Position numbers and translations under genes: made by a program. From Simkaniaceae bacterium (GTDB lineage Bacteria; Chlamydiota; Chlamydiia; Chlamydiales; Simkaniaceae), in assembly GCA_026708385.1 (NCBI GenBank), contig JAPOVA010000010.1, forward strand, positions 5,236 through 69,235: DNA of 64,000 nucleotides, written 5' to 3'. This document shows, in pieces, positions 1 through 64,000 of the stretch. The notes beneath the pieces are model-generated. The model searched no databases and had not been told where the DNA came from. It saw only the letters and a list, made by a program, of their open reading frames with translations. The first letter of the stretch is position 1. Every line of letters starts with the position of its first letter.

Positions 1-1679
1 GACCCTTTTTAGCCCGTTTGATCCCCCCTCTGATCGAAGCCATGGGTGCCGATTTTCACGAACTCCCGACAGCACAAAGCCGGATCGAGGAGATCCTGAC
101 CTTTGAGGAAGAGGGCTTTTTGCAAACCCTCCGAAGAGGGGGCAATATCCTCTCGAAGGTGATCGAACGTGCCCTCCGGACCGAAACGAAAACGATCTCG
201 GGTGAGGAGGCGTTCAAACTCAAAGATACGTACGGTTTTCCGATTGAGGAGATTCTTCTCATCGCCAAGGATAACACCCTATCCGTTGACGTGGCACGAT
301 ACCGCACTTTGGAAGAAGAGGCCAGAAAACGATCGCAAAAAGCGCAAAAAAGGGTGCTCATCACGATGGGGGATACCATCTACGAGACCTTCCTCTCCGA
401 TCGAGGTCCGTCCGGTTTTGTCGGGTATGATGAAGAACATACGACAAGTCGGATCACGGGGCTCATCGTCGACGACGCTTTGGTCGACAAGATGGAGGCA
501 CCCCGAGAGGGGATCGTGATCTTACGTAACACCCCTTTCTACGCCGAGAAGGGGGGACAGGTCGGAGATACCGGATTGCTCGTCGGCGGGGGGGCTTTCT
601 TTTCCGTTACCGATTGTATCTCTCCCTTCACCGATGTGATCGCCCACGTGGGCCTTTTGGAAAAAGGGACGCTACGTGTCGGACAGGAACTCTCCGCTTC
701 CATCGATACCGAAAGGCGCTTGCACGTCATGAAAAACCATACCGCCACCCACCTTCTCCACTATGCCTTGCAACAGGTCGTGGGATCACACATCAGGCAG
801 GCAGGGTCTCTCGTGGAACCGGGGAGAATCCGGTTTGACTTCAACCACCATAAACGGCTACCCGAGGAGACGATGCGTGAGGTGGAGCGACTCGTCAACG
901 CCAAGATCCGCGGTAACGGACCCGTCACAACCTGCGAACTTCCCTTCGATGAGGTGCGTGAACGGACCGATATCAAGCAGTTTTTCGGAGATAAATACGG
1001 CAATATCGTCCGTCTCGTCGATATCGACGGCTATTCCAAAGAGCTCTGTGGAGGAACGCACATTCCCGCGACGGGTATGATCGGCACTTTTCGCATCACG
1101 AAGGAGGGAAGTATCGCAAAGGGAGTCCGGAGGATCGAAGCGGTTACGGGGGCGTGTGCCGATGTCCTCTACTACGAAATGGAGGACCGCCTCTCCCGTT
1201 TACGTAATCTGCTGGGTTGTGCGAAGGGAGAAACCGAAGAGGCCGTGGGAGCACTCATCCGGGAAAACGACCGCTTCAAGGAAAAGGCCCTCTTTGCAAG
1301 ACAACGTGAGCTGACCGCACTTGCCGACTCGTTGATGAAGGGCATCTCCGACGTACACGGAGTCCCCGTCCTCAGTTCCATCGTCAAGGCTACCAAGAAG
1401 GAGATGTTCGAACTCGGTAACGACCTGATGCAAAGATTGCGGTCGGGTATCGTCTTCCTCTGCCGCGTCGAAAAAGATGCGTGCGAGCTACTCCTCAAGG
1501 TCTCCCCCGACCTCGTGCAAAAAGGGGTCTACGCCAACGAATTCATCAAGAGGCTCGCCTCTTACGTCGAGGGATCCGGGGGAGGGAAGAAGGATTCGGC
1601 ACAGGCGGGGGGCAAAAACGCAAAGGGGATCATCATCGCCTTTGACGAAGTCAAAAACATGCTCAAGGAAAAAGAATAA
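1..1679 (+). CDS. alaS: Alanine--tRNA ligase, C-terminal part (5' end outside window)
   Basis: Frame is open from the window edge to TAA at 1677-1679. Editing-domain motifs HTATHLLHYALQQVVG and IRFDFNH, CGGTH zinc motif, C-terminal DHHA1-like tail. Confidence 0.9.
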   Translation, partial: PFLARLIPPLIEAMGADFHELPTAQSRIEEILTFEEEGFLQTLRRGGNILSKVIERALRTETKTISGEEAFKLKDTYGFPIEEILLIAKDNTLSVDVARYRTLEEEARKRSQKAQKRVLITMGDTIYETFLSDRGPSGFVGYDEEHTTSRITGLIVDDALVDKMEAPREGIVILRNTPFYAEKGGQVGDTGLLVGGGAFFSVTDCISPFTDVIAHVGLLEKGTLRVGQELSASIDTERRLHVMKNHTATHLLHYALQQVVGSHIRQAGSLVEPGRIRFDFNHHKRLPEETMREVERLVNAKIRGNGPVTTCELPFDEVRERTDIKQFFGDKYGNIVRLVDIDGYSKELCGGTHIPATGMIGTFRITKEGSIAKGVRRIEAVTGACADVLYYEMEDRLSRLRNLLGCAKGETEEAVGALIRENDRFKEKALFARQRELTALADSLMKGISDVHGVPVLSSIVKATKKEMFELGNDLMQRLRSGIVFLCRVEKDACELLLKVSPDLVQKGVYANEFIKRLASYVEGSGGGKKDSAQAGGKNAKGIIIAFDEVKNMLKEKE

Positions 1680-1773
1680 GAGACCGCTACCCCTTCTTTC
1701 AAAGCGAAAAAAACCCATCCCCGAAAGCCGGAGACAGGCTTATCCGCACGCGCCCGTAGGGAGCCGCGCCCGA

Positions 1774-2889
1774 TCAGAAATCGAAGCGAAGTTTCAGTGT
1801 CAGACCGTGGAGGGTCAGGTCGGCCCAACCGTCATCGACCCGATCGATCCAATTGCTCCACACTTGCTCCTCCCATCCGACTTGGAGGGCGAGGTGGTAG
1901 TTGTCATCACTAAACCACGCCTCCCACCTTCCGCCTATCTCCGCTTCAAGAATATTTTTGATCAGATAGTGTCGTCCGAGAGCATCGACGTTTTTGGGGT
2001 TAACGACATCCGTTTGCTCAACCCTGTCATATTCGGTCCACATAGCGGTCATGGCCAAACAGGAGTAGAGGCTCCATTCCTTGGAGAGATGCCAGGCAAA
2101 GTCCGAACCTCCGCGCACACCGATTCCCCACGTGCGCATCTCCTCCCGAAAAGATGGATTGTCACTACCCGTGTCGGGGTAAGAGGCAAAGTAGGTCGAC
2201 TTAGCCGACTGCGCCTCCCGACCTTTGAGATTCGTCTTCGTCTTAAAGACCTGCTTATGCCATGTACCCTTGAATCCGGTAAAGGGGCGCATCGTCAAAT
2301 ACTGGCTCAGGTAGAAGTTCCTCCCCAAGCCGAGATCAATCACATTGAAATCCAAATTCCACTCGGACGTCACCACACCGGGCTGCTTGGGTTTATCGGA
2401 AGTCGGAAAGACCGTCTTCCCCGTATTGCTCGGACGGAGCCATATGTACCGGGCACCGAGATCCCAACCGTCATGGCACAGATTCAGACCGAGACCCACT
2501 TTGAAACCGGGGGCCCAATCATGCGCCACGTAGCGCCGGACCCCCCTGCCTTGCAGACCGTACACTCTGCTAGGGTCGGACGGATCATCGGTATTCAACT
2601 TAAACGTCCCGGCGGTGGCATAACCCGGCTCCTGTTGCACCGCGTTCCACCAGATAAAATCGGCACACGCAAAGATATCCGCACCGTGCGCTACGCGAGG
2701 ACCTGCAACGGGGGTGATTTCACGGTAGGTACCACGCTCGTACATACCGTGACGATCCGACTGCGAACCCTCCGCATGCATCATCGAATCCGATGACGAG
2801 TGACTTCCATATTGTTGTTGTGTATTCGCATCCGCAAAGATGGCCACACACAGGGCCCCCAAGACGGGCCACATCTTCCTAAACTTCAT
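1774..2889 (-). CDS. Outer-membrane beta-barrel porin, MOMP-like (Legionella/Chlamydia-like major OMP family)
   Basis: Signal peptide MKFRKMWPVLGALCVAIFA/DA. Aromatic-rich alternating strands, DLGLGRNFYLSQYLTMRPFTGFKGTW motif, C-terminus LKLRFDF ending in Phe. Confidence 0.6.
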   Translation of the reverse strand: MKFRKMWPVLGALCVAIFADANTQQQYGSHSSSDSMMHAEGSQSDRHGMYERGTYREITPVAGPRVAHGADIFACADFIWWNAVQQEPGYATAGTFKLNTDDPSDPSRVYGLQGRGVRRYVAHDWAPGFKVGLGLNLCHDGWDLGARYIWLRPSNTGKTVFPTSDKPKQPGVVTSEWNLDFNVIDLGLGRNFYLSQYLTMRPFTGFKGTWHKQVFKTKTNLKGREAQSAKSTYFASYPDTGSDNPSFREEMRTWGIGVRGGSDFAWHLSKEWSLYSCLAMTAMWTEYDRVEQTDVVNPKNVDALGRHYLIKNILEAEIGGRWEAWFSDDNYHLALQVGWEEQVWSNWIDRVDDGWADLTLHGLTLKLRFDF

Positions 2890-3213
2890 CGCTTCTCCCT
2901 AGGTTGAGGTCTTTTTCCTTCTAGCTCTCTCCGCATCCGTAAGATGACATCGATCAAGAGCACATCAAACACCATGGCGAGATTCTTTTTCAACCAAAAA
3001 ACTTTTGCGGATGCATTTTTTCCCCCTCCGGTAAGACATCTCCCCCCCCCCGCACCTCTCGAGCCGGAGAGTAACACATCGACCACAATGCAACCGACAA
3101 TCCCTTTTGACAAGGGGTGTGAAAATGCGAAACCGGACCCGTCTACCGGAGCAGGCTCGCCATGAACATATCGCAAGAGTGCGTCGTCACCGGTCGAAAA
3201 AGCGATTCATACT

Positions 3214-4470
3214 TTAAGAGGAGACGACCCTTAAGTCAGCGAGTACCTCCTCCAAAGCGGCGATGAACATATCGACCTCCCGGTAGGTGTTGTACATGCC
3301 GAAAGAGATACGTGCCAAAGCGAAATGCCCCTCCTTTTCAATGGCAGGTTGTGCACAGAGACGACCCGTCCGGATCGCAATGCCTCGCAAATTCAACATC
3401 GTCCCTATGTCGAAGGGGTGGACATCCTCTACCGTAAAGCCGACGATGCCTCCCCTACCCCCCGAAGCATGTCCCTCCGGCCGGCCGAAAAGACGTACCC
3501 CCTCCGTCCGGAGAAGCCTTTCGGTCGCATATTCGACGAGAAGGTCTTTCCACATCCGGATCTTCTCTCTTCCCACGGAGAGAACATAGTCGATGGCGAC
3601 ACCGAGACCGATCGCTTCGGCAACGGGAGGAGTGCCGGCCTCAAACTTAAAAGGGGTCGGCTCGAAGGTTGTCGACGCAAAGGTGACGTCGGAGACCATC
3701 TCACCCCCCCCCGACACGGGAGGAAGGAGATCCAACACCTTTTTTTTTCCGTAGAGGACACCGATTCCCGTAGGACCGTACAATTTATGCCCGGAAAAGG
3801 CGTAAAAATCTACCCCCGAATCCTGCACATCAACCTCCATGTGGGCGACTGCCTGCGCACCGTCGACGAGCACCTTCGCCCCGACACGCCGAGCCATAGC
3901 GACGATCTCCCTGATGGGGAAGACCGTGCCCGCCGAGTTGGTTACATGTGCCATAGCAACAACTTTCGTTTTCTTTGTAAGATACTTGCGCAATATGTCG
4001 AGATCCGGCTCCAGTCGCTCATCACAGGGCAAAACTTTGAGGATCGCCCCCCGCTCTTTTGCGACGAATTGCCAAGGCAAGATGTTCGAGTGGTGTTCCA
4101 TTTCGGAAATGATCACCTCATCTCCCGGTTCTACGAAAGCTCTACCCAGCGCGCGGGCGGCTAAATTGATCGAATCGGTCGTCCCCCTCGTAAAGATCAC
4201 CTCCTCGTCAAAGCGGGCATTGATCAACCGAGCCACTTTACCTCTTGCAGCGGCATACTTATCGGTGGCAACGACGGCCGTATCGTAGACGGCACGGTGC
4301 ACGGTCGCATACTCTTCCGAATAGAAGCGGGAAAGGGCCTCGACAACGGCGAGCGGCTTGTGCGTCGTCGCCGCATTGTCGAGATAGATCAGGGGATTGC
4401 CGTTCACCTTCCGGTGTAGCATCGGGAAATCCTTGCGAAGCAAAACGACATCAAAAGGCGGGGGGCGCAT
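3214..4470 (-). CDS. sufS: Cysteine desulfurase SufS (class V aminotransferase)
   Basis: YLDNAATTHKP, PLP-lysine region SGHKLYGPTGIG, active-site Cys in RTGRLCAQP. Start placed at internal ATG 4470 (GGAG 5 nt upstream); ATG 4584 is an alternative. The ORF-track start at 4719 would overlap sufD. Confidence 0.85.
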   Translation of the reverse strand: MRPPPFDVVLLRKDFPMLHRKVNGNPLIYLDNAATTHKPLAVVEALSRFYSEEYATVHRAVYDTAVVATDKYAAARGKVARLINARFDEEVIFTRGTTDSINLAARALGRAFVEPGDEVIISEMEHHSNILPWQFVAKERGAILKVLPCDERLEPDLDILRKYLTKKTKVVAMAHVTNSAGTVFPIREIVAMARRVGAKVLVDGAQAVAHMEVDVQDSGVDFYAFSGHKLYGPTGIGVLYGKKKVLDLLPPVSGGGEMVSDVTFASTTFEPTPFKFEAGTPPVAEAIGLGVAIDYVLSVGREKIRMWKDLLVEYATERLLRTEGVRLFGRPEGHASGGRGGIVGFTVEDVHPFDIGTMLNLRGIAIRTGRLCAQPAIEKEGHFALARISFGMYNTYREVDMFIAALEEVLADLRVVSS

Positions 4471-4615
4471 CACGGCTCCGGTACCCCGTGTAGCCCGTTC
4501 CCGACACCCATCCGGTACGATCCCCACCCGACCGACGACGGTACTCGCCTCCGAACGCGCCCTTTCGTCGCCCTCGCTTTTCATCTCATCACCGAGCGAC
4601 CGGATCTCGCACCCT

Positions 4616-5749
4616 CTACCCATCGTCACGAACTGTGCGAGATGCGGGTTCATGCCGAAAAAAGGGGGGCAGTTCCCGGATAAAACCACGAACCAGATGC
4701 GCCTGCGCTTCCGATGCACTCAATCCGCGCGTTCTCAGGTAGAAGAGTTCTCCCGGCGTCGGTTTGGCAACCGTCGCTCCGTGCGTTGCCCTGACATCGT
4801 CGGTAAATACCTGAAGGCGGGGTCTGCTAAAGGCGGCCGACTCCGAATCCAGGATAAGATGGCGGCAGAGCTGATATGCCTCCGTTTTCCGTGCCCCTTT
4901 TCCCACGACGACGGTCCCCTCGAAACCGGATCGCGTTCGATCGAAAAGAACCCCCTTAAAGAGCTGATCCGATAGGGTGTGCGGAGCGTCGTGCTCGATC
5001 CGGACGCAGAGATGTCCCTCCGTTTTTTCCTCGAGCAGAGAGAGGCCTTTGAGTTCGACCCGAGCCCCCTCTCCCGCAAGGGACAAAGAGACATCCCTTC
5101 TCTGCACCCGCGCCCCCCTTCCGGACAAGAAAAGACGGACCGTGCCCGCCGATCGTACCTCTCCCTGCACGGCAAAAAAATCCCATCCCTCCGGACTTCT
5201 TTCCGCCTCATCATAGTGGGAGTAATCGGCGCCCTCTTCCACACTTACGTTGATCAATCCGTTGCTCCAAAAAGAACCCCCCTCACTCCGGGTACGTATG
5301 AGGGTAGCGAAACGGGAACCTTTACCCAGAAAGATCTCGAACCTGGGCTGTACGGCGGGGACACGGTCTTGTGCACGAACGGTATGGACGATTTCAAGGG
5401 GTGTTTCGATACGGATGCCGTCGGGCACATAGATGAAAAGCCCCTCCTGCGATGCCGCATGATTGAGAAGGCGGAGGGGATCCGATTCGCTACGCATCAA
5501 AGAGGCAAAACGCTTTTCCAAGACGGGGCGATACCGTTGCATCCCCTCGCGGAGGGGAAGAACAACGATGGAGGAGGGAGTCTCGTAGTGCAGGAGGGGA
5601 GGAGTGTGGGTAAAGTCGTTTTTCCCCGTCAACCGTTTTAACGAGACATAGGCAAACCCTTCCGAACGCTTATCGGGAAATCCGGGCCACTTATCCCAAA
5701 CTCCCTTCCGACAGGGGAGTTGTTTAAGGGCTTCGACAAGGGCAGTCAT
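4616..5749 (-). CDS. sufD: Fe-S cluster assembly protein SufD
   Basis: 377-aa protein between sufC and sufS. ATGA overlap with the sufC stop. SufB/SufD-type C-terminal region (FTDDVRATHGATV). Confidence 0.8.
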   Translation of the reverse strand: MTALVEALKQLPCRKGVWDKWPGFPDKRSEGFAYVSLKRLTGKNDFTHTPPLLHYETPSSIVVLPLREGMQRYRPVLEKRFASLMRSESDPLRLLNHAASQEGLFIYVPDGIRIETPLEIVHTVRAQDRVPAVQPRFEIFLGKGSRFATLIRTRSEGGSFWSNGLINVSVEEGADYSHYDEAERSPEGWDFFAVQGEVRSAGTVRLFLSGRGARVQRRDVSLSLAGEGARVELKGLSLLEEKTEGHLCVRIEHDAPHTLSDQLFKGVLFDRTRSGFEGTVVVGKGARKTEAYQLCRHLILDSESAAFSRPRLQVFTDDVRATHGATVAKPTPGELFYLRTRGLSASEAQAHLVRGFIRELPPFFRHEPASRTVRDDG

Positions 5750-6480
5750 AACCGGTCATACCCCCTCTCCTCCAACGTAAGGGCCAGCCCCTCGTCACCC
5801 GATCGCACGATACGACCCTCCGCAAGGACATGAACGGCCCCGGGTCGTACCACTTCCAGAAGACGGCGGTAGTGGGTAATCAAGAGGAGACCTTTATCCC
5901 TACCCATATATCCGTTTATCCCCTGCGCCACAACCCGCATTGCATCGATGTCGAGACCCGAATCGGTCTCATCCAAAACCGCGAAGCGGGGATCGAAGAG
6001 GAGCATCTGTAAGATCTCATTGCGCTTTTTCTCCCCCCCCGAAAAATCGGCATTGACATCCCGCTCCCGGAGTTCCGACCGCATCCGGACCTCCCCCATC
6101 TTCTCGGAAAGGAGGGAGGCAAAGGCCTCCTCGCTCAGGAGAGGTTCCTCTTTTGCCTTCCTGTGAGCGTTGTATGCCGTATGAAGAAAGTGTTGATTCG
6201 AAACACCCGGAATCTCCGTCGGATACTGAAACCCGACGAAGAGTCCGAGATGTGCCCTCTCTTCCGGTTCAAGATCGGAGAGTTCTTGGCCCGCGAGCGC
6301 AATCCTACCCTTCGTTACGACATAATCCGGACATCCCGCGAGCACCTTGGCCAATGTCGACTTTCCGGCACCGTTCGGACCCATCAAGGCGTGAATCTCT
6401 CCCTCTCCGACCTCTAAAGAGAGCCCTTTGAGAATCGCATGTCCCTCCACTTCAACGTGCAGATCTTCTATCTCCAACAT
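5746..6480 (-). CDS. sufC: Fe-S cluster assembly ATPase SufC
   Basis: Walker A GPNGAGKST, signature FSGGEKKR, Walker B AVLDETDSGLD. Start at ATG 6480 overlapping the sufB stop (TAATG). Confidence 0.9.
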   Translation of the reverse strand: MLEIEDLHVEVEGHAILKGLSLEVGEGEIHALMGPNGAGKSTLAKVLAGCPDYVVTKGRIALAGQELSDLEPEERAHLGLFVGFQYPTEIPGVSNQHFLHTAYNAHRKAKEEPLLSEEAFASLLSEKMGEVRMRSELRERDVNADFSGGEKKRNEILQMLLFDPRFAVLDETDSGLDIDAMRVVAQGINGYMGRDKGLLLITHYRRLLEVVRPGAVHVLAEGRIVRSGDEGLALTLEERGYDRL

Positions 6481-7919
6481 TAGCCGACGCTTCCTTCCAA
6501 CTTCATGGTCAACAGTTTTTGCGCCTCTACGGCAAACTCCAAGGGAAGTTCCTTTACGACCTCTTCGCAAAAACCGTTGACAATCATATGAATCGCCTCC
6601 TCTTCGGTAAGGCCGCGAGAACGCAGGTAGACAACCTGCTCTTCACTCATCTTGGAGGTGGAGGCCTCATGTTCTACCCTTCCCTCATCATGGTACACCT
6701 CGATGGAGGGGAAGGTGTGCACCGAACAACGATCACCGACAAGCATCGAATCACATTGCGTGAAGTTGCGAGCTCCCTCCGCCTTGGAACCGATGTGGAC
6801 GAGCCCCCTATACGTGTTGGATGAATGGTCGGTCGCAATCCCCTTGGCAATGATCGTCGACTTCGTATTCCTTCCCAAATGAAGCATCTTCGTGCCCGTA
6901 TCGGCCTGCATCTTTCCGTTGGTCAAAGCGGCCGAGTAGAATTCGCCGATCGAACCCTCCCCTCGCAAAATACAACTCGGATATTTCCAGGTAACCGCCG
7001 CCCCCACCTCAACCTGCGTCCAAGAAATCTTCGAGCGGTCCCCCCGACACATGCCCCTCTTCGTAACGAAGTTGTAGACACCTCCCTTCCCCGTCCTCTT
7101 GTCTCCCGCATACCAATTCTGTACGGTTGAGTATTTGATTTCGGCATCGGTTTCGGCAATCAACTCCACAACGGCGGCATGCAGTTGGTTGGAGTCGTAA
7201 GCGGGAGCCGTACACCCTTCGAGGTAGCTGACGTACGATCCTTCCTCTGCGAGGATCAACGTCCTTTCGAACTGTCCCGTCTCCTTATCGTTGATCCTGA
7301 AATAGGTGGAGAGTTCGACGGGACACGTAACACCTTTCGGGACGTAGACGAAAGAACCGTCGGAAAAAACGGCCGAATTCAGGGCGGCATAGAAATTATC
7401 CCCGATGGGGACAACGGTTCCCAAATACCTCTCGATGAGTGCCGGATATCTTTCCACCGCCTCCGTCATCGAACAGAGAACAACGCCCGCCTCTTCAAGA
7501 ATCCGGGTGTGGGTCGTGCCGAGGGAGACCGAATCGAATACGACATCAACGGCTACGTTTGCCAACCTCTTCCGCTCTTCCAAGGGGATGCCCAACTTTT
7601 CAAATGTCCGGAGAATCTCGGGATCCACCTCATCCAAACTACTGAGTTTCGGTTTGCTTTTCGGCTCGGAATGGTAGCTGATATTTTGGAAGTCAATCGG
7701 CTCCGCGGAGAATTGACCCCACTCCGGAGGTGTCATCTCAAGCCACTTACGGAAAGCCTTCAACCGGAAGGCAAGGAGGAAGGGAGGCTCTTTTTTCTTT
7801 GCCGAAATGTTGCGTACCACTTCCTCACTGAGCCCTTTAGCAAAGGTCTCCGACTCAATATCGGTCCTAAAGCCGTACTTATAGTCTTTATAACTCGCGA
7901 GCGATTCCTGCACTGACAT
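6480..7919 (-). CDS. sufB: Fe-S cluster assembly scaffold SufB
   Basis: 479 aa. Characteristic [23 protein letters not shown] and [21 protein letters not shown] motifs. First gene of sufBCDS. Confidence 0.92.
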
Positions 7920-8069
7920 GCGTCCGATCGTATCATACCGTTCTCCGCCGTGTCAAACCGGGAGCGACCGGGCGGAGGGTAGATCGGATGTCGTACCATC
8001 CCGACGTGGCGAAGGCGCGGAGGCCGAAACGGGACGGGAGAAGAGGCCGGCTACCCACGAAAACCCGAC

Positions 8070-9329
8070 TTACTCGTCGGAGCCGGCCTCCTCAATGGAG
8101 ACTCCTTCGAAATAAAACCGTTCGATTACCTCCCCCATACCTTGAGGCAACTCCCGTATCGGATTATTGCTTACGTCCGATTTCATCAGACGGGGCAAGA
8201 ACTGCATTTCCCAAGGCAATCTGCTTAACAGATTATCGTTTAAGTACAGCTCCTCCAAAACAGACAATCCGTACATACCCGGAGGTAACACTTCCAACAG
8301 ATTATGACTTGCGTTCAATCCCCACAACGCACGCAACTTTACCACCCACAAAGGCAACTTTCGTAAACGGTTCCCGCTTACATCCAGAAAAACCAAAGAC
8401 TTTAACGATTTCACCTCCTCGGGCAACTCTTCCAACCCGTTCTTACCCAACAACAAACGCACCAACTTCTCTAACTTTATGATGGTCGAAGGCAATCCCT
8501 TTAACCGGTTCCCGTGCACGTTCAAACTGCCCAAATTCACGAGGTTCCCTATCTCCGGAGGTAACTTTTGCAACCGGTTACTACCCAAATCCAAAGAGCA
8601 CAGGCATATCAGATTCCCGATCGTCGAAGGTAGCGTACACAACAGATTGCCTGCCAGATTCAAATATAACAGATTGATCAGATGTCCTATTCTCGAGGAC
8701 AATTCTCGTATCCCGTTGTTGTGTAAATCCATATGCTCCAAACGATCTAACTCCCACAACTTCTCGGGCAATGAGATCGAAATGTCCGGATGCCCTTTCA
8801 GCGTAAGACGCCGAAGAGCACCCAGCTCCCCTACGAACGAACAGAGGGCGTACGCATTTTCGATGGTCAAATCGTCGTTCCCGGACACGAACGTGCGCAA
8901 CATCACCCATGCTTGCTCACGTGCGGATCGAGCACGTTCCGCATCCCACCCTTCGGGGGGGGATGCGGGGTCGACACATGCACCCTGATTCATCAGAAAC
9001 ACCTCCAACATCCGATGACCCCCGCACCCCGGTATTCCCTCCGTTGCTTCGTCCGCAGTGTACCGGCGCAACGCATGAAAACCGAGTCCGGGCCGAGCCG
9101 TGGCGACTGCATCCGCCAACTCCGTCACAGAGGAATCGGGAGCTTCGCCGGTTCCCCCATCCACCGGACGGATCAAAAAGCTATGCGCCACATCCGACAC
9201 CGAGTCGGCACCCGGTATCGAAAGAACCGCGACCCGCTCCCCGGAGTCGGATCCCGTTTGTTGTTGTCGCACACCCGGCTGCCCGAAGCTCTCTATCGAA
9301 GAGGCACCGTTACCGACACCCTGAGTCAT
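8070..9329 (-). CDS. Leucine-rich repeat protein (eukaryote-like LRR; candidate secreted effector)
   Basis: Ser/Gly/Asp-rich N-terminus, then about ten 23-residue repeats LxxLxLxxNxLxxLPxxIxxLxx spanning about 8115-8813. Examples: LCSLDLGSNRLQKLPPEIGNLVN and LVFLDVSGNRLRKLPLWVVKLRA. Confidence 0.8.
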   Translation of the reverse strand: MTQGVGNGASSIESFGQPGVRQQQTGSDSGERVAVLSIPGADSVSDVAHSFLIRPVDGGTGEAPDSSVTELADAVATARPGLGFHALRRYTADEATEGIPGCGGHRMLEVFLMNQGACVDPASPPEGWDAERARSAREQAWVMLRTFVSGNDDLTIENAYALCSFVGELGALRRLTLKGHPDISISLPEKLWELDRLEHMDLHNNGIRELSSRIGHLINLLYLNLAGNLLCTLPSTIGNLICLCSLDLGSNRLQKLPPEIGNLVNLGSLNVHGNRLKGLPSTIIKLEKLVRLLLGKNGLEELPEEVKSLKSLVFLDVSGNRLRKLPLWVVKLRALWGLNASHNLLEVLPPGMYGLSVLEELYLNDNLLSRLPWEMQFLPRLMKSDVSNNPIRELPQGMGEVIERFYFEGVSIEEAGSDE

Positions 9330-9416
9330 ACCCTCCTCCTTGGATTACGTTAATGATCTGAAACGACAACCTCTTCGACATCATTCACACGACGCCGAAC
9401 CCTCTAACGAGTCCCC

Positions 9417-9806
9417 TTACGGCAACCCCCGGCACCCTCGATCCCGCCGACCATACCGACCGACTTCCCCCCCGAAGTGACTATCCGTCCCGGTCTCCGC
9501 ATCTTGCGGCAAGCTCTCCCGTACGGGCGGGAGGCTACCGACCCTTTGCGTCATTTTGAGACTGACGAGAGACGGACGGCAATCCCCGACCTCCCCAATC
9601 CCACCGACCACATCATCGGCCGACTCCCCCTCGTCGGTCGACTCCCACCCGAAGCGACCATCCGTCCCGGTCTCCGACGACCACCTTTCCGATTGAGAAA
9701 ACAGACCCCCTCCCTCGGGAGCGTTATCCCGAATCGGGAGGACGATCTCCGCATCTTGCCGAAAGACCCCCGGTACGGGCGGGGTGCCACCAACGATTTG
9801 CGTCAT
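9417..9806 (-). pseudogene. Two tandem copies of the 5' module of the adjacent LRR gene (small ORF or gene remnant)
   Basis: ATG at 9806 (MTQIVGGTPPVPG...ETGTDGRFG) and in-frame ATG at 9554 (MTQRVGSLPPVRE...ETGTDSHFG) resemble the LRR gene start MTQGVGNGASS...QTGSDSGER. Nucleotide identity is visible between 9470-9554 and 9650-9806. Confidence 0.35.
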
Positions 9807-9869
9807 ACGGTTCCTCCACGGACGCCTCGGAATGCCGGCAATTGTACTCCTTCGACACTTTTTGCACAA

Positions 9870-10652
9870 TCAATTTGCTTCGGCCGGAAGAGAGGAGATC
9901 TTTTTCAACGCATCGAGAAGATCTTCCTTCGTATCGATACTCTGCGACTCTTCTCGCGTCTCACGCACTTCGACGGTAATCCCATGCTCTAAAAACCGGA
10001 GTTGTTCGAGTTGCTCCGCCTCCGCAAGGGGAGAGGTAGGAAGAGTGGCAATCTTCGCAAGTGTCTCCCTCTTATAGGCATACAGGCCGATATGTTTGTA
10101 ACGAACGGCGTCCCCCCCTTCCGAACCCCTTCGATACGGCACGGGAAAGCGAGAAAAGTAGAGCGCCCGTCTCATACTATCCGTTACCACCTTTACCACG
10201 TTGGGGTCGGCTACTTCCTCTTTGCTCTCAATCCGCTTTTTGAGGGTAACAACCCCGATATCGGCTCCGAGGCTATCTCGTAGCAGATCATCAATCATGC
10301 GGGGGGTAATGAAAGGCTCATCCCCCTGCCAGTTCACCCAAACGTCCCCCTGCAGGAGACCGGAACCCATCACTTCGATCAACCGATCGGTACCGCTCCG
10401 GCACTCCCTCCGAGTCATGACGTATCTGCCGCCGAAACCGTCGATGAGGGTCGCGGTCTTCGGATGATCAATGGCAAAGACAATCTCCGCAAAACCGGAA
10501 CACCGGCCGGCCGCCAGCCATACCCATTCAAGTAGGGGCTTATCACCCAGATAGCTGAGCACCTTGGCAGGAAACCGGAGGGAATGATATCTGGCCGGAA
10601 TGACACAGACCGCTTTTACCCCCGCACTCCCCGTTCCCGTAACACCCTTCAT
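9870..10652 (-). CDS. kdsB: 3-deoxy-manno-octulosonate cytidylyltransferase (CMP-KDO synthetase)
   Basis: VCVIPARYHSLRFPAKVL...GDKPLLEWVW nucleotidyltransferase N-terminus, VNWQGDEPF motif. Start moved to ATG 10652. Confidence 0.85.
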   Translation of the reverse strand: MKGVTGTGSAGVKAVCVIPARYHSLRFPAKVLSYLGDKPLLEWVWLAAGRCSGFAEIVFAIDHPKTATLIDGFGGRYVMTRRECRSGTDRLIEVMGSGLLQGDVWVNWQGDEPFITPRMIDDLLRDSLGADIGVVTLKKRIESKEEVADPNVVKVVTDSMRRALYFSRFPVPYRRGSEGGDAVRYKHIGLYAYKRETLAKIATLPTSPLAEAEQLEQLRFLEHGITVEVRETREESQSIDTKEDLLDALKKISSLPAEAN

Positions 10653-10786
10653 GCCGCCTTCCCGGTAACACGTTCCCGACCTACCCACAACAAACAAATG
10701 GTAGCGAAGATCCTCTTTTGCCGGTACCCTTTCCGTAAAGGGGAGGGGCCGGTACCCCCGGATACCCCCCTTCGTACCGCACACCT

Positions 10787-12019
10787 ATGTTTCGACTCTC
10801 CTATTGTGTGATACGCGTGTTGCTCTTTCCGTGTCGCCTCATGACGGCCGGGGGGATCCGACGATGCGGAAATGTGTTGGGTTCCCTCGTCTACCGGTGC
10901 GTCCCCTCGTACCGGAAGCGTACCCTCTCCAATCTCGCCCTCGCAACCGATTTGGCCTTATCGGAGGAGGAAATCAGGAAAACTGCCGAACAATCGTTGC
11001 AGAGCATGGCCATCACCTTTCTGGAGTATGAGAGGTTCGCCCGGATACGACATATCGACGACTCCGTCTCCATACGCAACCGAGAGCCGACTTTCAAACT
11101 CTTCGAAGCGGGGCAGGGAATCATTCTCCTTTGCGGACATCAGGCAAACTGGGAGGCCGCTTTTTTGGAGGTCTCGGACAAGATACCGGTTACGGCAATC
11201 AATAGGCCGATCAAAAACCCCTTCCTTCACAACTATCTCGTCCGGATCAGGACGAGGTTCGGGGGCAAGCTTATCACACCCAAAGAGACGATCTCCCGAG
11301 GAACCGCCATCCTCCGGCAGGGGGGGGCCCTCGCCATCGTCTGTGACCAAGGCATGCCGGAAAGTAAATATGTCTTCCCTTTTTTCGGAAGAAGAGCCCG
11401 GACCTCGGTGGCCCCGGCCTTACTCTCCTACCGCACGGGAGCACCGATCATCTTCGCAACCATCCGGCGCAAGGGGGGAAGGTACGAGGTGCACTACTCC
11501 GACCCGGTATGGCCGAACCGAAAAGAGACCCTTAAGGAAGAGATAAGGAGACTGACATGCGCGTGGCTCGCCATCTTGGAAAAATCCGTTATCGACGCAA
11601 AAGAGCAATGGCTTTGGTTGCATAACAGATGGAAGCAACAGGTTCCGACGTTGAGAAAGCGCCGGTATCGGGCCGAATCGATTCTGATCATCTTGCCGAA
11701 AGAATCCGTACGACACCGAGCCTCCCTCCATGCGTTGCGCACCGTCTACCCTCGCGCATTCATAACGATCCTCACCCCCCTCCCCCTTTCCCTGCCGGAT
11801 GCCGAAGTGTTGCTCTATCGATCCGAAAAGGAATTGTTCTTACGAGACTACAGGTTCAAGTTGGTTTTCGATTTTTCCCGAGTACCCGGCATCAAAAAGC
11901 ACTTCCTGCGCCTGAGTGCCTTCAGGGTGATCGATGAGAAAACCCTCTACAAGGAGGCGGGGAGGAGTGTCGAGCCGAGAGATGATCTCTCCCGGGTCAT
12001 CGAAAAGGCACTCATCTGA
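10787..12019 (+). CDS. Lipid A biosynthesis acyltransferase (LpxL/HtrB family) with C-terminal GT9-like extension
   Basis: LLCGHQANWE catalytic HX4E-type motif and typical N-terminal membrane anchor. The extra ~115 aa at the C-terminus resemble the N-terminal half of heptosyltransferases. Confidence 0.7.
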   Translation: MFRLSYCVIRVLLFPCRLMTAGGIRRCGNVLGSLVYRCVPSYRKRTLSNLALATDLALSEEEIRKTAEQSLQSMAITFLEYERFARIRHIDDSVSIRNREPTFKLFEAGQGIILLCGHQANWEAAFLEVSDKIPVTAINRPIKNPFLHNYLVRIRTRFGGKLITPKETISRGTAILRQGGALAIVCDQGMPESKYVFPFFGRRARTSVAPALLSYRTGAPIIFATIRRKGGRYEVHYSDPVWPNRKETLKEEIRRLTCAWLAILEKSVIDAKEQWLWLHNRWKQQVPTLRKRRYRAESILIILPKESVRHRASLHALRTVYPRAFITILTPLPLSLPDAEVLLYRSEKELFLRDYRFKLVFDFSRVPGIKKHFLRLSAFRVIDEKTLYKEAGRSVEPRDDLSRVIEKALI

Positions 12020-12740
12020 GTGCAATCAACGTTCCATGTCTTTTCTCCCCCCGGTCTCTCCTATAAGAGAAACACAAATCCCGATTCGAGTAGGTACATA
12101 CTCCGGCAATGGCAATATGCTTTTCGATCACCCCGGCGTTTTTCAATTGCATGAGGCTGATCTTCCAAAAATCAAACAGATTCTCCTTCGATCCGTATCG
12201 CCAAAAAGAGGGCGGTAACTCACTTGCGTACCGGATAAATTCTCCCCTCTCGGGGCCCAGACTCGGCGAGATACACACCCTCAGGTCTTCGGGAGAGGTG
12301 CCGTAGAGGTGGCGCATCATCTCAACCGCCTTGAGATAGATATTACCCACGTTCCCTCGCCATCCGCAATGAACATTGGCAACGGCCTCACGACAAGGAT
12401 CGTAGAAAAGGGCCGCTTGACAATCGGCATGCCGGATCATCAGAGCCACCCCCCTTTCCCGTGTTACGAGTCCGTCATATCCGTCGTACAGGGTCCAACC
12501 GACCCGATCGAGCCGACTCTCTTTGACTTCCTTGAGAAGGGTACCGTGCTGTTGTCTCAACCGGACCCCCCTTTCCAATCCCATAAGCCTCAATGCCTCG
12601 AGGCGATTTTCTCCGCTCTCTTTTTCGCTAAGGTCGAAATCTTCCCCTTTGAGGAAAGAGGCGTGAACCACAGAGGAAAATGCCTTTAATATGTTAAATT
12701 CCAACCACCTATTTTCTATCCCTACCGTCGTCACACTCAT
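12012..12740 (-). CDS. pgeF: YfiH/PgeF family laccase-domain protein (purine nucleoside phosphorylase / peptidoglycan editing factor)
   Basis: HADCQAALFYDP...VHCGWRG...YSYRRD motifs of the DUF152/YfiH family. Start placed at ATG 12740. Confidence 0.8.
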   Translation of the reverse strand: MSVTTVGIENRWLEFNILKAFSSVVHASFLKGEDFDLSEKESGENRLEALRLMGLERGVRLRQQHGTLLKEVKESRLDRVGWTLYDGYDGLVTRERGVALMIRHADCQAALFYDPCREAVANVHCGWRGNVGNIYLKAVEMMRHLYGTSPEDLRVCISPSLGPERGEFIRYASELPPSFWRYGSKENLFDFWKISLMQLKNAGVIEKHIAIAGVCTYSNRDLCFSYRRDRGEKRHGTLIALR

Positions 12741-12858
12741 CTTTCGATCCCTTGTTCCTTGACCGGTTCCTTGACTGAAATAATGATTTGACATGGGAAA
12801 CCGAAACCCACTACAATCGGGCTCGCCTCCACCGTATATCCGAAGGAGTATAAAAAGT

Positions 12859-14082
12859 ATGCAAAAATTGATTGGCTTGGTCACCTCTTCCCTGTACGTG
12901 TGTACCGGTGTTATGGCGGATCAGAGTAGCATCCCCCCTTGGTTTCTCGCGTCGGGTCTGAAGGGGTCTTCCTTCATAAAACGACCCTCTTCTCAGCCCC
13001 CCCCCCCGCTCGAACAGGCACCGGAGGAGGGAGGATCGGATGAGGTTGCCGAATCGCCTACCGGAGGATCCGGCGAGTGCCCGATAGTGCCGTTAACCAC
13101 CACGATGCACCTGAAATGTCTCGGAGAGGGGGTATTTATGTTGAAAACCGACAACAAGTCGCAGGGTGATAAAAAAGTCGCCCTCGTCTCGACCGTCATC
13201 AAGGAACAAAATTCGGCAATCCGTTCCGAAGGGGAAGAGATCGATCTGCCAAGCATCATGACCGAAAACATTCCGGAAAAAGCCCTGGGCCTCTCCTCCA
13301 AGGCACTATACGCACAAAAACACGGCTATGACTTCATCTTTGCCGTGAAACCGCCACACTCCGGTTGCAACACCCCCGAATCCGGCAAACATCGAGAGGA
13401 AACCCTGGGGGCATCCTTCGATCTTCTGGAAAGATTCCTGCCCTCTTACGATTTGGTCTTCCTATCGACACCGGAAAGCACGATCATAGATTTCGGCATT
13501 CCCGTGGAAGCCATTATTCCCGAAGAGTGTGATATCATAGGATCGGCAATACACCCCGAAGGAGATGAGCCACTCTCTTACGATAGATGCCCCGGCATGC
13601 ACCTCTGCAACGGAGTCATCCGAAATTCTCCCTTTACGCAACACCTCATCGCCACGGCCAAAGAGCGAAAGGCCTTCGAATTGCGAAGGTTCAATGCGAT
13701 ACTTTCCGAGTTGCCCGGGTGTTTGCAACGCAAAATATCGGTTCTTCCGAACGACCTGTTGAATGAATGGCTGGGTATCACCGGAGGAAGTGAATGCTCG
13801 CTGAACAAAAAGCAGAGACTGTGTAGCCGGGCGCACATCTTCCGCAAAAGAGAAGAGGGAGAGGGATCCTTTTCGGAGATAGAGACACAATTGGGATTCA
13901 GCCTAGGTATGGCGACGCGCTCGTGGTTCACCATACCGAATCCCTGTTACATCGCAGCCATCGCAATCATGATCATCCTGGGGACAATGCCCCGAATGGC
14001 CTTTGAGGCGTTTACCGATACGGAGATCGAATTGCACACCGTGCACACCGGAATAACGGGCACGGACGATTGTGCGACGTGA
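12859..14082 (+). CDS. Hypothetical protein, possibly nucleotide-sugar transferase-like, with C-terminal TM anchor
   Basis: AAGGAG 10 nt upstream of ATG 12859. Pro/Glu-rich linker. SKALYAQKHGYDFIF and LCNGVIRNSPFTQHLI resemble GT34/GMA12-like motifs. C-terminal hydrophobic stretch CYIAAIAIMIILGTM. Confidence 0.55.
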   Translation: MQKLIGLVTSSLYVCTGVMADQSSIPPWFLASGLKGSSFIKRPSSQPPPPLEQAPEEGGSDEVAESPTGGSGECPIVPLTTTMHLKCLGEGVFMLKTDNKSQGDKKVALVSTVIKEQNSAIRSEGEEIDLPSIMTENIPEKALGLSSKALYAQKHGYDFIFAVKPPHSGCNTPESGKHREETLGASFDLLERFLPSYDLVFLSTPESTIIDFGIPVEAIIPEECDIIGSAIHPEGDEPLSYDRCPGMHLCNGVIRNSPFTQHLIATAKERKAFELRRFNAILSELPGCLQRKISVLPNDLLNEWLGITGGSECSLNKKQRLCSRAHIFRKREEGEGSFSEIETQLGFSLGMATRSWFTIPNPCYIAAIAIMIILGTMPRMAFEAFTDTEIELHTVHTGITGTDDCAT

Positions 14083-14128
14083 CAACGGCTCTTCCGACCC
14101 CTCAAAGGAGATTAAGGGGGAAACGCCC

Positions 14129-14581
14129 CTACCCGTGATCGGGAATAAAGGTTCTCTGACAATAACAACATCGCAAGAGGACGATTTCCTCCTTCGGCTC
14201 GGTGTGGAAGGCCGTTTCCGCGTGTTCGTGGTTCGTTATGCAGAGGGGGTTGCGGCAGGCAAATATGCCGATCGCTTTTGCGGGAAGTTCCGGTACGAAC
14301 TTCCTCTCTACGGTACACTCCCGAATCATGTTGATGGTCGCCCCGGGTGCCAAAATCGCTACGCGGTCGATCTCCCCCCGGGTCAGATGCTTCCCCTTGA
14401 TCTTAATCAAGTCCTTAAGACCCCTCTTTTTTCCGACCAGACTCAGTCCGATGGTCACCTGCGCCGATGATGCGGGGAGATCGAGCAGAAAGGCAACGGC
14501 CAATCCGACACCCGCCGGAATGTGGTCAATCACGGTACCGTTCTCGATGGCGGCAACGCAACGCGTTCGTACCTCCGTCAT
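14129..14581 (-). CDS. pyrI: Aspartate carbamoyltransferase regulatory subunit
   Basis: IENGTVIDHIPAG allosteric-domain motif. Zinc domain cysteines CRNPLC...CCYC. 4-nt overlap with pyrB. Confidence 0.9.
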   Translation of the reverse strand: MTEVRTRCVAAIENGTVIDHIPAGVGLAVAFLLDLPASSAQVTIGLSLVGKKRGLKDLIKIKGKHLTRGEIDRVAILAPGATINMIRECTVERKFVPELPAKAIGIFACRNPLCITNHEHAETAFHTEPKEEIVLLRCCYCQRTFIPDHG

Positions 14582-15504
14582 ATCTCCTCCTCTCCTCGCA
14601 AAACGAAAGATAAAAGGGCCTGTCTCACATGCGGACCGTTCTCGGATTGCGTAAAATAGTGTGCGTACTTCGTATCATCGATCGCAAGATCCAACTCCCG
14701 TTCACGGGGAAGGGGGTGCAAGATCATGAGATCCGGTTTGGCCTTCGCCAATTTCCGCAAGGTGATCCGGTATCTCGGAGCGACCTCATCTCCGTGTCTC
14801 TCCCTCTGTATTCTCGTCACATACAACACATCCAACTTCGACAAGACATCTTCAAACCGATCGTGATGGGAAAATTTCACCCCCCTTCGTCTCAACGCGT
14901 GGCAGATGTGGTCGGGCATACGGAGTTCTTGCCCGGAAATAAAATAGATGCGCATCCCGAAAAGGGCGGCCGCTAAAGCGAGCGAATGGGCTGTCCTGCC
15001 ATACTTTAAATCTCCCGTCATACCGATCGACATGTTCTCCAAACTCCCCCGCCTCTCATATATGGAGAATAGATCAACAAGGGTTTGTGTCGGATGTTCA
15101 TGCCCCCCGTCGCCGGCATTGATGACGGGCACCCCGGCTACGTTGGCCGCTAAACGAGCGGCCCCCTCCAAGGGATGACGCAGTACGATCAGATCGGCAT
15201 ATCCGGAAATCACCCGCAACGCATCCGATAGAGTTTCTCCCTTCTTCATCGCGGTCATCTCGGGATCGGAAAGACCGATCACATGCATCCCCAGTCGATG
15301 GGCCGCCACTTCAAAGGAGAGGCGAGTGCGGGTAGAAGGTTCGAAAAACAGAGAAGCCATCGTCTTTCCCTGCAAACCGGAGAGCCGGTCGCCTTCCTTG
15401 ACCTTGCGAACGCACTCGAACAACCGGAGTATACCGGAGACATCCAATTCATCGACCGAAATAAGACCGGATCGGTAATCGGTCTCACGAACTTGCATTT
15501 CCAT
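14578..15504 (-). CDS. pyrB: Aspartate carbamoyltransferase catalytic subunit
   Basis: FFEPSTRTRLSFE, HEHPTQ and LHPLPR motifs. Confidence 0.92.
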   Translation of the reverse strand: MEMQVRETDYRSGLISVDELDVSGILRLFECVRKVKEGDRLSGLQGKTMASLFFEPSTRTRLSFEVAAHRLGMHVIGLSDPEMTAMKKGETLSDALRVISGYADLIVLRHPLEGAARLAANVAGVPVINAGDGGHEHPTQTLVDLFSIYERRGSLENMSIGMTGDLKYGRTAHSLALAAALFGMRIYFISGQELRMPDHICHALRRRGVKFSHHDRFEDVLSKLDVLYVTRIQRERHGDEVAPRYRITLRKLAKAKPDLMILHPLPRERELDLAIDDTKYAHYFTQSENGPHVRQALLSFVLRGEEEI

Positions 15505-15507
15505 CCC

Positions 15508-18500
15508 CTACACCGTCACACAGCTACTTTCCAAAAACTCCCTCCACGAACGGACCTCACTCGGCATCCCCTCTTCCCTAACCAAACAATCCAAAACGGC
15601 CATCGCAAGTTGCGCATTAGTCACAAGGGGAATACTGTTATCGACCGCAAGGCGTCGAATGACATACCCGTCCGTTTTATTGGATTGTGTGGTTTTATTC
15701 GGAATATTAACGATAAGATCACATTTCCTGTTCGTAATGATGGTCTTAACATTCGGCGAAAAAGGCTCGTTTGCTTTATAGAGGCAGATCGACCCGATGC
15801 CGTTTTTCGACAGAAAATCGTGTGTCCCCTCCGTAGCATAAATGTCCCAATCCCTTTTATCCAATTCTGAAATAACATCGAAAAACTTCGCTTTATAATC
15901 ATCGCTAATGCTGAATACGATCCTCTTCCCCCTTATCTCTTGCCCGGAGGCCACGTAGGCGTGAAAAAATGCCTCGTACGGATTGCGACCCAGGCAGGCC
16001 ACTTCTCCCGTCGACGCCATTTCGACATGTGCCACCGGATTCGACCCCTTCAACCTGTGGTAGGAGAAAAGGGGTGCCTTCACACCGACGTAATCGATAT
16101 CCAACGTATCGTACGTTGCCGGTTCGTGCTCCCCCATCAAAATGCGCGTTGCGATCTCAATGAAATTATGGCCGGTCGTCTTGGAGGCAAAAGGAAAGGA
16201 TCTGGAGGCGCGTAAGTTACATTCGATGATCTTGACCATGTGATTCTTCGAAATAAACTGGATATTAAACGGACCGACGATTTGCAGAGCCTTAACGACC
16301 CTTTGCGTAATGCGTTTGATCACGCGCATCGTCTCTAAATCAAGTCGTTGCGGAGGTAGTACGATCGTGGCATCTCCCGAGTGCACCCCCGCATGTTCTA
16401 TGTGTTCCGCGACCACCGAAACGACGATCTCTCCCCGCTGCGCCACACCGTCCACTTCGATCTCCTTTCCCCCGCGGATGAACTGCGATACGACAACGGG
16501 TGCGTCGGGAAACGCGGTAAGTGTCTTGGAGAGACGCTGTTCCAGTTCTTGATCATCGAATGCAACGGCCATAGTCGCCCCCGAAAGGACGAAAGAGGGT
16601 CGCACCAAAACGGGATAGCCGATCGCTCCGGCAAAAGCTTTGCCCTCTCGAATATTCGTAATCCGTCTCCAATCGGGTTGGTCGACACCCAAATCACGCA
16701 AAAGGGAGGAGAACTGTTCCCGGTCTTCGGCCCGGTCGATGCATTCGGGGGGGGTACCGATGATCGGATACCCTTTTTGAGAAAGGGGAGAGGCTAAATT
16801 GTTGGCAATCTGACCTCCCACGGAGACGATAATGCCTCCCGCCCGCTCAAAGTCGGCAATATCCCGGACCCTTTCCAACGAGAGTACCTCAAAATACAGT
16901 CTATCCGACTCATCATAATCGGTCGAAACCGTCTCCGGGTTGGAATTGATCATGACCGACCCGAATCCGAGTTTACGTAATGTTCTCACCGTATTGACGG
17001 CGCACCAATCAAATTCGACCGAAGACCCGATGCAGTAGGGGCCCGAACCCAATACGATCACGGGGGGGGTGGCGGATGATGTGACATCGTGCTCCGTCCC
17101 GTGGTAGGTCATATAGAGGTAATTCGTCGTGGCATCAAACTCTCCCGCCAACGTGTCAATCTGTTTTACGAAAGGAACGATCCCCTCCCGTAGTCGCATC
17201 TCCCTTACCCGCTCCTCATCACTATTCCGCAACGCACCGATCGCCTTATCGGCAAAGCCCATCTTCTTGGCTTTACGAAGAAGGGCAACATCGAGGGGTT
17301 TGTCCCGTATCTCATCCGCCACCCGCGCGACCGAGGCAATATGGGTGAGAAACCAAGGGTCGATGCGAGAAAGTTCGGCCGCCCTTTCCACCGTCCCGCC
17401 CCCCCTGAAAAAGGCACAGAGGGCAAACAGGCGATAGTCGGTGGGGGTTCGAACGGCTTCTTCCGGATCATCAATTTCCTCATCGAGCACGTCGGCAGGG
17501 CCGTTTTTACCGATATTCAACATCTGCACCGCTTTTTGCAACGCCTCGGGAAAGGAGCGCCCGATAGCCATCACCTCTCCGACACTCTTCATCTCCGTCC
17601 CGATCGTTCTGTCCGCAAACGACAACTTCTTCGTATCCCATCTGGGAATCTTCACTACGAGGTAGTCGAGGGCCGGTTCGAAAAAGGCAGTCGTTGTCCG
17701 GGTAATGACATTTTTCACCTCGTGAAGCCGAAAGCCGAGGGCAAGCTTAGTCGCTACAAAGGCCAGAGGATATCCCGTAGCTTTGGAGGCCAAAGCGCTC
17801 GAACGGGAAAGACGGGGATTCATCTCGATCACCCGGTACTCTCCGTTTTCCGGATTCAGAGCATATTGGATGTTACACTCGCCGATCACACGGAAATGGT
17901 CGGCAATATCGAGGGAGACTTTTCGGAGACGATGGTATTCGAAATCGGTCAATGTCTGTGAAGGAGCCACGACTATGCTCTCGCCCGTGTGCACACCCAT
18001 CGGATCGAGGTTCTCCATATTACAGACGGTCAGCCCGTTGCCATCGGCATCCCTTATAACCTCATATTCGAACTCCTTCCAACCGGCTAAGTACTCTTCA
18101 ATCAGAACATGGGGCGCGCAGAGCAATGCCTCTCTTACCCGTTCTCGTAACTCCTCTTTCGAATCGATCTTGCCGGACCCGAGTCCCCCCAACGAAAATC
18201 CGGACCGGATCATGATCGGGTAGCCGATACGCTCCGCACGAGAGAGCGCCTCCGGCACGCTCGACACACAAAAACTCTCGGGGGTTTTCACATGGATAGA
18301 CTTCAAAGCCCGTTTGAAAAGTGCCCTATCTTCCGAGGTACGGACGGCATCGAGGGAGGTTCCCAAAATCCGGATCCCCGTCTCTTCGAATAACCCCTCT
18401 TTCTCCAGATCGAGGGCAAGGTTCAGGGCGGTCTGCCCCCCGAAACTTGCGAGCAAACCGTCCGGCCTCTCCTTTTTCAAAATCCGGGAGACGACACCGG

Positions 18501-18717
18501 TCGTTAAAGGATAGAAGTAGACCTCATCCGCCATCGACGCGTCGGTTTGCACGGTAGCAATATTGGGATTGATCAAAACGGTCCGAATCCCCTCTTCTTT
18601 GAGAGCTTTGATTGCCTGCGATCCGGAGTAGTCGAACTCCCCCGCCTGACCGATGCGAAGCCCCCCCGAACCGAGGACTGCTACCGTCTTGATCTCCTCC
18701 GACCTACCACCCTTCAA
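15508..18717 (-). CDS. carB: Carbamoyl-phosphate synthase large subunit
   Basis: 1069 aa with two ATP-grasp halves (GSGGLRIGQAGEFDYSG and LGSGPYCIGSSVEFDW) and a C-terminal MGS-like domain. TTG start with GGGGGA upstream. Confidence 0.95.
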   Translation of the reverse strand: MKGGRSEEIKTVAVLGSGGLRIGQAGEFDYSGSQAIKALKEEGIRTVLINPNIATVQTDASMADEVYFYPLTTGVVSRILKKERPDGLLASFGGQTALNLALDLEKEGLFEETGIRILGTSLDAVRTSEDRALFKRALKSIHVKTPESFCVSSVPEALSRAERIGYPIMIRSGFSLGGLGSGKIDSKEELRERVREALLCAPHVLIEEYLAGWKEFEYEVIRDADGNGLTVCNMENLDPMGVHTGESIVVAPSQTLTDFEYHRLRKVSLDIADHFRVIGECNIQYALNPENGEYRVIEMNPRLSRSSALASKATGYPLAFVATKLALGFRLHEVKNVITRTTTAFFEPALDYLVVKIPRWDTKKLSFADRTIGTEMKSVGEVMAIGRSFPEALQKAVQMLNIGKNGPADVLDEEIDDPEEAVRTPTDYRLFALCAFFRGGGTVERAAELSRIDPWFLTHIASVARVADEIRDKPLDVALLRKAKKMGFADKAIGALRNSDEERVREMRLREGIVPFVKQIDTLAGEFDATTNYLYMTYHGTEHDVTSSATPPVIVLGSGPYCIGSSVEFDWCAVNTVRTLRKLGFGSVMINSNPETVSTDYDESDRLYFEVLSLERVRDIADFERAGGIIVSVGGQIANNLASPLSQKGYPIIGTPPECIDRAEDREQFSSLLRDLGVDQPDWRRITNIREGKAFAGAIGYPVLVRPSFVLSGATMAVAFDDQELEQRLSKTLTAFPDAPVVVSQFIRGGKEIEVDGVAQRGEIVVSVVAEHIEHAGVHSGDATIVLPPQRLDLETMRVIKRITQRVVKALQIVGPFNIQFISKNHMVKIIECNLRASRSFPFASKTTGHNFIEIATRILMGEHEPATYDTLDIDYVGVKAPLFSYHRLKGSNPVAHVEMASTGEVACLGRNPYEAFFHAYVASGQEIRGKRIVFSISDDYKAKFFDVISELDKRDWDIYATEGTHDFLSKNGIGSICLYKANEPFSPNVKTIITNRKCDLIVNIPNKTTQSNKTDGYVIRRLAVDNSIPLVTNAQLAMAVLDCLVREEGMPSEVRSWREFLESSCVTV

Positions 18718-19009
18718 GATAGATCCCCCGGCAACAGACGATCACCTCTCCCGACCGTCGGGGTGCGGGAGAACCCCCGAAGAGAGCCACACCGTGAGAA
18801 AGGAACCCCCCTCACACCTAAACCACTCAACGCTTGTCGATTATCTGCAGAAATGCGAGCAAAGACCAAAGCCCGAACCGGGTAGAGGAAGTCAATAAGG
18901 GATGCGACATGCCCGACCATCCTCACCCGTGTCACGTTCATCCCGGTCATCTTCATCGTGAAAAAACCCCGAGACACCCTCCGAGAGCGCCCTGCCTCGC
19001 GATGACAAG

Positions 19010-19145
19010 ACGGCTCCGGCAAACCTCGCCCGCGCCGTCCCCGAACACGGGGGCGACACCTACGATCCGCATACCTACCTCGACGCACCGACATCCTGTC
19101 CGAGTGTACACCGAAACACCGGAAATAGGCAAGATCTTCCCGCCA
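19010..19145 (-). repeat. Degenerate duplicate of the carA leader, RBS, ATG and first ~20 codons, inside the carA-carB spacer
   Basis: Aligns with about 20303-20432. Minus strand reads gtcgaggtaggtATGCGGATCGTA here versus gtcgaggaggagtATGCGGACCACG at carA. Peptide MRIVGVAPVFGDGAGEV versus MRTTDATLVLEDGTEFAG. Confidence 0.7.
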
Positions 19146-19231
19146 TGCCGGCGGAACCGCACGGGCAAAGGCCGACCTTTCTCCCATCCCCAAGGAGGGA
19201 TCCTGCGCTCCGCATTGTGATAAAGAAAAAA

Positions 19232-20362
19232 TTACGGACAGCTCGCCACCCGTCGACGGGGAGAGGGGCGGGCAAGAGCGATTCCCTCCGGTCGCCCGTC
19301 GGGATAGGCCCCCGACAACGCCCGGTAAAACTCTTCGAACAGCCACCACGTATCGACGGGACCCGGGGTCGCCTCCGGATGAAACTGTACGCCACGACAA
19401 AAGGGTCGCCCCTTGTGTGCGAATCCCTCAACCGACCCGTCATGGATATTTCTGAAGGTCACCTCCCACTCATCGGACAAACTCGCCTCCTCGACAACGT
19501 AACCGTGGTTTTGCGAAGTCAAAAAACAGGCGTTATCGGCAATGCGGAGACAGGGCTGATTTTGCCCACGGTGGCCGTACCGGAGCTTCTTCGTCACGGC
19601 CCCGCTCGCCAAAGCCATCAGTTGTGCTCCCAGACAGATACCGAAGAACGGCCTTGTCGGATGTTTTTCCATCGCCCTCCGCAAGAGGGCAACATCTTCC
19701 TGATGTTTGGCGGGATCTCCGGGTCCGTTTGACAGAAGCACGCCGTCACAATCCTCATCCGTGTAGTCGTAACCGCGGGGCACCTTTTTCACCCGCACCG
19801 GGAAGTGGAGAAGGGAGCGTACGATGCTCCGCTTCACTCCGTAATCCACCAAAACGATCAGAGGCCCCTCCTCTCCGTACCACACAACCTCATCACTCTC
19901 ATCACTCACCTTTTCCCGCATCCGGTCCGAGTCGGAAGGAGGGGCCCCCTTCGGCACGATGCTACCGGAAACCACACCCCGGGAACGCAATCGCCTCGTT
20001 ACGGCACGGGTATCAACCCCGGTCATGACGGGAACACGCTCCCGCGACAGCCGGGCAAACAGAGAATCCGTGCTCTTATAGTGAAACGATTCGGAAAAAA
20101 GTTCGTTGACCACGACACCCGCAACTCGTATCCCCCCGGACTCCCACGAATCGGGGGGGGGAACACCGTAATTGCCCACCTGAGGGTAGGTGAAGACCAA
20201 AATCTGCCCCTTATAAGAGGGGTCGGTGAGAGACTCGACATACCCGGTCATCCCCGTCGTAAACACAACCTCCCCACGAACCGCCTTGCTTTGCGACGAC
20301 GGGACGGCCCCGGCAAACTCCGTGCCGTCCTCCAACACAAGGGTAGCATCCGTGGTCCGCAT
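19232..20362 (-). CDS. carA: Carbamoyl-phosphate synthase small (glutaminase) subunit
   Basis: Start at ATG 20362 with GGAGGAG upstream. N-terminus MRTTDATLVLEDGTEFAG, triad region GICLGAQLMA...HGY...FHPE. Confidence 0.9.
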   Translation of the reverse strand: MRTTDATLVLEDGTEFAGAVPSSQSKAVRGEVVFTTGMTGYVESLTDPSYKGQILVFTYPQVGNYGVPPPDSWESGGIRVAGVVVNELFSESFHYKSTDSLFARLSRERVPVMTGVDTRAVTRRLRSRGVVSGSIVPKGAPPSDSDRMREKVSDESDEVVWYGEEGPLIVLVDYGVKRSIVRSLLHFPVRVKKVPRGYDYTDEDCDGVLLSNGPGDPAKHQEDVALLRRAMEKHPTRPFFGICLGAQLMALASGAVTKKLRYGHRGQNQPCLRIADNACFLTSQNHGYVVEEASLSDEWEVTFRNIHDGSVEGFAHKGRPFCRGVQFHPEATPGPVDTWWLFEEFYRALSGAYPDGRPEGIALARPSPRRRVASCP

Positions 20363-20640
20363 ACTCCTCCTCGACACACCGACATCCGGACCCCAGTCTA
20401 CACCGAAACGGAAAAAACAGGCAAGGCCGTCAAAAAAAACCGTACGTCCGAAAACGAATAGGGGGGACGATCGCCGGGCAGTATCGAAACTTCGGGCCGA
20501 TGGCGGCACGAGAGAAAGGGGAAGAAAGGTATAACATGCGCCTCTCCGTGGAGACCACGCGTCGGATAACGTAAAGAACCGTCGGTACCCCCGAAGGATG
20601 ATCTCGTGCACATGTCGGCACCCGGGGGAGGGCAAGGTAC

Positions 20641-20670
20641 TTGCGGTTTTCCCGATGCATCGTATAGAAT
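20641..20670 (+). promoter_or_regulatory. Candidate sigma-70-type promoter for trxA (TTGCGG-N18-TAGAAT)
   Basis: Hexamers at 20641-20646 and 20665-20670, 30 nt upstream of the trxA ATG, in the divergent carA/trxA intergenic region. Confidence 0.3.
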
Positions 20671-20699
20671 GAGCTTCGTGGGAACATTTCGGAGTGATC

Positions 20700-21023
20700 A
20701 TGAAGGACAGCTCTGTAGTCGAGCTGAATGATGACGACTTCGGGGAGGCCGTAAAGACCGGAGTGGTTCTCGTCGATTTCTATGCCGACTGGTGCGGTCC
20801 GTGTCGCACTCTTGCCCCCCATCTGGAAGAGGTGGCGACCGGAATGACCGGCCGGGCCAAGGTGTACAAGGTCGACATCGATCGTTGCATCAAAACGGCC
20901 GGCTCTTTCCGCATTACTTCCGTGCCGACGATGATTCTCTTCAAGGAAGGTAAGGAGATCGGACGTCTCATCGGATTACAAACCGCGGACGACTTGATTG
21001 ACTTCATAAACAAAGCTTTATAG
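20700..21023 (+). CDS. trxA: Thioredoxin
   Basis: WCGPC active site. GGAG 5 nt upstream of ATG 20700 (the ORF track starts at GTG 20694). Confidence 0.92.
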   Translation: MKDSSVVELNDDDFGEAVKTGVVLVDFYADWCGPCRTLAPHLEEVATGMTGRAKVYKVDIDRCIKTAGSFRITSVPTMILFKEGKEIGRLIGLQTADDLIDFINKAL

Positions 21024-21025
21024 AT

Positions 21026-21229
21026 ATGGGACGCCTCATCACGTTGATCGTTGTCTGCACCTTGGGAGTGGGGGCGTTGATGACATTCGGCATCCCCCTC
21101 GATTGGATCGGACACCTCCCCGGAGACATCTCCTTCGATTGGCACGGTCGACATGTGTTCGCCCCCTTCGGCACCTCCGTCGTGCTCAGCTTGGTTCTTT
21201 CGGCCCTCTTCTCCCTGTTCCTCCGTTAG
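21026..21229 (+). CDS. Small membrane protein, DUF2905 family
   Basis: 67 aa with two hydrophobic segments flanking the conserved HLPGDISF motif. Confidence 0.6.
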   Translation: MGRLITLIVVCTLGVGALMTFGIPLDWIGHLPGDISFDWHGRHVFAPFGTSVVLSLVLSALFSLFLR

Positions 21230-21244
21230 GTCGGGACAATCCGT

Positions 21245-21718
21245 TCACATTCCGTTATCCGTTAAACGTCCCAAAGGAAAGCCGGCCTGTCTCTGCGCCT
21301 CGTAAACGGCTATCCCCACCGCCGTTGACAGATTCAAACACCGACTCCCCTCCCTTACGGGAAGGGTAACGAACCTGTCCGGCCATCGTACGCGATACTC
21401 CGCAGGTAAACCGGAGACCTCCGATCCGAAGATCAGAATCGCATCCTCCGCATAGGAGACCTCCGCGTACGACCTTTCCGCGTGGCGCGAAAAAAAATAG
21501 AAAGAAGAGCCTACCTTCTTCAGGTAGCTCGGTAGATCATCCGTTTCTACGATGCGCACCCCCTCCCGGTAGTCAAGTCCCGCTCGTTTGAGACTCCGAT
21601 CATCGGTGCGAAACCCCAAAGGACGTACCAAAACGAGTTCGACGCCGGTAACGCTACACGTACGGATGACATTCCCGGTATTCCAAGGAATTCGGGGGCG
21701 ATACAATATGACGCGCAT
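21245..21718 (-). CDS. trmL: tRNA (cytidine/uridine-2'-O-)-methyltransferase, SpoU/TrmL type
   Basis: 157-aa minimal SpoU fold. NTGNVIRTC, FGSEVSGLP and LNLSTAVGIAVYEA motifs. Confidence 0.75.
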   Translation of the reverse strand: MRVILYRPRIPWNTGNVIRTCSVTGVELVLVRPLGFRTDDRSLKRAGLDYREGVRIVETDDLPSYLKKVGSSFYFFSRHAERSYAEVSYAEDAILIFGSEVSGLPAEYRVRWPDRFVTLPVREGSRCLNLSTAVGIAVYEAQRQAGFPLGRLTDNGM

Positions 21719-21732
21719 CGAACACCGGACAC

Positions 21733-22527
21733 CTACTCGGATTCTGCCGACACCCTTTCCCGCACACTCTCCTCGGCAGGGGGCCCCTCGGCAGAAGAAC
21801 GCGCGGTCGCAGACCCGACCTCTTCTCGAACGGGAACGTGGGCTTTAAGCACTTCCACCTCGAAGATCAGCAGAGTGTTCGGTGCCAAGTAGGTATCCGT
21901 ACCGAACCCGATCGAGGGGTGAATGTAGAGAGTGCGCCTTTCCCCTTCCTTCATGCCGACAACTCCCTTGCCGAACCCGGGAATACTACTTCCCAGAGGG
22001 ATCGACTGTTCTTCCCCCGAAGCGGTAAAGAGTTTTCCTCCCGGGAGACGCCCCGTGTAACGGAGCATCGGAGAGTGATCTTTTTCTACGACGGCACCCG
22101 AACCCTCCCTGTCGACCCGGTATTGCAGACGACCCGGGTCGGCCTCGATCACCCCCTCCTTTGCCCTATTATCGGCAAGGAAAGCCTCCGCCTCTTCAAG
22201 ATTTTTACTTGCCAAACGCGCGGAGGCCTCCTCCCGCATCGTCCCCACGATACGCATGCACTCCGTCTCATCCATGGGAGCCTCCTTGCCGTCAAACGCA
22301 TCCCGCAACCCTCGCAAAACCTCCTCTCCGTCAACGGACGATCCCATAACATCGAGATTCTTCTTTACGAAGTGTCCGATGGCCCGAGAAACCTTTTTCG
22401 TATCGAACTCCTGCTTTTCGGTATCGGAAGTGGCGGGCACGGACTCGGGCTGTTCCTCGCCCCCGTATGCCGATGCAAAGAGCACGGCAGAAAGTAAAAT
22501 AGAGTAACGTTTCCCCTTTCGTTGCAT
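21733..22527 (-). CDS. mip: FKBP-type peptidyl-prolyl isomerase, Mip-like
   Basis: Signal sequence, long N-terminal helix domain, and C-terminal FKBP domain with GERRTLYIHPSIGFG and LIFEVEVL. Confidence 0.85.
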   Translation of the reverse strand: MQRKGKRYSILLSAVLFASAYGGEEQPESVPATSDTEKQEFDTKKVSRAIGHFVKKNLDVMGSSVDGEEVLRGLRDAFDGKEAPMDETECMRIVGTMREEASARLASKNLEEAEAFLADNRAKEGVIEADPGRLQYRVDREGSGAVVEKDHSPMLRYTGRLPGGKLFTASGEEQSIPLGSSIPGFGKGVVGMKEGERRTLYIHPSIGFGTDTYLAPNTLLIFEVEVLKAHVPVREEVGSATARSSAEGPPAEESVRERVSAESE

Positions 22528-22583
22528 AATTCATCTCTCCTCGCGTAGGGTTATGAGACACCTCATTTTATTACGTCATCCGA

Positions 22584-24374
22584 TTACATCCAATTGATTT
22601 CTTTAGGATCGGCCTCGAGTTCGAGTGCACGTAGTTGAGCGGAGGCGACGGAAGAGGGACAACGCATCATCAAATCACTTGCTTTTTGTGTCTTGGGAAA
22701 TGCAATCACGTCCCGTATATTATCGGTCCGGGCGAGGAGCATTAAGAGCCGATCGATACCGATCGCAATGCCGAGGTGGGGTGGAGTGCCGTATGCGAGA
22801 GCTTCGGTGAAAAATCCGAACCGGCTCCGCACCTCTTCTTCCTCCAACTGCAAAGCACGAAAGATCTGCGCCTGCAACAACGGGTCGTGAATTCTTCGGG
22901 ACCCCCCGCCGATCTCGTAACCGTTCACGACAATGTCGTAAGCAAGCGACCGTACCCGCAGGGGATCCGAAGCAATCTTATCGATATCTTCGTCATGAGG
23001 CGCGGTAAAGGGGTGGTGCATGCTCGTCGGCAAGCCGGTGATCGCATCGCGTATGAAGAGAGGGAAGTCGACAACCCATACGAAAGCGTAGCGATCCGGA
23101 TCGATCAGATTCCTATCCTTGGCGATCAGACGACGCAGATGATCCATGGCCTGATTGACGGTTGCCTCATCAGCCGCCGCGAAGAAGAGTAGGTCCCCCC
23201 TCCCGGCCCCCGTCCTCTTTTCCATCTCCTTGAGGAGGGCCGGGGTGAAGAATTTGGTAATGCTCGAGTGCAGTCCCTCTTCCCGACACCTCATCCATGC
23301 AAGCCCCTTCAGACCGAACGTGCCGACAAATGCGGTATATGTTTCGATCTCCTTACGAGAGATGTCCTCTCCCCGCTTCACACATAAGCACTTTACGGTA
23401 CCTCCGGTTGCGAGTTGCTCGCGAAATACGGAAAACCCGCAGGTCGGTAGCACGGCATCCAAGCAGACGAGGGGCATATCGAACCGCAAGTCGGGACGAT
23501 CGGTACCGTATCGGTCGACGCATTCTCGATAGCTCATCTTCCGGATCGATTCGGGGATCTTCGTTTCGAGGTGGGTGGAAAAGATCTCGGCAAGGTAATC
23601 CCGGATCAGTTGCCACAACGTTTCGGGTCGCTCAAAGCTCATTTCGATATCGAGTTGGGTAAACTCGGGTTGTCTGTCGGCACGCAGATCCTCATCCCTA
23701 AAACAGGGAGCAATCTGGAAGTAGCGATCGATCCCCCCGACCATAAGGAGTTGTTTAAAGATTTGGGGAGACTGGGGTAATGCGTAGAAATTACCCGGGT
23801 AGATACGAGAGGGGACGAGGTAGTCGCGCGCCCCTTCGGGGGTTGACTTACCCAAGACGGGCGTTGTCACCTCGATAAAGTGCCTCGCATCAAAAAAATT
23901 TCTCGTACCGAGCATCACCTCGTGGCGTAGTTGCAAGTTGTGAGAGATATTCGGTCGGCGCATATCGAGGTACCGGTATTTCAGCCGGATCTCCTCGTGG
24001 GTCTCGGTCACCTCGTCGCAAACGGAAAAGGGGGGTGTCTTCGCCTTGGCACACACCGTGAGATCGGTGATCTCTACTTCAATCTCTCCCGTAGCCAGTT
24101 TGGAGTTGGTCAACCCTTCCCCCCTTCGTCGCACCCGACCCGAGGCCGATATCACCCATTCGGAACGGAGCTTGGCTGCCAGGGAGTGAGCACTTGCGGA
24201 CACTTCCGGATCGAATAGGAGTTGTGTGATGCCGTACCGATCCCTCAGATCGATAAAGATCAACCCGCCATGATCGCGCCTCCTATGGACCCATCCGGAG
24301 AGGGAGACGGTGGTACCTACGTCCGACTCTCTCAGCTCATGACATAAATGCGTCCTGTCATACCCTGCATTCAT
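22584..24374 (-). CDS. aspS: Aspartate--tRNA ligase
   Basis: OB-fold N-terminus. Class II motifs FRDEDLRADRQPEFTQLD, GGGSRRIH and GIAIGIDRL. Confidence 0.95.
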   Translation of the reverse strand: MNAGYDRTHLCHELRESDVGTTVSLSGWVHRRRDHGGLIFIDLRDRYGITQLLFDPEVSASAHSLAAKLRSEWVISASGRVRRRGEGLTNSKLATGEIEVEITDLTVCAKAKTPPFSVCDEVTETHEEIRLKYRYLDMRRPNISHNLQLRHEVMLGTRNFFDARHFIEVTTPVLGKSTPEGARDYLVPSRIYPGNFYALPQSPQIFKQLLMVGGIDRYFQIAPCFRDEDLRADRQPEFTQLDIEMSFERPETLWQLIRDYLAEIFSTHLETKIPESIRKMSYRECVDRYGTDRPDLRFDMPLVCLDAVLPTCGFSVFREQLATGGTVKCLCVKRGEDISRKEIETYTAFVGTFGLKGLAWMRCREEGLHSSITKFFTPALLKEMEKRTGAGRGDLLFFAAADEATVNQAMDHLRRLIAKDRNLIDPDRYAFVWVVDFPLFIRDAITGLPTSMHHPFTAPHDEDIDKIASDPLRVRSLAYDIVVNGYEIGGGSRRIHDPLLQAQIFRALQLEEEEVRSRFGFFTEALAYGTPPHLGIAIGIDRLLMLLARTDNIRDVIAFPKTQKASDLMMRCPSSVASAQLRALELEADPKEINWM

Positions 24375-25657
24375 GACTTTTTAAAAAACGAAATGATATT
24401 TTTCAACTCGACATATACGACTTCTTCCGTACCCATATTTTTGATCTGCGCCTTCTCGCTACGTAGTTCCTCCTCACCTACGATCACGGCATATCCGGCT
24501 CGGACCCGGTACGCCAGTTGCAATCCTTTCCGGATTTTCGCACAAAAACAGACCTCGGCACTGATCTCGGCATGACGGAGAGAGTAAAGATAAGAGAGAC
24601 ATGCCTCCTGCGCCACGGTCCCCAAGAGGATTAAACAGACCTCAGGCCCCTCCGGCTCGGGAAAGAAGCACTTCTGCCTCTCCATGGTCTGCAGGATGCG
24701 CTCCATCCCGGTCGAATAACCGACCGCCGGGATCGGAGGTCCCCCCAAGAGGATGGAAAGTCCGTCGTAACGCCCCCCTCCCCCTATCGCATTTTGCCCC
24801 CCCGGTACATCCGATATGACCTCAAATACGGTTCTATTGTAGTAATCCAGACCACGCACGAGTTTCGGTGTAACCTCGAAAGCAATCCCCCCCTTTGTAA
24901 GCAATGTGCACACCGTGTCAAAATGCCGTTTACTATCGGGATCCAACATGTCGGTAATGGCGGGCGCATCGGTCAAAAGGGCCTGTTCCTCTTCGTCTTT
25001 CGTGTCCAAAATGCGGAGGGGATTTTTATCGAAACGAACCCGGCTCTCCGGAGAAAGGGAGGAAAGGTGGGGGCGTAGAAACGTACGTAAACTCTCCGCG
25101 TACCGGATTCCGGTCTCACCGTCACCGAGGGAGTTGAGCATCACCTTCAAATGCGAAAGACCGAGTCGCCTGTAGAGCTCGAGAAGCATATCGATCGCCT
25201 CGAAGTCCCTTTCGGGAGAAGGATCGCCGATCGCCTCAACGCCGAATTGGCGGAATTGCCGAAACCTTCCCGCTTGCGGTCTGTCATGGCGAAAAAAGGG
25301 GCCGATATAGAACAACTTCCGACATCCCTCCAACATATCGAGCCGGTTCTCGATCACCGACCGCATAACGGGCGCCGTCCCCTCCGGACGTAGCGCCATC
25401 GACCGTCCTCCCTTATCCGAGAAGAGGTACATCTCCTTGGAAACGATGTCGGACGCTTCACCCACGCCACGCACGAAAAGGTCGGCCTGTTCGAAAAGGG
25501 GTGTGCGTATCTCCGCAAAGCGATAATCAAAGGCCAAGGCACGAATCGTCCTCTCCAAGTGGTGCCACCGATCCGACTGTTTCCACAGGTTTTGCGGTTT
25601 GGGCTCGACGGGCAAAGAATCAAACGTCCCCCTCGGAATCCGGTACTGCGCGGACAT
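24371..25657 (-). CDS. hisS: Histidine--tRNA ligase
   Basis: Start at ATG 25657 (MSAQYRIPRGTFD). Motifs FRHDRPQAGRFRQFRQFGVE and GGGRYDGL. 4-nt overlap with aspS. Confidence 0.92.
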   Translation of the reverse strand: MSAQYRIPRGTFDSLPVEPKPQNLWKQSDRWHHLERTIRALAFDYRFAEIRTPLFEQADLFVRGVGEASDIVSKEMYLFSDKGGRSMALRPEGTAPVMRSVIENRLDMLEGCRKLFYIGPFFRHDRPQAGRFRQFRQFGVEAIGDPSPERDFEAIDMLLELYRRLGLSHLKVMLNSLGDGETGIRYAESLRTFLRPHLSSLSPESRVRFDKNPLRILDTKDEEEQALLTDAPAITDMLDPDSKRHFDTVCTLLTKGGIAFEVTPKLVRGLDYYNRTVFEVISDVPGGQNAIGGGGRYDGLSILLGGPPIPAVGYSTGMERILQTMERQKCFFPEPEGPEVCLILLGTVAQEACLSYLYSLRHAEISAEVCFCAKIRKGLQLAYRVRAGYAVIVGEEELRSEKAQIKNMGTEEVVYVELKNIISFFKKS

Positions 25658-25838
25658 CGCTCTCGTCCTCGGCAACAACCCCTTAACACGGCACTCCATC
25701 TTACTACGATCCCGCCTTTCCCATCTAACGAAAACTTCCCCACCACCGGAAGTGCGCGGACAAAGTCCGACACCCGTCCCGCCTACTCCCGAATCACCAT
25801 GCCCCCCCGAATACATCCGCAAAAACCGGGAGGGATCA

Positions 25839-26342
25839 TCAACGCACGGGACGAGAGGAGAATCGGATGAGTTCGACGAAAGAGAGGAGGCCGAACAGGA
25901 TGAAAAAGAGATACGAGGGGTCGGGAATCGAAAAGTGCAACACCACGAGGATCAAAGAGCAAAACTGAGCGGATGTCATGACCTTCCCCCAACGGTACGA
26001 CCGGATCCGGAGTCGCTTCCAATCTCCGTTGAGCCGGAAGTAGATCATAAACACGAAGAGAAACATGTCGCGGGTCATCATCGTCCCCGCCTGCCACACC
26101 TTTATGCGCCCTTCCGTCACCAACGTCGCCAGAGCGACGTAGACAAAAAACTTGTCCATCAGAGGGTCCAAGACCGCCCCCAGGCGGGAGGTGCATCGAT
26201 AACGACGGGCGAGATAACCGTCAACACAGTCGGTCAATACGGCCAAAACCACCGTCACTACGCGCAACACCGCATTATCGATCACGAAGAGAAGAGCTAA
26301 AGGTGCTCGCAAAAAAGAGAGGCTATTCGAGGGATTCAACAT
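25839..26342 (-). CDS. pgsA: CDP-alcohol phosphatidyltransferase (PgsA-like)
   Basis: DCVDGYLARRYRCTSRLGAVLDPLMDK matches D(x)2DG(x)2AR(x)8G(x)3D(x)3D. Polytopic, short (167 aa). Confidence 0.7.
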   Translation of the reverse strand: MLNPSNSLSFLRAPLALLFVIDNAVLRVVTVVLAVLTDCVDGYLARRYRCTSRLGAVLDPLMDKFFVYVALATLVTEGRIKVWQAGTMMTRDMFLFVFMIYFRLNGDWKRLRIRSYRWGKVMTSAQFCSLILVVLHFSIPDPSYLFFILFGLLSFVELIRFSSRPVR

Positions 26343-26356
26343 GCTCCGATTATTCC

Positions 26357-26974
26357 TTATACCCGGCGCTTCTTCTGTTTTTTATACCAAACCAAGCCAA
26401 TTACAGCCAGGGAGAAGCACAAAAAGAGCGCCATGCCGAACATCCCAAGATGACGTGTCGGTAAAGGGCAACTCTGCGCCATCCGGTAGAAGGCTGCGAA
26501 GACCACGGTCCCCCACACGGTACACGCCAACGCATCGTAGAGGACGAACTTGCCGAAGGAGACGCGACTCATCCCGGCCGTCATAAAGATGCAGTTACGC
26601 ACACCGAAAGGGATGAACCGACCCGCGAGCAAGGCCCAAAAACCTCCCTTCCGATACAAGCTCCGGATCCGGATCAGGCGACTTTCGGACAATCTGTCGG
26701 CAAAAAATCTCACCGAAAGGAGCCTGCGACCCAACAAACGCCCGATTCCGTAGGCAATCCATGCCGAAAGGGAGGCACCCACTATGACGCTTACGTACAG
26801 GTAGTACAGATTTTCGGGAACCACCGTCGCCGCTAAAATAGCACTTGTAGCTACGATAAGATCGAGGCTAACGGGCACGTTACATCCGGCAAGGAGGGTG
26901 AGTCCGAAGACAATCCAATGAGCATACCCGGCATGAGCAACAACATATTCAAGAATGTTATGGCAACAACTCAT
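26357..26974 (-). CDS. DedA/SNARE-associated family membrane protein
   Basis: 205-aa polytopic protein with the YGIGRLLGRRLL and FIPFGVRN motifs typical of DedA. Confidence 0.75.
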   Translation of the reverse strand: MSCCHNILEYVVAHAGYAHWIVFGLTLLAGCNVPVSLDLIVATSAILAATVVPENLYYLYVSVIVGASLSAWIAYGIGRLLGRRLLSVRFFADRLSESRLIRIRSLYRKGGFWALLAGRFIPFGVRNCIFMTAGMSRVSFGKFVLYDALACTVWGTVVFAAFYRMAQSCPLPTRHLGMFGMALFLCFSLAVIGLVWYKKQKKRRV

Positions 26975-27099
26975 AATCTATGAGAAATTTAATTTATTCT
27001 CGACGCCCCCCATTTTAAGAAATAAAGTCCCTTTCATGCAAACAAATTGTGCCGAACCCGGGGCGGTCACCGGAATCGTAAAAGAAAAATTCCTCTGCT

Positions 27100-27520
27100 T
27101 TAGCAAAAGAGATGAACCGATACGAGGCTTTCTCGATATGTCGGGACCCCCTCCCGATCATGAGGCTGAAGATGCCTCTCCGGCACCGTGGGGAGACTCA
27201 GACATCTCCACGGCCCTTCGCGTCCGTCGCACGGCCTCCGGTAACGCCTCGGAGAAAGGCCTCTACCCGTTTCCTTCGCCCCCCCGGGCGAAAAAATCAC
27301 CCGAAGAGAGGAGAAGGTCTGTGTTCGGGGGAAGGGTAACTCCCGCGCATCGGCTCTACCATCGAAGATCACCGTAGCACACATACCGGCCTCCCCCGGC
27401 AAACGGTCGAGATCGGTGATAAATGCTTCCCGCATACCGGAAAATGATCCCCCCTCCTCCCTGAGTAAGGCAAAAAAAAAAGGTTGTAACCGTCGATAAT
27501 CCGTCGATAATATAGTTCAC
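27100..27520 (-). pseudogene. Decayed YacP/Rae1-like NYN-domain ribonuclease gene
   Basis: GTG 27520 overlaps the rdgB stop and opens VNYIIDG.... The +1 frame continues REAFITDL...ATVIFDG...LRVIFSP. An 11-bp tandem duplication (27490-27511) interrupts a DGYN motif. There is a frame change near the T10 run. Confidence 0.5.
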
Positions 27521-28140
27521 AAAAGGGCTCTTTTTCGTAAACGACCGATGGCGGATAGTAATTTATCCAACGCCTTCCTTCTGTGGGAAACCCTATTCTT
27601 TATCTCCTCTCCCATCTCCGCAAAGGTCTTTCCGTAGCCATATTTCCTGAAGAGGGGGTCGTAGCCGAACCCGCCCCCCCCTCCGGGAGTTGTGATCAAC
27701 GTGCCGAAACAACATCCCCGCACTTCGGCCCGGATCCCCTCGGGAGAGGCAAGAGCCATGGCACACACGTAGTACCCTTTCCTCTCCGATTCGTCGATTT
27801 TCTCCAGCTCTTCGAGAAGCTTGACCCGGTTTTCCTGATCGCCGGCACCCTCTCCGGCATAACGGGCACTGCGAATGCCGGGAGCGCCACCCAAAGCCGG
27901 AACCACCAAACCCGAATCATCGGCCAACACCCATTCTTTCAGCGCGGAGGCGGCCGACAAGGCTTTCAAAGCGGCATTTTCCTCAAACGTCTTCCCTCTC
28001 TCTTCGGGAACGCGGTAGTCGGGAAAATCGTGCAAGGTCAGAATATCCGAAGGAAAGTGCGCCCTCAATACGGCGCGAATCTCCCGTACTTTATGAAGAT
28101 TTGTCGTCGCAATGAGCAACCTCGTCATAGGATTCGTCAT
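27517..28140 (-). CDS. rdgB: Non-canonical purine NTP pyrophosphatase (RdgB/HAM1)
   Basis: IATTNLHKVREI N-terminus, SARYAGE and GGFGYDPLF motifs. Confidence 0.9.
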   Translation of the reverse strand: MTNPMTRLLIATTNLHKVREIRAVLRAHFPSDILTLHDFPDYRVPEERGKTFEENAALKALSAASALKEWVLADDSGLVVPALGGAPGIRSARYAGEGAGDQENRVKLLEELEKIDESERKGYYVCAMALASPEGIRAEVRGCCFGTLITTPGGGGGFGYDPLFRKYGYGKTFAEMGEEIKNRVSHRRKALDKLLSAIGRLRKRALL

Positions 28141-28148
28141 AGCCGGCT

Positions 28149-45682: not shown

Positions 45683-48600
45683 TTATCTACAATCCGCCTT
45701 CAACTCTGCTCGCTTTCTTCGTTTTTTCTCCGATTCATCAAAAAACAAAAGCAACGGCGCCGCAATGAAAAGAGAAGAGAATGTGCCGAATACGACGCCG
45801 ATCACCATCACGAGAGAAAGGCTCAAAATAGCCGTTCCTCCCAAGCCAAGCAAGGCAAGGAGCACGAGCAGAGTCGTACCCGAGGTCATTAAGGTCCGAC
45901 TGAGCGTCGTGTTGAGGGCCCGGTTGACAACATCTCGAAAGGAGATCTTTTTGGCCTGTTTCAGGTCGGATCGGATCCGATCGAAGATGATGATCGTATC
46001 ATTGAGAGAGTATCCGACAATCGTCATCAGCGCGGCCACCGTGTTCAAATCGATCCGGACGGGCACCCCCGCTACGTGCAAGATAGCGACGACGGAGAGG
46101 GTAGCAATCACGTCGATGAAAAGGCACAGGGTAGCACTCAAGGCATATTGCATCCGGAAACGAATGGCAATATAGACGAGGATGGAGGCCAAGGCAACGA
46201 GTAAACCGATCAGTGCTTCTCGTTTCATCGCCCGAGAGATCTGTCCGCTCACTCCGGTCCAGCTATCGCCGATTTCCTTCAATGCACCGGGCTCCGGCAA
46301 CACCCCCCCCTTTGACAAGGCGGCGAGCGTTCGGACAATCCGGGGATTGTTCTCGTAGCCGTGAGCGACTCCTCTCTCGTCGGTTTCGAGAGGTAACCCG
46401 GAAAACGGTCTCCCCGGCTTATCGAGAGAGCGACCCAAGAGAATTCTGATATGATTCGAAGGGGAAAGTTCGCGCACTTGAAACTCTTCGGAGGAAAAGC
46501 CCGCCCGTAGCAATGCCTTTTCTACGGCACTTCGATAGTGCCCCTTTTCGGTCGGGCGTACCTCCACGGAAAAGGCATACCCCCCCGTAAAGTCAATGCC
46601 GAAGAGGGTTTCCTTCCCTATCGCAAAAAGAGCCGTCCCCACAAGGGCCAGAAATACGACAACGTATAGACTCACCTTCTCGTATTTGAGAAAATCAAAG
46701 AAAGTTTCCTTGACAAGGTCGACCATATGCAATACGGGGCGAGAGGTACGCCCGACCCACCTCAAAAAGAAGTAGCGGGTCATAAAAAGAGCCGAAAACA
46801 TGGAGGAGGCAATGCCGATAATCAAAGTCACGGCAAATCCCTTGATCGGCCCCGAATCGAAGTGAAGGAGAATCAGGGCGGCCATCAATGTCGTAACATT
46901 GGAGTCGACAATCGCCGAAAAGGCTTTACCGTAACCGACATGAATCGCCTGAGCCAATCTTCCGGTTTTGGGAATCTCCTCCCGGATCCTTTCGAAGACG
47001 AGAACATTCGCATCAACCGCCATACCGACGGTCAAGACCACCCCGGCAATTCCCGCTAAGGTAAGAGCGGCCCCGATATTTTGAAGAGCGGCCCACATGA
47101 TGAAGAGGTTGAAGAGAAGGGCAACGGAGGCTACGGCTCCCGCAAAGCGGTAGTAGCCGGTCATGAGAACCACGACGAGGAGCAAGGCGACAACCGTGGC
47201 CGTCACTCCCATGATGCGATCTCTGATACCGAGATCGGGACTCACGTTGTGCTCCGATAGGATGTGGGGGGTAAAGCTCAGAGAGCCGGCCTTCAGATCG
47301 GCCTCCAATCCGTTGGCCTCCCTCTGCGTGAAACTACCCGTAATGGATACGTGATCGCGCAAACCCGACTCGATGGCGGGAGCGCTGATGATCGCATCGT
47401 TGAGAATGACGGCCATACGCCACCCCCGGTTTCGGGTGTACGCGCCGAGAGGATTTCCGGCAACGGTCTCCTTGGCAAAGGTCGATGTCCAATCGTATAG
47501 CTCCCGACGAGGATTGATCGTATTCCCGTCCTTAAGGGTCTGCGAACCCTTCACGTTGAATACCAAGAAATTCCCCTGAGTCGGATCATACGAGGCACGC
47601 ACATCGGTCAGGTTGGATCCTTCGAGGGCATAGTTGTTCATCACAATGAGTAGGGGGTGGGTCTTATCCGAAAAAGAAGAGTCGGACTCACGGAATAGAG
47701 CGATTTTGGAAAGGGCATCGTTAAACATCACCGATTCTCCTCGTTCTTCCGGATTTTGCAAACGCAACCCCCGGTCATATAACGTACGAGCAGCCTCACC
47801 GACGGGGGCGACCACCCCCCCTCCCGGATCACTACCGTAGAGCTGTTTGAAGGCAATGGCGTTGATGCTCCCCACATCCTTTTTTCCCGTAACGACCGCC
47901 TCATTCCACACACTTTGCAAAAAATTGTGCACCGACGAACGAAGTGCCTCGTTTCCTTCGGAAAATTTCTCGTTTACGATGTGAAAATACATCGACGAAC
48001 CCTTAACAAGATCGGTAGCGGAGAGGCTCTGAGCACCCGGAAAATCCAAGGCAATCCTATCTCCCTCTTGCCGGATGGCCACTTCGGACACACCTAACCT
48101 ATTCACCCGTGCGTGAAGTTCGTCGATGGTCTGTTTGATATCGGCATCGTTCGTCACGGGAAGTCGGTTCACATCACGCAGTGCGATGACCACCGTTTTT
48201 CCCCCGGAAAGATCGAGGCCCCACCGAAGAATCTTCCTCTCATCACCACGAAAATACTTCCTTAAGCTGAGAAGAAAATTATCATACAGAACGCTTTTTA
48301 CGGGGGCGGGAACATCGTATTGCGTCTCTTTCCTCCCCCTTGCCCTATTTGCTTCATACTCTTCCTTCCACTTCAAAAGATCCTCATGCTCGGCCGTTTC
48401 AATCCGGTTCAACGTATGGATACGCTGTTGCCTATCGGAAAGTTCCAAAGTGGCATACCGACTCAAACCGTGTGTGACGAACCCCTCCCGCGTTGCCATG
48501 AGCAGGGGGCGATAAAAGTCGGGACTTTCGAAGATCAGATCATTTGCGTAAGCGGAGGTGAAAGGGAGGGTCGCACCGGAATAACTCCCGAACCCGTTCT

Positions 48601-50218
48601 CCTCAAGGAGACGGGAAAGAGTACCTATGTCTTCCATAAACCTCTTCGCCTGAGGCGATCCGGGATGAGGCCCTATCTTTCGCACAATCTCCCGCACCCC
48701 CTTGGCAATGACGTAGACCGATCCGCTTCGAAAACCCTTCAACACTCTCTCTGATCCCTCCGGTACCCCTTTCGGCGCATAGAGTACGAGTCCCAACCTT
48801 TTCTCCTCGGGAGGGAGCCGATCATACGTTTCGAAATCCCGAACGGGAAAAGAGGGGGGGCACAGATCGACATGTTCGGGATGCCAGCGAGTGGTGATCA
48901 CATGTCGTATCCGTTCGATTTGCTCCCGTGCCATGACGGACAGATCCAAGGCAAGAACGCTTTTGCTCTCGGGAAGGCGACTTAAGTCAATCCGGAAACC
49001 GTGAGGGCTTTCGACAATGTGTTCTCCCGATGCACGGGCAACACGTGCCACCTCGTCGTAGATCAGTCCGGCCAACTTGCGCTTTGCCTCCGTAGAACGC
49101 AACCGACTGCGCGCCGCTTCTACGTCGGCGTGGAGGCGGAATTCCATCCGGTCATGGCGGGGATCCAGAGTGACCGAACCGACGAGAGGGTTGTTGTCCC
49201 CCGTCTCCACCCTTTGCTCTTCCCCTTCTCCCTCGGCACGTAGAACGAGAGCTCTCAATGCCGCATCATCCGGAAGGGGGATTCCCTTGGTAAATTCGGT
49301 TTTCTGCCGTTTTATCACACCGATGGCGGAGAGGAGCGCTCTCTCTTCCGAGAGGAGAAGGGCAACCTTTTCCCTGCGTTCCCCCCGTTCTTTTTGCACT
49401 CCGTCCCGCAATGCGACTTTTTCCGATCGCACCTCGGCAAGCCGGTCCGTGAGGGCTCGTACAAGGCGGGAAACAACCCGACCCCGTTCTCCGACGTCGG
49501 CCCGAACAAAGGTGCGATAGTAGCGTTGCGAAACAGGGGAATCCTCTCCGAAAAGATCGACATAGGCAAGGATATTCCGGGCCAACGCCAAGGGAATCTC
49601 ACTCGAAACGGGACCTTCCGCACTCGTCAAACTCCGCACATAGTACCCGTTCTCCGATACCTCTTCGAGGGGTAGCAACACGGAGAGGAACCGGTTCCGA
49701 AGGAGTTCTCGGTATTCCGGAGAGATCCGACCTCTATCGTCCCTCTTCACGACGAAGGTAAAGTACTTCTCCCTCATTTTCGGGTCAAATCGAAACGGGA
49801 CCCGACGTTGCACCGCCACCTCCTTGGCGGGGGGGGAACCCGACGCGGAGAGGGGCATAAGTCGAGCAGGTAAAAAGGGAATCAGAGCGCCCGCACGGGC
49901 CAAATGCTTCCTGAAGGTGGTAGCGTCCCGATCGGTTCCGAAGCCGACCCGAATCAATGCGGGATCCTCCGCATCGATGGCAAGGGATTCCGGCTTTACG
50001 TGCACCAACGCGGCAAAGGACCTCAGCCACGAAACCGCCTCCGACTCGAGTCGATTGACTCGCGTCGCGACGGCGCGCGCAATCCCGGCGCCCTCCTTGG
50101 CATCGACCGGTTCTCTGAGCGACTTCGTGTAGAAAAGAACCGTGGGCAGAATGTTGTACAGCGTTAATAGCAAGACGACAATGATTACCGTAAACTGCCA
50201 ACGTTTCCGTTTTTCCAT
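45683..50218 (-). CDS. secDF: Fused protein-export membrane protein SecD/SecF with large N-terminal periplasmic expansion
   Basis: ~1510 aa. An N-terminal TM, a very long soluble region, then two six-helix SecD and SecF modules (GLDLSGG, IDFTGG). Start at ATG 50218. Confidence 0.9.
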   Translation of the reverse strand: MEKRKRWQFTVIIVVLLLTLYNILPTVLFYTKSLREPVDAKEGAGIARAVATRVNRLESEAVSWLRSFAALVHVKPESLAIDAEDPALIRVGFGTDRDATTFRKHLARAGALIPFLPARLMPLSASGSPPAKEVAVQRRVPFRFDPKMREKYFTFVVKRDDRGRISPEYRELLRNRFLSVLLPLEEVSENGYYVRSLTSAEGPVSSEIPLALARNILAYVDLFGEDSPVSQRYYRTFVRADVGERGRVVSRLVRALTDRLAEVRSEKVALRDGVQKERGERREKVALLLSEERALLSAIGVIKRQKTEFTKGIPLPDDAALRALVLRAEGEGEEQRVETGDNNPLVGSVTLDPRHDRMEFRLHADVEAARSRLRSTEAKRKLAGLIYDEVARVARASGEHIVESPHGFRIDLSRLPESKSVLALDLSVMAREQIERIRHVITTRWHPEHVDLCPPSFPVRDFETYDRLPPEEKRLGLVLYAPKGVPEGSERVLKGFRSGSVYVIAKGVREIVRKIGPHPGSPQAKRFMEDIGTLSRLLEENGFGSYSGATLPFTSAYANDLIFESPDFYRPLLMATREGFVTHGLSRYATLELSDRQQRIHTLNRIETAEHEDLLKWKEEYEANRARGRKETQYDVPAPVKSVLYDNFLLSLRKYFRGDERKILRWGLDLSGGKTVVIALRDVNRLPVTNDADIKQTIDELHARVNRLGVSEVAIRQEGDRIALDFPGAQSLSATDLVKGSSMYFHIVNEKFSEGNEALRSSVHNFLQSVWNEAVVTGKKDVGSINAIAFKQLYGSDPGGGVVAPVGEAARTLYDRGLRLQNPEERGESVMFNDALSKIALFRESDSSFSDKTHPLLIVMNNYALEGSNLTDVRASYDPTQGNFLVFNVKGSQTLKDGNTINPRRELYDWTSTFAKETVAGNPLGAYTRNRGWRMAVILNDAIISAPAIESGLRDHVSITGSFTQREANGLEADLKAGSLSFTPHILSEHNVSPDLGIRDRIMGVTATVVALLLVVVLMTGYYRFAGAVASVALLFNLFIMWAALQNIGAALTLAGIAGVVLTVGMAVDANVLVFERIREEIPKTGRLAQAIHVGYGKAFSAIVDSNVTTLMAALILLHFDSGPIKGFAVTLIIGIASSMFSALFMTRYFFLRWVGRTSRPVLHMVDLVKETFFDFLKYEKVSLYVVVFLALVGTALFAIGKETLFGIDFTGGYAFSVEVRPTEKGHYRSAVEKALLRAGFSSEEFQVRELSPSNHIRILLGRSLDKPGRPFSGLPLETDERGVAHGYENNPRIVRTLAALSKGGVLPEPGALKEIGDSWTGVSGQISRAMKREALIGLLVALASILVYIAIRFRMQYALSATLCLFIDVIATLSVVAILHVAGVPVRIDLNTVAALMTIVGYSLNDTIIIFDRIRSDLKQAKKISFRDVVNRALNTTLSRTLMTSGTTLLVLLALLGLGGTAILSLSLVMVIGVVFGTFSSLFIAAPLLLFFDESEKKRRKRAELKADCR

Positions 50219-50339
50219 GCATATTCCTACGACAAATGCTCCGCATCTGCGAGATGTTACCAAACCATAATCGGACCGGCAAGAGTTTTTTGGATCGAAA
50301 ACGGAACCGCACAGACGGAATCCGACCCCTCTCGCCTAC

Positions 50340-50777
50340 TTATCGATCCCCCTCCGAGTGAGAGAGAAGGTGTGACCGCCGTAGAAGACGGTGATACCGG
50401 TTTTTCATGGGAATGCTCTCAAAATCAACATATTGCCCGTGAGAATGAGCATGTAACAATAAGGAACGTTGTGAGGAAAGCCGGTACTGCCCCCACTGTT
50501 GGGCTATTCGCCCGTACGATATCACAAGCTCACCATTTCTCTTTGAACTAAAACAACGGCTGTGATAGAGTGTGTCCGCCTCGGCCCGGGCGCAGAACGT
50601 TTCAGCCGTTGAGGCACGCGATGCGGATAGCTTGAGAAAGGCGACCCCACGGGAGGTGTTGATGAGTCGGAAATTCGCAGGGAAAGAGAAAATTCCCATA
50701 GCAATTACCTGCTCGCGAGCTGAGGTGCGCGGATGCCCCCCGTGACCGGGCGAGGGGGGCATCAGGATGAGAAACAT
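50340..50777 (-). CDS. Hypothetical protein; layout faintly like a YfcE-type metallophosphoesterase with most metal ligands substituted
   Basis: GGAG 6 nt upstream of ATG 50777. Only LLLHAHSHGQY resembles a GHTH box. Otherwise unsupported. Confidence 0.25.
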   Translation of the reverse strand: MFLILMPPSPGHGGHPRTSAREQVIAMGIFSFPANFRLINTSRGVAFLKLSASRASTAETFCARAEADTLYHSRCFSSKRNGELVISYGRIAQQWGQYRLSSQRSLLLHAHSHGQYVDFESIPMKNRYHRLLRRSHLLSHSEGDR

Positions 50778-50818
50778 GACAAGGCTCCGTACATTCGCGG
50801 GGCAAGGAGATTGGTGCA

Positions 50819-51331
50819 ATGGCAGAGTTGGTATTTCATACGGGTTACGGCTCGTACTCCCACACACTTCCCCACGGATCAGGGGATCGTGGAGGGGTTG
50901 TTCGCCCCGATACGATCACCCGGCAAAGTAGTGCCCCTCCCGCAGAGGGTCGTGCGGATACGCACAGGGCACGTGCCCAAACCGCCCTTCATCCCGGAGA
51001 GCACGTAGAGGTGCACAAGGAGCACCTCCAAACCGGTACTCCCGTAGACGATGATGCGGACGAGGAATCTCTAAGCGACGTTCGCGCAAAGGGCTATTTG
51101 AGTGTTTTGAGTGCTCTTGTGACACGTGCGGTAATAGGGAATCCCGCGGATCCCGCGGAGATGCACAGGAAGAGCGGGCAGCGCCGGGAAGATCCTGCGG
51201 AAATGCATAAGCTAACAAGAGGAACCGATTGGCAACCGAAGGAGTCGGAATCGGAATCGGAATCGGGTCCGGAAGAGGTGCACGAGGTTGCGTTGGACAC
51301 GTTGCGTTCTTCGCACCTCGCGACTGTTTAG
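50819..51331 (+). CDS. Hypothetical acidic low-complexity protein
   Basis: AAGGAG 9 nt upstream of ATG 50819. Internal DPAEMH(R/K) duplication and an ESESESES tract from a (ggaatc)n repeat. No recognisable domain. Confidence 0.3.
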   Translation: MAELVFHTGYGSYSHTLPHGSGDRGGVVRPDTITRQSSAPPAEGRADTHRARAQTALHPGEHVEVHKEHLQTGTPVDDDADEESLSDVRAKGYLSVLSALVTRAVIGNPADPAEMHRKSGQRREDPAEMHKLTRGTDWQPKESESESESGPEEVHEVALDTLRSSHLATV

Positions 51332-51599
51332 GTTCCCCTCGGTTCGGCCGATGCGAAGATCGGTGTGACTCCGGCCTTTTCGGGCATCCCGGGTCGGTCT
51401 TTCGCGGAATGCTTGACAAACGGCTTTCCGTACCTGTCCGACCTGTTTCGCCCGTTTTTTCGGCGGGGCGTTGTCGTTGTCATCCTCCCCGGGCGTAACC
51501 TCCGTGCGGGGTGGTGGTGGTTTTTCTCGGATTTTCGTATCGGATCATCGGCCTGTGTTCCGTAAGGGAAAGTGCGACCGGATCGCCTCCCCTTTCGTT

Positions 51600-52718
51600 T
51601 CACCTCCGGATCGATTCTCCGGGGCTTTCCGTGAGGGCGAGTCGGGTTCCGAGTATGTGCCGAAAGATGCGCAGGTGTCCCGAAGAGAAAGGCTTGTTCA
51701 TCGCCTCTCTCTCGGTGATCCATTCACAATCCGGTTTTACGCTCGGCAACGTCCCGTCAAAGCCCCCCTTCACCTTCCACAAGTGAGGATAGAGGTGGGC
51801 CTTGTACCGAGTAAACGTGTGCACCGTTACGGGCAGACTACGCTCGTAAGAGAGACGCAGGGAGAACTCCCCTTCCACCCTCTTCCTCCACGTCTCGATG
51901 TCCGGGGCCCGTCCTTCCGATTCGACATAAGGAAACTCCCAAAGATCGGCCATTACACGCCCTTGCTTTCCTTTCCTAAGTAAGATATATTCGCCGTGGA
52001 AAAGAACGCAAACCAAGCGATGTAATAGAGTCACGCCCGTTCTTTTCTTCGGAAAAGGGAAGCTCTCTACTTTACCTAAACGAAAGGCTAAACAACTCTT
52101 CTTTAAAGGACAAAGGACACACTCGGCCCTTTTTTTGCAGACAAGGGCACCCAGCTCGATCAATCCTTCCATCACGATCCACGCGCCGGACTCGGGGAGA
52201 AAAGCCTCCACCCGACTTTCGATTCGCCTCCTCGTCTCCCTCTCCGTAATCGCCCCTTCAATGGCAAAGAGGCGGGAAAAAAGGCGTAAAATATTCCCGT
52301 CGACGGCAAGGGCCCGTTTCCGAAAAGCAAAACTCCGGATCGCTCCTATCGTGTAGGGGCCCAACCCCTTAATCTTTTGTAAAAGAAGCGGATCTTCGGG
52401 AAGATTTCCCCGGAAGGCATGTAAAACATACTTCGCACCCTCGTGTAACCGACGCGCACGCGAATAATAACCCAATCCCTCCCAAGCTTTTAAAACCTCC
52501 TCCGAGGAGGCTTCCGCAAGAGAACGGATGGTGGGAAAAGTTTTCATCCACCGCGTAAAGTAGGGAACCACCACATTCGCACGGGTTTGCTGCAACATGA
52601 CCTCGGAGACCCACACGGCGTAGGGGGAACGATTCTCCCTCCAAGGGAAAGGTCGACGATGTACGGCAAACCACCTTTTCAGGTGAACACGATCACAAAC
52701 TACCGGAATATGAGCCAC
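51600..52718 (-). CDS. mutY: A/G-specific adenine DNA glycosylase
   Basis: PYAVWVSEVMLQQT HhH-GPD region, Fe-S cluster CKKRAECVLCPLKKSC, C-terminal NUDIX-like domain. Confidence 0.9.
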   Translation of the reverse strand: MAHIPVVCDRVHLKRWFAVHRRPFPWRENRSPYAVWVSEVMLQQTRANVVVPYFTRWMKTFPTIRSLAEASSEEVLKAWEGLGYYSRARRLHEGAKYVLHAFRGNLPEDPLLLQKIKGLGPYTIGAIRSFAFRKRALAVDGNILRLFSRLFAIEGAITERETRRRIESRVEAFLPESGAWIVMEGLIELGALVCKKRAECVLCPLKKSCLAFRLGKVESFPFPKKRTGVTLLHRLVCVLFHGEYILLRKGKQGRVMADLWEFPYVESEGRAPDIETWRKRVEGEFSLRLSYERSLPVTVHTFTRYKAHLYPHLWKVKGGFDGTLPSVKPDCEWITEREAMNKPFSSGHLRIFRHILGTRLALTESPGESIRR

Positions 52719-52851
52719 TTACAACCTGTTGGCACGAAGATTGCATACCCCTCTCCACGGCTCTTTCCGAGAAAAGGGGAACCCGCCCCTTTTTTCGGAA
52801 AGTACGGCCGGGGAAACGGAAGAAGGCAACCCTTTATCAGGAGGGCATTGT

Positions 52852-53301
52852 ATGTGCGGAGGCAAAAAAAACCGAAGAAGAAAAATCCTGGACAGGATTC
52901 ACGCCACTGTCCGAGCGGAAATCATGATCGGAGAGCGGATCTTGCATCACGAAACGGAACAGGAGAGGCTCCTTCTTTCCGGCGAGTTCCCCTCTCTACG
53001 ACAAATACAAGTCCGGATCAAAACTCTCACGACACGACTTACTTACGTGCAAAAAGTCCGGAAAACGCTTATGAACATTCTGAAAGAATCCTTTCCCGAA
53101 ACCGAAATATTCGACGGGTGGGAAAGCGAAACGGAAATCCTGCTCGAAAACCACAAGCATCTCCTGCAAAAGATCTCCTACCAAACAAAACGGAACACCG
53201 ACTTACGAGAGATGATGCGGAAAAAGCCGGCATTCGGTTATCCTGAGGGCCGCACAAATAAGACGCTGATCATTACGATCGAAAAACCGGAAGAAATCTG
53301 A
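52852..53301 (+). CDS. Hypothetical protein
   Basis: GGAGG 7 nt upstream of ATG 52852. Basic N-terminus, helical, no recognised motif. Confidence 0.45.
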   Translation: MCGGKKNRRRKILDRIHATVRAEIMIGERILHHETEQERLLLSGEFPSLRQIQVRIKTLTTRLTYVQKVRKTLMNILKESFPETEIFDGWESETEILLENHKHLLQKISYQTKRNTDLREMMRKKPAFGYPEGRTNKTLIITIEKPEEI

Positions 53302-53305
53302 CTCG

Positions 53306-54082
53306 ATGATGATATGGGCCATTGCGGATCTGCACCTCGCTCTCTCCGTACCCGAAAAGAGTATGGAGGCGTTCGGATCTTCCTGGCGCGACTATACGGC
53401 CAGAATCGAAGCCGGTTGGAGGACCTCCGTTTCTCCCGAAGATCTGGTTCTGATCCCGGGAGATATCTCTTGGGCTATGAAACCCGAAGAGGCCCTCATC
53501 GACCTTGCCTGGATCGACGCATTGCCGGGCAAAAAGGTCATCCTCAGAGGAAATCACGACTACTGGTGGCCTTCGAGCAAGAAGCTGAGGGAGATGCTCC
53601 CCCCCTCCCTCTCCTTTATCCGGAACAACGCCCTCACCTTCGGTCGGATCGCCATCGGGGGAACGCGTTTGTGGGATTCTCCCGAATACGATTTCAAAGA
53701 CCTTATTGCAAACGGCCTCGACCGGAAGGAGGATAAGAGCGGGGAAACGGAAGAAGAATTCCGCGAACGAAAAGCCTCCGATCTCAGAATCTTTGAAAGG
53801 GAGTTGGAGAGGTTAAAGTTGAGTCTTTCCAAAATGGATCGATCGGCCCTTCTGCGCATCGCCATGACCCACTACCCACCCATAGGCCACACGCTCGAAC
53901 CCTCACGGACCTCCGCAATCTTGGAGACGTACGGTATCGACATCTGTCTCTTCGGACACCTTCACAACGTGAAAAGGGGGCAACCACTCTTCGGCAAGAG
54001 GGGAAACGTCTCTTACATCCTCACGGCGGCCGACTATCTCGACTTTACACCGATTCTCATCCATGATCGGGAAACGGCGTAG
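53306..54082 (+). CDS. Metallophosphoesterase (calcineurin-like)
   Basis: Motifs ADLHL, PGDISW, GNHDYWW, THYPP and GHLH, in canonical order. Confidence 0.8.
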   Translation: MMIWAIADLHLALSVPEKSMEAFGSSWRDYTARIEAGWRTSVSPEDLVLIPGDISWAMKPEEALIDLAWIDALPGKKVILRGNHDYWWPSSKKLREMLPPSLSFIRNNALTFGRIAIGGTRLWDSPEYDFKDLIANGLDRKEDKSGETEEEFRERKASDLRIFERELERLKLSLSKMDRSALLRIAMTHYPPIGHTLEPSRTSAILETYGIDICLFGHLHNVKRGQPLFGKRGNVSYILTAADYLDFTPILIHDRETA

Positions 54083-54494
54083 TTTCGTTCTCCTCGAGCT
54101 CTCCCTCTCCCTCGGCCTTGTCGTCCTGTTTCTCTTCCCCGTTATGCGCACTCGCACCCTCTCCCTGAGGGCGGAAAGGGAATACCTCTTCGATATCGAA
54201 AAAGAGATCAAAGCCGACGAACTCTTTTACCGTCTCTATCGTGAGCTGGCGGAGAATGCCGCATTCCGCAATATCAGGGAAAAGAGATACGGATATCCGG
54301 AGGAAAGGGCCGTAACCTTGGATATCGGAGAAGGGGGAAAACGTACGCTCTACTGGCACTACTCCACCTATTCTCGCACGACATCGACAACACTGCGAAA
54401 AGTGCATTGCCACATATACATCACACCCCATCTCGGTAAACACCGAAAAAAAGATCCCAAATATACGTTTACCGTCACGGCAAACACGCCATGA
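54063..54494 (+). CDS. Hypothetical protein with prepilin/pseudopilin-like N-terminus
   Basis: MIGKRRS/FVLLELSLSLGLVVLFLF resembles the G/FTLxE class III signal plus hydrophobic helix, but Ser replaces Gly at -1. Confidence 0.4.
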   Translation: MIGKRRSFVLLELSLSLGLVVLFLFPVMRTRTLSLRAEREYLFDIEKEIKADELFYRLYRELAENAAFRNIREKRYGYPEERAVTLDIGEGGKRTLYWHYSTYSRTTSTTLRKVHCHIYITPHLGKHRKKDPKYTFTVTANTP

Positions 54495-54549
54495 ACGTCC
54501 GACGCGCGCTCCGTTACGGGAATGACCGTATTGTCCGTGCCGGGGGTTG

Positions 54550-55314
54550 ATGTTCGACCTTCCCATCACGTATGATGTCGCACATGCACAACCAAAGCGG
54601 ACCCGAGCCATGGGAGTATTTTTGCGGGCCTTTTCTTCAGCGGACGGATTCGGAAAGTGCATTTTCTTCGCCCTCCTTCTTCTCTCTTTAACGTCCTGGT
54701 TCTTCTTCTTCCATAAAGTGTGGGAGTTACGGCGGGTACTCAGAGGGGTTGACCCGTTCATGCAGACCCTCTTTGCGCGCGAGAACCTCCTTCTCCGCGA
54801 TACGGCAACGCCCGTCACGGTAAACCGAGAAAACCCCTTCGGAAGGGTATACGACATCATGCGAGAAAGGACGATCGAAATCATCGACAAAAATCATGCC
54901 CACTCACGAACGAAATACAACTTCCTTTCGAAAAACGACATCGATTCGGTCGAATCTCACCTCCACACCTCCGTCTTCCGAGAAAAACGGAACCTCGAAA
55001 AAAACCTATTTCTCCTCCCGATCGCGACCACGTTGGCACCCTTCCTCGGCCTTCTCGGTACCGTGTGGGGAATTCTGGTCACGTTCGGCGCATTGCAGGC
55101 AGGGGGCAATCTCTCCTCAAATAGCATCATCACGGGGGGACTTTCCACTGCTCTTGCCACGACGGTTTTGGGACTGCTGATCGCCATTCCCGCCTTCATT
55201 TTCCACGGCTATCTCAAAAGCCGGATCGGCATGTTAACGGGTAGGTTGATCGATTTCAGCCATTCTCTCCTCTCAACCGTCGAACTCCGGTACCGAAAAG
55301 TGGATCTCGACTAA
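54550..55314 (+). CDS. tolQ: Tol-Pal system proton channel TolQ (MotA/TolQ/ExbB family)
   Basis: Three TMs and the PFLGLLGTVWGILVTF motif. Start uncertain (ATG 54550 or 54610). Confidence 0.85.
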   Translation: MFDLPITYDVAHAQPKRTRAMGVFLRAFSSADGFGKCIFFALLLLSLTSWFFFFHKVWELRRVLRGVDPFMQTLFARENLLLRDTATPVTVNRENPFGRVYDIMRERTIEIIDKNHAHSRTKYNFLSKNDIDSVESHLHTSVFREKRNLEKNLFLLPIATTLAPFLGLLGTVWGILVTFGALQAGGNLSSNSIITGGLSTALATTVLGLLIAIPAFIFHGYLKSRIGMLTGRLIDFSHSLLSTVELRYRKVDLD

Positions 55315-55317
55315 AAT

Positions 55318-55749
55318 ATGTACGGACGTCGCACCCCCTTCCACCTGCCACACGACGAACCGGATCCCCCTTTTCCCGACCTAACACCCCTCGTCGATAT
55401 CGTCTTCGTCCTCCTTATCCTCTTCATCTGCATCACCCCCCTTTTGGAGGCACAACGGATAGATCTTACCACGGCACGGACACAATCGACACGAACACCT
55501 CCGAACGATATGAGAAAAAAGGGGATCCGCATTGAGGTAGGGTCCGACGACACCATCCGCATAAACGGCACACTCGTAACGGAAAAGGAACTTCCGGAGA
55601 GATTGCGCGCCTACGGACGACAATATCCGGGATGCATACCCGAGGTCTACCCGGATAAACATACCTTTTTCAAAACCTACCAAGCGGTGAAAGACGGACT
55701 CGAATCGGCTGAGTTTGCCGAAATGGAGGTCATCCTCAAAAACCCATGA
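55318..55749 (+). CDS. tolR: Tol-Pal system protein TolR (ExbD family)
   Basis: DLTPLVDIVFVLLILF single TM with conserved Asp, and a periplasmic ExbD fold. Confidence 0.85.
   Translation: MYGRRTPFHLPHDEPDPPFPDLTPLVDIVFVLLILFICITPLLEAQRIDLTTARTQSTRTPPNDMRKKGIRIEVGSDDTIRINGTLVTEKELPERLRAYGRQYPGCIPEVYPDKHTFFKTYQAVKDGLESAEFAEMEVILKNP

Positions 55750-64000: not shown

Follow-up and report, generated by a model that had tools for sequence, protein, structure and literature searches.

Tandem 5' modules ahead of an LRR gene in a Simkaniaceae bacterium: a probable scar of two successive duplications

Birth-and-death has been reported as the mode of evolution of the LRR families of chlamydiae (Domman et al. 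2014, PMC4209131), and two of them, NEX1 in Neochlamydia and PEX1 in Protochlamydia, are organized in tandem arrays accompanied by intergenic pseudogene fragments (PMC4209131). Members of these chlamydial families present a conserved region ahead of the LRRs, and those that have been tested carry functional T3S signals (PMC4209131). The locus analyzed here, in which the start of an LRR protein gene is preceded by short copies of a 5' module, resembles the NEX1 and PEX1 families (PMC4209131) in that the parent gene is one of at least eight LRR paralogues in a chlamydial genome, and in that these paralogues combine C-terminal LRRs with a conserved pre-LRR region and variable N-termini. It differs from both families in several respects. 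Eukaryote-like ubiquitination domains (F-box, BTB, RING/U-box) were sought in the 419-aa protein and none was detected, the Pfam search returning LRR families alone. Furthermore, the LRR gene is single at its locus, and the fragments beside it are 5' stubs of some 50 codons and not decayed whole genes.

The window, that is, the whole stretch of 64,000 nucleotides under analysis (C48:5236-69235), belongs to a metagenome-derived draft genome of 1.76 Mb in 48 contigs. The genes of interest follow one another on the minus strand in the order kdsB, a 129-codon ORF, the LRR gene and sufBCDS. A spacer of 540 nt separates kdsB from the LRR gene, which stands on its own between kdsB and the suf operon (Table 1). 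In the LRR protein, a variable N-terminus is followed at about residue 93 by a pre-LRR region that its paralogues also have, and at about residue 186 by the LRRs. The genome also encodes one homologue of the FHIPEP (SctV-type) T3SS export gate. The neighbours of kdsB differ in related genera, and no orthologous locus was found among those genomes.

Table 1. Coordinates, within the window, of the features identified between kdsB and the LRR gene, in minus-strand order.
Feature	Coordinates	Strand	Remarks
kdsB	10784..9870	minus	Pfam CTP_transf_3, 3.8e-40; stop at 9870-9872
Leader of copy A	9807..9869	minus	63 nt directly after the kdsB stop; SD GGAGGA at 9817-9812, 5 nt before the ATG
Copy A of the 5' module	9555..9806	minus	ATG 9806; MTQIVG...ETGTD..., with ETGTD at residues 45-49; reads in frame into B
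A+B ORF, 129 codons	9417..9806	minus	Orphan; pI 4.6; rich in Gly, Arg, Glu, Ser and Val
A-only segment, 75 nt (25 codons)	9677..9751	minus	Bounded by the direct repeat CGGAGA (9746-9751 and 9671-9676); from the gapped A/B alignment
Copy B of the 5' module	9395..9554	minus	ATG 9554; MTQRVG...ETGTD..., with ETGTD at residues 20-24; without SD; stop TAA at 9419-9417
Leader of copy C	9330..9392	minus	Leader of the live LRR gene; strong SD GGAGG at 9339-9335
Copy C (very probable copy), first ~65 codons of the LRR gene	9135..9329	minus	ATG 9329, actual start of the LRR gene; MTQGVG...ES..Q...QTGSDS...VDGGTGEAPD, with QTGSD at residues 24-28; colinear with A and B
LRR protein gene, 419 aa	8070..9329	minus	LRR_14 1.9e-28, LRR_8 8.5e-17 (Pfam scan)

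A sequence-only reading of the region had pointed to three minus-strand start codons, spaced 252 and 225 nt apart, that each open with MTQxVG and lead to a TGxD motif, and the coordinates, openings, motifs and spacings that it gave were all confirmed on the sequence. Both spacings are multiples of three, and the starts of copies A, B and C therefore share one frame. The MTQ.VG pattern occurs three times in a six-frame translation of the genome, against 0.28 occurrences expected from composition, and all three instances are the starts of A, B and C. Another gene, at 36352, had also been remarked upon for its MTQ opening, with the suggestion that this may be coincidental. It encodes a hydrophobic membrane protein (MTQEQIFATIGMILLP...), and MTQ opens 5 of the 738 crude ATG genes; the gene is unrelated to the module, and the shared opening is indeed a coincidence.

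The relationship that had been proposed between A and B at the nucleotide level stands well above the shuffled background. Their local alignment scores 63, as compared with 20.5 +/- 2.9 in dinucleotide shuffles (z=14.5), a score reached in none of 500 shuffles, and their similarity is distributed over three ungapped blocks (64, 34 and 55 nt long, with identities of 80%, 91% and 71%, respectively), with a longest exact match of 17 nt. On the strength of this alignment, A and B are taken to be, with certainty, duplicates of each other. An insert in A bounded by a repeat, also described beforehand, was recovered as well, with a size of 75 nt when one of the flanking CGGAGA repeats is counted, instead of the approximately 72 nt initially given. 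This segment would have been inserted in A or else lost from B by slippage, and a search for its source elsewhere in the genome returned only 16-nt words without any similarity in the flanks. The gapped alignment identified further insertions of 14 and 7 nt in A, including an 18-nt internal tandem repeat. In B, one extra base at a run of seven G (9466-9472) shifts the frame of the tail relative to A; when the tail is read with one G fewer in this run, it yields MVGGIEGAGGCR, which aligns with the tail of A, VVGGIGEVGDCR.

Copy C had been described as more diverged than the other two, and the analysis bears this out. Free local nucleotide alignments involving C are at background, with scores that are reached in 619 of 1000 shuffles for B and C and in 404 of 1000 for A and C. 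BLASTP of the module against C returned 12 identities over 29 residues (E=0.3), and under standard gap penalties C does not rank among the 12 N-termini most similar to B; exact matches to C extend over 8-10 nt at most. The relation is visible in comparisons anchored at the ATG, for which the reference set consisted of the 11,054 open frames in the genome that begin with ATG and have 100 codons or more. Anchored in this way, B and C are identical at 29 of 51 nt, a value that among the 11,054 starts only A equals or exceeds, and the first 20 residues of the two proteins agree at 8 positions, as many as are found for 4 of the 11,054. C is, moreover, the very next start codon after B, with strand and frame unchanged. 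A second colinear BLASTP segment, in which VVGGIGEVGD is matched to VDGGTGEAPD, extends the relation to approximately codon 65 of C, and the comparison of C with A minus its insert gave p-values of 0.0003 to 0.04 in composition-preserving protein shuffles, depending on the gap penalties. We consider C very probably a true, if old, copy of the module.

The sequences upstream of the three starts provide an additional line of comparison. The leaders of A and C align in register, without gaps, with 25 identities over 60 positions (p=0.003 against 11,038 gene-start leaders). They have in common the block T.GTG..AA...TGTCGAAG at positions -63 to -41, and both of them contain an SD. The sequence upstream of B matches the leader of neither A nor C, and no SD is present in it. 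Given that the leaders of A and C match each other and that the sequence ahead of B matches neither, the older duplicated unit would have carried the leader and the younger one would have lacked it. No promoter-like site was found in the duplicated unit, terminator-like sites are not enriched (4 versus 2.1 +/- 1.5), and no Rfam family was matched at the array. The initial interpretation of the array as a serial duplication of a promoter-proximal secretion-signal module is thus upheld in part: duplication is certain for A and B and probable for C, with the A and C leaders in register, whereas the promoter component gains no support from a unit in which no promoter was found and from a copy B with neither leader nor SD, and any secretion signal would be putative.

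As had been noted from the sequence, A and B are fused in a single ORF of 129 codons; its distance to the LRR ATG is 87 nt, one less than the 88 nt then counted. Three in-frame stops lie between B and C, and a gap of 87 nt rules out coupling. The status of this ORF was evaluated from several features of its sequence. The 30 codons that A and B have in common in frame present 14 non-synonymous and 2 synonymous differences (dN/dS ~2.4, on a small sample), and across these 30 codons the changes between A and B are compatible with neutrality and incompatible with purifying selection. In the comparison of A and B with C, pS lies between 0.72 and 0.85, near saturation, and pN is 0.33, values that derive from 17-22 codons and from a count biased by the choice of conserved codons. 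The residues kept between A/B and C (T2, Q3, Q17, T, G and D) differ at synonymous sites. Codon usage in the frame of the ORF scores 0.094, as compared with -0.12 and -0.17 in the other two frames and with 0.089 for the first 90 codons of the LRR gene, and the score of the ORF lies at the 95th percentile of off-frame controls. The retention of these residues amid seemingly saturated synonymous sites hints at long-lasting constraint on the protein encoded by the upstream copy and, together with coding-like codon usage, at translation of this copy during much of its past, whether within a full-length paralogue or from a small gene. The openness of the frame is itself weak evidence, since ORFs longer than 80 codons occupy three of the six frames of this G+C-rich stretch. 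The ENA record annotates the A+B ORF as a gene of 129 residues, and a Pfam scan detected neither a Pfam family nor an LRR in it.

Searches for relatives of the module were conducted both within and beyond the genome. Inspection of other genes for the same module had been advocated in the sequence-only reading, and no other gene carries it: a six-frame regular-expression search, blastn-short and tblastn found no further copy in the genome. Using the A+B ORF and residues 1-185 of the LRR protein as queries, no relatives were identified among 5.8 billion proteins, only self-matches were obtained in GTDB genome contigs and JGI metagenome contigs, and a HMMER scan of 1.8 billion representatives detected no true homologue. 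One HMMER match (P0003) was a tandem chain of acyl-carrier proteins whose Ala/Pro/Val linkers matched eight times, and it was rejected as spurious. An exact look-up of the 129-aa product returned no record, even though the ENA scaffold encodes this product. Paralogues of the LRR gene are represented by 18 matching stretches at eight other sites of the genome (C26, C18, C6, C19, C20, C33, C29 and C37), and the one on C26 matches residues 93-379 of the LRR protein at 43%. They have in common the pre-LRR motif ...ER.RSA..QVW.ML...L.I.NAYALC..VG.L, and their N-termini are unrelated to that of the LRR gene studied here.

Local duplications are unusually abundant in this genome, in which 465 pairs of direct repeats within 3 kb of each other were identified. 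A copy of the start was found within 1.2 kb upstream of 54 gene starts, as against approximately one expected, most of these upstream copies being tandem paralogue arrays and the ORF calls being too crude to count true 5' stubs. Within the window, a second duplicate comprising a leader and a start was observed at carA, where positions 18988-19133 and 20282-20425 match at 73% over 148 nt (E=2e-13).

The reading that we favour, and consider reasonably probable, is that the 5' end of the LRR gene was duplicated head to tail twice in succession, and that the 540-nt spacer downstream of kdsB is the scar of these events. In the older event, a segment would have been duplicated that extended from position -63, just past the kdsB stop and with the SD included, as far as codon 55-65 or so of the LRR gene. 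In an alternative form of this step, the entire gene would have been duplicated and the upstream copy later trimmed to its 5' end. A search of the spacer between B and C for a relic of the LRR 3' end gave no significant match (p=0.39), and a whole-gene first step is thus without direct support. After this event, the downstream copy, C, would have remained the start of the working gene. In the younger event, about 157 nt of the upstream stub, a size obtained after subtracting later indels, would have been copied again from roughly -6 to +151, without leader or SD, giving rise to A and B. We infer both this order of events and the boundaries of the two units from the pattern of matches described above. 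Later changes would comprise the 75-nt indel between the CGGAGA repeats, the 18-nt internal duplication in A and the 1-nt change at the G run. A and B would then happen to share a frame, forming a 129-codon ORF that retains the SD and ATG of A. A tandem duplication that spans a start would be tolerated because one gene stays intact. The A+B ORF would most likely be a relic that still resembles a gene and has no function, a present state that we likewise infer and hold to be probable.

Read in this manner, the array is akin to the scars of tandem segmental duplication in bacteria. Its copies lie head to tail on one strand beside an intact parent, the intact gene being the distal copy, and the redundant copies present indels, a frameshift and mostly non-synonymous change, with an indel located between 6-nt CGGAGA repeats. 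Unlike the usual scars of this type, it would result from two nested events of differing age and extent, one with the leader and one without it. In addition, the decayed copies still form one open frame of 129 codons with its own SD, and the older copy is so diverged that start-anchored comparison alone detects the relation.

Other explanations of the array were weighed against duplication of the LRR start. It could be argued that duplication involved A and B alone, as copies of an orphan ORF unrelated to the LRR gene, and that their resemblance to the LRR start is fortuitous, a notion in keeping with the background scores of the unanchored A-C and B-C alignments, with the BLASTP E-value of 0.3 and with the position of C outside the top 12 matches of B. 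We nonetheless regard such a chance likeness as improbable, because C is the best match to B, other than A, among the 11,054 starts and is its adjacent start, sharing strand and frame with it, the genome contains no further MTQ.VG, a second segment is colinear, and the leaders of A and C are in register. That the tandem array is an artefact of assembly appears extremely unlikely. The metagenome-derived draft in 48 contigs from which the sequence originates invites this suspicion, but repeats created by assemblers are near-identical, whereas these copies differ by 9-29% as well as by several indels. Furthermore, a second public record, an ENA metagenome scaffold (L013; 68,376 versus 70,040 nt), is identical over 701 nt, although it may derive from the same reads. 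The sharing of one frame by the three starts and the G7 run in B could also be taken as signs of a purposeful device, with the copies acting as silent recombination cassettes, tandem promoters or a regulatory upstream ORF, and we deem this very unlikely. Efficient homologous recombination requires about 20-30 nt, and the longest exact matches reach 17 nt between A and B and 8-10 nt with C, which offers no long identical tracts; every copy, moreover, has its own ATG. The idea, put forward in the sequence-only reading, that the spare modules are recombination substrates for new effector fusions is consequently disfavoured, since neither the other LRR genes nor any other part of the genome contains the module, and the N-termini of the paralogues are unrelated to it. 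The absence of promoter-like sites, of terminator enrichment and of an Rfam family at the array likewise argues against a device. With its 129 codons and an end 87 nt short of the LRR ATG, the A+B ORF does not have the form of a leader peptide or upstream ORF, and the companion suggestion of decoy or regulatory small ORFs finds no support in an orphan frame with a frameshift and 14 non-synonymous versus 2 synonymous differences.

A more substantial case can be made for the A+B ORF being a working small gene born of partial duplication and translated into an acidic, probably disordered protein of 129 aa, which would keep the parental MTQxVG...TGxD motif, possibly as a T3S signal. Several observations are consistent with such a gene, namely the SD GGAGGA ahead of ATG 9806, the coding-like codon usage of the frame, the motif residues that A/B and C still have in common although their synonymous differences approach saturation, the T3SS export-gate homologue in the genome, the ENA annotation and the functional T3S signals of tested chlamydial LRR family members (PMC4209131). 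Set against them are the excess of non-synonymous over synonymous differences between A and B (14 versus 2), the frameshift in the tail of B and the 25-codon indel, together with the lack of any homologue in the databases searched and of any Pfam family in a frame whose openness is weak evidence, and we therefore consider a working small gene unlikely. More specifically, the stub could be a newborn gene, for which duplication would have supplied the SD, the start codon and an N-terminal putative export motif kept at the amino-acid level through turnover of its synonymous sites, and whose C-terminal part would have been recruited from the second stub plus the junction; this we view as a rather doubtful proposition.

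Duplication of the LRR start, followed by decay of the upstream copies, remains the interpretation that we prefer, and on this reading the array is real but, as a duplication scar, ordinary, one more instance of a type of event already known. As such, it shows cleanly, and in a form that can be dated, how a short tandem duplication that spans a start survives in a small intracellular genome, and it contributes a further case to the view that chlamydial LRR families evolve by birth-and-death. Duplications of this kind leave additional start codons and open frames behind, which gene callers then record as hypothetical proteins, and the array cautions against taking such orphan ORFs for effectors. 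If the stub were expressed and secreted, it would exemplify the birth of a gene via a duplicated N-terminal export signal and, were the newborn-gene reading true, effector-like genes would arise by copying just the 'address label' of an existing gene.

Within copy B, one of the two decayed duplicates of the LRR gene's 5' module, a run of seven G residues on the coding strand (window 9466-9472) coincides with the point at which the frames of B and A depart from each other. The longest ORF for kdsB, which precedes the fused A-B ORF on the minus strand, is probably over-extended. Because its orthologues from 25 relatives, each roughly 250 aa in length, align from residue ~55 of the 304-aa translation, the methionine at residue 44 is the likely true start.

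The repeats of the genome's LRR proteins are immediately preceded by a common conserved stretch of ~60 aa, with the motif ...ER.RSA..QVW.ML...L.I.NAYALC..VG.L...L.L.GHP, for which a Pfam scan found no family. In its description, this pre-LRR region recalls the unassigned conserved region of ~50 aa reported in the chlamydial LRR family NEX1 (Domman et al. 2014, PMC4209131).

Coordinates of the features in the window and on contig C26 of the same draft genome (G000)
Feature	Location	Strand	Details
Pre-LRR region	window 8775-9050		paralogues on contigs C26, C18, C6, C19, C20, C33 and C29
kdsB, longest ORF	window 9870-10784	minus	304 aa, GTG start
carA 5' duplicate pair	window 18988-19133 and 20282-20425		73% identity over 148 nt
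Two direct repeats, 382 nt each	window 34355-34735 and 37046-37426 (C48:39590-39970 and 42281-42661)		92.7% identity
Tandem 146-nt units, three and a partial fourth	G000 C26:18516-18986		92-96% identity

A second case in the window of a duplicated gene leader and start was observed at carA, whose 5' region has another copy 1294 nt away, inside the carA-carB spacer (73% identity over 148 nt, E=2e-13). The 382-nt direct repeats, separated by 2.7 kb, flank an Inc-like gene pair (35543-36999) on both sides. On C26, the array of 146-nt units, a length that is no multiple of three, runs across the start of a crude ORF.

Across the whole genome, 465 direct-repeat pairs no more than 3 kb apart were identified in 1.76 Mb, and 54 gene starts presented an upstream self-copy within 1.2 kb, against approximately one expected; the majority of these pairs are tandem paralogue arrays. 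This duplication load is strikingly high for a small intracellular genome.
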